IMG/VR virus record: IMGVR_UViG_2617270944_000003
Span: 1 to 34,580 of that record
DNA length: 34,580 nucleotides
Reading direction: 5' to 3' (one strand)
Source: a virus
Lineage: Duplodnaviria; Heunggongvirae; Uroviricota; Caudoviricetes
The translations under genes and the position numbers were made by a program. This document shows positions 1 to 34,580 of this stretch, in pieces (the stretch's first letter is position 1; the number at the start of each line of letters is the position of its first letter). The notes below the pieces were generated by a model, which saw only the letters and a list, made by a program, of their open reading frames with translations, was not told the origin of the DNA and ran no database searches.

Positions 1-47
1 ATGTAGGAATTTCGGACGCGGGTTCAACTCCCGCCAGCTCCACCAAA
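1..47 (+). repeat. ssrA: attL: 47-bp direct repeat matching the 3' terminus of tmRNA (ssrA); likely the 3' end of the intact host tmRNA gene, whose body lies upstream of the window
   Basis: Sequence atgtaggaatttcggacgcgggttcaactcccgccagctccaccaaa is repeated exactly at 34534-34580; ggacgcgggttcaactcccgccagctccacca is recognised from memory as the tmRNA acceptor/T-arm 3' end. Confidence 0.75.
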
Positions 48-55
48 TAAATCAA

Positions 56-88
56 GGGGTTACGTGAAAGCGTAGCCCCTTTTTCTTT
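56..88 (+). terminator. Rho-independent terminator immediately downstream of the tmRNA 3' end
   Basis: 9-bp stem ggggttacg / cgtagcccc with loop tgaaag, followed by tttttcttt. Confidence 0.6.
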
Positions 89-168
89 GGTAGTGGCGGC
101 AAAATGGCGACAGACTTTTGCGTCCATCTTGCCTGTCGCCATCTTGAAATCATGCAAAGAGGTTTCAC

Positions 169-444
169 ATGGAAGAACTTCACTTTGTTTACATCAATGC
201 AAATGGTCGTATCGGTGTTCACTCTATACAGAGCATCAGTTATAGCGAAAATCATATACAGGGCATTTGTAAGAACACCGATCGAATAAAAACCTTCCGA
301 AAAGACCGCATTCTTAAACAGTACGATTCACCAGAACAAGCCATTCAGGAGTGCGCGTCATTCCTCCCCGAAAACTACTCACATCTCACCAAGCAGTCTG
401 GTCCGAAAAAAAAATACATTCGATGTATGTTTCACCGGATTTAA
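169..444 (+). CDS. Small hypothetical protein (91 aa) with WYL-like domain pattern; att-adjacent cargo
   Basis: ATG at 169 preceded by AGAGG about 8 nt upstream; translated segment FVYINANGRIGVH...IKTFRKDRI resembles the WYL-domain consensus (remembered pattern only). Confidence 0.45.
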   Translation: MEELHFVYINANGRIGVHSIQSISYSENHIQGICKNTDRIKTFRKDRILKQYDSPEQAIQECASFLPENYSHLTKQSGPKKKYIRCMFHRI

Positions 445-463
445 GAAAGCAGATAAAGAAAGA

Positions 464-652
464 TTGGTTGATAAGGCGAATGAACAAGGATTAACGGTAA
501 GAACCTCTGTAACCCAAAGCCTTCAGATGCTCTGTTGCGGTTACAATGCAGGCCCATCAAAAGTATCGGCAGCCCGGATGAAAGGCACAATCATCATAGA
601 TGAGCCTGGCTTTATACATTTTCTTGAAACGGGTGAGATCCCAGATGAATAA
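464..652 (+). CDS. Small hypothetical ORF (62 aa, TTG start)
   Basis: ORF with non-ATG start and weak RBS; ends at the bidirectional terminator. Low support. Confidence 0.2.
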   Translation: MVDKANEQGLTVRTSVTQSLQMLCCGYNAGPSKVSAARMKGTIIIDEPGFIHFLETGEIPDE

Positions 653-680
653 AAACCTGCCGTAGCAGGTTCTCTTTCTC
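650..680. terminator. Bidirectional intrinsic terminator between the small plus-strand ORF and ogr
   Basis: Perfect 7-bp stem aacctgc / gcaggtt with loop cgta, flanked by an A-run on one side and a T-rich run on the other. Confidence 0.6.
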
Positions 681-897
681 AAAAATTCATATGCCCCTGA
701 CCACCTGGCAATGGATGTGGAGGAGCAGTAGCAATCAGTGCGGGTGTCACAATAAACCGGACCACTGTTTCATGGGTAACAAAAGTGCTCCCGCAGTTAA
801 TATTTTGGCACTGGCAGTAACGCTCTTTGGTGCTTTCAGTTACTTGAAAACTGCTCCTTGTGTGTGCCGCATGACCACACTTTGGACAATTCATCAT
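679..897 (-). CDS. ogr: Ogr/Delta-family zinc-finger late transcription activator
   Basis: Translation MMNCPKCGHAAHTRSSFQVTESTKERYCQCQNINCGSTF... matches the Cys4 pattern of P2 Ogr; tandem ATG at 897/894; AGGGA RBS upstream; located next to gene D as in P2. Confidence 0.85.
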   Translation of the reverse strand: MMNCPKCGHAAHTRSSFQVTESTKERYCQCQNINCGSTFVTHETVVRFIVTPALIATAPPHPLPGGQGHMNF

Positions 898-965
898 ATC
901 CAGATCCCTACCTTTGCTATCAGAATCATTGTAATGATACACAAAATATCAATATTGAGAACACT

Positions 966-2066
966 TTATTCCATTTCAAGATCATAAATCTTCACTTCGA
1001 GTTCAATACTGGTTGTAAAACCGTTATCCGGGCTGACGGTATGTGTCAGAGTCGTAATGGTCCATTCCGCATCATCTATTGGCTGTTTAAAACCACTGAC
1101 CTTCACAGGCATTTCCGTGTAGAGATCTGCCCGCCCTTCCGCCAGTTGTAGCGAGAATGACGCAACGCCACGTTGCAGGCGTTCCCACTGCATTTTCGCT
1201 GCCCGTTCAGCGTTGCTCCGGTTGGCATAAGTGCGATTAAGTACCAGCACGTTTTCATCCGTCCCCACCAGGTAATCGCCCTGCTTCGCTTCCGGCTCTT
1301 TCTTCTGCTTCTTAGTCCTGCGCTTACGCTTCACCGTAGTGCTTTCTTTCTTCGCGGGTTCGCGGGTATGCAACCAGCTGGCAATTACCCCCGTGTAAGC
1401 TCCGCGATCTGCCAGGGTAAAGCGGTGACTGTCGCCGTCCTTACGTGTGATAGTAATCACCGGCAGTGGTTTACCGCTGGCGCTTTTGCCCTGTCCCTGC
1501 CGGATGAATAACAGATTGCCATTTTTCACCGATGCAATGGCACCGTACTGGCGCGCCAGCCGCATCAAAAAACTGCCGTCACTCTCATTAGTCTGGTCTA
1601 TATGCTCCACGGGCTTATCCGACAGGTCTTTACCCAGTGCCATCTTCAGCTTGTGCCGCGCGGCTATTTCCTTCACCACTTCCCCGATGGTGGTGTTATG
1701 CCACGATTTTTCACGGCGGGTATTCAGCGTTTCCCGAAAATCAGCACTTCGCGCCCGGATAGTCAGGCGGTCCGGTGCGCCAGTGTGTTCAATCTCGTCC
1801 ACCGTGAATGCCCCTTTCGGGAAAAGCGGCTGCCCCTTCCAACCCAGCGCCAGCGTAATGACCGCACCACGGCGCGGCAGCACGATTTTTCCGTCGACGT
1901 CGTCCAGCTCCAGATCAAGCTGGTCCGCTTCAAAGCCCCGGTTATCCGTCAGCGTAAGCCCCATCAGGCGTTTGTCCAGCACAGTGGTGATATCCTTCCC
2001 CTCAATACTGATGCTGAATGCGGGAGTTTTGTTGCCTTTGTTAAGCAGTTCAGAGCTGAAATTCAC
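966..2066 (-). CDS. D: Tail protein D (late control gene D family)
   Basis: 366-aa ORF in the P2 FETUD order; GTG start overlapping the U stop (GTGA). Confidence 0.8.
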   Translation of the reverse strand: MNFSSELLNKGNKTPAFSISIEGKDITTVLDKRLMGLTLTDNRGFEADQLDLELDDVDGKIVLPRRGAVITLALGWKGQPLFPKGAFTVDEIEHTGAPDRLTIRARSADFRETLNTRREKSWHNTTIGEVVKEIAARHKLKMALGKDLSDKPVEHIDQTNESDGSFLMRLARQYGAIASVKNGNLLFIRQGQGKSASGKPLPVITITRKDGDSHRFTLADRGAYTGVIASWLHTREPAKKESTTVKRKRRTKKQKKEPEAKQGDYLVGTDENVLVLNRTYANRSNAERAAKMQWERLQRGVASFSLQLAEGRADLYTEMPVKVSGFKQPIDDAEWTITTLTHTVSPDNGFTTSIELEVKIYDLEME

Positions 2067-2548
2067 GACAGCAGCCCTCCCACCGTTTTACTGATATCGC
2101 TTAAGGCAGACGTTGCCGTATCCTGCAAATTATTCAGCTGCGCACTGAGATCACCGAACATATCGGACAGGGATTCATCCACCCGTTTGAGCGACAGGGT
2201 AAACTCAATCCGGCGCGGCATACCATCGCGGAAAAACTCCGTTTTAGTCTGATTCAGTCCCTCAATCACATACATGCCGTAAATCGTGCCGCTGCCTTCA
2301 ATCAGGGGCCATGCTTTTCCCTGTTCTGCCATTTGCTCCAGAGCCAGCAACGACAGCCTGCCGCCCGTTATCTCCGGCATAAGAACACCAGAAAGCGTCA
2401 GCATGTCGTTGTCCGGTCCCAGAAACTGCGTGGACGGACGACGGTTTACCCGGCTGTTTGCCGCATGTCGCCAGCTGCGTTGATACTGCAGTTCCTGATA
2501 CGGAACGGTGCGCAGCATAAACACGTACAATCCCAGCACCATCATCAT
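2063..2548 (-). CDS. U: Tail protein U
   Basis: Translation MMMVLGLYVFMLRTVPYQELQYQRS... closely matches remembered P2 gpU; start overlaps the T stop. Confidence 0.85.
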   Translation of the reverse strand: MMMVLGLYVFMLRTVPYQELQYQRSWRHAANSRVNRRPSTQFLGPDNDMLTLSGVLMPEITGGRLSLLALEQMAEQGKAWPLIEGSGTIYGMYVIEGLNQTKTEFFRDGMPRRIEFTLSLKRVDESLSDMFGDLSAQLNNLQDTATSALSDISKTVGGLLS

Positions 2549-5500
2549 GCGTCGTATCCCCCCTGATCGCTGTAGTTACTCCTGGCTTTTGCCTTCAGCC
2601 TGCGTTCACGTTCATCAAGCTGGCGTGCCACCTCCCGCGCAATATCCTGCGCACTTTGTCCTGGCTGCGTCTGAATGATGATCTGCGTCGGTGCCTCAAT
2701 CCGGTGAACGGGCGGCACAGTGGCTGCACGACTCACCATCGCTTCGTCGCCTTTCGCGGGAAGTGCCAAAGGATGCAACGGTGGAAGCTCTGCAGGCGCG
2801 GCAGCAACGCCCATCATTCCGGCAACAACGGCAGCCAGTGCAGCTGTATTTCTCCGGCTGGTCACATTTGCCGGGCCGTTAACAATTTCCGGCCCGTTTT
2901 CACCGACGATGCCAAACTGCCCGCGCGGGATATAGCCGCCGCTGTCATACATCCCCGCAAAGCCATATCCCCATGACGGAACCCCCCCCGATGGCATCAT
3001 CACTTTACCGTCTGCATTCACCGTCGCAGGTTGCTGACGCGTCACTCTTTCCGGCAGTTTCGCCTTTGCAGCCTCTTTACTGACAATGCCGAGTTTCTCC
3101 AGCAACCAGGAAACGCCGGATTTCAGGGAGTCCAGCGGATGCATGACCATATTCAGCCCTTCCGCCAGTGCCTCCCCGAATCGCCGCCCCATTGCCGCTG
3201 CACTCTGCAGTTCGGCAGAGGTCGACTTAACGGGCGTCAGCAGATCAGTAAACCAGCCCCACAGCGCCTGTACTTTGTCGCCAATCCACTGGAACACGGG
3301 CTTAAGCGCTTCGAATGCTGCACTGACGGGACCTGCCGCCGCTTTGAATCCTTCCACCACGCCACCAAGAAATGCGGTGATGGGTTGCCAGTATTTCCAG
3401 ACAACCAGCGCCACGCCCGCCAGTGCAGTAACCACAAGACCTATCGGACTGAGCAGAGCACCTAACAGACCAGATACGGCATACAGGGCAACGCGCAGCA
3501 TCGCCAGTGGACCAGATGCCAGTACTCGCAGCACCGTGCCTGCGGAGGCCAGTCCACCGCGCAGTACCGCCAGAGGATTCATAAACATCACAGCAACAGC
3601 ACGTAAACCGGATAATCCAGACCGCAAAAGTGCAACCGGCGCACCTGCTACAGTTTTCAGGACATTTCCCGTCAGTGATGCCGTGCGGCGCAAAGACGAC
3701 AACGGCGCAGTAAGTAAACCTGCGGCGTTGCCCGATGAAGCAAGCCCGCGTCGCAGCAGTGCAAGTGGTGCGCCAGCCAACCAGGACAACGCGCTGCTGG
3801 TTCGCGTTACTGCTGCCGTAACGGAAGGTAACGTTTTGATACCCAGCACAGAGAATCCCAGACGGATGACTGCCAGCGGTCCCAGCACAGCAGCCAACAC
3901 CACAGCCAGGGTGCCGAGGCCCACAGTAACAGCAGCCACAACCGCTGCTACTTTCATCAGTGTGCCCGTCAGTTCAGGGTTAGCTTCCACCCAGCGACGC
4001 AACGCCCCCGTGATGCTTTTCACCGTGTACAGAATATCCATCAGCGGCTGGCGCAGCGTTTCGCCCAGGCTGCTGAAGGTGTTCTGCGCTCCGGTTTTGA
4101 CCAGCAACCACTGCGCAGAAAGTGAGTCCTTGTTAATGTCGGATTCTTTCTGCATCGAACCGAGCGCATCATTGCCAGCTGTCAGTTTTAGCTGGCGCTG
4201 CAGTTCCGGCAGGTTGTTTGCCAGTTTCGCCGCATCATCGCCAAACTCTTTACCAAACAACATGGTCATGGCAGACAGGCGCTTATCCTGCGGCAGTGCG
4301 TTCACCTTCTCCAGTACGCGCTGGATAGTTCCCATCGCATCCTTCGTCATCTGCTTTTCAATCACTTCAGGATTGAGTTTCAGCAGATTCATTCCTTCAA
4401 AGAAACTCTTGCTTTGCATGGTGGCAATGGACAATTCACGCACCATCGCGTTGGCAGCACTGGCAGCGACCTCCGGCGCAGCACCCAGTGTCAGGAAGGT
4501 GGAACCCAGCGCCGCCGCTTTACGATAATCCAGACGATCAGCCACACCGCCCAGGCGTTGCATGACATCAATGATGTCTGCCCCTTTCGACATAGCGTTA
4601 TCATCCAGATAGTTCAGCGCATCACCGAGCTGTTCAATATTGCGGGTTGGTATTTTGTAGAGCTGGGCGATTTTCCCCAGACTTTCTGACAGTTCATCCG
4701 CTGGCAGCTCAAAGGCTGTTGCCGCCTTTGCTGCCGTACTGGCGAAGGCCAGCAGGTCACGTTTCTGGTCCTCCCAGCTGTCGTCAGGGTTTGCCACATT
4801 CATGCGCGCACCACCTTCAACCAGTGCGGCGAAGTCCACAGCACCGTTTTCCATTGGCAGCTGTTCACTGGCAGCTTTGATGGCATCCTGCATTTCGTAA
4901 AAACGCGCAGTGCGGTTGCCATTATCGTCACGCAGACCATTGACCTGCTTTGCCACACCTTTCATGGCATCTTCCATGCTGGTATAGCTTTTTACCGCCG
5001 CCATCACTGGCGCGCCCATTGCCAGCCCTGCAGCCGTGGTGGTGGCTCCGGCTCCTGCGATGCGATCGCGCACTTCAAGCCGTCTTGAGTATTGTTCTCT
5101 GGCAGCGTTCATCCGTGCCTGTTGTTCACCCAGACGTTTAAGTGCTTTTTGCTGGCCCTCCAGTGCCTGACGAGTTTCTTCGGCATTTTTCTTAAGTTCT
5201 CGCTGGGCACTACTGAGTTGTCTGGTATCAATCCCTGATTCTTTAAGTGCCTGACGTTGTCTCTGGACCGCCCCCAACAAGCCGTTATAGGTCTGCTGAA
5301 GTTCCTGTACTCGTGTTTTGGCCTGACTGAATAACTTTGCCTGCGCGGCGGTTGGCCTGTTAGTGGCAGCAAATTGTGTGGCGAGTTTTGCCGCCTCTTC
5401 GCGGGCTGCGTTCAGGTTGTTGGCTGTTATGGCTAGTTGCGAGCGCGTCTTGCGAAATTCATCAATTCTGCCAGCCTGCTTATTCAGTTCTTTGAGGCTG

Positions 5501-5622
5501 TTTCGGGTATTCTGAATTGCGCCAGCCAGCTCTTTCGAACTGGCCTGTGCAGCACGGAATGGGCGGGTGAGTTTGTCAACCGCATTAAGAATGACCTGCA
5601 GGCGCAGGTTATTATCACTCAT
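2545..5622 (-). CDS. T: Tail tape measure protein
   Basis: 1025-aa ORF with coiled-coil N-terminal half and Ala/Gly/Leu-rich transmembrane-like middle, typical of P2 gpT; positioned between E and U. Confidence 0.85.
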   Translation of the reverse strand: MSDNNLRLQVILNAVDKLTRPFRAAQASSKELAGAIQNTRNSLKELNKQAGRIDEFRKTRSQLAITANNLNAAREEAAKLATQFAATNRPTAAQAKLFSQAKTRVQELQQTYNGLLGAVQRQRQALKESGIDTRQLSSAQRELKKNAEETRQALEGQQKALKRLGEQQARMNAAREQYSRRLEVRDRIAGAGATTTAAGLAMGAPVMAAVKSYTSMEDAMKGVAKQVNGLRDDNGNRTARFYEMQDAIKAASEQLPMENGAVDFAALVEGGARMNVANPDDSWEDQKRDLLAFASTAAKAATAFELPADELSESLGKIAQLYKIPTRNIEQLGDALNYLDDNAMSKGADIIDVMQRLGGVADRLDYRKAAALGSTFLTLGAAPEVAASAANAMVRELSIATMQSKSFFEGMNLLKLNPEVIEKQMTKDAMGTIQRVLEKVNALPQDKRLSAMTMLFGKEFGDDAAKLANNLPELQRQLKLTAGNDALGSMQKESDINKDSLSAQWLLVKTGAQNTFSSLGETLRQPLMDILYTVKSITGALRRWVEANPELTGTLMKVAAVVAAVTVGLGTLAVVLAAVLGPLAVIRLGFSVLGIKTLPSVTAAVTRTSSALSWLAGAPLALLRRGLASSGNAAGLLTAPLSSLRRTASLTGNVLKTVAGAPVALLRSGLSGLRAVAVMFMNPLAVLRGGLASAGTVLRVLASGPLAMLRVALYAVSGLLGALLSPIGLVVTALAGVALVVWKYWQPITAFLGGVVEGFKAAAGPVSAAFEALKPVFQWIGDKVQALWGWFTDLLTPVKSTSAELQSAAAMGRRFGEALAEGLNMVMHPLDSLKSGVSWLLEKLGIVSKEAAKAKLPERVTRQQPATVNADGKVMMPSGGVPSWGYGFAGMYDSGGYIPRGQFGIVGENGPEIVNGPANVTSRRNTAALAAVVAGMMGVAAAPAELPPLHPLALPAKGDEAMVSRAATVPPVHRIEAPTQIIIQTQPGQSAQDIAREVARQLDERERRLKAKARSNYSDQGGYDA

Positions 5623-6051
5623 CGTTGGCCCCGCTTCTCTGAATCGCTTTATACCGCCATTCCAGCACTTCGGTCAGCGGCATAACGTCAGTAACGGATG
5701 GCGGCCAGTGAAAGATGGTGGCGATATCAGCCACCAGATCGTCAACCGTCAGGCTGTCGGTAAACCGGCAAGCACCGACTTCTTCAACAAAAAAGTGACA
5801 ACCTCAACCGACATGGCAGTGAGATCTGCCGGGTCCATCTCTGCAATTTCCTGTGCAGTCAGTGCCGGACTGGAGATGCGGGGGATCACGGTCATCATCG
5901 CGTTCACATCCATATCCATAATGGCCTGCAGGCGTGTACCGCGCAGCGCACCGGACTGCGGTTTACGCAGCACAATTTCGGTGATTTCTGTTTTACCGCG
6001 CTTGATGGGGGTATCCAGTTGAATAGTCTTTTCAGTCTGCTTATCGCTCAT
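5615..6051 (-). CDS. E': E+E' tail assembly chaperone fusion made by -1 programmed frameshift
   Basis: Manual translation of the -1 frame from the slippery site gives a ~57-codon extension that stops at 5617-5615, overlapping the T start codon (5622-5620), mirroring P2 E/E+E'. Confidence 0.6.
5749..6051 (-). CDS. E: Tail assembly chaperone E
   Basis: 100-aa ORF upstream of T; contains a T-TTT-TTG slippery heptamer near its 3' end. Confidence 0.8.
   Translation of the reverse strand: MSDKQTEKTIQLDTPIKRGKTEITEIVLRKPQSGALRGTRLQAIMDMDVNAMMTVIPRISSPALTAQEIAEMDPADLTAMSVEVVTFLLKKSVLAGLPTA
5788..5794 (-). promoter_or_regulatory. -1 programmed ribosomal frameshift slippery heptamer T-TTT-TTG in gene E
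   Basis: Minus-strand TTTTTTG read in the E frame as ACT TTT TTG TTG; same heptamer as the P2 E frameshift site. Confidence 0.6.
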
Positions 6052-6105
6052 TTTGCTGTCCTGTAAATTGGGTTCTGGCGCGGTATCCCGCGCCGTTCAG
6101 ATACA

Positions 6106-6621
6106 TCAGAGGCCGAGGGCGTTGCGGTGCGCTTCCATCAGGTCCACACCGTCCACAATTTCCACCATGTTGATAAGGTCCACTTCATAGAGCACCTCAC
6201 CATTTATAGTCAGCTTCGCGTAGCTGTTGGTACTGGTCACTTTGGTGGTGTTGCTTTCGCCCGTCTTCCACTCGCCGGAATCCACTTCTTTGTGACGTCC
6301 ACGCACCACAAGCTCCACGGCCTGCACTTCCCCGGTATCGTCACGCTGGATAGAGCCGGTAAAGCGCAACTGGATACCATCCACCGTGGCTTTGCCCATC
6401 TGCTTAAACAGCAGCAGTTCAGTACCACCAATGGAAAATTCCGTATCCAGTGCGCCGTCATCCAGCCCCAGATCCACATCCACTGCACCCGGCATTCCGC
6501 CGCCGCGATACTTCTCATATTTGCGGGTGAATTTCGGCAGCGTCAGAGACTCTACGATCCCCTGCCAGTTGTTCCCGTCGTTAAACAGGTTCAGATGTTT
6601 TAATTTGCGTGGTAAAGCCAT
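6106..6621 (-). CDS. FII: Tail tube protein FII
   Basis: 171-aa ORF immediately downstream of the sheath gene, in P2 FI-FII position. Confidence 0.8.
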   Translation of the reverse strand: MALPRKLKHLNLFNDGNNWQGIVESLTLPKFTRKYEKYRGGGMPGAVDVDLGLDDGALDTEFSIGGTELLLFKQMGKATVDGIQLRFTGSIQRDDTGEVQAVELVVRGRHKEVDSGEWKTGESNTTKVTSTNSYAKLTINGEVLYEVDLINMVEIVDGVDLMEAHRNALGL

Positions 6622-6630
6622 GTTGTCCCC

Positions 6631-7803
6631 TTACGCGCTGACCTGGCTGGCAAAATTCACCAGGTACTGATCGGTGATGCGCTGACGCAGCATCAGATTT
6701 TCAAGTGGCGGCACTGGCGTGTAGTCATAGTCGATGGTGAGTTTTCCGGCTTTCAGCGTGTCTTTGTCATTCACCGACTCGTCCAGCCAGCAATCACCAC
6801 CAATGAGATAGCCCTGACTGACCAGGCTGCGCATTTTGGCGCGGATACCTTCGATAATGTCGCGGGCCAGCGACGGGTTCAGCGGTTTGTCCACCGCCCA
6901 CATATGCGCTTCTGCCATCGTGTCCATCAGTACCTGCGCCGTGCGGGTGTAGTTTTCGAAGGCAAAGAGCGGGTCATCACTCAGGCAGCGGGAACCCCAG
7001 AAGCGGAAACCGTCTTTACGGATAAGCGTGGTGACGTCGTTCTGGTTCAGCAGACCTGCATCTGTTGCCGGGCCCTGCAGATCCCAGAACACATCTGCAG
7101 AAATTCCGGTGACACCGTTCACGCCCACGTTGGACAGGCTTTTGTGCCATCCGGTCTGCTCATCAATTTTGGCGCGCAGACCAAGCGCACGGGCGGTGGC
7201 ATATGCCGTTGCTTCAGCATTCAACACCGTGTCCCAGCCAGTAAAGTCAGGCCAAATCAGCATCCCTTCTCGCTGGCTGAAGTTTTCACGGTAAGTGAGC
7301 GCCTCCTGCACCGTCTTGCAGCCATACGCTGACAGGTAAGCAAACCCACGCAGGCTTTGCGCCACGCTCAGCAACTCAGTAGCTACCGCCTTGGTGTCGT
7401 GACCTGGTACACCCAGAATGCGCGGTTTCACCCCGAGCTGTGACTGGGCAGATAACAGGGCTTTCATGCCAGTTTTTTTACCTTCAGCGGTCACTGCGCC
7501 GATGATATTAGTCGTGGTTTCGTCTTCCGTTTCCCCCTGCGGCACACGCACAACAACGGTCACGGGTTTTGCCTGGTCAGCGATGGCATCCAGCGAACGG
7601 GCCAGCGTGCCGGACTCACCCGCTTTACCGCTGGCAGTCAGCACATCAGTGATCAGCACAGGTTTGTTAAGAGGAAACATTTTTGCATCGGCATCATCGC
7701 CCGTGCAGACCATACCCACGATGGCGGTGCTCACCGTGGTAATGGATCGGGTGCCTTCGTTGACTTCAACAACGCGCACCCCGTGGTGGTAATCCTGAGC
7801 CAT
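6631..7803 (-). CDS. FI: Contractile tail sheath protein FI
   Basis: 390-aa ORF, first gene of the F-E-T-U-D operon, preceded by a late promoter element. Confidence 0.85.
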
Positions 7804-7878
7804 AAGGCAGTCTCTCCGGTAGTAGAGGGGGTCTGCCTATGTTCTGGTTGATACGAGCAGGATGCACGTTATGTGGTT

Positions 7879-7896
7879 TGTATGAAAAATGGCACA
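7879..7896 (-). promoter_or_regulatory. Ogr-dependent late promoter activator site (TGT-N12-ACA) upstream of FI
   Basis: tgtatgaaaaatggcaca in the 130-bp G-FI intergenic region, about 80 bp upstream of the FI ATG. Confidence 0.5.
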
Positions 7897-7935
7897 ACGG
7901 CGGATACAGGAATCCCCGCAGACGCGGGGATGTAT

Positions 7936-8370
7936 TCAGACTTCTGGTGATAAAGGCCAGACTATATCCGGGGCATCACTTACATTAATATTTTCAAGTA
8001 ACTCAAGATAATCCAGCATCGCATTAAATCTGGTTGTCTCCATTTCGTTCAGCCTGCCAAGCTGTAATTTTGATGGCCATTGTTTTTCATTAATCAGGTT
8101 GTTAGCCTCATTAATGCGCATCTGTTTCATCATTTCTGCCTGTTCCACCTGTTCCTCATGGGTCAATGGTGGACGTTCTTCCCATGATGGCTGGTTATCA
8201 GTGCCTGCAACCATTTTGTACCCTTCCCGATAACCAAGATAAAACTCCTGATAGACTGCATCACTTACCTCAATACAGTCATCCGGCCACGCATCGAGAG
8301 CATCGTAATAATCAGATTTCAGTTCACTGTTATAAAATGCATTTCTTGATGGACTGTAAAAATAACTCAT
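7936..8370 (-). CDS. G: Tail fiber assembly protein
   Basis: Translation MSYFYSPSRNAFYNSELKSDYYDALDAWPDD... typical of tail fiber assembly chaperones; ATG overlaps the H stop (TGATG). Confidence 0.75.
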   Translation of the reverse strand: MSYFYSPSRNAFYNSELKSDYYDALDAWPDDCIEVSDAVYQEFYLGYREGYKMVAGTDNQPSWEERPPLTHEEQVEQAEMMKQMRINEANNLINEKQWPSKLQLGRLNEMETTRFNAMLDYLELLENINVSDAPDIVWPLSPEV

Positions 8371-10100
8371 CAGACCCCCTCCGCAATAAACCCAATATTC
8401 CATCCACCGTTATCTCCGGTGATGCTCAGAGTAAAGCCAGTTGCAGTAATAGCTGTAATGGCGACACCCTCAACACTCCCACCGTGTGGCGAACGGAAAA
8501 CGGGGATCACGTACCAGCACTGACGGGCAAATGGTGTCGGAAAATTCACCTGATACTCTTTATTCACCACACCAGTTGCCCCGGAAAAATAACTGTTAAA
8601 AAACTGCTTCAGCACACCGCCAGTTATTCGGTGATAATTGCTGCCAAATGAAAATTCATCTTCACAAACACCCCGACGCCATGGTGTTGTATTGTCTTTA
8701 ACCGTATCAGAGCCGCTGAAACGGTGATACATTTCCCCTGCTCCGGTGATGAAAATCTGCGCGCGTCTGTTCTTGTTATACGCAGCCTGAAAACCTGCAC
8801 CATTCGATGGCACTTCATCTGCATTACCTGAATATGCAAGAAACTGTGAAACCTCACCCATTTCGTAGTTATTATTGCTACCGATTCCGTATGCTCCCTG
8901 TTGCAGAGCACTTTCAGCCTTATCAACCGTCGGTTTAAGTCCCAGATTCTGAATAAACAAAGTCTGGTCAGGAATATCAGCACCATTGCGGTCCTTTGCC
9001 AGTCTCGCACTGGCGTTGTCCATCGCAATTTTTACCGCTTTCAATGTCGCCGCAACATTTTCTGACACGCTGTTTACATCGTTCCCCAGTTGCACCATTC
9101 CTTTAACACTCACTGATGCTTCTGGATAATGTGCACTGGTGAACACCTGATTCCACGGTGTTTCATCATCGGCAATTTTCGATAACATGCTGAATCGACA
9201 GTACATCTTGCCATCATTAGCGACATAAATTTGTGCACGTCGATTGTCGTTGTAACAGGCCTGGAAACCAGCACCATGTGTTGGCACTTCTGGATAGCCG
9301 ACAGCTGTACCATAAGCAAAAAATTGCGATTTGGTTCCCATGGTTTTCAGATAAGCCAGGCCAATTCCATAATCTCCTGGCTGAATCGCTGATGCAGCTT
9401 TATCAACAGTCGTTTTCAATCCCAGATTCTGAACAAACAGTGCCGGATTGGGAATATCAGAACCATTGCGGTCTTTTGCCAGTCTGGCGCTGGCATTATC
9501 CATCGCTATTTTCACTGCTTTTGGCGTTGCAGCGACTGTTTCATCATTGCTTTCCACACCGCTATACAGACGTACAAATCCCTTTTCTGTCAAAGACGCA
9601 GAAGGATGGCGGCGCGATTGCTCATGAATTTCTATTTGTTGATCTACATAATGGCGGGTTGCCAGCACGACAGCAGGGGCGATTTTCAGGGTGATATTGT
9701 CCGTACTGCTGGTAATCAGCACCATGCGCACGGTCTGGGTGCGCCCGCTGCCTTCAGCCAGTTGTGGCTTATAGCTTTCCGGGCAGTTGCCCACGGCAAT
9801 CAATGCCCCGGACTCATCAAACAGGCCCACTTCACGTATCCACCAACCGCCCTCGTTTTCTGGGATCACCTGTTCGGCAATAATCTGGCTGCTGTTCTGC
9901 GGGTCGATATAGAGCATATTCAGCGCAGCCCGGCGTTTCTCATTTACCAATGCTGTCTGCTTTGCGTCCGGCGTTGGCAATGTTCCGCCGCCATCGCCGA
10001 CCGCCATATGGGTAATTTTTAAAGGCACACCGAGCGCGGCGGCGCTGGCAAGTTTCGCCGCGCCAATATCCGTCAGCAGGGTATAAAATTTTGTGCTCAT
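8370..10100 (-). CDS. H: Tail fiber protein H
   Basis: N-terminus MSTKFYTLLTDIGAAKLASAAALG... resembles P2 gpH; contains an internally duplicated ~60-aa module (AATPKAVKIAMDNASARLAKDRNG...). Confidence 0.85.
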   Translation of the reverse strand: MSTKFYTLLTDIGAAKLASAAALGVPLKITHMAVGDGGGTLPTPDAKQTALVNEKRRAALNMLYIDPQNSSQIIAEQVIPENEGGWWIREVGLFDESGALIAVGNCPESYKPQLAEGSGRTQTVRMVLITSSTDNITLKIAPAVVLATRHYVDQQIEIHEQSRRHPSASLTEKGFVRLYSGVESNDETVAATPKAVKIAMDNASARLAKDRNGSDIPNPALFVQNLGLKTTVDKAASAIQPGDYGIGLAYLKTMGTKSQFFAYGTAVGYPEVPTHGAGFQACYNDNRRAQIYVANDGKMYCRFSMLSKIADDETPWNQVFTSAHYPEASVSVKGMVQLGNDVNSVSENVAATLKAVKIAMDNASARLAKDRNGADIPDQTLFIQNLGLKPTVDKAESALQQGAYGIGSNNNYEMGEVSQFLAYSGNADEVPSNGAGFQAAYNKNRRAQIFITGAGEMYHRFSGSDTVKDNTTPWRRGVCEDEFSFGSNYHRITGGVLKQFFNSYFSGATGVVNKEYQVNFPTPFARQCWYVIPVFRSPHGGSVEGVAITAITATGFTLSITGDNGGWNIGFIAEGV

Positions 10101-10702
10101 GGATTCACTCTCATTGTGTCAATAACATGGACCGCCCCACCTTCATGCGCGGTGCCGCCGGAAATAATTGTTTCGTTGATATACGGATAGATCGTGATTT
10201 CTTCGCCAAGATAGCTGGCGGCCCCCACCCAATGCGGACCGCTGGTCTGCAGATTGATGGACATGCCGATCATGTGACGGCTACATGGTTTGGCATCGCT
10301 TATCAGCCGCTCAAGTTCCAGATAGGTATCTTCAGTGATGCCCTGGTCCTGCACGCCGATATCCAGACGAAACGTGCCCGGTGCCTCTCCGGTCTGCCAC
10401 CACTCAATAATGCGGATCAGAAAGCCGAACGGCTCCACCACCCGCCGCACGGCACTGGTGGTCCCTTTATGCTGATGAATATAAAAAGCATCCTTCACCA
10501 CCTGGCGCTTGACGCTTTCTGTCCAGCCTTCGTCCCAGCGATCCACAGAGAACGCCCAGGCGAGATAAGGCAGGAAGCTGACCGGGCAGGTAGCCGGATT
10601 CCACAAGTCACGCAGCGGCACCTGCAGATCAGAAATCCCGCTACAGGTCTGCGCCAGTCGGCGCTCCAGTGAAGTTGACCCCGATGGCAGCAGACTATTC
10701 AT
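10097..10702 (-). CDS. I: Baseplate/tail protein I
   Basis: Translation ...LWNPATCPVSFLPYLAWAFSVDRWDEGW... matches remembered P2 gpI. Confidence 0.8.
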   Translation of the reverse strand: MNSLLPSGSTSLERRLAQTCSGISDLQVPLRDLWNPATCPVSFLPYLAWAFSVDRWDEGWTESVKRQVVKDAFYIHQHKGTTSAVRRVVEPFGFLIRIIEWWQTGEAPGTFRLDIGVQDQGITEDTYLELERLISDAKPCSRHMIGMSINLQTSGPHWVGAASYLGEEITIYPYINETIISGGTAHEGGAVHVIDTMRVNP

Positions 10703-11603
10703 CCGTTCCCCCGTTGGTCACGCTCCACTCCGTACATGATGCCGCCTGCGTTTTGTTCAAAACCACATCCGCCAGCGGCGAAGCCAGCTCCACACGCTGC
10801 ACACCCTCAACATGCAGGGCGGCAAAGATGGCGCTACGGCGAATATCCCGACCAAGCCGCGTCTGACTGGCGATGTACTTCTGCAGGCTGGCTTTTGCCG
10901 CTGCCATTACCGGCTCTGCTTCCGGCCCCGGATAGAGAAAAATGGTGGCTTCCACGCGGTACGGTATGATTTCTGCGCTGCGAACCGTAAGACGGTCAGC
11001 CACCGGGCGGACGTTCTCACTGTTCAGAGCTTTTTCCACCACGTCCAGCAGGTCTTTTTCTGCAGTTCCATCGCCTTCGCGGCTAAGGACAGTCAGCACC
11101 ACCTCTGCAGGTGCCGGGCTGGTTGCACTGGCATCCGCCACCCGACCGTCGGCGCTTCGAGCATGAAATTCATAAGCTGCAGTTGGCCCCGCAACAGAAA
11201 GCCCTTCAAAGGCTGCAGGCACACGCAGGCGTAACGCTTCATCGCTTTCCATCACAGCTGCAACGGGCGGCACAGCATCATTATCAGCAGGCGTCACCGT
11301 CAGGCGTGTCACGTTGTAGTTGGCAGCGAGCTGGTCAAGATCGCCGCCCATCGCGTAAGCCACCATCACCGCCTGTGCGGCTTCGTTAATGCGCTGGCGC
11401 AGAAGCAACTCACGGTAAGCGTTCTCCTGCAGCAATTTGGTGACGGGTTCAGATTCCAGTTCCAGCGTGCGGATCACTGCTTCCTGCTCATCTTTCGGAT
11501 GAAGCGCCACAAATTCTGCCTTGCGTTCGGCAAGCAGCGTCTCAAAGTCCGGCACATCCACAATCTGCGGTGCAGGCAACTGCGAAAGGTCAATCACTGC
11601 CAT
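10695..11603 (-). CDS. J: Baseplate assembly protein J
   Basis: From ATG at 11603: MAVIDLSQLPAPQIVDVPDFETLLAERKA..., near colinear with remembered P2 gpJ. Confidence 0.85.
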   Translation of the reverse strand: MAVIDLSQLPAPQIVDVPDFETLLAERKAEFVALHPKDEQEAVIRTLELESEPVTKLLQENAYRELLLRQRINEAAQAVMVAYAMGGDLDQLAANYNVTRLTVTPADNDAVPPVAAVMESDEALRLRVPAAFEGLSVAGPTAAYEFHARSADGRVADASATSPAPAEVVLTVLSREGDGTAEKDLLDVVEKALNSENVRPVADRLTVRSAEIIPYRVEATIFLYPGPEAEPVMAAAKASLQKYIASQTRLGRDIRRSAIFAALHVEGVQRVELASPLADVVLNKTQAASCTEWSVTNGGTDE

Positions 11604-11949
11604 TCTCTGCTCCTGTTGATACGGAAAGGGACACAGGCACACCGTTATTCCGCCGCCCGGTCAGCTCCACCACCATAGAACCGTCAAAGTTGCTGTTGAT
11701 GGTGATGGAATCCAGCGTCAGCCGTGGCTCCCAGCGACTCAGCGCCACATACACTGCCGACATGACCTGCAGGCGTAATGCCGGATTTTGTGGCTGGTCT
11801 ATCAGTGCCGACAGCAGGGAACCATATTCACGACGGGCAATGCGGCTACCCTGCGGCGTCAGCAAAATGTCCCGCACCGACTGGCGCAGATGGTCAATAT
11901 CAGTAATGGCCTTACCGCTGATATTGTTCATCCCGCTATAAAGCGTCAT
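11590..11949 (-). CDS. W: Baseplate assembly protein W
   Basis: 119-aa ORF between V and J; start overlaps the V stop (ATGA). Confidence 0.8.
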   Translation of the reverse strand: MTLYSGMNNISGKAITDIDHLRQSVRDILLTPQGSRIARREYGSLLSALIDQPQNPALRLQVMSAVYVALSRWEPRLTLDSITINSNFDGSMVVELTGRRNNGVPVSLSVSTGAENGSD

Positions 11950-12524
11950 ACCGGGCCTCCGGTGGTGTCACCGCCTTTCAGAACGCCAGTATGCTGATGC
12001 GCATCAACCACGATCCCGTTAGAACTCATTGCACCGCCGCCCTGGGTAACGCCACCATTGATCACTACTTCGCTGTTAATACGCGTGCGGTCAGCCTCCA
12101 GCACAAACTCACTGGTTTTCAGGGTGATGTTGTCGACGGCCTCAATGACCATAGATTTGATGCCCCTGACATACCAGCGCCCGGTGGCGGGTTCATATTC
12201 AAACCAGCCACCATCAGGATGTTCTGTCACGCAGGCGTCCGCCGACGTCGACGGTGGTGCGAACTGATTCGAATAGATGGCGGGCAGCGCAAAAGCTGTT
12301 TCCAGATTACCGCCCATACTCAGCAGCACCACCTGCTCACCTTCCGATGGTCGCCACCATGTCCGGGCATTCCCGGCACGCAGCGTCAGCCAGCTGATCC
12401 AGTTGGTTTCAAGGTCGCCCGTTTTCACCCGGCAAAGCCAGTTTGTCCTGTCCACTTCGGTGACTACCCCAGTGCGGATCAGGTTGGTGATAAGGCGCAT
12501 GATTTCGGTTAATTGTGCGTTCAT
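11946..12524 (-). CDS. V: Baseplate spike/assembly protein V
   Basis: 192-aa ORF with N-terminal region similar to remembered P2 gpV; palindromic TGT-N12-ACA element upstream. Confidence 0.8.
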   Translation of the reverse strand: MNAQLTEIMRLITNLIRTGVVTEVDRTNWLCRVKTGDLETNWISWLTLRAGNARTWWRPSEGEQVVLLSMGGNLETAFALPAIYSNQFAPPSTSADACVTEHPDGGWFEYEPATGRWYVRGIKSMVIEAVDNITLKTSEFVLEADRTRINSEVVINGGVTQGGGAMSSNGIVVDAHQHTGVLKGGDTTGGPV

Positions 12525-12570
12525 AGGGAAAGGTTGCCATCAGGGGAAGAAAGGCGGCAGTGCTGCAACT

Positions 12571-12588
12571 TGTATCAGTGCTGATACA
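12571..12588 (-). promoter_or_regulatory. Ogr-dependent late promoter activator site (perfect palindrome TGTATCAG-TG-CTGATACA) upstream of V
   Basis: tgtatcagtgctgataca lies in the 68-bp S-V intergenic gap. Confidence 0.5.
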
Positions 12589-12592
12589 AAAA

Positions 12593-13039
12593 TCACCCCG
12601 CCAGCCATTGCAGAATCATGTCGCGGGTCATTGCCTCAACATCATCATTTACACCCAGAAGGCGACGCTCTGCGTAACGGACCTCCGGTCCTTTGCGGCT
12701 GACGCGATCACGTAAGCCGTAGTGATGAACACGGGCAATGCGCTGTACCTTGCCTTCAAACTGCACGCTGGCAGAGTCGGCGCTGGCGGCAGTTTTCAGG
12801 TATTTTGTGGTGCGCAGCTTTGCAAACATCTGACGTTTGATACGGCCTTTTTTACTGCGTGCTGTTACCCGTCGCGGTTCATAATTGCTGCCATCTGGAT
12901 TGCGCTGCATTCTGATATTTTGCTGCTGTGTCCGGCGTAGTTCCTGCGCCAGCTGGCGCATCATGCGGCTTCTTGCGGCTGGCTCCAGATTCGCCAGCAA
13001 GGCACTCAGCCAGTCGTCAACTTTCTGCAGTTCAGCCAC
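12593..13039 (-). CDS. S: Tail completion / virion morphogenesis protein S
   Basis: 148-aa ORF in P2 R-S position; GTG start overlapping the R 3' end. Confidence 0.7.
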   Translation of the reverse strand: MAELQKVDDWLSALLANLEPAARSRMMRQLAQELRRTQQQNIRMQRNPDGSNYEPRRVTARSKKGRIKRQMFAKLRTTKYLKTAASADSASVQFEGKVQRIARVHHYGLRDRVSRKGPEVRYAERRLLGVNDDVEAMTRDMILQWLAG

Positions 13040-13463
13040 GTTTCACCGTCCACATTTCTTCAGGTTCATCAGGTTCCGCTATAGCTTCAACGCTCGACAC
13101 ACTGCCGTCAGTGCTGACCAGCACACGCTCCGTCAGTTGCAGGTTGAGGCTGAGATCACAGACATCGTTGCGCAGAATATCCACCTCAAAGGTGAATAGC
13201 TTTTCCCGTAACGCCGGGTTATTGATGGCATCGGGCTGGTTATCACGCAGCCACAGCAAAACCGGGGCCATCAGCAGATTCTGGTCGCCGCTGAAATCCT
13301 CAATCACCACGTTCAGGGTGTAGCGGTACTCCCATGACATGGAGCTGGCCCCCGTGGCAACCAGCGAACCGTTATCCACAAACAGATGCAGTTTGTCCGG
13401 GTTATTGCGGACATAAGGCACTGCTTTATTGAGGGCGTGGCGCAGGGATTGTGGTTTGTTCAC
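13032..13463 (-). CDS. R: Tail completion protein R
   Basis: Translation ...LHLFVDNGSLVATGASSMSWEYRYTLNVVIEDF... resembles P2 gpR; GTG start at 13463 with AGGAG RBS preferred over upstream TTG at 13484. Confidence 0.7.
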   Translation of the reverse strand: MNKPQSLRHALNKAVPYVRNNPDKLHLFVDNGSLVATGASSMSWEYRYTLNVVIEDFSGDQNLLMAPVLLWLRDNQPDAINNPALREKLFTFEVDILRNDVCDLSLNLQLTERVLVSTDGSVSSVEAIAEPDEPEEMWTVKRG

Positions 13464-13716
13464 TGTTTCGCTCCTGACACGCAATAATCATGTCCACTTT
13501 GTCTGCACAGACCGCCCAGGCGGCCTCCGTTTCATCCAGCAACGCGTTCAGATCACCGTTAGTGCGCAGCGTTGCCTGATCCAGCAGACACGGCGTCACT
13601 CGCGGACAACCACTGACGGTAAGCTGCACCTCCGGTGAGTGTGGGGCGTTCCCGCATCCGGATAATGTCAGCAGGCAAAGGAGTATCAGCCCAGCGGCGT
13701 AAATCCTCGTTCTCAC
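13426..13716 (-). CDS. lysC: o-spanin (LysC/Rz1-like outer-membrane lipoprotein), overlapping the LysB frame
   Basis: Signal peptide with lipobox LTLSGC; starts (GTG) inside lysB in another frame and extends past its stop. Confidence 0.65.
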   Translation of the reverse strand: MRTRIYAAGLILLCLLTLSGCGNAPHSPEVQLTVSGCPRVTPCLLDQATLRTNGDLNALLDETEAAWAVCADKVDMIIACQERNSEQTTIPAPRPQ

Positions 13717-13987
13717 GTTTCAGTTCCTCGATCCGGCGTTGTCGTTGTCTCAGCAGTGCGCTGGTCTGTTCTGCTTTGGCATAGAGCCGCGCCTGCTCCC
13801 GGTTATTGGTTTCAGCCAGAATGGACAGGCTGATCAGCTGGCTGTTGCTCTTTGCCAGTGCCTGGCTTTTGCTCCGAAGCTCGTCTGCCTGCGTGCTGAT
13901 GGTCTGGCTGGCATCAGCCAGCCGCCACGTCTGCCAGCCCAGCGCCGCCAGTAATAACGCCAGCACAACCAGCAGTACCCGGTTCAT
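13559..13987 (-). CDS. lysB: i-spanin (LysB/Rz-like)
   Basis: N-terminal transmembrane segment MNRVLLVVLALLLAALGW followed by charged coiled-coil region. Confidence 0.75.
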   Translation of the reverse strand: MNRVLLVVLALLLAALGWQTWRLADASQTISTQADELRSKSQALAKSNSQLISLSILAETNNREQARLYAKAEQTSALLRQRQRRIEELKRENEDLRRWADTPLPADIIRMRERPTLTGGAAYRQWLSASDAVSAGSGNAAH

Positions 13988-14361
13988 GCTGCTACCTGTT
14001 GCGCCATCTGATTACGGGTGATCCAGAAGGCAATAACGGTCAGCAGATAAAAGACCAGGGTAATAGCCCACCCCGTCCAGGCGAGACTGACGACAATCAG
14101 CAATCGCATCATCCAGCTGATAAATACGTTTTCTTTTCGAGTAATGGTCTTTAGCAAAGATGCCCTCAACTCCTGCCAGAGCGGGCCGTTCTTAATTAAC
14201 GCAGCCAGTGCTACCGGAATTACCGCCCATGTCAGCAGACAAGCTACCCAGACACCGGACGCTGCCAGTACCGGAAAAATCCCCTGCGGATACACCATTG
14301 CTGCGATTAACAGCGCCATCCATAACATCAGAAACAGTCCGCTGATTAATTTCTTTTTCAT
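13984..14361 (-). CDS. lysA: LysA-like membrane protein (lysis timing)
   Basis: Multi-pass hydrophobic protein between endolysin and spanins; ATG at 14361 with MKKK start. Confidence 0.65.
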   Translation of the reverse strand: MKKKLISGLFLMLWMALLIAAMVYPQGIFPVLAASGVWVACLLTWAVIPVALAALIKNGPLWQELRASLLKTITRKENVFISWMMRLLIVVSLAWTGWAITLVFYLLTVIAFWITRNQMAQQVAA

Positions 14362-14362
14362 T

Positions 14363-14875
14363 TCAGTTTGCTCCCTGTAAGCACCAGGCCATCTCCCGCG
14401 CACGGCGGTTATCCAGCCCCTGATTAAACACACCTTTTACATACACCCAGCGCGGCAACTGTCGGCACGCATCCGCCCAGCGCCGCTGATTGAGCAATTT
14501 CACCAGCGTGGAACTGCAGGCATTGCCCGTACCCACGTTGAAGGCAAACGACACCGCAGCGTCATACACCTTCTGCGGCGGCTGTTGCTTCACACACCTT
14601 TCCAGCGCCCTCTCCACACGCAGCACGTTGGAGATCAGCCCTTCTGCTGCCTGTCGTTCCGTGATTGTTTTGCCGGGAATGACGCCCGATGTATTACCAA
14701 TGCCGTCGGTCCAGACACCCGCGCTGCACTGATACGGCTGCAGACGACAGCCTTCGTAATCGGCAATCAGTTTCAGTCCCTCCACGGAGGTGTGAAGCTG
14801 CTGAAAACCCGGCAGCGTGGCAGCAATAGCCAGCACGCCCCCGACAAGGCAGCGTTTAACGATTGATGGATTCAT
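14363..14875 (-). CDS. K: Endolysin (phage lysozyme family, possible SAR type)
   Basis: Catalytic-triad context ...ADYEGCRLQPYQCSAGVWTDGIG... typical of phage lysozymes; hydrophobic N-terminus LVGGVLAIAATLPG suggests a signal-anchor-release domain. Confidence 0.85.
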   Translation of the reverse strand: MNPSIVKRCLVGGVLAIAATLPGFQQLHTSVEGLKLIADYEGCRLQPYQCSAGVWTDGIGNTSGVIPGKTITERQAAEGLISNVLRVERALERCVKQQPPQKVYDAAVSFAFNVGTGNACSSTLVKLLNQRRWADACRQLPRWVYVKGVFNQGLDNRRAREMAWCLQGAN

Positions 14876-15071
14876 AGTCCTCCCGCGAGATCTGCCCGTC
14901 GCGCAGAAGCTGGTAGGCTTTGTGTTTGTAGTACCAGTTGATAGCCAGCATCAGCACACCAATCATCAGGCCGCCCAGCGTTGAGGCATCCTTGATGGAC
15001 AAATCGCCCAGCCAGGCCAGCACGACGGCGATGCAATACGTGATAAAGGCGCTGATTCGCTCAAGCGTCAT
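14856..15071 (-). CDS. Y: Holin
   Basis: 71-aa protein with two hydrophobic segments and charged C-terminus, immediately upstream of the endolysin. Confidence 0.65.
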   Translation of the reverse strand: MTLERISAFITYCIAVVLAWLGDLSIKDASTLGGLMIGVLMLAINWYYKHKAYQLLRDGQISREDYESINR

Positions 15072-15074
15072 AAT

Positions 15075-15278
15075 TCAGTCCCATAGCTGGACGGTCTGCA
15101 CGGTGGTGGTTGTCGGTATGTCCGGCAGCTCCACCTGCAACCCGTGAGGTAAAAAGGGGCCGTATTCGGCAAGCCCCGGATTTGCCTTCAGTACCTGCTC
15201 CGTGACACCCTGCGTGCGCCCGTAATGACGCCAGCAAAGCGCGTCCACCGTGTCATACTGATGCGCACGCACTTTCAT
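15075..15278 (-). CDS. X: Tail protein X
   Basis: 67-aa ORF matching the size and position of P2 gpX. Confidence 0.8.
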   Translation of the reverse strand: MKVRAHQYDTVDALCWRHYGRTQGVTEQVLKANPGLAEYGPFLPHGLQVELPDIPTTTTVQTVQLWD

Positions 15279-15742
15279 CAGATAAGCTCCACTGTGCAGT
15301 GCGGCGCATCCTGCACCCGGCTGATGGCCCAGCGGGCGTCACGCCACAAATCACCGCTTGCTTCCGCCAGTTCCTCGCCTCGCTTCGCACCGGATGCCGT
15401 GGCGTCATAGTCCTGGTAACGTTCGTTGAGCATGGCGCGTGCCCAGCAGTAAACCGCGTTGAAATAGTGCTGAATGCGCTCGCTTTTGCCGTCCAGTTGT
15501 TCCGCCGGGACTTCTGCCAGCGAGGCATACCCCAGCATCTGCTGGCGTCTGCGAAACTCATACAGCTCTGCGTTGACCTCCGAAATTGCCGACAGCGCAA
15601 CCTGCTTTAAACGCGGCTGCGTCACCGTGCCGTCAGTGCGCATGACACTGCGAAACTCCGACAGGTCCACATCAGGCCAGAACGGCGTATTTCTGATGAT
15701 TTCCGCCTGTTCCGGTGCCTGTTCTGGCGCAACAAACTTCAT
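15278..15742 (-). CDS. L: Head completion/stabilization protein L
   Basis: 154-aa ORF between M and X. Confidence 0.8.
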   Translation of the reverse strand: MKFVAPEQAPEQAEIIRNTPFWPDVDLSEFRSVMRTDGTVTQPRLKQVALSAISEVNAELYEFRRRQQMLGYASLAEVPAEQLDGKSERIQHYFNAVYCWARAMLNERYQDYDATASGAKRGEELAEASGDLWRDARWAISRVQDAPHCTVELI

Positions 15743-15837
15743 GCTGCTTTCTCCTGAAATAAAGGGCGGTGGACGGGGTTTTGATGTGGCAGTGCCTTTC
15801 GCCCCCCCGTGCCGCCCGTGCGCGGGGGCACGTTCTG

Positions 15838-16488
15838 TCAGCGGCTGTCATTGCGCAGTCTGCGCTCCAACTGCTGTTTGTCTTTTTTCACGCCACAGCG
15901 GGGATCGAGCTGTAACGCATGGTTGAGATGATTAAGGGCGGAAGCCGGATTGCTTTCACTCAGGACAGCGCCAATCGCTTTATGCAGACGCGCCCGTGAC
16001 TGGTCCGGCATATCCAGACCGTCTGTCAGCTCCAGCGTCTGCAGCAACAGATCGGCATCAAAGCCGGTGGCGGCAAGCATTGCGCTCTGCGCAGCGTCTG
16101 CCATTTCCTCTGCCAGCACGGTCTGCACATTGCGATTACCCAGCGGCATCACCCAGCCATGACGCAGGGCATGACGCCCGATCTGCAGCGCCCCGGCATA
16201 ATCTCCGGCATCAATGCGCCACAGCATCACGTACATCAGCACGTCATCCTGTTGAGCGCCTCCGGCAGCCAGGACACCCTCTGCCCAGGCGGCGTACTTC
16301 GGCAGCAGCTCCACCTTGATTTCCGCTTTTTTGACCGTGGACTGAACGCCCTTGAGACGGCGGCGGTCTTCCGCCAGTTGCAGCAGCATCAGGTCATAGC
16401 CCGACGCGTGGCGAACACTGCCGCCCTCGCGGGCGGCCTGTTCAGCCTGAACGCGCAGGCGATGCTGCCGTGCGGGACTCAGGCTCAT
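15838..16488 (-). CDS. M: Terminase endonuclease (small) subunit M
   Basis: 216-aa ORF downstream of the capsid gene in P2 O-N-M-L order. Confidence 0.8.
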   Translation of the reverse strand: MSLSPARQHRLRVQAEQAAREGGSVRHASGYDLMLLQLAEDRRRLKGVQSTVKKAEIKVELLPKYAAWAEGVLAAGGAQQDDVLMYVMLWRIDAGDYAGALQIGRHALRHGWVMPLGNRNVQTVLAEEMADAAQSAMLAATGFDADLLLQTLELTDGLDMPDQSRARLHKAIGAVLSESNPASALNHLNHALQLDPRCGVKKDKQQLERRLRNDSR

Positions 16489-16491
16489 GGT

Positions 16492-17550
16492 TTATGCTCC
16501 GGCTTCTGCGGCGGCGGCGCTGAAATCGCCAATCTGGATGTTTTCCACCAGTGCAGCGCAGCGGTAGTCCTCAACCACATAGGCTTCGTTAACAGATTCA
16601 AAGTTTTCAATCCGGTCACGTTTCGGGTTGTCGATAACTGAACGGCGGCGGGTGTCTTCCTGCCAGTAGATGGACAGGTTATCCAGACGGGTGATCAGCA
16701 GCGCATTCGGCGGGAAGAACGGCGCACGCACGGCCTGCAGACCGCCCATGCGTTTCTGACTGATAATCATATCGGCTGCCAGTTTTTCACTGTTTTCCTG
16801 CTCTTTGTTGACCAGCGGGAAATACTTGTCAGACAGCAGTTCACGACCGCAAATCACCACCAGATCGTCATCGTCCTGGTAGACCACGTCGATAAGCTCA
16901 TTGACCGCATCCATCACCACAGCGTCCAGGTTGGCATATTCGCCACCTTTCCCGACTTTCACCGCACCCGGTGTGGTTTCGCCGCTCGTGGTGGTGCTGC
17001 CCATGACGTGATCCGGTGCATCCTCACGGATTTTCTGCAGCCAGCCTTTGTTCACATCCTGCAGCAGCGGGTTTTCACTACGGTTGGAGGTTTTCGCACG
17101 CTTCACGCCGTTAAAGCCGATCATGATGCGGTCCAGTGCCTGACGTTTCACGATGGCGTCACGGATACGCACCTGGAAATCCTGAAACTTCGCCCACAGG
17201 TCCAGCTTCGCGTAGGTCAGCACCGTGTCAAAGTTGGTCTGCTCGCATTTGTATTCCACATCGACCATCAGCGTCGGATCGACAGGTTCACGCTCTTTCG
17301 CGGTGGTGTCAGTGGTTCCGGCAATGGTGCTGCCAACACCCAGCCCCAGCAGCTGACCGGACTGCTCAGTCACTGGCGTGACGTTAATCAGCGTCAGGAA
17401 AGCGGCGGACTGCTGGATCTGGTCTTCCAGCTTCTGCTGCACAGACGGCTCTACAGTGAACTTGCTGGACAGTTCTTCAACTGCCACACCGTTAAGACGT
17501 GCCAGTTGCTGCAGGTAAGCGTTAAAAGCAAAGCGGGTATTCTTCTTCAT
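16492..17550 (-). CDS. N: Major capsid protein N
   Basis: 352-aa ORF, P2 gpN-like size and position. Confidence 0.85.
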   Translation of the reverse strand: MKKNTRFAFNAYLQQLARLNGVAVEELSSKFTVEPSVQQKLEDQIQQSAAFLTLINVTPVTEQSGQLLGLGVGSTIAGTTDTTAKEREPVDPTLMVDVEYKCEQTNFDTVLTYAKLDLWAKFQDFQVRIRDAIVKRQALDRIMIGFNGVKRAKTSNRSENPLLQDVNKGWLQKIREDAPDHVMGSTTTSGETTPGAVKVGKGGEYANLDAVVMDAVNELIDVVYQDDDDLVVICGRELLSDKYFPLVNKEQENSEKLAADMIISQKRMGGLQAVRAPFFPPNALLITRLDNLSIYWQEDTRRRSVIDNPKRDRIENFESVNEAYVVEDYRCAALVENIQIGDFSAAAAEAGA

Positions 17551-17566
17551 CAGGTTTTGTGCTCCA

Positions 17567-18400
17567 TCAGCAATTGGTCAGAGTGTCAGCGGGGGCGTTA
17601 CCGCCTGTTGCACGCTGGCGGTAGTCCTGGCGGCTGTCTTCATGACTCAGCTTATTCACCAGTTCGTTAAAGGCGGTTTGCTGCTCCTGCAGAGCAGTCT
17701 CCAGCTCAGACAGGCGTTCTTCCTGCTCAGACAGGGATTTTTCGGTGCGTGCGCTCAGGTTCTGCTGCTCAGTGGCGACCAGCTCCACGGCCTTATGCAC
17801 ATCAGAGAATCGGGCGTCATCGGACTGCTCTTTTTTGGTAAACAGCGCCGTGACACGGGCAAACAGGGACGGTTTGTCGTCCTGGATTTCTTCCAGTTCG
17901 ATCACCGTTTCCTCTGCAGCTGTAAAAAGATTGGCGGGATTCTGCTTGCGGTTTGCCAGCGGGTTATGAGCTGCACTGGCGCTGAATGTCAGCATTTCAG
18001 TGCCCAGACTGGCAGGATCATCAGTGGCAGCCAGGCCGACCAGATAGGCTTTGCCCGTATCAGCGAACTTCGGGCTGACTTCCATAGAGGTGAATAATTT
18101 CTGGCCTTTTTTCACCAGTTCCACCAGGGACTCCGTTGGCTCAACGTCGGCATACAGCGCCATCTTGCCTGCCAGCGGACCTTCCGTGATTTCTTCAGCA
18201 AACAACGCCGTCACCTTGCCGTAGCGGTTAAAGGTGCTGTCCGGCAGATAAGACTTGATGTGCTCAAGGTTAATCAGCGCGGTATACACCGCCGGGTTGT
18301 AGCTGGCTGCCATCTGTTCCAGCCATTCACGCTGGATTTCGCGTCCGTCGGTGGTGGCACCTTCCACCCCGATGCGAAAACGCTTTGCTTTCACTGTCAT
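17567..18400 (-). CDS. O: Capsid scaffolding protein O
   Basis: 277-aa acidic protein, first gene of the O-N-M-L operon, divergent from P. Confidence 0.85.
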   Translation of the reverse strand: MTVKAKRFRIGVEGATTDGREIQREWLEQMAASYNPAVYTALINLEHIKSYLPDSTFNRYGKVTALFAEEITEGPLAGKMALYADVEPTESLVELVKKGQKLFTSMEVSPKFADTGKAYLVGLAATDDPASLGTEMLTFSASAAHNPLANRKQNPANLFTAAEETVIELEEIQDDKPSLFARVTALFTKKEQSDDARFSDVHKAVELVATEQQNLSARTEKSLSEQEERLSELETALQEQQTAFNELVNKLSHEDSRQDYRQRATGGNAPADTLTNC

Positions 18401-18477
18401 GAGCCGTGCTCCGTTAGAAAAAACTTACTGGAGCCTTATGGTTGCGGTGATGGGGGCAGTGAAACAATGCGCGGTAT

Positions 18478-18495
18478 TTGTACCGACAACCACAC
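18478..18495 (-). promoter_or_regulatory. Ogr-dependent late promoter activator site (TGT-N12-ACA) in the divergent O/P control region
   Basis: tgtaccgacaaccacaca centred ~86 bp upstream of the O ATG; only such site in the 142-bp O-P gap. Confidence 0.5.
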
Positions 18496-18542
18496 AAACC
18501 GCAGGCGGGGAAAGCCTTCATTCAAGGCTGTAGGTTTGTGCC

Positions 18543-20309
18543 ATGAACACCACACTGACACCCGCAGATCTCGATCCCCGTCGGCAGGCCATGCTGCTGT
18601 ACTTTCAGGGATACCGCGTAGCCCGCATTGCTGAAATGCTGGGCGAGAAAGTTGCAACCGTTCACAGCTGGAAAAAACGCGACAAGTGGGGTGACTATGG
18701 GCCGCTGGATCAGATGCAGCTCACCACCGCCGCACGCTACTGCCAGCTCATTATGAAGGAGCACAAAGAAGGGAAAGATTTCAAAGAGATTGACCTGCTG
18801 GCGCGCCAGTCGGAGCGCCATGCGCGGATCGGCAAGTTTAACAATGGCGGCAACGAAGCCGACTTAAACCCTAACGTCGCCAACCGCAACAAAGGCCCGC
18901 GCCGTCAGCCGGAAAAGAACGTTTTCACCGATGAACAGATTGAGAAGCTGAAAGAAATCTTCCATTCCTCCATGTTCAACTACCAGCGCCACTGGTGGGA
19001 AGCCGGAAAAACCAACCGCATCCGCAACCTGCTGAAGTCACGCCAGATCGGCGCGACCTTCTATTTTGCCCGTGAAGCCCTGATTGACGCCCTGCTGACC
19101 GGGCGTAACCAGATTTTCCTTTCCGCCAGCAAGGCTCAGGCCCACGTCTTTAAGCAGTACATCATCGACTTCGCCAAAGAAGTGGAGGTGGAGCTGAAAG
19201 GCGATCCGATGGTGCTTCCTAACGGGGCCACGCTGTACTTCCTCGGCACCAATGCCCGCACGGCCCAGAGTTACCACGGCAACCTGTATCTGGATGAATA
19301 TTTCTGGATACCGAAATTCCAGGAGCTGCGCAAAGTGGCTTCCGGTATGGCTATTCACAAAAAATGGCGACAAACCTATTTTTCCACGCCATCCAGCCTG
19401 ACACACAGTGCTTATCCGTTCTGGTCCGGTGCGCTGTTCAACCGAGGGCGCAACAAAGCCGATAAGGTGGACATCGACCTGTCCCACAGCAATCTGGCCC
19501 CCGGCCTGCTGTGCGCAGACGGGCAGTACCGCCAGATAGTCACTGTGGAAGATGCGGTGCGCGGCGGCTGTAACCTATTCGACCTCGACCAGTTGCGCAT
19601 GGAGTACAGCCCGGACGAATACCAGAACCTGCTGATGTGTGAGTTCGTGGACGATCTCGCGTCCGTGTTCCCGCTCAGCGAGCTGCAGGCGTGCATGGTG
19701 GACAGTTGGGAAGTCTGGACCGACTTTCATGCACTGGCCCTGCGCCCGTTTGGCTGGCGCGAAGTGTGGATCGGATATGACCCGGCGAAAGGTACGCAGA
19801 ACGGCGACAGCGCCGGATGCGTGGTGGTGGCTCCGCCAGCCGTGCCGGGCGGTAAGTTCCGCATTCTTGAGCGTCACCAGTGGCGCGGAATGGACTTCCG
19901 CGCCCAGGCTGACGCCATCAAAAAACTGACCGAACAGTACAACGTGACCTATATCGGTATCGACTCAACCGGCGTTGGTCACGGGGTTTACGAGAACGTG
20001 AAAGCGTTTTTTCCTGCCGTCCGGGAGTTTGTCTACAGCCCCAACGTTAAAAACGCCCTGGTACTCAAGGCCTACGACATTATCAGCCACCGCCGTCTGG
20101 AGTTTGACGCCGGACACACCGACATAGCGCAGTCCTTTATGGCAATCCGTCGCGCCACCACCGCCAGTGGCAACCGCCCGACCTATGAAGCCAGCCGCAG
20201 CGAAGAAGCCAGCCACGCCGATCTGGCCTGGGCAACGATGCACGCACTGTTTAACGAACCGCTGCAGGGCGAATCCGCCAATACCAGCAATATTGTGGAG
20301 ATTTTTTGA
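18543..20309 (+). CDS. P: Terminase ATPase (large) subunit P
   Basis: 588-aa ORF divergent from O; stop overlaps the Q start (TGATG). Confidence 0.85.
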   Translation: MNTTLTPADLDPRRQAMLLYFQGYRVARIAEMLGEKVATVHSWKKRDKWGDYGPLDQMQLTTAARYCQLIMKEHKEGKDFKEIDLLARQSERHARIGKFNNGGNEADLNPNVANRNKGPRRQPEKNVFTDEQIEKLKEIFHSSMFNYQRHWWEAGKTNRIRNLLKSRQIGATFYFAREALIDALLTGRNQIFLSASKAQAHVFKQYIIDFAKEVEVELKGDPMVLPNGATLYFLGTNARTAQSYHGNLYLDEYFWIPKFQELRKVASGMAIHKKWRQTYFSTPSSLTHSAYPFWSGALFNRGRNKADKVDIDLSHSNLAPGLLCADGQYRQIVTVEDAVRGGCNLFDLDQLRMEYSPDEYQNLLMCEFVDDLASVFPLSELQACMVDSWEVWTDFHALALRPFGWREVWIGYDPAKGTQNGDSAGCVVVAPPAVPGGKFRILERHQWRGMDFRAQADAIKKLTEQYNVTYIGIDSTGVGHGVYENVKAFFPAVREFVYSPNVKNALVLKAYDIISHRRLEFDAGHTDIAQSFMAIRRATTASGNRPTYEASRSEEASHADLAWATMHALFNEPLQGESANTSNIVEIF

Positions 20310-21346
20310 TGGGAAAGAGTAAGAAGAACCGCGCTGCGGCGACGAAACAGATCCAGCTTAAAAGTCAAACTACAGCCGAAGCATTCAGCTTCGGCGATCC
20401 CGTTCCTGTTCTGGACCGCCGCGAACTGCTGGACTATGTGGAATGCGTACAGATGGACCGTTGGTATGAGCCACCAGTGAGTTTCGACGGCCTGGCGCGA
20501 ACCTTCCGCGCCGCCGTACACCACAGCTCACCGATTGCAGTAAAGTGCAACATTCTGACCAGCACCTATATCCCTCACCCGTTGCTCAGCCAGCAGGCTT
20601 TTTCACGTTTTGTGCAGGACTATCTGGTATTTGGTAACGCCTACCTGGAGAAACGCACGAACCGCTTCGGTGAAATTATCGCCCTTGAGCCTGCTCTGGC
20701 AAAATACACCCGACGCGGGTTAGACCTGGATACCTACTGGTTTGTGCAATACGGTATGACAACCCAGCCGTATCAGTTCACGAAAGGCAGCATCTTTCAT
20801 CTGATGGAACCGGACATCAACCAGGAGATCTACGGCCTGCCTGGCTATCTTTCTGCTATTCCATCCGCTCTGCTCAACGAGTCCGCCACGCTGTTCCGCC
20901 GTAAGTATTACATCAATGGCAGCCATGCAGGCTTCATCATGTACATGACCGATGCCGCGCAGAATCAGGAGGATGTGAACAACCTCCGCAACGCGATGAA
21001 AAGCGCCAAAGGTCCAGGCAACTTCCGCAACCTGTTTATGTACTCACCTAACGGCAAAAAAGACGGGCTTCAGATCATCCCATTGTCAGAAGTCGCGGCG
21101 AAGGATGAATTTCTTAACATCAAGAACGTGAGTCGGGATGACATGATGGCAGCGCACCGCGTGCCGCCACAAATGATGGGGATTATGCCGAATAATGTTG
21201 GGGGGTTTGGGGATGTGGAAAAGGCAAGCCGTGTATTCGTCCGAAATGAGCTAATGCCACTACAAAAGCGATTACAGGAGATGAATGATTGGCTTGGCAA
21301 GGAGGCGATACAGTTTAATACCTACTCGCTAGATATAGTCCCATAA
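20309..21346 (+). CDS. Q: Portal (capsid vertex) protein Q
   Basis: 345-aa ORF downstream of P, P2 gpQ-like size and position. Confidence 0.85.
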   Translation: MGKSKKNRAAATKQIQLKSQTTAEAFSFGDPVPVLDRRELLDYVECVQMDRWYEPPVSFDGLARTFRAAVHHSSPIAVKCNILTSTYIPHPLLSQQAFSRFVQDYLVFGNAYLEKRTNRFGEIIALEPALAKYTRRGLDLDTYWFVQYGMTTQPYQFTKGSIFHLMEPDINQEIYGLPGYLSAIPSALLNESATLFRRKYYINGSHAGFIMYMTDAAQNQEDVNNLRNAMKSAKGPGNFRNLFMYSPNGKKDGLQIIPLSEVAAKDEFLNIKNVSRDDMMAAHRVPPQMMGIMPNNVGGFGDVEKASRVFVRNELMPLQKRLQEMNDWLGKEAIQFNTYSLDIVP

Positions 21347-21350
21347 TAAG

Positions 21351-21374
21351 AAAAGCCACCGTTTGGTGGCTTTT
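21351..21374. terminator. Bidirectional intrinsic terminator between Q and the convergent HIRAN gene
   Basis: Perfect 10-bp stem aaaagccacc / ggtggctttt with loop gttt; A-run and T-run on opposite sides. Confidence 0.75.
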
Positions 21375-21380
21375 CTTCAT

Positions 21381-22121
21381 TTACTCAATAGGTTCAAACT
21401 CATCCTGAGGAATCAGCGTCGATTGACAGGCTTGGCTTAGTACTCCTGATAATTTACATAATAACCGATAGTTATGAGGAGCATCATCGCTAATCTTTTC
21501 GACCGTTAAAGTGATTGATTTTGGATCATCCAATAACATCTTCTTGATATCATTACTTAAATACCTAGGGCAGTAACCAACGATTTCAGCTGGTTTATCT
21601 GCACGAACGACAACAGCATCCCCATCGTATTCATTTTGAAGATCCAAGCAAAGACGCAAAATTTGCCCCGGTTTCAATTCAGATACACGAGCATTAGCTA
21701 AGCTATTTAAGTAACCAAGTCCATGTAAGAAGAAAAAATGCTCAAAGTTACCATCAGAATCAACATCAATTTTTTTGAAAATCTGCAGCTGATCAGTGCT
21801 TCGTAAGCCTCCCGAGCGAGCAAGAATATCGATAGGATTTACCTTATCTTCTTCAAATCCAAGCCATTTAATGAAACTCGGATACTCTGGACGTCTCGGT
21901 GATAAAAGGCGATTTTTAAAAAGAGGAAACAATTCTTCCGAAACATAAGTTTCACGAACATCACTCATGCCGCTAAACTTTGTAAATTTAGTAGATTTAA
22001 GAGCACCTTTGGTATACCTGAAAACATACCCCGATTTGCGCTCTTGCAAGTTACCAACAACATGCCAGTCTCTGGTATCTGGTGCCTGCCATGCGACGTA
22101 AACGGAGTTTGTATTAGTCAT
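21381..22121 (-). CDS. HIRAN-domain protein (246 aa), second gene of a kinase-HIRAN operon; candidate defence/toxin-system component
   Basis: C-terminal signature ILRLCLDLQNEYDGDAVVV...EIVGYCPRYLSNDIKKMLLDD fits the HIRAN consensus (remembered pattern); ATG overlaps the kinase stop (ATGA); AT-rich. Confidence 0.55.
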   Translation of the reverse strand: MTNTNSVYVAWQAPDTRDWHVVGNLQERKSGYVFRYTKGALKSTKFTKFSGMSDVRETYVSEELFPLFKNRLLSPRRPEYPSFIKWLGFEEDKVNPIDILARSGGLRSTDQLQIFKKIDVDSDGNFEHFFFLHGLGYLNSLANARVSELKPGQILRLCLDLQNEYDGDAVVVRADKPAEIVGYCPRYLSNDIKKMLLDDPKSITLTVEKISDDAPHNYRLLCKLSGVLSQACQSTLIPQDEFEPIE

Positions 22122-23032
22122 TCTAGTAACCTTCTGCGATTTTCCATTACCATTAACGTTGCAAATCTACGTGCACTGTCGGATATACACGATGAAGGCA
22201 CTTGGTTAAACACATCTGTAATGGAATCTTCTGTTAAAACGCTCAACTTACCTAACCAATGGTCGCGAGCGGCAACTCTCCCTTCAACTGCATGTTGAAA
22301 TGCTTCAACGGTCAGCAAGGGCTTTTTATCAGTTTTTGCTTTGAATAGCTCAGAGCGAGCTTTTCTTACAAAACATGGGATTTGTCGATTTTTATCTTTA
22401 GTATTAAGCCGTTCGTTACGCTCATCATCTAACATCTCCCTTCCTAAACTAGCGGCATGATCGTATGTTGGACACAAAAACTGCTCACCAGTTTCATTGT
22501 TAAGCATGATCGCCCAATTTTCATGATGGCGATCTTGATTACTCACAAGTGCATCGAGCATCAAATATCCACAAAATACATCTGCTGCATTTAGCCCGGT
22601 TAGATCATATACACTCGGAGGAGGCTTGATAGATTCCCTATCCAAACAACCCAATACCCTTGTGACAGTGTGTTCTCTGACCCTTACCGGCTTTTCCCCG
22701 GCTTGTAAAGGCCCAGGATAATCGAATGTCGAACTGTGAAGCACTTCATTTCCCATTACCATCCGGAAACCAGATGGAATGATATTCTGAGTCACCACAC
22801 CGAATCGACCATTGTATCGCGCCAAATCATAGCTAGCATGTGGAATGTTAAGCAAATGACATAACTCAGCAGCACACTTTTCAGACCAATGCTCGCCAGT
22901 ACCTGGCCTAGAGTACTTAAACAACTGCAAATTTACAGTGTCATCGGAGAAATAGAACCAAAACTTCTCTTTGGTTCCTAACTGTTCAAGATCGTTAGCT
23001 ACGGGGCTAAGCTCTACCAATTGGTATGGCAT
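22118..23032 (-). CDS. HipA-like serine/threonine kinase (304 aa, core kinase domain only); candidate defence/toxin effector
   Basis: Motifs GTKEKF (HipA phosphate-binding loop-like) and SNQDRHHENWA (catalytic loop D-x-H-x-x-N); AGGGA RBS; AT-rich relative to the phage core. Confidence 0.6.
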   Translation of the reverse strand: MPYQLVELSPVANDLEQLGTKEKFWFYFSDDTVNLQLFKYSRPGTGEHWSEKCAAELCHLLNIPHASYDLARYNGRFGVVTQNIIPSGFRMVMGNEVLHSSTFDYPGPLQAGEKPVRVREHTVTRVLGCLDRESIKPPPSVYDLTGLNAADVFCGYLMLDALVSNQDRHHENWAIMLNNETGEQFLCPTYDHAASLGREMLDDERNERLNTKDKNRQIPCFVRKARSELFKAKTDKKPLLTVEAFQHAVEGRVAARDHWLGKLSVLTEDSITDVFNQVPSSCISDSARRFATLMVMENRRRLLE

Positions 23033-23184
23033 CTGACATCCCTGTTTAGCGGATTATGAATAAGTTAGGTTCCATTTTATCCAAACATTGTCAAATACTC
23101 TAAGATTTATTAGATGATAGAGCGATACTGTATGCATGTCCAGCAATCAAATCAATATATAACTCTTATATGACTTAGCGCGCG

Positions 23185-23205
23185 CTCGTATCCCCGCCAC
23201 GCCTG
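23185..23205 (-). other. Candidate cos (cohesive end) site
   Basis: Minus-strand ggcgtggcgggga matches the first 13 nt of the 186-type 19-nt cohesive end as remembered; sits in a 600-bp noncoding gap at the P2 cos position relative to Q. Confidence 0.3.
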
Positions 23206-23640
23206 CCCGCTTTGTGTAGTGGTTTTCATGCAGTTGCATAACATAAGCAAAAGCCCGTCAGAACTGGCAGGCTTCGACATAAACGATCCACTAGCGATCA
23301 TTCATTTTCATGCAGCATAGGTATGCACCAGAGTTACTTTGAGGTGCAATGGATGATACCTACAGATTTGCTACCCAAGGTCATGCTGAAAATCTATCGC
23401 ATCTGTATGATGCCGCGGACATAGCGAAATCTCCCCATGCAGTGACAAACTACTTGAGTAAATACTGTTGTGTTACCACAAGAAGAGATTTCAAAAGGAA
23501 AACAACGCTATGTTATCTAGTACATATAGCTATAAATGTCTTAATTTTAGCCAATACATTGAATTAAATGAAAAAATACTTTAGTTTGTATACTATTTTT
23601 TAGCGTTCAAGATTATGCAATTTTTTGGAGAGAACTATAA

Positions 23641-24609
23641 GTGGGATCTTTCAGTTTACTTGCATCACGACCAATACCAACTGTGCTAGAAACAAGACAG
23701 TTTAACTCAGTTAACGGCAGTGACGCCGAATCTTATGCAATGAGTCAATTCATTCTTGCTTGTAGAGGAGAGGGGCACTGGGGTTCCAGGGAAGACGACA
23801 ATTCAAAAATAGATTTAATATTATCCTTCGAACATCCATGGGCATCAAAAGAAAGAATGCTTATATTGTCGCAAGTTAAATCAGGGGCAACTTATGGTCA
23901 TTTATTAGAGAAAGGTTTTGTATTAAATTCGGCCGCAAAAAAAGCAGCCAAAAGGACAACTCACCATATATGTGTCGTTTGGGTTGACAGAACTAATCGT
24001 AAAGCATTTTGGGCCTATATACATCCAAACACTACCCTTAAAAACCAAACTTATGGAGAATATCACTTAATCACTCCGGCTACACGGTTTGACCTGGCTC
24101 GCTGTATGTCCATGGTACGTGCAGGTGAAACTGGAGCAAAAGGAATCCATGTAAGAAGAAGAAACTCACTACTTAATAATCGGCGAGCGTTTGTTAAAAA
24201 ACGTTATTCTGAACAGAAAGAAATCACATCTCCGGTGCTTGGGAAAATCGAGCTTACACGGCTGGGTTGGAGACATATGTTCAGAAAGAGTCGCAGAGAA
24301 GAAAACAAAGCAACGAGTTTGGACATTATTCCCTACTTGAGAAATTTACTAGTTCGGTTTCCTTCAACTCATGCTATTACTTCTTCTGATGTCCGTGATT
24401 ACGGCTGTTTTACTTACCAAAGAAGAGAGCACTTATTGAAATTTAATAATCTAGAGGTTACTTATGCCAAAGGAGAGGGAAAAAATAAAGTATGTGCTTA
24501 TATTCGTGTTATAGAAGAAATAAGGTATCCAAAAGATTGGACTAACGCGGTAATGCTATCACAGCAGGTTGAAAGACGAGTGGTTTTGAAGTCAGCATAT
24601 TATAAATAA
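23641..24609 (+). CDS. Hypothetical protein (322 aa), possible PD-(D/E)xK nuclease-like (DUF4365-like) N-terminal domain; candidate single-gene defence cargo
   Basis: GTG start after GGAGAG RBS (alternative ATG at 23740); N-terminal IDLILSFEH...LSQVKSG resembles a restriction-endonuclease-like motif; very AT-rich, basic C-terminal half. Confidence 0.45.
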   Translation: MGSFSLLASRPIPTVLETRQFNSVNGSDAESYAMSQFILACRGEGHWGSREDDNSKIDLILSFEHPWASKERMLILSQVKSGATYGHLLEKGFVLNSAAKKAAKRTTHHICVVWVDRTNRKAFWAYIHPNTTLKNQTYGEYHLITPATRFDLARCMSMVRAGETGAKGIHVRRRNSLLNNRRAFVKKRYSEQKEITSPVLGKIELTRLGWRHMFRKSRREENKATSLDIIPYLRNLLVRFPSTHAITSSDVRDYGCFTYQRREHLLKFNNLEVTYAKGEGKNKVCAYIRVIEEIRYPKDWTNAVMLSQQVERRVVLKSAYYK

Positions 24610-25194
24610 CGAGGCCGTTGGGAAGCCAGCACTTGCGCCCATGCTCTGCCAGATTCCGGTTTCGAATCGGTTCTCTGGCAATAATGCGGATAGCGTACTG
24701 GGCATCAGCCTTAGCTTTTGCACTCAACCCAACGACCAAGTGGTGAAGCATACTAGTAAAGAAACTTTAATTCTAGATGTTTTGAAGCAATTCTCACATC
24801 AAGTATTAATTTTTCTAAAGCAATGACCTAATGGTATGTCAGGCTTCAACGAAAATTGGCAACCAATCTAGATAACTGTACCTTTTCAAAAAACTGGTGC
24901 GTATCGTTAGTCTCCTTTCGCCGTTGTTCCAGTCTGGTCGCTTCAATAAAAAGCAAGGCCGCCGTACAGCAAAACTATATAATCATAGCTTAAGCCAAAT
25001 CACTCATCTAAGGTGTGGCTCCATTAGTAGTTTGAGCGCTAACAGCCCCTCTGGCGATAAAACTACTCAATACCTGGCACGAAACAAAATCTGGAAGTTA
25101 CTATTTTTTTGCCCATGACTAACGCCTCGCATGGCTCGTTGATCAACCTTGCTAGCGTCAGAATCAAGTCCTAACGCCAGCAACGTTCCTAAGC

Positions 25195-25383
25195 CTAACC
25201 GGGGAGATCCATTGAACGGTTGTACTCATGAGTACGGATTTTCGCCATTAACTCATCGGTCAGCTCCGAAACCCACTGGATAGCAAGCCGCTTCTCTTCA
25301 TCATCGCACTCACTAGCCGCTACAAGCTTAAGAAAAAAATCAATGCGCTGGAGCTTCAAAGACTCCAAAAAATAGTCCTGCAT
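25195..25383 (-). CDS. Small protein (62 aa) under a LexA box; candidate SOS-inducible antirepressor (Tum-like role)
   Basis: ATG at 25383 preceded by AGGAGG; near-consensus LexA box about 45 bp upstream. Confidence 0.45.
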   Translation of the reverse strand: MQDYFLESLKLQRIDFFLKLVAASECDDEEKRLAIQWVSELTDELMAKIRTHEYNRSMDLPG

Positions 25384-25424
25384 CTTTCCTCCTATGACAC
25401 CACACGCAATACTGTATGTATAAC

Positions 25425-25444
25425 CACTGTTTATATTTACAGTA
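25425..25444 (-). promoter_or_regulatory. LexA (SOS) box CTGT-N8-ACAG
   Basis: cactgtttatatttacagta fits the CTGT-N8-ACAG LexA consensus with AT-rich spacer; a partial second site (tactgtatgtataa) lies next to it. Confidence 0.6.
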
Positions 25445-25537
25445 TATAATAATCTTACTGATGTAAAACGTTTTTTTTACGCTTATCAGCCTGATATGCC
25501 TGGTATTATTAAGAGCACGAATTGTTAACCAGCGTAA

Positions 25538-27910
25538 TTAATACAGGTTCCGCCACTTATCATCTTCCTGCAAACGCTGGTTCCGATAGAAGATACGCAG
25601 GCCTGCTCCTGACGGAATACTGCCGCCGCGAAGGAGTAAATCGACCTCTTTCTCGCTGCCATCAAATCCTCTGGATTTCAGTTCATAGACAAGCTGCTGT
25701 CGTTGATGGTCTGTAATTCGCTGTTTGTAGTCTCTACGCCGTTTCGGTTTCACCAGACGTAACCTTGCAGCCAATTCCCGGCGCTTCTTTTTGTTCATAC
25801 TGTGCAGGTAATCGTGCAACACCTTGTCATCCATGCGGGTAATGTCCGTTCTGGGGTCCCCATCAGCTGATTTATCTTTCTCCTGTTGGTTCAAATTTTC
25901 AGCAAGGGGACAGTTATTGCCACGAGTCCAAGGGGCGCAAGCGCCCTGGTCGGCTGCCGCCTCCTGAACGTCAACGGCCTTACGAACCATTTTCCACTTC
26001 ACTGCATGAGTGCAGATCTTGCCCTCTGCAATGGGTGACCAGATGCCATAAATACGAATGCCGTGATCGCCATAGGCGGTCGGCTCTTCGTTGATTTCAT
26101 AAGCGGTTCTGATCAGGTGATATTTGCGGGGAACCAGTACGCCGCCCTGCTTCATGATGTAGGTGGCAAAACAACCAGCATCAGCAGCAGCCAGGATTGC
26201 ATCAAGGCGCGGGTTATCCAGTACCGGCGCACCTGCTTTTTTGTCCCCCTGTTGCCTTGCCGCCTGACCAGCCAGCAATCGCAGTTCACGGTAAGCCTGA
26301 CGCCCCGGAATGCCAAAGAAGCGGAATTGCTGAACACGATGCAGAGACGCCCAGGCATTAACGTATTCAGCATTATCACGCAGGGATTTCCCCGTTTCCT
26401 TGCTGATCTCGCCAGCCAGACCACGCCCGTCAATGTTCTTACTGATGTATTTCGCGATGTAGCTTGTTGGCGTACCTTTGCGCGGGTTAATCAACTCAGA
26501 CTTAAAGCGCGGCCCAGTGTTATTGCCCAGTTCCTCGCGGTCTTCACGGATGGCAAACTTACGCAGTAATGCAGTGATGGCGCGGCGGTCTTTTTTGCGC
26601 ATAAAACACAACAGGTGCCAGTGAACTGTACCGTCATGATGCGGCTCAGCCACCCGCACGCCATACCACCGCAATCCGGCTTTGTGCATCGCCTTACGAA
26701 ATGCAGCAAACATGCCGACCAGATAATCACTGCTTTGTCTTACCGTCGCATTTGTCCAAGTTGGGTTGGGCCTGCCATTATTTAGCGTGGAATGGAAACG
26801 TGACGGACAGGTGATGGTGTAGAAAACGGCGCAGTCACCGCGCATTTCCGCGATAAGCTCCAGGCCTTTAACACAGGCCATCATCTCATTGCGGCGATGC
26901 GCAGGGTTGCTGCTGCTGGCGTTTACCACATCCTCCATGTCCAGCGTGTCGCCGTCTTCGTTCACCAGTTCATGAGAACGAAAAAACTCCAGCGACTTAC
27001 GGCGCTGCTCACGTTTATGCATCACGGCTTCATAGCTGACATAGGGAGATGCTTTTTTGCTGACCAGGCAGACAGCACGCAACTGCTCTTCCCGCCATTC
27101 GCAACGCATCTTCCATAATTTCCGGTACCACCAGTCAGCGCACAACATACGCGCCAGCGAACCCGGAATGAGTTCATAGGGCACGGGTTTACGGCGGTTT
27201 CTTTTCCGGCGGAGTTGCTCAAACGCAGGCGGGATGACATCCAGACGCAGGGTTTCCGCTGCCACCTTTTCCCATGTCTTGCGGATTTCTTCTGGCTTAA
27301 CGTCATCGGTGACATACAAATCGCCACAAGCTGCATCAAGGCACATGCTCATATGCGCAGCTACCAGGGTGGACAGGCGTTTCACCTGATCCTGACTCAT
27401 TTCAGGCAGGATCAGCAGGCCGTCCAGCCCTTCATGGCTTGCCATAAAGCGAAAAGAAGTGGATAGCTGACAGTCGCGTACATGCTCCAGCCGTTCCAGA
27501 CATGGCTTAATCGTCTCACGCAAATAGCGGGAATAAGCCTTTGGCCTGCCCAGGCTGCTGAAGTATTCAATACGTTGCATCAGTGGCTTGCTGATATGGG
27601 AAGGCTGGGCATTAACGTCCGCCAGAATGACCATATCTGGATTAAAACGCTGCTGCTCATGCGCCAGCTTTGCCCGACTAATGAGCTTATCCTGCTCCAT
27701 TTCGCGCTGGACAGGATCACGGGATTCATTAAAGAAATAACGCTCCCAGACCTGATCACTCAGTGCCTCGCGGCGCAGCTGTTCCTGCTCGTTATCGGCA
27801 GCGTACAGAGCGATCAGGTTTGAAAGCGCAGAAACTGAAGATTGCTCTTCCGTCTCTACGTAAGGATTGATTGCTTTTTTCTCAGCATTCCAGGAATAGC
27901 TGTAGTTCAT
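25538..27910 (-). CDS. A: Replication initiation endonuclease A (rolling-circle type)
   Basis: ~790-aa ORF at the P2 gene A position; first ATG at 27910 overlaps the upstream stop (TAATG); the longer TTG-initiated form (27961) was not adopted. Confidence 0.8.
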
Positions 27911-28740
27911 TACGCAATCTCCAGTTCGAGCTGTGAAGGCTGCAAACCATTCGACAGCCAATCAGAAACTGAAGGTGGGCGAACAGCTTCAATTGCACCT
28001 TTTAAAATTGCGCAACGGTTTTTCAGAATGACAGCTTTCAGCTCCTTTTCCGTCAGATTGCGCGAATACTCAGCCTCCTGAATAGCCCGCGTCAGCTCAG
28101 GATATTTGCTATTAAATTTGGGGACATTGCAGGCAAGATTTGTACTGTCGGCAGTCGCCAGTGGGTAATTTCCCAACACACGACCGTCAAGCATGCGCAA
28201 ACCATGAACAGCTGTTTTGAAATTGTGTCGGCAATAAATTGCTTCAAAAGCGTCCTGCATACGACGATGCCAGTGCGCAGTTCTGATAGCCGCATATTCA
28301 CCAGACGATCCAAAGCAGACACGAGGCCATTCACGACATAGCTCGATAAGCCGATCGATTGACTCGTGCAGATGCCAGACGGGAGTTGCCTTCCCGTAGA
28401 ACATTTTCGGAACTTCGTTTATCAGGGCATCATTGTCACGTTCACCTCCGTCCACAACATCAGGAATGACAAAAAAAGCGACCTTAGGATGGTGGTAATA
28501 GTTCAGGAGCCATTTATAAAAATCACTCCAGTTAATTTTTAGCCCACGCACCCATGCAGAAAATGCGCCGTTATCAATGCCGACGACCTGAGCGTGCTGA
28601 ATGGACGCCGCAATCTGATCTGGTCGTACATAGGAGACGAAAGCGCCAGCTCCGCTCACCGCAATACGATGAACGTCGCCAGCACTTCCCCAGACAGGCG
28701 TCCCATGGAAATGATGAATTCCGTGGTGCATTTCTTTCAC
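27910..28740 (-). CDS. Conserved hypothetical protein (about 275 aa), translationally coupled between Dam and A; function unknown (very tentatively TGT/DpdA-like)
   Basis: Start GTG 28740 or ATG 28731; [10 protein letters not shown] weakly recalls the DSGGF motif of tRNA-guanine transglycosylase-family proteins. Confidence 0.55.
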
Positions 28741-29591
28741 ACTTGCACCCCGAAAATAACAGTAGAGTCACGTCCCCTACTAAAATCGGCACTAAACCAA
28801 TTAGCAGATTTAGTGGCAATCATCTCTGTTGCAAATTTTCCCTCCCCCGCTGCAACGCCGATGCTGCGTTTCGCCCTGATGTAGTGGTGAGTGAAATTAC
28901 GATAAAGGGACCGGGTCAAAGACGTGTTACTGTTAGAAACAATGACCGGATGTCCTTCTGATGACCGATGTTCAAGAATGGATGCCAGGTGATACTGATC
29001 ATCTTCAGTGAAACCATCAGTGTGATAGCCGGAAAACGTACCGTCATAAGGCGGATCGCAATACACCACATCCCCCACCTTCAACATCGCCAGCGTTTCA
29101 TCAAAGCTGGCGCAGATAAACGTTGCCCGCTGGGCTTTCTCTGCAAATGCGCGAATTTCTTTTTCAGGGAAATACGGATTTTTATAATTACCGTAGGGAA
29201 TGTTGAAATGCCCGCTCTTGTTATAGCGACATAAACCACGGTAACCGTGACGATTGAGATACAGGAAATATACCGCTTTCATGAAATCAGTAATTTCAGT
29301 GGAGTAATTAAACTCCTGCCTTATGTTGTAATAAGCCACCTCCCTGTTTGCTTCCTCAAATAAAGCTCTGGCACGAGATATAAACGCCTCACAATCAGCA
29401 GCAACCTTTTTATAGAGGTTGATTAAATCAGGATTAATATCCGCAACAAGATAGCTGGGGTAATCCGTCTCCATCATCACTGCACAGGAACCCGCGAAAG
29501 GTTCAACCAGTCGCGGGCCAGCAGGAAGATGCTTTTTCAGTTCGGACATTATGGCGGTTTTATTTCCTGCCCATTTCAGGATGGTGCTCAT
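28737..29591 (-). CDS. dam: DNA adenine methyltransferase (Dam family)
   Basis: [11 protein letters not shown] (motif I-like), [23 protein letters not shown] and DPPY catalytic motif; strong colinearity with remembered E. coli Dam. Confidence 0.85.
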
Positions 29592-29815
29592 ACAGCACCT
29601 CCGTTGTAATGTTTGCCTTTCAGCTCTGCGATTTCCTGACAGGTAATGCAAAGCTGCACACCCGGAATGGCACGGCGGCGTGCTGGCGGAATTGGCGCTT
29701 CACACTCAACGCAAAGCACGCGGGACACGCCCGGCGTTTTGGCACGGGCAGCACGGATATGGCGTTGGCGTTCTTCTTCAACGCGCTGCTGTACGAGATC
29801 CATTGCATCAGCCAT
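29588..29815 (-). CDS. TraR/DksA-family C4 zinc-finger protein
   Basis: CVECEAPIPPARRRAIPGVQLCITCQ four-cysteine motif; 75 aa. Confidence 0.75.
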   Translation of the reverse strand: MADAMDLVQQRVEEERQRHIRAARAKTPGVSRVLCVECEAPIPPARRRAIPGVQLCITCQEIAELKGKHYNGGAV

Positions 29816-30048
29816 CAGTGGATCTCCTGCGCTTCGTTCTGGATTGCTTCAGCAGTCACACGCAGCAGTTCTGCCGCTTCGACGTGGTTTAGCTGGCGGG
29901 AGGTGATATGACACGCCAGGCTATCGAGGCGAGCAGCCATTGCTTCAGCCCTTGCCCGGCGTTCTTCCAGACGAGCCTCTGTCAGTAAAAGATTAAGACC
30001 TGCATCATCCGGTCCGGTTTTGGTCGTGAGGGTTTCAATATTACGCAT
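29815..30048 (-). CDS. Small conserved phage protein (hypothetical)
   Basis: ATG at 30048 with AGGAG RBS; coiled-coil-like small protein in the early operon. Confidence 0.5.
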   Translation of the reverse strand: MRNIETLTTKTGPDDAGLNLLLTEARLEERRARAEAMAARLDSLACHITSRQLNHVEAAELLRVTAEAIQNEAQEIH

Positions 30049-30115
30049 AAGCAATTCTCCTGAATTTAGATAAAGGGATGCCCGGCGGGTTTACGCCATT
30101 AATTTCATTAGTTGG

Positions 30116-30457
30116 TTAATTCGGCATGGTTAGCCGTCTGGGAAATAAGCTCACCACTGCACGAAAATGATTCATTGCTTTAATCAACTCCCGCTTTTCG
30201 TCAGTGGTCAGCTCATTAATGCTGATGCTATGACGTTCAGCTGGAATTTTTGCCATAAAGAATATGGCAGCCAGTGCCCGTTTATTTTGTTCATTATTGA
30301 TATCCCGAGGATCACGCATATCTTTAATAAACCGCTCAAGCTCTGACTCAATATTCAAACCAAAAACTTTCGCCCTTAACTCCGCAATATGATTAAGTCC
30401 ATTCAGGCGTTCACCGGGTCTTAATGGAACAGTCGCCGCAGCGCCTTCAATAGCCAT
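30116..30457 (-). CDS. Hypothetical early-operon protein (113 aa)
   Basis: ATG with GGGGGA RBS; follows cII in the early rightward-type operon. Confidence 0.5.
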   Translation of the reverse strand: MAIEGAAATVPLRPGERLNGLNHIAELRAKVFGLNIESELERFIKDMRDPRDINNEQNKRALAAIFFMAKIPAERHSISINELTTDEKRELIKAMNHFRAVVSLFPRRLTMPN

Positions 30458-30621
30458 TTGTTCCCCCGTTTTTTCGTAGATAGTTCTGCCAGCAATTCAT
30501 CTTGTGAACGGCACGGATGCCAGCGTTTACCATCCTCACCCATGATCCAGCCGTGACCGTAGTGCATTGCCGGACTTTGTTTTACCAGCAGCGATGCAAA
30601 TGATGGTTCTTTCGTCAGCAT
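30421..30621 (-). CDS. Hypothetical small protein immediately downstream of cII (Fil-like position)
   Basis: ATG at 30621, 8 nt after the cII stop with GAGG RBS; overlaps the next ORF by 37 bp in another frame. Confidence 0.4.
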   Translation of the reverse strand: MLTKEPSFASLLVKQSPAMHYGHGWIMGEDGKRWHPCRSQDELLAELSTKKRGNKWLLKALRRLFH

Positions 30622-30628
30622 AAGCACC

Positions 30629-31138
30629 TCACAGCAAACCGAATGAAGCACCGAGGCCAGTCACGGTATCAACTGCACTCGCCATCGCAGGATTAGCCTG
30701 TAAACGGGCCTGCAATGAAACAGCGGCCAGCGCCATCAGTCGTGTTACAGAGTTAATGCTGCTGATAGCATCACGACGACCTGCACTGGTTTTTACATCG
30801 CCAGATACCGCACCTGCAGCAACACGCCCGATCTCTGCGGTTGCACTCATGACATAATGCGGCAGTTTCTCTTTTGCCACCTCATTAATCGGTACACATG
30901 GCAGGCAGTGAATCTGTGCCAGAAAACCGTCTACCAGCGTTGAATCTTCCGTCAGATCGGTAAGTAGCCAGATATCTGGCGCATTGAGCTGATGCGGTTG
31001 ATCTGGGTTGAGTTTGTTTCGCAGAGTCTGGACATTCATTCCTGCACGTTCTGCCAGCTTCGCCATATTGTGACGAAGTGCAAAAGCTCTACAGGCTTCA
31101 TCAAAATGCGGGTGTTTGGAAATCTTATAATCAAACAT
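30629..31138 (-). CDS. cII: CII-like lysogeny establishment regulator (phage 186 CII family)
   Basis: Translation MFDYKISKHPHFDEACRAFALRHNMAKLAERAGMNVQTLRNKLNPDQPHQ... is near colinear with remembered 186 CII (169 aa). Confidence 0.8.
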   Translation of the reverse strand: MFDYKISKHPHFDEACRAFALRHNMAKLAERAGMNVQTLRNKLNPDQPHQLNAPDIWLLTDLTEDSTLVDGFLAQIHCLPCVPINEVAKEKLPHYVMSATAEIGRVAAGAVSGDVKTSAGRRDAISSINSVTRLMALAAVSLQARLQANPAMASAVDTVTGLGASFGLL

Positions 31139-31170
31139 GCTACCCCCTTAGAAAGTTCTCATAATTGAAC

Positions 31171-31413
31171 TTACTTACCAACAATGACGCGGAAGTTGGA
31201 ATGACCGAGGGATTCACGGACCTGATCGGTTTTGTACATTAAATAACGCAGGTTTACGCGGCCTTTGTTTTTTTCTTTCTTGACCATGTATTTAGCAAGC
31301 TGACCATGGTGAATTTTTTGATACACGGAGCCGCGGGAGATACCTTCCCATTCCGCGAACTCTGCAGGCGTAGCCATCTCTTTTGGTACACGAATTGAAA
31401 TATCAGTGCTCAT
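31171..31413 (-). CDS. apl: Apl-like excisionase/lytic-promoter regulator (Cox/Apl family)
   Basis: 80-aa HTH protein (ATPAEFAEWEGISRGSVYQ) as first gene of the lytic-direction operon, divergent from cI. Confidence 0.7.
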   Translation of the reverse strand: MSTDISIRVPKEMATPAEFAEWEGISRGSVYQKIHHGQLAKYMVKKEKNKGRVNLRYLMYKTDQVRESLGHSNFRVIVGK

Positions 31414-31471
31414 AGTGCAGTATCTCCCGATTAAGGTTTGGTTTACGTCGTTTTATCTCGTTTTACTTGAT

Positions 31472-31520
31472 TCAATATTTGATACATCGAGATACTACGA
31501 TCCAATATTTGATACGTCAA
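31472..31520. promoter_or_regulatory. Lysogeny switch: candidate lytic promoter (TTGACG-17 bp-TAGTAT, minus strand) overlapped by two direct repeats of CAATATTTGATAC (putative operators)
   Basis: -35 at 31520-31515 and -10 at 31497-31492 on the minus strand; repeat copies at 31472-31485 and 31503-31516, each an imperfect palindrome. Confidence 0.45.
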
Positions 31521-31532
31521 TAGGATTAAAAA

Positions 31533-32165
31533 ATGATACAGGTAAAGGTTGGAGAGAATACAGGGGGAAGAGAGGCTATCCATAGACTAATGGCAGCCTA
31601 TGATTTCAAGTCCAGACAGCAACTTTGCGATCACTTAGGCGCATCAAAAAGCACCATGGCAAACAGATACTTAAGAGATAGTTTTCCTGCAGAGTGGGTG
31701 ATTCAGTGCGCCTTGGAAACAGGAGTTTCTTTACTGTGGCTAACCACCGGACAGGGGGAGCCAGGTCCAAACATTGAACCTAAAAAAAATATCAATTCCG
31801 TGAACTCCAGCAAGGTTGTACCTCTTTCTGAACTAGTATCTCCTGAAATTGACAAGGCGACTCTCAACGGTGGTTTATTGGTCGATGCTGGAAAAGCAAT
31901 CATTGATAGCAGCATACTCCCCTCAGACTCAAGCAACCTACTGCTGGTGACTACTTCTGGTGATTCTTATTTAATAGATCGCAACCAAACACCACCAGTA
32001 AATGGTATGTGGTTAGTCGATATCGACGGGATAAAAAGCATCGTTAAATTGACTCGACTCCCGGGAAACAAATTAGTAGTGCATCAGGATGATTCATCGT
32101 TTGAGTGCGGTCTGGATGACATTGAGGTAGTAGGCCGCGCACTGAAAATCATTAAGAGCCTTTGA
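31533..32165 (+). CDS. cI: CI-like immunity repressor (phage 186 CI family)
   Basis: N-terminal HTH region similar to remembered 186 CI (...YDFKSRQQLCDHLGASKSTMANRYLRD...ALETGVSLLWLTTGQGE); directly upstream of int. Confidence 0.75.
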   Translation: MIQVKVGENTGGREAIHRLMAAYDFKSRQQLCDHLGASKSTMANRYLRDSFPAEWVIQCALETGVSLLWLTTGQGEPGPNIEPKKNINSVNSSKVVPLSELVSPEIDKATLNGGLLVDAGKAIIDSSILPSDSSNLLLVTTSGDSYLIDRNQTPPVNGMWLVDIDGIKSIVKLTRLPGNKLVVHQDDSSFECGLDDIEVVGRALKIIKSL

Positions 32166-32166
32166 T

Positions 32167-33186
32167 ATGACCATCAGAAAACAGCCGAACGGAAAATGGT
32201 TGTGTGAGTGCTATCCCAATGGACGCAATGGCAAGCGCGTGCGTAAGCAATTTGCCACGAAAGGCGAAGCCATTGCGTTTGAAAGCTTCACAATGGAAGA
32301 AGTGAATAAAAAACCGTGGTTGGGTGAAAAGGATGATCGGCGACGCCTATCAGAATTAATTGAGCTTTGGTATTCCCTGTATGGTCAGACACTCGCAGAC
32401 CCCAAGCGCCTCATGGCGAAACTTAGAATTATCTGTAATGGTCTAGGCGACCCCATCGCCTCTGAGCTGACAGCAGGTGATTTCACAAAATATCGGGAAG
32501 CCAGATTAAAGGGGGAGGTCCAAAATGAAGACGGTTCGTTCATGTCACCCGTTAAACCTCGCACAGTTAATCTTGAGCAGCGTAACCTGTCATCGGTGTT
32601 CGGTACATTGAAAAAACTAGGGCACTGGTCCGCACCAAACCCGCTGGCAGGGCTTCCAACCTTCAAAATTGCTGAAGGTGAATTGGCTTTTCTTTCCACG
32701 GACGAAATCAAACGCCTGTTGGCTGCATGTGCTGAATCTCAAAGCCCGAGCCTACTAATGATTACCAAAATATGCTTAGCTACCGGCGCACGGTGGAGTG
32801 AAGCCGAAAAACTGCAGGGCCATCAGTTATCCAAATACCGCATCACTTATACCAAGACGAAGGGCAAGAAAAACCGTACCGTGCCGATATCTCAGGAGCT
32901 GTACAACGAACTTCCTAAAAACCGAGGGAAGTTATTCTCGCCATGCAGAAAAGCCTTTGAGCGTGCAGTAAAGCGGGCCGGTATTGAGCTTCCAGAGGGT
33001 CAATGCACCCATGTATTACGTCATACATTTGCCAGCCATTTTATGATGAACGGAGGAAACATACTTGTTCTTAAAGAGATTCTCGGTCATACAGATATAA
33101 AAATGACAATGGTTTATTCTCATTTTTCCCCAGACCATCTTGAAGATGCCGTTACCAAAAACCCTTTACATATGTTAACTATTTGA
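32167..33186 (+). CDS. int: Tyrosine integrase (P2/186 family)
   Basis: 339-aa ORF with C-terminal catalytic region ...HVLRHTFASHFMMNGGNILVLKEILGHTDIKMTMVYSHF (R...HxxR...Y); transcribed toward attR. Confidence 0.9.
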   Translation: MTIRKQPNGKWLCECYPNGRNGKRVRKQFATKGEAIAFESFTMEEVNKKPWLGEKDDRRRLSELIELWYSLYGQTLADPKRLMAKLRIICNGLGDPIASELTAGDFTKYREARLKGEVQNEDGSFMSPVKPRTVNLEQRNLSSVFGTLKKLGHWSAPNPLAGLPTFKIAEGELAFLSTDEIKRLLAACAESQSPSLLMITKICLATGARWSEAEKLQGHQLSKYRITYTKTKGKKNRTVPISQELYNELPKNRGKLFSPCRKAFERAVKRAGIELPEGQCTHVLRHTFASHFMMNGGNILVLKEILGHTDIKMTMVYSHFSPDHLEDAVTKNPLHMLTI

Positions 33187-33196
33187 GCTTATCAAA

Positions 33197-34417
33197 ATGG
33201 ATATTAAAAACAAAGTCAATAAAGAAAAGTTATTTGAGAACCATTTAAACTCATTATTAAAACAAGTCATTTCCGAACCAAAATTAAACCCTCCACTTAT
33301 AGTACATAGAGATATAATAAGTGACTTCACTGAACGTTGCGATAAGTATCTAAAAACAATAATTAAATACAAAAGCAACAATAAAGATGGGATGCCGAAT
33401 TTTGATGAATTAATCAGCAAAGTTAAGAACATTCAAAATGGAATAACATTATCACTTGAAAGTTTTTTATCAGGTGATATCAAGTCAGCATATGACCACT
33501 TTGATAAAACATTCTCTGATAACTCAACAATCCAACACATACATCGCATCACTACTCCACTCAGTAGCATTTGCAATCATAAAAAACCATTATTTCGAGT
33601 TAGAAAAAGTGAAAATCCTCTAACGTCAAGAGATGAAATTTTCCATATTCCATTCTCCAATAGACATTTTGTTAGTGCACAAAGATATTCAGTCGCTGGC
33701 TTACCATGTTTATATCTTGGCACTTCTGTTTATGTTTGTTGGCAGGAGATGGAAAAACCAGATTTTGACAAGCTTTTTATTTCATCATTTACTACCAGTG
33801 AAACTGAATATAAAGTCTTAAACTTTGCATCACAGCTTTTGTTACATCCCTCACCAAATTACGCTGACGAAAATAAACTAGCCGAAACAAATAGAGTAAA
33901 GGCCTCTTATCTCATTTTCTGGCCTTTAATTATTGCATGTAATTATTTAAAAAATCATCGTTCTGCAACATTCATACAAGAGTACATTATCCCTAATTTG
34001 TTGATGCAATGGATTAGTAGAAAAACTTACTCGAAAATTGTCGGTGTAGCTTACTTCTCTACAAAAATGCCTAATTCACGATTAAGTAACCGCTCAATAA
34101 ATGTTGTATTTCCACCCAAAGTTACATATGAACAAACGGTAAAACAAAATTTTTGCCCTAAACTCTCCACATTATTCGACTTTACGCCACCTATTTCGTG
34201 GCAGGTCTTAAAAACATTAGATCATTCATCAATAACAGAAAATTCAATAGAATTGATGATGTCAAAGAGATATCTTCAAAGTCAAGAAAAACTGTCTGGA
34301 ATTAAAAACTTCGAAGAGGACATTGTAAAACTATACCCCTTAACTGATTTTTACAAACTCGAAAGAAGTATTGATATGCTATTTGAATATAAAAAGATAG
34401 ATAACCCCATACTATAA
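33197..34417 (+). CDS. RES-domain protein (406 aa) with extra N- and C-terminal regions; orphan toxin/defence candidate
   Basis: Central segment SAQRYSVAGLPCLYLGTSVYVCWQEM fits the RES-domain signature (R-[WY]-[NS]..G.P.LYL..S......E); extremely AT-rich; no adjacent antitoxin-like ORF. Confidence 0.55.
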   Translation: MDIKNKVNKEKLFENHLNSLLKQVISEPKLNPPLIVHRDIISDFTERCDKYLKTIIKYKSNNKDGMPNFDELISKVKNIQNGITLSLESFLSGDIKSAYDHFDKTFSDNSTIQHIHRITTPLSSICNHKKPLFRVRKSENPLTSRDEIFHIPFSNRHFVSAQRYSVAGLPCLYLGTSVYVCWQEMEKPDFDKLFISSFTTSETEYKVLNFASQLLLHPSPNYADENKLAETNRVKASYLIFWPLIIACNYLKNHRSATFIQEYIIPNLLMQWISRKTYSKIVGVAYFSTKMPNSRLSNRSINVVFPPKVTYEQTVKQNFCPKLSTLFDFTPPISWQVLKTLDHSSITENSIELMMSKRYLQSQEKLSGIKNFEEDIVKLYPLTDFYKLERSIDMLFEYKKIDNPIL

Positions 34418-34533
34418 AACTGGCGACAAATTGGCGGCAGAACTTTAAAATCACATAAAACAGCCAAACACAAGATAAGACTAATTCACTGATTTAAAAC
34501 GTAAATATCTATTTTCACTATAATATAAATGGT

Positions 34534-34580
34534 ATGTAGGAATTTCGGACGCGGGTTCAACTCCCGCCAGCTCCACCAAA
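34534..34580 (+). repeat. attR: second copy of the 47-bp tmRNA 3'-end direct repeat
   Basis: Identical to 1-47; preceded by AT-rich phage DNA, so this is the duplicated partial copy. Confidence 0.75.

Follow-up and report, generated by a model that had tools for sequence, protein, structure and literature searches.

A P2/Fels-2-like Escherichia coli prophage with a hipIN-type pair of HipA-family kinase and HIRAN protein genes at its Q-cos-A hotspot

The window analyzed here (the whole 34,580-nucleotide stretch of IMG/VR record IMGVR_UViG_2617270944_000003) contains a two-gene operon whose architecture identifies it as hipIN, the module described by Gerdes et al. 2021 (PMC8262856). Its host element is a P2/Fels-2-like prophage of E. 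coli, in which the operon occupies the hotspot between portal gene Q, the cos site, and replication gene A. The same pair is listed in PADLOC as PDC-M03 and appears as "HIRAN-kinase" in Rousset et al. 2022 (PMC9122126). The earlier note on this DNA did not recognize the pairing as a named system. An exact match to one had been set in advance as the result that speaks against novelty, and the novelty claim therefore fails. The module, its architecture, its status as a candidate defense system, and its presence in the P2 hotspot are all published; as a discovery, the locus adds little to what is already in print. The operon and its sequence signals are listed below.

22118..23032, minus strand: hipI, an ORF of 304 aa
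21381..22121, minus strand: hipN, an ORF of 246 aa
22118..22121, minus strand: ATGA overlap of the hipI stop codon (TGA) and the hipN start codon (ATG), sequence ...ctagaATGActaat
21348..21377, unstranded: bidirectional intrinsic terminator between Q and hipN, with a 13-bp stem and a 4-nt loop
23114..23142, minus strand: candidate sigma-70 promoter of hipIN, TGGACA-17-TATCAT, 10 of 12 matches, from a consensus scan only

The ORFs and the sequence agree with the original description of two minus-strand genes coupled through ATGA, with the TGA that divides the two reading frames at 22118-22120. The strong bidirectional terminator said to close the operon is likewise present. It lies inside the 34-nt gap between the portal gene stop (21346) and the hipN stop codon (21381-21383), and its hairpin begins 1 nt past the portal gene. 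The stem is perfect, with A and T runs flanking both sides, and the free energy is -21.0 and -20.4 kcal/mol on the two strands (z of -6.2 and -8.1); none of 200 shuffled sequences folded as well. The hairpin was not picked up by a simple terminator scan and was confirmed by folding. An Rfam match to BSnc120 at 21317-21395 (32 bits versus a gathering score of 114) corresponds to this hairpin and was rejected as chance. At the other end of the operon, the candidate promoter precedes the hipI ATG by approximately 80 nt and is approximately 35 nt away from cos. We found no inverted-repeat operator upstream of hipI or near this promoter. A search of the ORFs and Pfam revealed no HTH gene in the operon or its flanks, as expected from the earlier claim that a HipB-like regulator is missing.

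The following features define the genomic setting.

18543-20309: terminase gene
20306-21346: portal gene Q, convergent with hipN
21305..25204, unstranded: variable hotspot segment, from megablast against phages and the drop in GC
23177..23231, unstranded: cos site (P2-type packaging site), identified as homologous to the cos annotated in phage Cartapus
25538-27961: replication gene A

In the megablast comparison with phages, the similarity to sequenced Peduoviridae breaks off within the 3' end of Q, at about 21305, and picks up again at about 25204. The variable segment between Q and the cos region is 3.9 kb long and AT-rich, with a GC content of 0.36-0.44 across 21000-25500 versus 0.53-0.61 in the flanks. 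A 19-mer of the P2 cos gave no match even with 3 mismatches allowed, and an 11-mer match to it at 18504 was at chance level. We located cos instead through Escherichia phage Cartapus, whose record ends with a feature annotated as "putative cos site, homologous to the cos of P2 phage"; positions 23177-23231 are identical to it at 54 of 55 nt. This site, the future left end of the packaged genome, has hipIN on its Q side, approximately 150 bp away, and on its A side another cargo gene. Both the AT richness of the pair and its location between Q and the cos/replication region had thus been read correctly. The P2 hotspot was defined by Rousset et al. (PMC9122126), and old, tin, and many validated systems are found there. 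Many different cargos occupy it in E. coli (PMC9122126, Table S5), and in Cartapus the slot between Q and cos holds a DUF4145 gene.

Judged by its motifs and predicted structure, the product of hipI is a short Ser/Thr kinase of the HipA/CtkA fold, reduced to the core domain and with an intact catalytic apparatus, and it is the putative toxin of the pair. It lacks the N-terminal subdomain (N-subdomain-1) of full-length HipA. The two hallmarks on which the HipA assignment had been based, GTKEKF and SNQDRHHENWA, were both found and are invariant in 60 to 62 of 62 orthologues from many phyla. The Gly-rich loop near the N terminus (residues 19-25, G19-T20-K21-E-K23-F-W25) is conserved in 62/62, the catalytic motif reads N165-Q-D167-R-H169-H-E-N172-W, and D191-H-A is the Mg-binding motif. 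Residues N165, D167, H169, N172, and D191 are invariant in all 60 aligned orthologues, as are G19, K21, K23, W25, and K39 in the family, and each of the 62 sequences has either S or T at position 20. This residue (T20 in HipI) probably permits an autophosphorylation that, as it does in HipA and HipT, resets or limits kinase activity.

Among profiles, PADLOC PDC-M03A matched HipI at 2.1e-122, with residues 2-304 aligned to positions 4-300 of a profile 305 positions long, and phrog_8728 matched at 2e-184. The proposed Pfam matches held for the HIRAN domain of the second protein (see below) and failed for HipI itself, which scored 20.7 bits against HipA_C, below the cut-off of 30.5; HipA_C nevertheless matched all 26 relatives tested (best, 7.7e-13). 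The score under the threshold explains why HipI is a "hypothetical protein" in most RefSeq records. NCBIfam has no family for either HipI or HipN, and the 120 closest relatives of HipI are about 300-340 aa long or shorter. Searching solved structures by sequence only was marginal for HipI (CtkA, E = 0.43) and gave nothing meaningful for HipN, whose profile reached the HIRAN protein lp_0118 at an E value of 0.42, so structure prediction was needed for both proteins. In Foldseek, the kinase part of the AF2 model of HipI resembled CtkA (TM, 0.79-0.80; E = 9e-11), as well as HipA (E = 1e-9) and HipT (E = 1e-5), which fits the HipA-family core kinase of 304 aa proposed at the outset.

The hipN product is a two-domain protein and the putative antitoxin or sensor of the pair. 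Its C-terminal part (residues ~112-235) is a HIRAN domain, as the earlier note had suggested. Pfam HIRAN (PF08797) matched with an E value of 1.1e-13 (51.3 bits; cut-off, 24.7), and in Foldseek the AF2 model (pLDDT, 89.3; pTM, 0.84) resembled the HIRAN domain of HLTF (4xzg/4s0n; E = 3e-5) and lp_0118 (3k2y). The note's statement that there is no HipS-like partner proved wrong: residues ~1-105 are a HipS-like domain with the invariant motif ELFPLFKNR at 63-71. The model resembles the HipS chains 7ab3_E (TM, 0.70) and 7vkb_B (TM, 0.73), and this domain also resembles the N-domain of HipA (3tpd); Pfam Couple_hipA gave a weak match (E = 0.018). Over nearly the whole protein, HipN matched PADLOC PDC-M03B at 3.4e-93 (residues 1-244 on profile positions 1-241 of 245); phrog_8026 matched at 2e-136.

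In the HIRAN domain of HLTF, an N-x-Y-D motif touches the DNA 3' end. HipN has the canonical form of this motif (N163-E-Y165-D166), aligned with "NQYD" of lp_0118. N163 is invariant among homologues. D166 is present in 17 of 62 cross-phylum homologues, with T at this position in 42 of 62, and most of these proteins have N-P-A-T instead of NxYD. The frequent T at the Asp position implies that the function conserved in this family may be something other than recognition of DNA 3'-OH ends. As the E. coli locus studied here retains the canonical motif, which is lost from most distant homologues, it offers a good allele for testing.

The two genes belong together well beyond E. coli. Of 80 loci from other species, 68 have a kinase homologue encoded directly upstream of the HipN homologue and in the same orientation, and among the 61 pairs with clean gene calls, 38 show a 4-nt overlap; this adjacency and overlap indicate that the operon is more than a chance arrangement. 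Pairs occur across Proteobacteria, Cyanobacteria, Verrucomicrobia, Nitrospira, Chloroflexi, and other groups. Within E. coli the operon is rare (21 of 5,426 complete genomes) and in each case sits beside the portal gene. When the operon was compared with deposited phage genomes by megablast, there was no match. Distant copies in Vibrio elements were detected by tblastn only, and hipIN adjoins an integrase in temperate Vibrio Vinavirales elements. Elsewhere the module resides in chromosomal regions that are not phage derived, as well as in unrelated elements, and HipN homologues without the kinase sit within type I and type ISP restriction-modification loci. We counted the P2 hotspot, the rarity, the Vibrio integrase neighbors, and the restriction-modification loci as context for defense.

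Considering these data together, we find it somewhat probable that hipIN is a two-gene, toxin-antitoxin-like cargo built around a HipA-family kinase and acting in abortive-infection defense triggered by DNA ends. A DNA-end sensor joined to a growth-arresting kinase is a plausible model, and DNA-end sensing, kinase activation, and abortive infection have already been proposed for hipIN (PMC8262856). HipN would supply the missing piece of HipA in trans, as a HipS-like domain joined to HIRAN. In HipBST, the HipT kinase is neutralized by HipS. When another phage infects the cell, the HIRAN domain of HipN could encounter free DNA 3' ends from injected linear genomes, from replication or packaging intermediates, or from degraded host DNA. 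Such contact would lift the inhibition of HipI allosterically and not by degradation of the antitoxin; allosteric rather than proteolytic control is favored because single-chain HipL proteins, consisting of kinase, HipS-like, and HIRAN domains, exist (PMC8262856). Freed HipI may then phosphorylate an essential component of translation, and the resulting growth arrest would abort the infection and protect the lysogen population and the prophage. The targets of characterized relatives are aminoacyl-tRNA synthetases.

The narrower proposal that the prophage hipIN is an immune switch, with a HipS-like allosteric lock opened when HIRAN binds phage 3' ends, is more tentative, and we rate its chances as rather low. 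As P2-type ends are made at cos, so close to the operon, the module may need to discriminate its own ends or be silenced in their presence. Residence in the hotspot and a HipA kinase do not guarantee a phenotype: "Exonuclease + HipA" (pFR108), another system of the P2 hotspot, gave no defense in the panel of Rousset et al. (PMC9122126, Table S2B). In the literature, which we covered incompletely, we found no data on toxicity, neutralization, DNA binding, target, or phage resistance for any hipIN, and the module is not mentioned in Payne et al. 2024 or in the 2026 P2/P4 hotspot preprint.

The toxin-antitoxin-pair architecture could also serve plain addiction or stabilization. HipI would then be a toxin and HipN a labile antitoxin, leading to post-segregational killing or cargo retention with no sensing of phage, and HIRAN would take the place of HipB, providing generic DNA binding or autoregulation. 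Both hipBA and hipBST are classic toxin-antitoxin modules (PMC8262856), and as no HTH regulator is encoded, another DNA-binding element could take over autoregulation. However, HIRAN domains bind DNA ends and not specific operators, and upstream of hipI there is no inverted repeat that could act as one. Differential decay of the antitoxin is impossible in the single-chain HipL fusions (PMC8262856), and hipIN, at 21 of 5,426 genomes, is a rare occupant of a fast-exchanging defense hotspot and not part of the fixed phage backbone. We therefore consider addiction unlikely as the role of the module.

A different division of labor is suggested by the fused model of the HipS-like domain, linker, and kinase, which was built from a paired alignment (pTM, 0.71) and aligns with full-length HipA over approximately 500 columns. 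HipN might be a subunit that HipI requires to complete the HipA fold, the equivalent N-subdomain being integral to active full-length HipA, and its HIRAN domain might recruit HipI to DNA ends for direct, nonabortive phosphorylation of a phage or DNA-associated protein, disturbing replication or packaging. The strict 4-nt coupling suggests stoichiometric coassembly, and the gene lies approximately 150 bp from the place where P2-type DNA ends arise. The superposition on HipA is loose, though (TM, 0.54-0.60; rmsd, 7-9 Å), and in HipBST, the only characterized split system, the HipS piece is an antitoxin (PMC8262856, PMC10627512); we regard an obligatory subunit as quite improbable. The position directly beside cos, the left end of the packaged genome, and the recognition of 3' ends by HIRAN would also fit a module that serves the prophage's own cycle by sensing its cos-cleaved DNA or replication intermediates and modulating host translation during induction or establishment, but this is very improbable, since most P2-like phages lack hipIN, the Cartapus slot holds a DUF4145 gene, P2 hotspot cargos are varied, and the module also occurs in non-phage chromosomal settings and unrelated elements.

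If the preferred reading of DNA-end-triggered abortive infection is true, a eukaryote-like HIRAN sensor would connect the HipA persistence kinases with antiviral immunity. The immune switch, if true, would be the first DNA-end-sensing kinase defense.

Compared with the published hipIN modules (PMC8262856), the locus shows no architectural difference. Their kinases have 279-321 aa (304 aa here) and lack N-subdomain-1, the downstream gene encodes a HipS-like domain with a C-terminal HIRAN domain, and there is no HTH antitoxin; the Ser/Thr beside the Gly-rich loop is shared as well, and the published kinases form a Proteobacteria/Cyanobacteria subclade of main clade XI, to which HipI of this locus probably belongs. 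That study reports only 14 hipIN modules and does not mention the P2 prophage hotspot. PDC-M03 (PADLOC-DB v2.0.0), a candidate phage defense system that is not validated, does not differ from the locus either: its A and B models were both matched almost end to end by adjacent genes. The HIRAN-kinase of Rousset et al. (PMC9122126, Table S6/Fig. 7) is the same pair. The two proteins encoded here, WP_001146828 and WP_000185757, are found in Table S5 of that study for E. coli P2 hotspots, accompanied, as in our window, by the 62-aa neighbor WP_021534477; the kinase is labeled "hypothetical" in that table, and the study catalogued HIRAN-kinase without an assay. Its Table S6 example, from Vibrio crassostreae, combines HipA_C with Couple_hipA/HIRAN, and HipI is 35% identical to the kinase of this example over the full length (E = 5e-58).

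The locus is neither a canonical hipBA nor a hipBST module, as had been stated from the start: it has no upstream HTH/Xre HipB with a HipA of ~440 aa including N-subdomain-1, and no tricistronic hipB-hipS-hipT with a stand-alone HipS of ~100 aa. It shares with hipBST of E. coli O127 (HipB regulator, HipS antitoxin, and HipT kinase) the splitting of HipA, with the kinase core and a HipS-type domain of ~100 aa on separate polypeptides. The target of HipT is TrpS. In contrast to hipBST, hipIN has two genes, lacks hipB, places the kinase first, and fuses the HipS-like domain to HIRAN, and HipI is structurally nearer to CtkA than to HipT. HipAD/DS-6, a validated anti-phage system that pairs a HipA-family kinase with a DUF3037/DUF1829 partner (PMC13092281), is similar by description in having a non-HipB partner; it is prophage or island encoded and its defense is kinase dependent, but the partner is unrelated to HipN and has neither a HIRAN nor a HipS-like domain. 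[quoted passage not shown]

The window is E. coli chromosomal DNA with a P2/Fels-2-like (Peduoviridae) prophage, and the DNA of strain SCU-115 is 100% identical to it. Gene order in SCU-115 runs from tail and capsid genes through terminase ATPase, portal, a HIRAN-domain protein and a "hypothetical protein" (the kinase) to an opposite-strand hypothetical, a 62-aa hypothetical, replication endonuclease A, CII, CI and integrase. An identical 1.9 kb was found in 21 of 5,426 complete E. coli genomes, every copy beside a "phage portal protein." The layout is Q, terminator, hipN, hipI, candidate promoter, cos, second cargo gene, orf62 and A, with the following features:

21348-21377, both strands: hairpin with a perfect 13-bp stem and 4-nt loop, a credible bidirectional terminator
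21381..22121, minus strand: hipN ORF (246 aa)
22118..23032, minus strand: hipI ORF (304 aa)
23142-23114, minus strand: candidate hipIN promoter, between hipI and cos
23177-23231: prophage cos site inside the variable segment, matching the cos annotated in phage Cartapus at 54/55 positions
23641-24609 (RefSeq start 23740), plus strand: second hotspot cargo gene, on the A side of cos
25195-25383, minus strand: 62-aa ORF (orf62), just upstream of replication gene A (phrog_698; E = 1e-36)

The two minus-strand ORFs lie exactly where an earlier note, made from the sequence alone, had placed them. Their translational coupling is tight: as that note claimed, an ATGA is read at 22118-22121, where the hipI stop codon overlaps the hipN start. 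The strong bidirectional terminator it described also held up. The hairpin occupies the 34-nt gap from the portal stop codon (21346) to the hipN stop (21381-21383), folds at -21.0 kcal/mol on one strand and -20.4 kcal/mol on the other (z-scores of -6.2 and -8.1; 0/200 shuffles fold as well), and is a credible bidirectional terminator because A and T runs flank it on both sides. A simple consensus terminator scan missed this Q/hipN hairpin, which folding detects.

The AT richness noted earlier appears as a drop in GC content to 0.36-0.44 over 21000-25500, compared with 0.53-0.61 in both flanks. Similarity to sequenced Peduoviridae ends near 21305 and returns near 25204, which gives a variable segment of ~3.9 kb. 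With its Q-cos-A layout, the hipIN locus corresponds to the hotspot placed by Rousset et al. between gpA and gpQ, adjoining cos (PMC9122126), the location proposed from the sequence. In Cartapus, whose annotated cos is the end of the phage record, the Q-cos slot holds another cargo gene (DUF4145) instead of hipIN. The cos core here, GGCGTGGCGGGGATACGAG (minus strand), is ~5 positions off the P2 19-mer. Only ~35 nt separate cos from the candidate hipI promoter, which puts hipIN at the far left of the genome once packaged. At the other side, orf62 sits where the conserved backbone begins again, and its phrog_698 family has no functional label. The second cargo gene belongs to a conserved single-gene family; since most homologues are 319-326 aa long, the upstream GTG, giving 322 aa, seems a better candidate start than that of RefSeq, giving 289 aa. 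DUF4365 (a nuclease-like domain) and LPD3 occur in some relatives. The gene had no match in PADLOC, PHROGs or NCBIfam and could be a stand-alone defence gene not yet characterised.

The match of HipI itself to Pfam HipA_C is weak (E = 3.6e-4) and below threshold (20.7 bits; cut-off, 30.5), whereas the profile matches 26/26 family members scanned (best, 7.7e-13). In the AF2 model, the top match of the kinase part is Helicobacter pylori CtkA (TM, 0.79 to 0.80; E = 9e-11), followed by E. coli and Shewanella HipA and then by HipT of HipBST. The Gly-rich loop G19-[S/T]20-K21-x-K23-F-W25 (Ser/Thr at position 20 in 62/62), K39, the catalytic motif N165-x-D167-R-H169-H-x-N172-W and the Mg-binding D191-H-A are invariant in 62 orthologues from many phyla. 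Given these family matches, the predicted fold and the motifs, assignment of HipI to the HipA-family kinases is solid despite the sub-threshold score, and model and alignment show a kinase whose predicted HipA fold is intact. HipI is the core kinase alone, without the ~100-residue N-subdomain of HipA, as the earlier note had read it. The HipA_C score below the cut-off accounts for the label "hypothetical protein" in most RefSeq records, a systematic annotation gap. Among the E. coli matches listed, the kinase is a "hypothetical protein" in 12/15 and a "HipA domain-containing protein" in 3/15.

HipN was modeled with AF2 from a 38-sequence alignment (pLDDT, 89.3; pTM, 0.84). Its C-terminal half is, as anticipated, a genuine HIRAN domain by both profile (PF08797; E = 1.1e-13; 51.3 bits) and structure, matching human HLTF HIRAN (4xzg and 4s0n; E = 3e-5) and Lactiplantibacillus plantarum lp_0118. 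The earlier note saw no HipS-like partner; the modeled N-terminal half contradicts this, matching HipS of E. coli HipBST (7ab3_E; TM, 0.70) and of Legionella (7vkb_B; TM, 0.73). Because it also matches HipA (3tpd), and residues 20-72 weakly match Couple_hipA (the Pfam HipA N-terminal domain), HipN is, as predicted from model and profiles, a HipS-like domain fused to HIRAN. Its canonical HIRAN motif is kept (N163-E-Y165-D166, aligned with NQYD of lp_0118). Among 62 HipN orthologues, those of the gammaproteobacterial branch, to which this locus belongs, have the canonical N-x-Y-D. Most other phyla have N-P-A-T, with Thr for Asp in 42/62, an indication that recognition of 3'-OH ends is not a uniform property of the family.

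Scanning one genome per species for HipN gave 80 loci, spread over Gammaproteobacteria, Burkholderiales, Campylobacterota, Cyanobacteria, Verrucomicrobiota, Planctomycetota, Nitrospira, Chloroflexi, Acidobacteria, Gemmatimonadota, Myxococcota and others. The operon is conserved across phyla: in 68/80 loci the gene directly upstream, in the same orientation, encodes a kinase homologue, and 38 of 61 cleanly called pairs have a 4-nt overlap. The module occurs in defence hotspots and on mobile elements, and in temperate Vibrio Vinavirales elements of 14 kb it adjoins the integrase. One of these (L082, Vibrio phage 10N.222.46.E12_PE001, 3935-5649) has the pair with a 4-nt overlap directly beside the integrase; such elements, tectivirus-like and ~14 kb long, reside in Vibrio cyclitrophicus, and the pair is annotated as hypothetical proteins only. 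PHROGs already contains both families, without functional label.

In ~9 of 80 loci, a HipN-like gene occurs without the kinase. Several of these genes lie within restriction-modification loci of type I or type ISP, or come after a SWIM-SNF2 helicase. The gene, near position 10000 or elsewhere in the locus, is immediately preceded in locus L068 by a type I restriction R subunit, in L020 by a type I S subunit, in L027 by a type ISP enzyme and an HD protein, in L024 by a SWIM-SNF2 helicase and in L075 by DUF7002 and an adenylosuccinate-synthetase-like protein. In Thorsellia (L062), the kinase gene is absent and the HipN-like protein is 58% identical to that of the window. Since HipN-like proteins occur without any kinase gene, the HipS-like/HIRAN unit may also serve effectors that are not kinases.

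On the HipBST analogy, and because HipL fusions exist, the HipS-like domain would keep the kinase inactive until a DNA-end cue, sensed by HIRAN, relieves inhibition allosterically. The freed kinase would then phosphorylate an essential translation factor, and the infected cell would arrest. A paired-alignment fusion model for docking reached a pTM of 0.71 and superposed loosely on full-length HipA (TM, 0.54 to 0.60; rmsd, 7 to 9 Å). Alternatively, hipIN could be a plain addiction module, HipN could be an activating or targeting subunit, or hipIN could serve the prophage's own cycle.

The proposal that HIRAN recognises invading-phage DNA ends, leading to kinase activation and abortive infection, was made explicitly in 2021 by Gerdes, Baerentsen and Brodersen in mBio, whose definition of hipIN pairs a short HipI kinase with HipN (HipS-like domain and HIRAN), with n = 14 modules in their data set (PMC8262856). 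The pair also matches PADLOC-DB v2 candidate PDC-M03 nearly end to end (2.1e-122 for HipI and 3.4e-93 for HipN). Table S5 of Rousset et al. 2022 lists, for E. coli P2 hotspots, WP_001146828 and WP_000185757, the SCU-115 accessions of the two proteins, with WP_021534477, which is orf62 (PMC9122126). Their "HIRAN-kinase" (HipA_C plus Couple_hipA/HIRAN) from a Vibrio crassostreae prophage hotspot (Table S6/Fig. 7), whose kinase is 35% identical to HipI over its full length (E = 5e-58), was outside the set of systems tested; their sole HipA-containing construct, "Exonuclease + HipA" (pFR108), is in the additional tested table and not the validated one (PMC9122126). Our literature search, which did not extend to Brenes and Laub 2025, found no experimental work on hipIN, and a 2025 paper still terms the HipI/HIRAN operon predicted (PMC11706625). 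As a bioinformatic entity, hipIN here is already known, even to the accessions, which a published hotspot table contains. The earlier interpretation is partly supported: its domains, operon and hotspot stand, and its "unnamed system" gives way to hipIN, PDC-M03 and "HIRAN-kinase," as its missing HipS-like partner does to HipN. Among known systems, HipAD/DS-6, a HipA-family system validated by the Laub laboratory, has a DUF3037/DUF1829 partner, unlike the HIRAN partner here (PMC13092281), and single-chain HipL has the same three domains as hipIN (PMC8262856).

Follow-up and report, generated by a model that had tools for sequence, protein, structure and literature searches.

A probable LexA-controlled, tumA-type antirepressor gene in a Fels-2-like prophage of Escherichia coli

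Induction of the 186 prophage is driven by the LexA-regulated p95–tum unit (PMC7708051), and the Tum protein is described in PMC3121763 as binding the CI repressor and preventing it from binding its operator. The 186 record (NC_001317) places p95 after gene A and gives it as TTCACA, an 18-bp spacer, and TACTGT, the LexA site starting with the six bases of the −10 hexamer; in the same record p95, with this weak −10 element, drives SOS-dependent transcription of the SOS operon. There is a single LexA box, and orf97 follows tum behind a partial terminator. The 186 protein also has internal starts and carries a fused DinI-like C-terminal domain.

In Fels-2 and PSP3, the tum region is split by a stop codon, and PMC3121763 assigns the antirepressor to the upstream gene and describes the other half as dinI-like. 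The PSP3 record lists a tumA of 60 aa, annotated as "similar to 5' end 186 tum; UV induction of prophage," and a DinI-like tumB, and in Fels-2 the gene STM2728 lies between gene A and a DinI-family gene, with the record noting similarity to PSP3 TumB. Genetic evidence comes from DuoHS, a prophage of E. coli HS, in which tum (ECHS_RS04495, WP_001154431.1) sits between the replication endonuclease gene and a DinI-like gene, ECHS_RS04500, 10 nt downstream. There, deletion of tum and lexA(Ind−), which encodes a non-cleavable LexA, each abolish mitomycin C-induced lysis and virion formation (PMC12055606); according to the supplement of this study (the Phollow paper), ECHS_RS04495 is the locus that was deleted as "tum."

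Small LexA-controlled antirepressors are found outside this family as well. GfoA, GftA, and FsoA of the Gifsy and Fels-1 prophages and AntC of N15 bind non-cleavable phage repressors and are often encoded in an operon with a dinI homologue (PMC3121763). These proteins belong to lambdoid and N15 phages with other repressor families, and they are likened to the gene considered here by description, not by sequence. At the level of the operator, a parallel exists in the colicin genes, where two overlapping SOS boxes are reported to be bound by two LexA dimers, an arrangement that represses very tightly and leaves basal expression undetectable (PMC2994835).

We analyzed a stretch of 34,580 nucleotides (the window) that belongs to the P2/186 family (Peduoviridae) and is a Fels-2-like prophage integrated in E. 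coli. An earlier note on this DNA had pointed to a near-consensus LexA box and a partial second site about 45 bp upstream of a 62-aa ORF, just downstream of replication gene A, and had proposed an SOS-controlled antirepressor. The elements that it named are all present: a box matching the consensus at 17/20 positions (25425–25444), an overlapping second box (25410–25429, 16.8 bits), and the ORF itself at 25195–25383 on the minus strand, with its strong AGGAGG at 25393–25388. The distance of the ORF from the first box, measured from the promoter-proximal edge of that box to the ATG, is 41 nt, which bears out the earlier figure, and gene A ends 154 nt before the ATG. It is very likely that the ORF is the tum (tumA-type) antirepressor gene of a Fels-2/186-like, P2-family E. 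coli prophage, SOS-controlled through LexA, and we refer to it as tum below. On the minus strand, the order is gene A, TTTACA, a 17-bp spacer, TACTGTAAATATAAACAGTG, the overlapping CAGTGGTTATACATACAGTA, AGGAGG, and the tum ATG at 25383. The features are as follows.

25538–27961, minus strand: gene A, replication endonuclease of the Phage_GPA type, ending 154 nt upstream of the tum ATG.
25462–25467, minus strand: putative −35 hexamer TTTACA, separated by 17 bp from TACTGT downstream and assigned after the model of 186 p95.
25446–25441, minus strand: alternative −10 hexamer TATACT, with a 15-bp spacer.
25439–25444, minus strand: putative −10 hexamer TACTGT, the left arm of LexA box 1, proposed from 186 p95.
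25425–25444, no strand assigned: LexA box 1, promoter-distal in the transcript sense, TACTGTAAATATAAACAGTG on the minus strand; 17/20 to consensus, 23.5 bits.
25410–25429, no strand assigned: candidate LexA box 2, CAGTGGTTATACATACAGTA on the minus strand; 16.8 bits, third best in the window.
25388–25393, minus strand: Shine–Dalgarno sequence AGGAGG, 4 nt before the tum ATG.
25195–25383, minus strand: probable tum (tumA-type), 62 aa, ATG start; phrog_698 (E = 1e-36), 90–93% identity to Fels-2-group copies.

The 62-aa ORF is a real gene under purifying selection, with dN/dS values of 0.05–0.16 at dS values of 0.6–1.3 against six homologues. A tblastn search with it among 50,697 phage records matched 66, from phages of Klebsiella, Escherichia, Salmonella, Yersinia, and Cronobacter, and its homologues in a large protein collection fall into 486 clusters across Enterobacterales. 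It follows gene A directly, on the same strand and with its own putative promoter, an order that is shared by 186, PSP3, Fels-2, and DuoHS, and the GGAGG of its ribosome binding site is unchanged in 11/11 aligned tum upstream regions. The AlphaFold2 model of the protein, made from a 23-sequence alignment, is a helical hairpin (pLDDT 89) with helices at residues 2–23 and 28–58; the conserved Cys26 sits in the turn of the hairpin, and the C-terminal tail is the variable, low-confidence part.

A plus-strand ORF of 44 aa at 25149–25283 was considered and rejected, as it is without support and conservation there tracks the minus-strand frame. In public annotation, members of the tum family are labeled "hypothetical protein" or, wrongly, "Levan regulatory protein," and phrog_698 is of unknown function in PHROGs. 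Many gene callers extend the tum ORF upstream to 87–109 aa, across the LexA boxes and the promoter.

The identification is linked most directly to DuoHS. DuoHS tum is likewise 62 aa long, the two proteins are identical at 55/60 positions (92%), and the 160 bp upstream of the genes are identical at 157/160, including both LexA boxes, the −35 hexamer, and the ribosome binding site. The window gene also lies directly after gene A. The two loci differ downstream, where the window is without the DinI-like gene of DuoHS, and in the tail of the protein, which reads DVIS in DuoHS versus DLPG in the window; the CI proteins of the two prophages are 44% identical. Fels-2 STM2728 is 90% identical to the window protein and has the same dual LexA box. 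PSP3 TumA occupies the same position and is a homologue at the level of profiles, falling in phrog_1993 versus phrog_698 for the window protein, and the one LexA box of PSP3 is near-perfect (28.9 bits). The tumB gene is present in Fels-2 and PSP3 but not in the window. The proposal that a LexA-repressed antirepressor acts here in a 186-type induction circuit is supported by the 92% identity to DuoHS tum and by the near-identical upstream sequence. The tum module was already known and is genetically validated in DuoHS, and in this respect the finding is correct but ordinary.

The one part of the earlier proposal that did not survive concerns the length of the ORF, from which it was argued that the product may be a small antirepressor of a distinct kind. 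Over residues 1 to ~50, the alignment of the protein with the N-terminal half of 186 Tum contains no gaps. By profile and synteny, the protein is a distant yet collinear homologue of PSP3 TumA and of the 186 Tum N terminus, which is the antirepressor half of that protein. The 186 protein is longer (146 aa) because a DinI-like domain, which the window ORF lacks, is fused to it; its DinI match lies at residues 72–142, outside the part homologous to the window ORF, and Fels-2-type phages encode the DinI-like part separately as tumB. No Pfam or NCBIfam match to the DinI family (PF06183) was found in the window ORF. Standalone 186-type proteins of 63 aa, to which the window protein likewise aligns gaplessly over residues 1 to ~50, are already labeled "Tum protein" in NCBI.

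The homology to Tum rests on profiles and synteny because pairwise BLASTP of the window ORF against 186 Tum and PSP3 TumA returns no alignment; identity to 186 Tum is about 19%, and tblastn among the 50,697 phage records found neither 186 nor PSP3. The window ORF matches phrog_698 (1e-36), phrog_8554 (8e-8), and phrog_1993 (5e-3), the last of which is the PSP3 TumA/186 Tum-N family, and residues 1–70 of 186 Tum match phrog_1993 (1.5e-23), phrog_8554 (3e-12), and phrog_698 (6e-6). An hhalign comparison of the two family alignments gives E = 4e-4 for residues 5–42 against 5–42, with a probability of only 35%. In a joint MAFFT alignment of 23 sequences, gapless from 1 to ~50, residues M1, E7, R13, L20, C26, A34, E40, and K48 are conserved, and the alignment yields the motif (I/L)A(I/L)xx(V/I)(S/A)E in addition to the conserved Cys26. 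Among curated families, no Pfam, NCBIfam, or PADLOC model covers the protein, that is, the Tum N-terminal domain. A sequence-profile search of the PDB gave no match, and Foldseek with the AlphaFold2 model against the PDB gave nothing below E = 1.6, the hits being only generic helical hairpins and designed bundles. A sub-threshold Pfam match to PPP1R21_C (E = 0.088) was dismissed as chance for a coiled helix.

The operator is the second element of the argument, and here a trivial explanation has to be weighed, namely that the LexA-like site is a chance AT-rich palindrome or that it serves gene A or the cargo region, not the small ORF. The CTGT-N8-ACAG core by itself is weak evidence for a LexA site, as it occurs once in the window against 0.42 expected and is present in 35/100 shuffles, and a generic promoter scan called no sigma-70 promoter at tum. 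The full-length match is another matter. The 20-nt consensus TACTGTATATATATACAGTA, with up to three mismatches, occurs once in the window and in none of 100 shuffles. The scoring with a LexA weight matrix that had been suggested used a custom matrix built from 29 E. coli sites, not a curated one; with it, box 1 (cactgtttatatttacagta at 25425–25444) scores 23.5 bits, the top 20-mer of the 34.6-kb window, and outscores 23/29 training sites, versus maxima in 200 shuffles that average 11.5 bits and reach 20.3 at most. The ranking in the window is box 1 (23.5), a site at 23126–23145 (19.8), box 2 (16.8), and then a fourth best of 9.3 bits. Moreover, both boxes are conserved in position in phages of Escherichia, Salmonella, Klebsiella, and Yersinia whose flanks have diverged, 186 p95 with the same weak −10 element is annotated as an SOS-dependent promoter, and on the plus strand there is, past the boxes, merely the antisense of the end of gene A. 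We therefore give a chance site, or one that serves a different gene, practically no weight, and take the boxes to be the operator of tum.

Box 2 overlaps box 1 by 5 bp, with the centers 15 bp apart, and the two lie 26 and 41 nt upstream of the ATG, respectively. The score of box 2 falls within the range of the training sites (12.4–27.7 bits), so that it is plausible as a LexA box in its own right. Box 1 has the same sequence in Fels-2, in DuoHS, and in further relatives, and it is retained despite diverged flanks in SopEphi, Kp phi4.1, and Yp MLG42. In an alignment of 11 upstream regions, box 2 falls in register with the lone LexA box of 186 and PSP3; the weaker, promoter-proximal box of the Fels-2 group corresponds in position to the one box of 186. 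A pair of boxes, offset by 15 bp, characterizes the Fels-2 group, including the window and DuoHS, and a single strong box (23–29 bits) is found in 186, PSP3, ESSI-2-type phages, and a tumB-less metagenomic lineage. When related loci were scanned (2–9 kb each), hits of at least 12 bits occurred solely just upstream of tum, except for a box at a HipA-like operon, an extra hit in the window and in two related prophages (L011 and L012).

The hexamers of the tum promoter are assigned by analogy with 186 p95, where, as we propose for the window, a LexA-repressed promoter after gene A has the left arm of a LexA box as its −10 element. The putative −35 hexamer TTTACA is kept in 7/7 Fels-2-group upstream regions. 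The generic scan missed the promoter because the −10 hexamer TACTGT fails its consensus criteria; a generic terminator scan found a weak terminator-like site only, at 24970–24958. With this assignment the LexA operator would overlap the tum promoter, and LexA would be expected to bind at both boxes.

The operators of colicin genes likewise consist of two 20-bp LexA boxes that share 5 bp (CAGTG). The dual-box operator of the window, over about 42 bp, is 84–86% identical, without gaps, to sequences directly before colicin genes on hundreds of small Col plasmids (the stretches compared were window 25405–25450, L014 1497–1538, and L015 1501–1543). The gene downstream of the colicin operator is unrelated to tum, and in colicin promoters the −10 element is separate and just precedes the boxes, in contrast to the window, where box 1 appears to contain it. 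By inference from the colicin genes, the Fels-2-type tum promoter may be held off more tightly than a promoter with a single box. The likeness of the two operators may reflect either shared ancestry or convergence on a site for two LexA dimers.

At its 3′ end, the locus departs from most of its relatives. A tblastn search with Fels-2 TumB (E ≤ 1) found no DinI-like coding sequence anywhere in the window; the same search at L012, an E. coli prophage with a parental-type locus, gave a 100% match. Relative to L012 and Fels-2, the window lacks the stretch that runs from the last three codons of tumA to the stop of tumB (compared stretches: window 25191–25203, L012 3910–4161). The tumB gene is present in Fels-2, DuoHS, SopEphi, and most relatives. 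In the window, the operon consists of tum alone, a tumA-only arrangement and not the split tumA–tumB operon of the Fels-2/PSP3 type, and directly behind the stop codon lies the hairpin that comes after tumB in tumB-carrying relatives:

25145–25187, minus strand: conserved stem-loop of 18 bp, right after the tum stop, from folding and covariation.

In an alignment of six lineages, 97% of the cells of this stem-loop are paired and 4/18 pairs are compensatory, versus 28–45% pairing in slid controls. The G–U pairs favor the sense strand of tum, and no U-tract lies behind the stem. The stem-loop may be the functional counterpart of the 186 terminator t95a or may stabilize the mRNA; an Rfam search of 22900–25700 (E ≤ 1) gave no match.

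The protein ends in DLPG in place of DVIN or DVIS, and its last three residues differ from those of Fels-2 and DuoHS. A simple deletion of tumB in one strain was considered and was dropped after the same tumB-less tail and hairpin were found in further loci (L019–L025, metagenomic and Raoultella), which have no tumB, a DLPS or DLSS tail, the hairpin, and a single LexA box. Because these loci share the tail and hairpin, the window locus looks like a recombinant, a mosaic in which a promoter and 5′ part of the Fels-2/DuoHS type have been joined to the 3′ end of the tumB-less lineage. The exact arrangement of the window occurs in 4/5426 complete E. coli genomes, at 99.5% identity.

These features invite the reading that tum is a non-working relic, in which the loss of tumB and the changed C terminus cripple induction and leave the prophage poorly or not SOS-inducible. 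The missing tumB, the three altered residues, and the rarity of the arrangement are what such a relic might look like. We nevertheless consider it improbable. Residues 1–58 are intact and under purifying selection, and the alteration falls in the tail, where the protein varies and the model has low confidence. The DLP(S/G) tail and hairpin also occur naturally in the tumB-less lineage, and ESSI-2-type phages have tumA without a dinI gene. Further, the upstream gene of PSP3 alone is reported to have antirepressor activity (PMC3121763), and in DuoHS induction is abolished by deleting the 62-aa gene alone (PMC12055606). A functional tumA-type antirepressor thus remains the reading that we favor.

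The presumed target of Tum is the immunity repressor, encoded elsewhere in the window:

31533–32165, plus strand: cI immunity repressor, 186 type, presumed Tum target (PF07022 Phage_CI_repr and PF16452 Phage_CI_C).

This CI is 33% identical to 186 CI (E = 5e-36) and 44% identical to DuoHS CI, and the window has a switch of the 186 type, with CI, an ORF in the position of Apl, CII (PF06892), and integrase. By its domains, CI is a 186-type repressor, presumably one that RecA does not cleave, and the presumed partner of Tum. Direct binding of Tum to CI in this phage is proposed by analogy, the biochemical demonstration being for 186 Tum only (Shearwin 1998, cited in PMC3121763). The induction mechanism would run as follows. 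In the lysogen, two LexA dimers would occupy the two overlapping SOS boxes, covering the −10 element and the transcript start, and this occupancy would keep the tum promoter shut. Upon DNA damage, RecA would be activated, LexA would cleave itself, and the tum promoter would fire. The small helical-hairpin Tum protein would then be made and bind the 186-type CI, which in its Tum-bound form would release the lytic promoter, allowing lytic growth of the prophage.

It could be objected that the 62-aa protein is SOS-induced but has some other role, such as modulation of RecA or LexA in the manner of DinI, division inhibition, or an anti-phage function, and that induction proceeds by another route. 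The objection has three sources. First, the biochemical demonstration of Tum–CI binding concerns the 186 protein. Second, the family is without curated annotation. Third, Tum is 87–93% identical across phages whose CI proteins are 38–95% identical to that of the window, which is unexpected for a strictly cognate pair of repressor and antirepressor; the figures are 92% for Tum and 44% for CI between the window and DuoHS, and 93% and 38% between the window and Kp ST340-VIM1phi10.2. The last of these points has a possible answer, as the CI proteins of the window and DuoHS share ~77% identity in the N-terminal DNA-binding domain, versus ~30% in the rest of the protein, and this could explain the conservation of Tum. 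Within 186 Tum, moreover, the homology of the protein lies with the antirepressor half and not with the DinI half. Finally, in Extended Data Fig. 1 of PMC12055606, DuoHS deleted for tum fails to replicate lytically although the SOS reporter of its host remains responsive, which argues that Tum acts specifically in the prophage switch. We thus hold a different role to be very improbable and retain that of an antirepressor directed at CI.

The same conservation suggests that Tum, facing divergent CI proteins, contacts a conserved surface of CI and could act across immunity types. If so, one SOS-induced Tum could cross-induce co-resident, heteroimmune P2-like prophages, and the tumB-less, dual-box operon could be a deliberately tight, DinI-free version of the induction switch. 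This broader view, of a broadly acting, cross-inducing Tum, an SOS regulon that extends beyond tum, and a tight switch free of DinI, is speculative, and we think it rather unlikely as it stands.

In general, the locus has little new biology to offer, as a known SOS induction module of Fels-2/186-type prophages has been re-identified, and the value lies in annotation. The sequence of the tum locus was matched in 1260/5426 complete E. coli genomes, and, for a very common class of prophages in enterobacteria, tum would decide whether DNA damage and antibiotics can induce them. Particular to the window are the apparent tumB-less mosaic, the colicin-like dual operator, and a third LexA-like box before a HipA-like/HIRAN operon.

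Several observations concern other parts of the window. Positions 23175–23242 match the ends of linear P2-like genome records (P2, SI22, S164, and Yersinia phages), and within them GGCGTGGCGGGGATACGAG resembles the P2 cohesive end; this stretch is probably the cos site. With cos at this position, the HipA-like/HIRAN pair and a 322-aa ORF would flank it, in variable cargo regions. The latter ORF (plus strand, 23641–24609; from 23740 in RefSeq) is carried on a 1782-bp insertion, relative to L012, at 23337–25118, between the 3′ hairpin of tum and the cos region, and no Pfam, NCBIfam, or PADLOC family matches it. The ORF and tum are convergent, and SOS-driven tum transcription would therefore run antisense into it unless terminated. 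A 276-aa ORF on the minus strand (27910–28740) lies between gene A and a dam methylase gene and is absent from this place in the related prophage L011, and an AT-rich ORF of 406 aa on the plus strand (33197–34417), just past the integrase gene, is possibly cargo at the attachment-site end; neither has a Pfam match.

The HipA-like gene (22118–23032, minus strand) adjoins a HIRAN-domain gene (21381–22121, minus strand), and the pair matches the PADLOC candidate defense system PDC-M03 (E = 2e-122 and 3e-93). About 94 bp upstream of the HipA-like gene is the third LexA-like box, TACTGTATGCATGTCCAGCA (23126–23145), which at 19.8 bits is the second best in the window and which is conserved in L012, a related prophage of E. 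coli, where it scores higher (22.8 bits). This conservation suggests that SOS control may also apply to the cargo operon, which lies between cos and the portal gene.

Follow-up and report, generated by a model that had tools for sequence, protein, structure and literature searches.

A stand-alone RES-like protein encoded between int and attR of a Fels-2-type prophage is a candidate phage-defense effector

The window analyzed here is a stretch of 34,580 nucleotides, positions 1 to 34,580 of IMG/VR record IMGVR_UViG_2617270944_000003, and a prophage occupies its entire 34.6 kb. The prophage is bounded by a perfect 47-bp direct repeat (1-47 and 34534-34580), for which the chance expectation is none, and its last gene before the right-hand copy is an open reading frame (ORF) coding for a RES-like protein that follows cI and int on the same strand (Table 1). 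From the end of the int stop codon (33186) to the ORF the gap is 10 nt, and a scan of this gap returned no terminator-like and no promoter-like sites. Judging from its 186-type CI domains and from an integrase with ~90% identity to the Int proteins of Fels-2, RE2010, SopEPhi and Cartapus, the prophage is of the Fels-2/186 type and not P2 proper. The first-pass annotation had described a 406-aa, AT-rich, 1.2-kb ORF between int and attR, and its coordinates are exact. It had also taken P2 as the reference in which int abuts the attachment site; close apposition is indeed seen in Fels-2, where 117 bp separate int from attP, but the phage type has to be corrected to Fels-2/186.

Table 1. Coordinates of the att sites, the cI-int-ORF string and the segments of the RES-like ORF (window positions)
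Feature	Position	Strand	Evidence or remark
attL core, ssrA (tmRNA) 3' end	1..47	+	Rfam RF00023, 51.9 bits
186-type CI repressor gene, first of the cI-int-ORF same-strand string	31533..32165	+	Pfam Phage_CI_repr 5e-31, Phage_CI_C 6e-28
Fels-2-type tyrosine integrase gene, directly upstream of the RES-like ORF	32167..33186	+	Pfam Int_N, Phage_integrase
Full RES-like ORF, 406 aa + stop, stand-alone, phrog_7835 family	33197..34417	+	ATG start
N-terminal domain, aa 1-125, all-helical	33197..33571	+	helices 3-26, 40-61, 69-91, 95-106, 109-117 (AlphaFold2)
Putative catalytic core, RES/ADP-ribosyltransferase-like, aa 126-312	33572..34132	+	
R134-V-R136, first core beta-strand	33596..33604	+	R134 aligned to aRES R182 (LFRAR)
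Motif R163-YSVAGLPCLY173-LGTSVYVCWQ-E184	33683..33748	+	hhalign vs MbcT and aRES
S288-T289 ... N302-V-V	34058..34102	+	alignment to aRES
C-terminal helical region, aa 313-406	34133..34414	+	AlphaFold2, alignment
AT-rich spacer (30% GC, 116 nt), RES-like ORF stop to att core	34418..34533	.	composition
attR core, duplicated ssrA (tmRNA) 3' end	34534..34580	+	perfect 47-bp repeat of 1-47

The ORF is AT-rich and foreign in composition, with a GC content of 0.315 (GC3 0.268), below that of int (0.463) and of the window as a whole (0.507). It is a genuine gene under purifying selection, because phrog_7835 (function unassigned) covers it end to end (E 1.7e-145), 224 close homologues are present in Enterobacterales, an exhaustive profile search recovers 2,684 cluster representatives (50% identity) at E<=1e-3 (944 at E<=1e-30), 86 of 87 copies among prophages are intact, and the median pairwise dN/dS is 0.072. 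Most of the profile matches are full-length at 360-410 aa, the typical length in the family being 360-420 aa. Nearly all of the close homologues carry the name 'hypothetical protein', and precomputed Pfam annotation is absent from all 120 homologues listed. This particular allele has no DNA-level copy among the 5,426 complete E. coli genomes searched by megablast.

The RES-like gene is a recurrent cargo of Fels-2-type prophages, in which it is the last gene before att. Among 135 IMG/VR viral contigs with relatives of the protein, 80 loci were examined; a Fels-2-type int lies immediately upstream on the same strand, at a distance of 2-80 nt, in 77 of these, a cI gene is present in 78, and an ssrA att core follows 138-182 nt downstream in 48, with 16 others ending too early. 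Comparison of int-att junctions among related prophages, which had been suggested as a check, shows that the slot varies beside the same cI-int backbone. It is empty in Fels-2 and in ST15-OXA48phi14.1, contains the RES-like gene in this window, RE2010, SopEPhi, Cartapus and SE479, and is filled by unrelated genes of 197, 222 and 516 aa in E. coli SCU-172, E. coli RM10466 and ST437-OXA245phi4.1 respectively. Identity of Int across these prophages is ~90%, and that of the RES-like cargo falls to 45-57%. The alternative cargo genes were also considered as shortened RES-like relatives, an explanation that was rejected (BLASTP E 0.18-1.6).

A small variable locus with conserved phage flanks and diverse defense cargo is the concept that this slot has in common with the P2/P4 hotspots (PMC9122126). 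The P2 anti-phage hotspot adjoins cos (Rousset et al. 2022, PMC9122126), whereas the RES-like gene is located in the int-att slot, far from cos on the other end of the map; the same study gives a cI-int hotspot for Vibrio K139-like phages, and the int-att slot of Fels-2-type phages is absent from it. The prophage described here also carries a candidate defense pair, PDC-M03, at the classical P2 hotspot locus (21381-25537).

An AlphaFold2 model of the 406-aa protein (pLDDT 86.6, pTM 0.88) has three regions, in keeping with the earlier remark that the protein is about twice the usual RES size (140-250 aa in RES-Xre toxins). Its extensions, for which structure prediction had been recommended, are an all-helical domain at the N-terminus and a helical region at the C-terminus, and conserved positions are found in both: G93, A98 and Y99 in the former (FLSGDIKSAYD motif) and C320, L323, P332, Y380 and F385 in the latter. 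The N-terminal domain is proposed to be a sensor or autoinhibitory module. Neither extension has recognizable relatives, and sensing and autoinhibition by these domains are therefore conjecture. PDB helical-bundle matches to the N-terminal region were spurious.

The central region had been read as a RES domain on the strength of a motif, RYSVAGLPCLYLGTSVYVCWQE, which corresponds to residues 163-184. This interpretation is sustained, decisively by structure and by profile-profile comparison and not by the Pfam HMM. In the predicted structure the core has the RES (ADP-ribosyltransferase-superfamily) fold, and the protein thus presents the three-dimensional fold of RES toxins. The Pfam RES model (PF08808; gathering score 23.2 bits), recommended earlier as a check, does not recognize the window protein, not even when E values up to 10 are admitted. 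Sub-threshold matches come from 15 of the 25 close relatives scanned, with a best E of 0.04, and from 20 of the 59 distant ones, with a best E of 3.3e-5; YopC of SPbeta falls just short of the 23.2-bit threshold, at 22.4 bits. As a positive control, validated members of aRES, a group of stand-alone RES-domain proteins from E. coli UC5, K. pneumoniae and E. chengduensis (Osterman et al., bioRxiv 10.64898/2026.01.28.702374, January 2026 preprint), score 53-55 bits against Pfam RES and 21-41 bits against PF18870 (HEPN/RES N-terminal domain 1), a domain that none of 84 scanned members of the RES-like family matches. Single-sequence scans of the RES-like protein with Pfam, NCBIfam and PADLOC returned nothing specific, although the zero matches in PADLOC-DB v2.0.0 carry no weight given that validated aRES (P0390) and YopC also have none. 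No RES toxin was retrieved from the PDB by sequence or by profile, whether the query was the protein or the 25-sequence, 59-sequence or core-only alignment, and a BFVD fold search yielded nothing useful.

For profile comparison, the family was represented by an alignment of 59 distant members (25-46% identity), and aRES either by the three validated sequences (preprint Table S4) or by 27 sequences including collected homologues. The hhalign probability is 92.1% (E 6e-7) for the family against the three validated sequences and 89.9% (E 1.7e-6) against the 27-sequence profile, and for the family core against the aRES core, over the full domain, it is 90.9% (E 1.1e-6). Corresponding values are 0.5% for the two N-terminal domains, 0.2% for the two C-terminal domains, and at most 1.2% in cross-domain controls. 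BLASTP aligns the RES-like protein with aRES of UC5 at E 0.003 over 217 aa with every motif in register. At the level of sequence profiles, the core of the RES-like protein is shown to be homologous to that of validated aRES. An extension of the three-sequence hhalign alignment into the N-terminal region was considered as evidence of homology there, but was reproduced neither with the 27-sequence profile nor in the domain-sliced controls, and N-terminal homology is therefore rejected. Matches between the family and an MbcT-clade profile are weak (10-18%), but genuine aRES reaches only 1.7% against the same profile, which is therefore a poor bridge and not counter-evidence to homology.

The catalytic and NAD+-binding residues of RES proteins appear to be conserved throughout the family, according to a residue mapping that is based on alignment and not on three-dimensional coordinates. 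R134, R163, Y173 and E184 are invariant in the 59 members, and conservation is 98% for R136, 90% for S288 and 95% for N302. When aligned with aRES by hhalign, R134, R163, Y173, E184, Y263, S288 and N302 fall on R182, R215, Y225, E236, Y309, S334 and N349, all seven of which are invariant or nearly invariant in aRES, and when aligned with MbcT, Y173 falls on Y58 and E184 on E69. The aRES-MbcT alignment places R215, Y225 and E236 on R47, Y58 and E69, and this agreement in register makes the mapping from the family to MbcT transitive. R163 and E184 are thus the 'R' and 'E' of RES (MbcT R47 and E69), S288 is the 'S' (aRES S334, NatT S184), N302 matches aRES N349 and NatT N193, and R134 probably represents the NAD+-binding arginine (MbcT R27, NatT R23), as suggested by its position in the first strand. 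Experiments with MbcT found R27, R47 and Y58 to be essential, E69 to contribute and S126 to be dispensable (PMC6436930); the active site of NatT consists of R23, R82, Y93, S184 and N193 (PMC11535050).

Outside Enterobacterales, where no P2-type int is nearby, the family is present in at least 291 species-level genomes distributed over many phyla. The family as a whole is represented in Proteobacteria, Bacteroidota, Firmicutes, Acidobacteriota, Planctomycetota and Spirochaetota. BLAST clustering and Pfam scans were applied to 69 same-strand neighbors within 150 nt of distant members in search of a partner gene; no Pfam family was counted more than three times among them, and there was no recurrent Xre/HTH antitoxin. 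The neighbors of distant members include type I and type III restriction subunits, methylases, GmrSD, Uma2, integrases and a TrwC relaxase. The sole partner found is an overlapping upstream ORF of 220 aa, uncharacterized, that is restricted to 7 of 75 loci, which belong to a single sub-clade in Bacteroidota. The RES-like protein is encoded as a stand-alone gene without a conserved partner. The earlier observation that it lacks an adjacent Xre-like gene thus extends beyond the window, where int lies upstream and att downstream, in that no small HTH/Xre gene is adjacent in 77 of the 80 related prophage loci either.

Among characterized proteins the closest parallels are the aRES proteins, which turn NAD+ into nicotinamide and ADPR-1''-phosphate, arrest growth and protect E. 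coli from diverse phages, a defense that is lost in active-site mutants (bioRxiv 10.64898/2026.01.28.702374). Both they and the RES-like protein are stand-alone, multi-domain proteins of 300-600 aa from Enterobacterales with a central RES core, and the two cores have in common the motifs LFRxR, F-x-x-P, R-x-polar, Y, E, (E/D)Y, S-T and N-V-V, the F149/P152 motif and Y263 of the RES-like protein being equivalent to F203/P206 and Y309 of aRES. They differ in that aRES proteins are ~460 aa long and have four invariant N-terminal cysteines (CxxC...CxxC) as well as PF18870, whereas the RES-like family has neither; in that aRES genes come from chromosomal defense islands, whereas the RES-like gene is prophage cargo beside int; and in that aRES is an experimentally validated defense family, whereas the RES-like family is a candidate one. 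By its published definition aRES requires both RES and PF18870 (hhsearch probability >80% each), a length of 300-600 aa and no operon association (bioRxiv 10.64898/2026.01.28.702374). The RES-like protein agrees with this in length (406 aa) and in the lack of an operon but not in PF18870, and for the RES domain there is a proxy only, the hhalign probability of 89.9-90.9% over the RES core against the 27-sequence aRES profile. Its homologues would probably be missed by the first filter used in the preprint, which needs a RES Pfam annotation, since all 120 of those listed are without one.

RES-Xre toxins (MbcT, NatT, P. putida Res, VPA0770 and ParT) are single-domain proteins of 140-250 aa with an adjacent Xre-type antitoxin that plugs the active site. 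The RES-like protein, by contrast, has 406 aa, two extra domains and no antitoxin gene, and its core differs from theirs by a ~45-aa insertion (aa 210-255) and a longer R-to-R spacing with an FHIPF motif. YopC of SPbeta (442 aa) shares 30% identity across 268 aa (tblastn 2e-32) and is preceded by the HTH_26 gene yopB; it is, together with phrog_7835, phrog_12013 and phrog_37055, among the phage-borne uncharacterized members or relatives of the family, and a literature search on yopC found no reported function. By threshold the RES-like protein falls outside Pfam RES, and it is neither a toxin of the RES-Xre type nor a member of aRES under the published definition; it is a divergent relative whose mode of action is most likely that of aRES.

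On balance, the evidence modestly favors a stand-alone RES effector that degrades NAD+ upon phage infection and thus aborts the infection. This reading agrees with the suggestion in the first-pass annotation of a fused regulatory domain or a single-gene abortive-infection effector. We infer a mechanism, comprising catalytic activity and chemistry, autoinhibition, trigger, expression in lysogens and an anti-phage phenotype, in which the prophage would carry as accessory cargo an effector in three parts, the N-terminal helical domain, the RES-type core and the C-terminal helical region. In coliphage 186, cI and int are transcribed from the lysogenic promoter pL. The lysogen would produce small amounts of the protein, probably from lysogenic cI-int transcripts that run on into the ORF, as suggested by the 10-nt gap and the lack of a terminator. 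The flanking domains would hold the enzyme inactive, serving for control and sensing instead of a separate Xre antitoxin, until infection by another phage activates it; NAD+ would then be degraded as by aRES, the infected cell would be arrested and the infection aborted, and the lysogen population and the resident prophage would be protected. RNA-seq of E. coli LF82 did not place the Cartapus orthologue (45% identical) among the genes at least 5-fold above prophage background, cI being at 5-fold (PMC9928086), so that expression in lysogens may be low or modest, a level that would suit a potentially toxic enzyme.

Several other readings have to be weighed against this NAD+-degrading effector. 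[quoted passage not shown] This is nevertheless unlikely, as no small HTH/Xre gene is adjacent here or in 77 of 80 prophage loci, no partner family recurs among the 69 neighbors, and the closest characterized relatives by profile are stand-alone defense proteins; moreover, sister prophages with the same cI-int have an empty slot (Fels-2) or unrelated genes in it, which makes the RES-like gene dispensable for prophage maintenance. RES domains can be protein ADP-ribosyltransferases too, ParT being an example. A RES-fold ADP-ribosyltransferase that modifies a protein, as ParT does Prs, or a nucleic acid could still act in defense, but we likewise find this unlikely, because the best profile match is to aRES, a maker of ADPR-1''-phosphate from NAD+, the R/R/Y/E/S/N set fits the phosphorylases MbcT and NatT, and Y263 and F149/P152 are common with aRES (Y309 and F203/P206).

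SopEPhi is a virulence-converting phage and carries a homologue of the RES-like gene, and a moron that uses a RES-like fold for a non-defense role in host physiology, persistence, virulence or the phage life cycle would also agree with the persistence, rather than immunity, driven by NatT-type RES toxins (PMC11535050) and with the expression of the Cartapus orthologue in LB, which is not elevated (PMC9928086). We consider it quite improbable, however, since the family occurs in many phyla beside restriction-modification and mobile-element genes, the cargo is strongly diverged next to a conserved int in a variable slot, features typical of genes in inter-virus conflict, and the protein is homologous to a validated defense family. 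A decaying or non-functional hitch-hiker with a residual RES resemblance could account for the failure of Pfam to recognize the ORF, its AT-rich, foreign composition and the absence of the allele at the DNA level from every complete E. coli genome searched, but it is very unlikely in the face of a dN/dS of 0.072 with 86 of 87 copies intact, active-site positions that are invariant at 25-46% identity, 2,684 cluster representatives and a confident structure prediction.

The concept of a stand-alone RES effector was anticipated by aRES, and the RES-like family is a credible, widespread candidate that is missed by current annotation tools. Possible as well, if on the doubtful side of even, is a wider reading in which at least 2,684 clusters (50% identity) are single-protein NAD+-targeting immune effectors that have gone unrecognized, having only the RES core in common with aRES, sensing a different cue through other N- and C-terminal domains, and being missed by Pfam, by PADLOC and probably by the aRES catalogue; the int-att junction at ssrA would then be a further hotspot, distinct from the cos-proximal one of P2. 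The int-att junction of Fels-2-like prophages is simple to scan and could serve as an anchor in the search for further cargo, including the uncharacterized 197-, 222- and 516-aa genes. If the RES-like protein is active, immunity based on NAD+ phosphorolysis would reach far beyond the proteins found by current RES and aRES models, and the family would be a second case in which a RES toxin, normally controlled by an antitoxin, is regulated within one polypeptide. Its different accessory domains would then imply that the phage trigger is probably different as well, which would be useful for comparing sensor modules, and raise the question of whether Adpp phosphatases and aRad-type inhibitors counter the RES-like family too.

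The int-att junction at ssrA in Fels-2-type prophages behaves as a variable cargo slot, for which there are at least five states: it is empty (as in Fels-2 and ST15-OXA48phi14.1), or it contains the RES-like gene or one of the unrelated genes encoding products of 197 (E. coli SCU-172), 222 (E. coli RM10466) and 516 aa (ST437-OXA245phi4.1), none of which has a match to Pfam or PADLOC. Coordinates are listed in the table.

Comparison of related prophages (loci L085-L164) with window 31533-34417 as the reference shows Int proteins ~90% identical to that of the window, whereas the RES-like gene beside that Int is just 45-57% identical to the window copy, and CI identities range from 52% to 100%. 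The RES-like cargo and the CI immunity gene diverge or are swapped far faster than the integrase gene lying between them. The RES-like gene was compared in 87 prophage copies, and a single one of them (L138) looks like a pseudogene: tblastn matches this copy over the full length, yet the ORF it yields is only 140 aa. It is presumably broken by a frameshift or a stop codon.

More distant relatives differ in what lies upstream of the gene. SPbeta YopC (442 aa) has a RES match of 22.4 bits and is directly preceded by yopB, a 75-aa HTH_26 gene, an organization similar to the Xre-RES arrangement and unlike that of the enterobacterial copies; in the B. paranthracis family member (L053) a Spo0E-like gene is upstream in place of the HTH gene. 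A Bacteroidota sub-clade has a conserved upstream ORF of ~220 aa (L034, L039, L042, L044, L045, L049 and L051). It shares 4-14 nt with the start of the RES-like gene, except in L051, where a 1-nt gap separates the two; this spacing suggests translational coupling. This ORF has no Pfam match and may be a clade-specific partner.

Coordinates of cargo-slot, upstream-neighbor and accessory features in the window and in other loci compared with it (L-numbers).
Feature	Locus	Coordinates	Strand	Remarks
Slot, RES-like state	window	33187-34533
Slot, alternative cargo	L003	2856-3449
Slot, alternative cargo	L004	2787-3455
Slot, alternative cargo	L166	5523-7073
Slot, further loci compared	L165; L167
Disrupted RES-like copy	L138	6001-7176
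yopB-yopC	L001 (Bacillus phage SPbeta)	2285-3948
~220-aa upstream ORF, Bacteroidota example	L034	5016-5687
Split gene, attL-ogr interval	window	169-652		91-aa and 62-aa ORFs
PDC-M03 A gene	window	22118-23032	-	304 aa; PADLOC E 2e-122; weak HipA_C kinase-like match
PDC-M03 B gene	window	21381-22121	-	246 aa; PADLOC E 3e-93; Pfam HIRAN domain 1e-13
322-aa ORF	window	23641-24609	+	Uncharacterised cargo, cos-proximal accessory region

The window has accessory genes at two other positions. A pair of adjacent genes (21381-23032, minus strand) matches PDC-M03, a PADLOC candidate defence system, and is part of the cos-proximal variable locus between a putative portal gene and a putative replication gene A, both named by gene order; this locus is the window counterpart of the published P2 hotspot (PMC9122126). 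The 322-aa ORF has no match in Pfam or PADLOC. Between attL and ogr, two ORFs are present where Cartapus, a related prophage of E. coli LF82, has a single 160-aa ORF, annotated as a 'putative exonuclease' and with a weak BRCT match, which is the top-expressed Cartapus moron in LF82 (15-fold; PMC9928086). The split is due to one additional A in the homopolymer at 406-414 (A9 in the window, A8 in Cartapus), apart from which the DNAs are 97% identical; the difference could reflect a frameshift, phase variation at this tract or an error in the sequencing.

The Methods of the preprint describing aRES, the stand-alone antiphage RES-domain proteins, state the RES Pfam accession as PF00808 (bioRxiv 10.64898/2026.01.28.702374); the model these proteins actually match is PF08808, and the former looks like a typo. 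The validated aRES were not found in PADLOC-DB v2.0.0, and defence-annotation pipelines built on that release therefore overlook RES-based systems.
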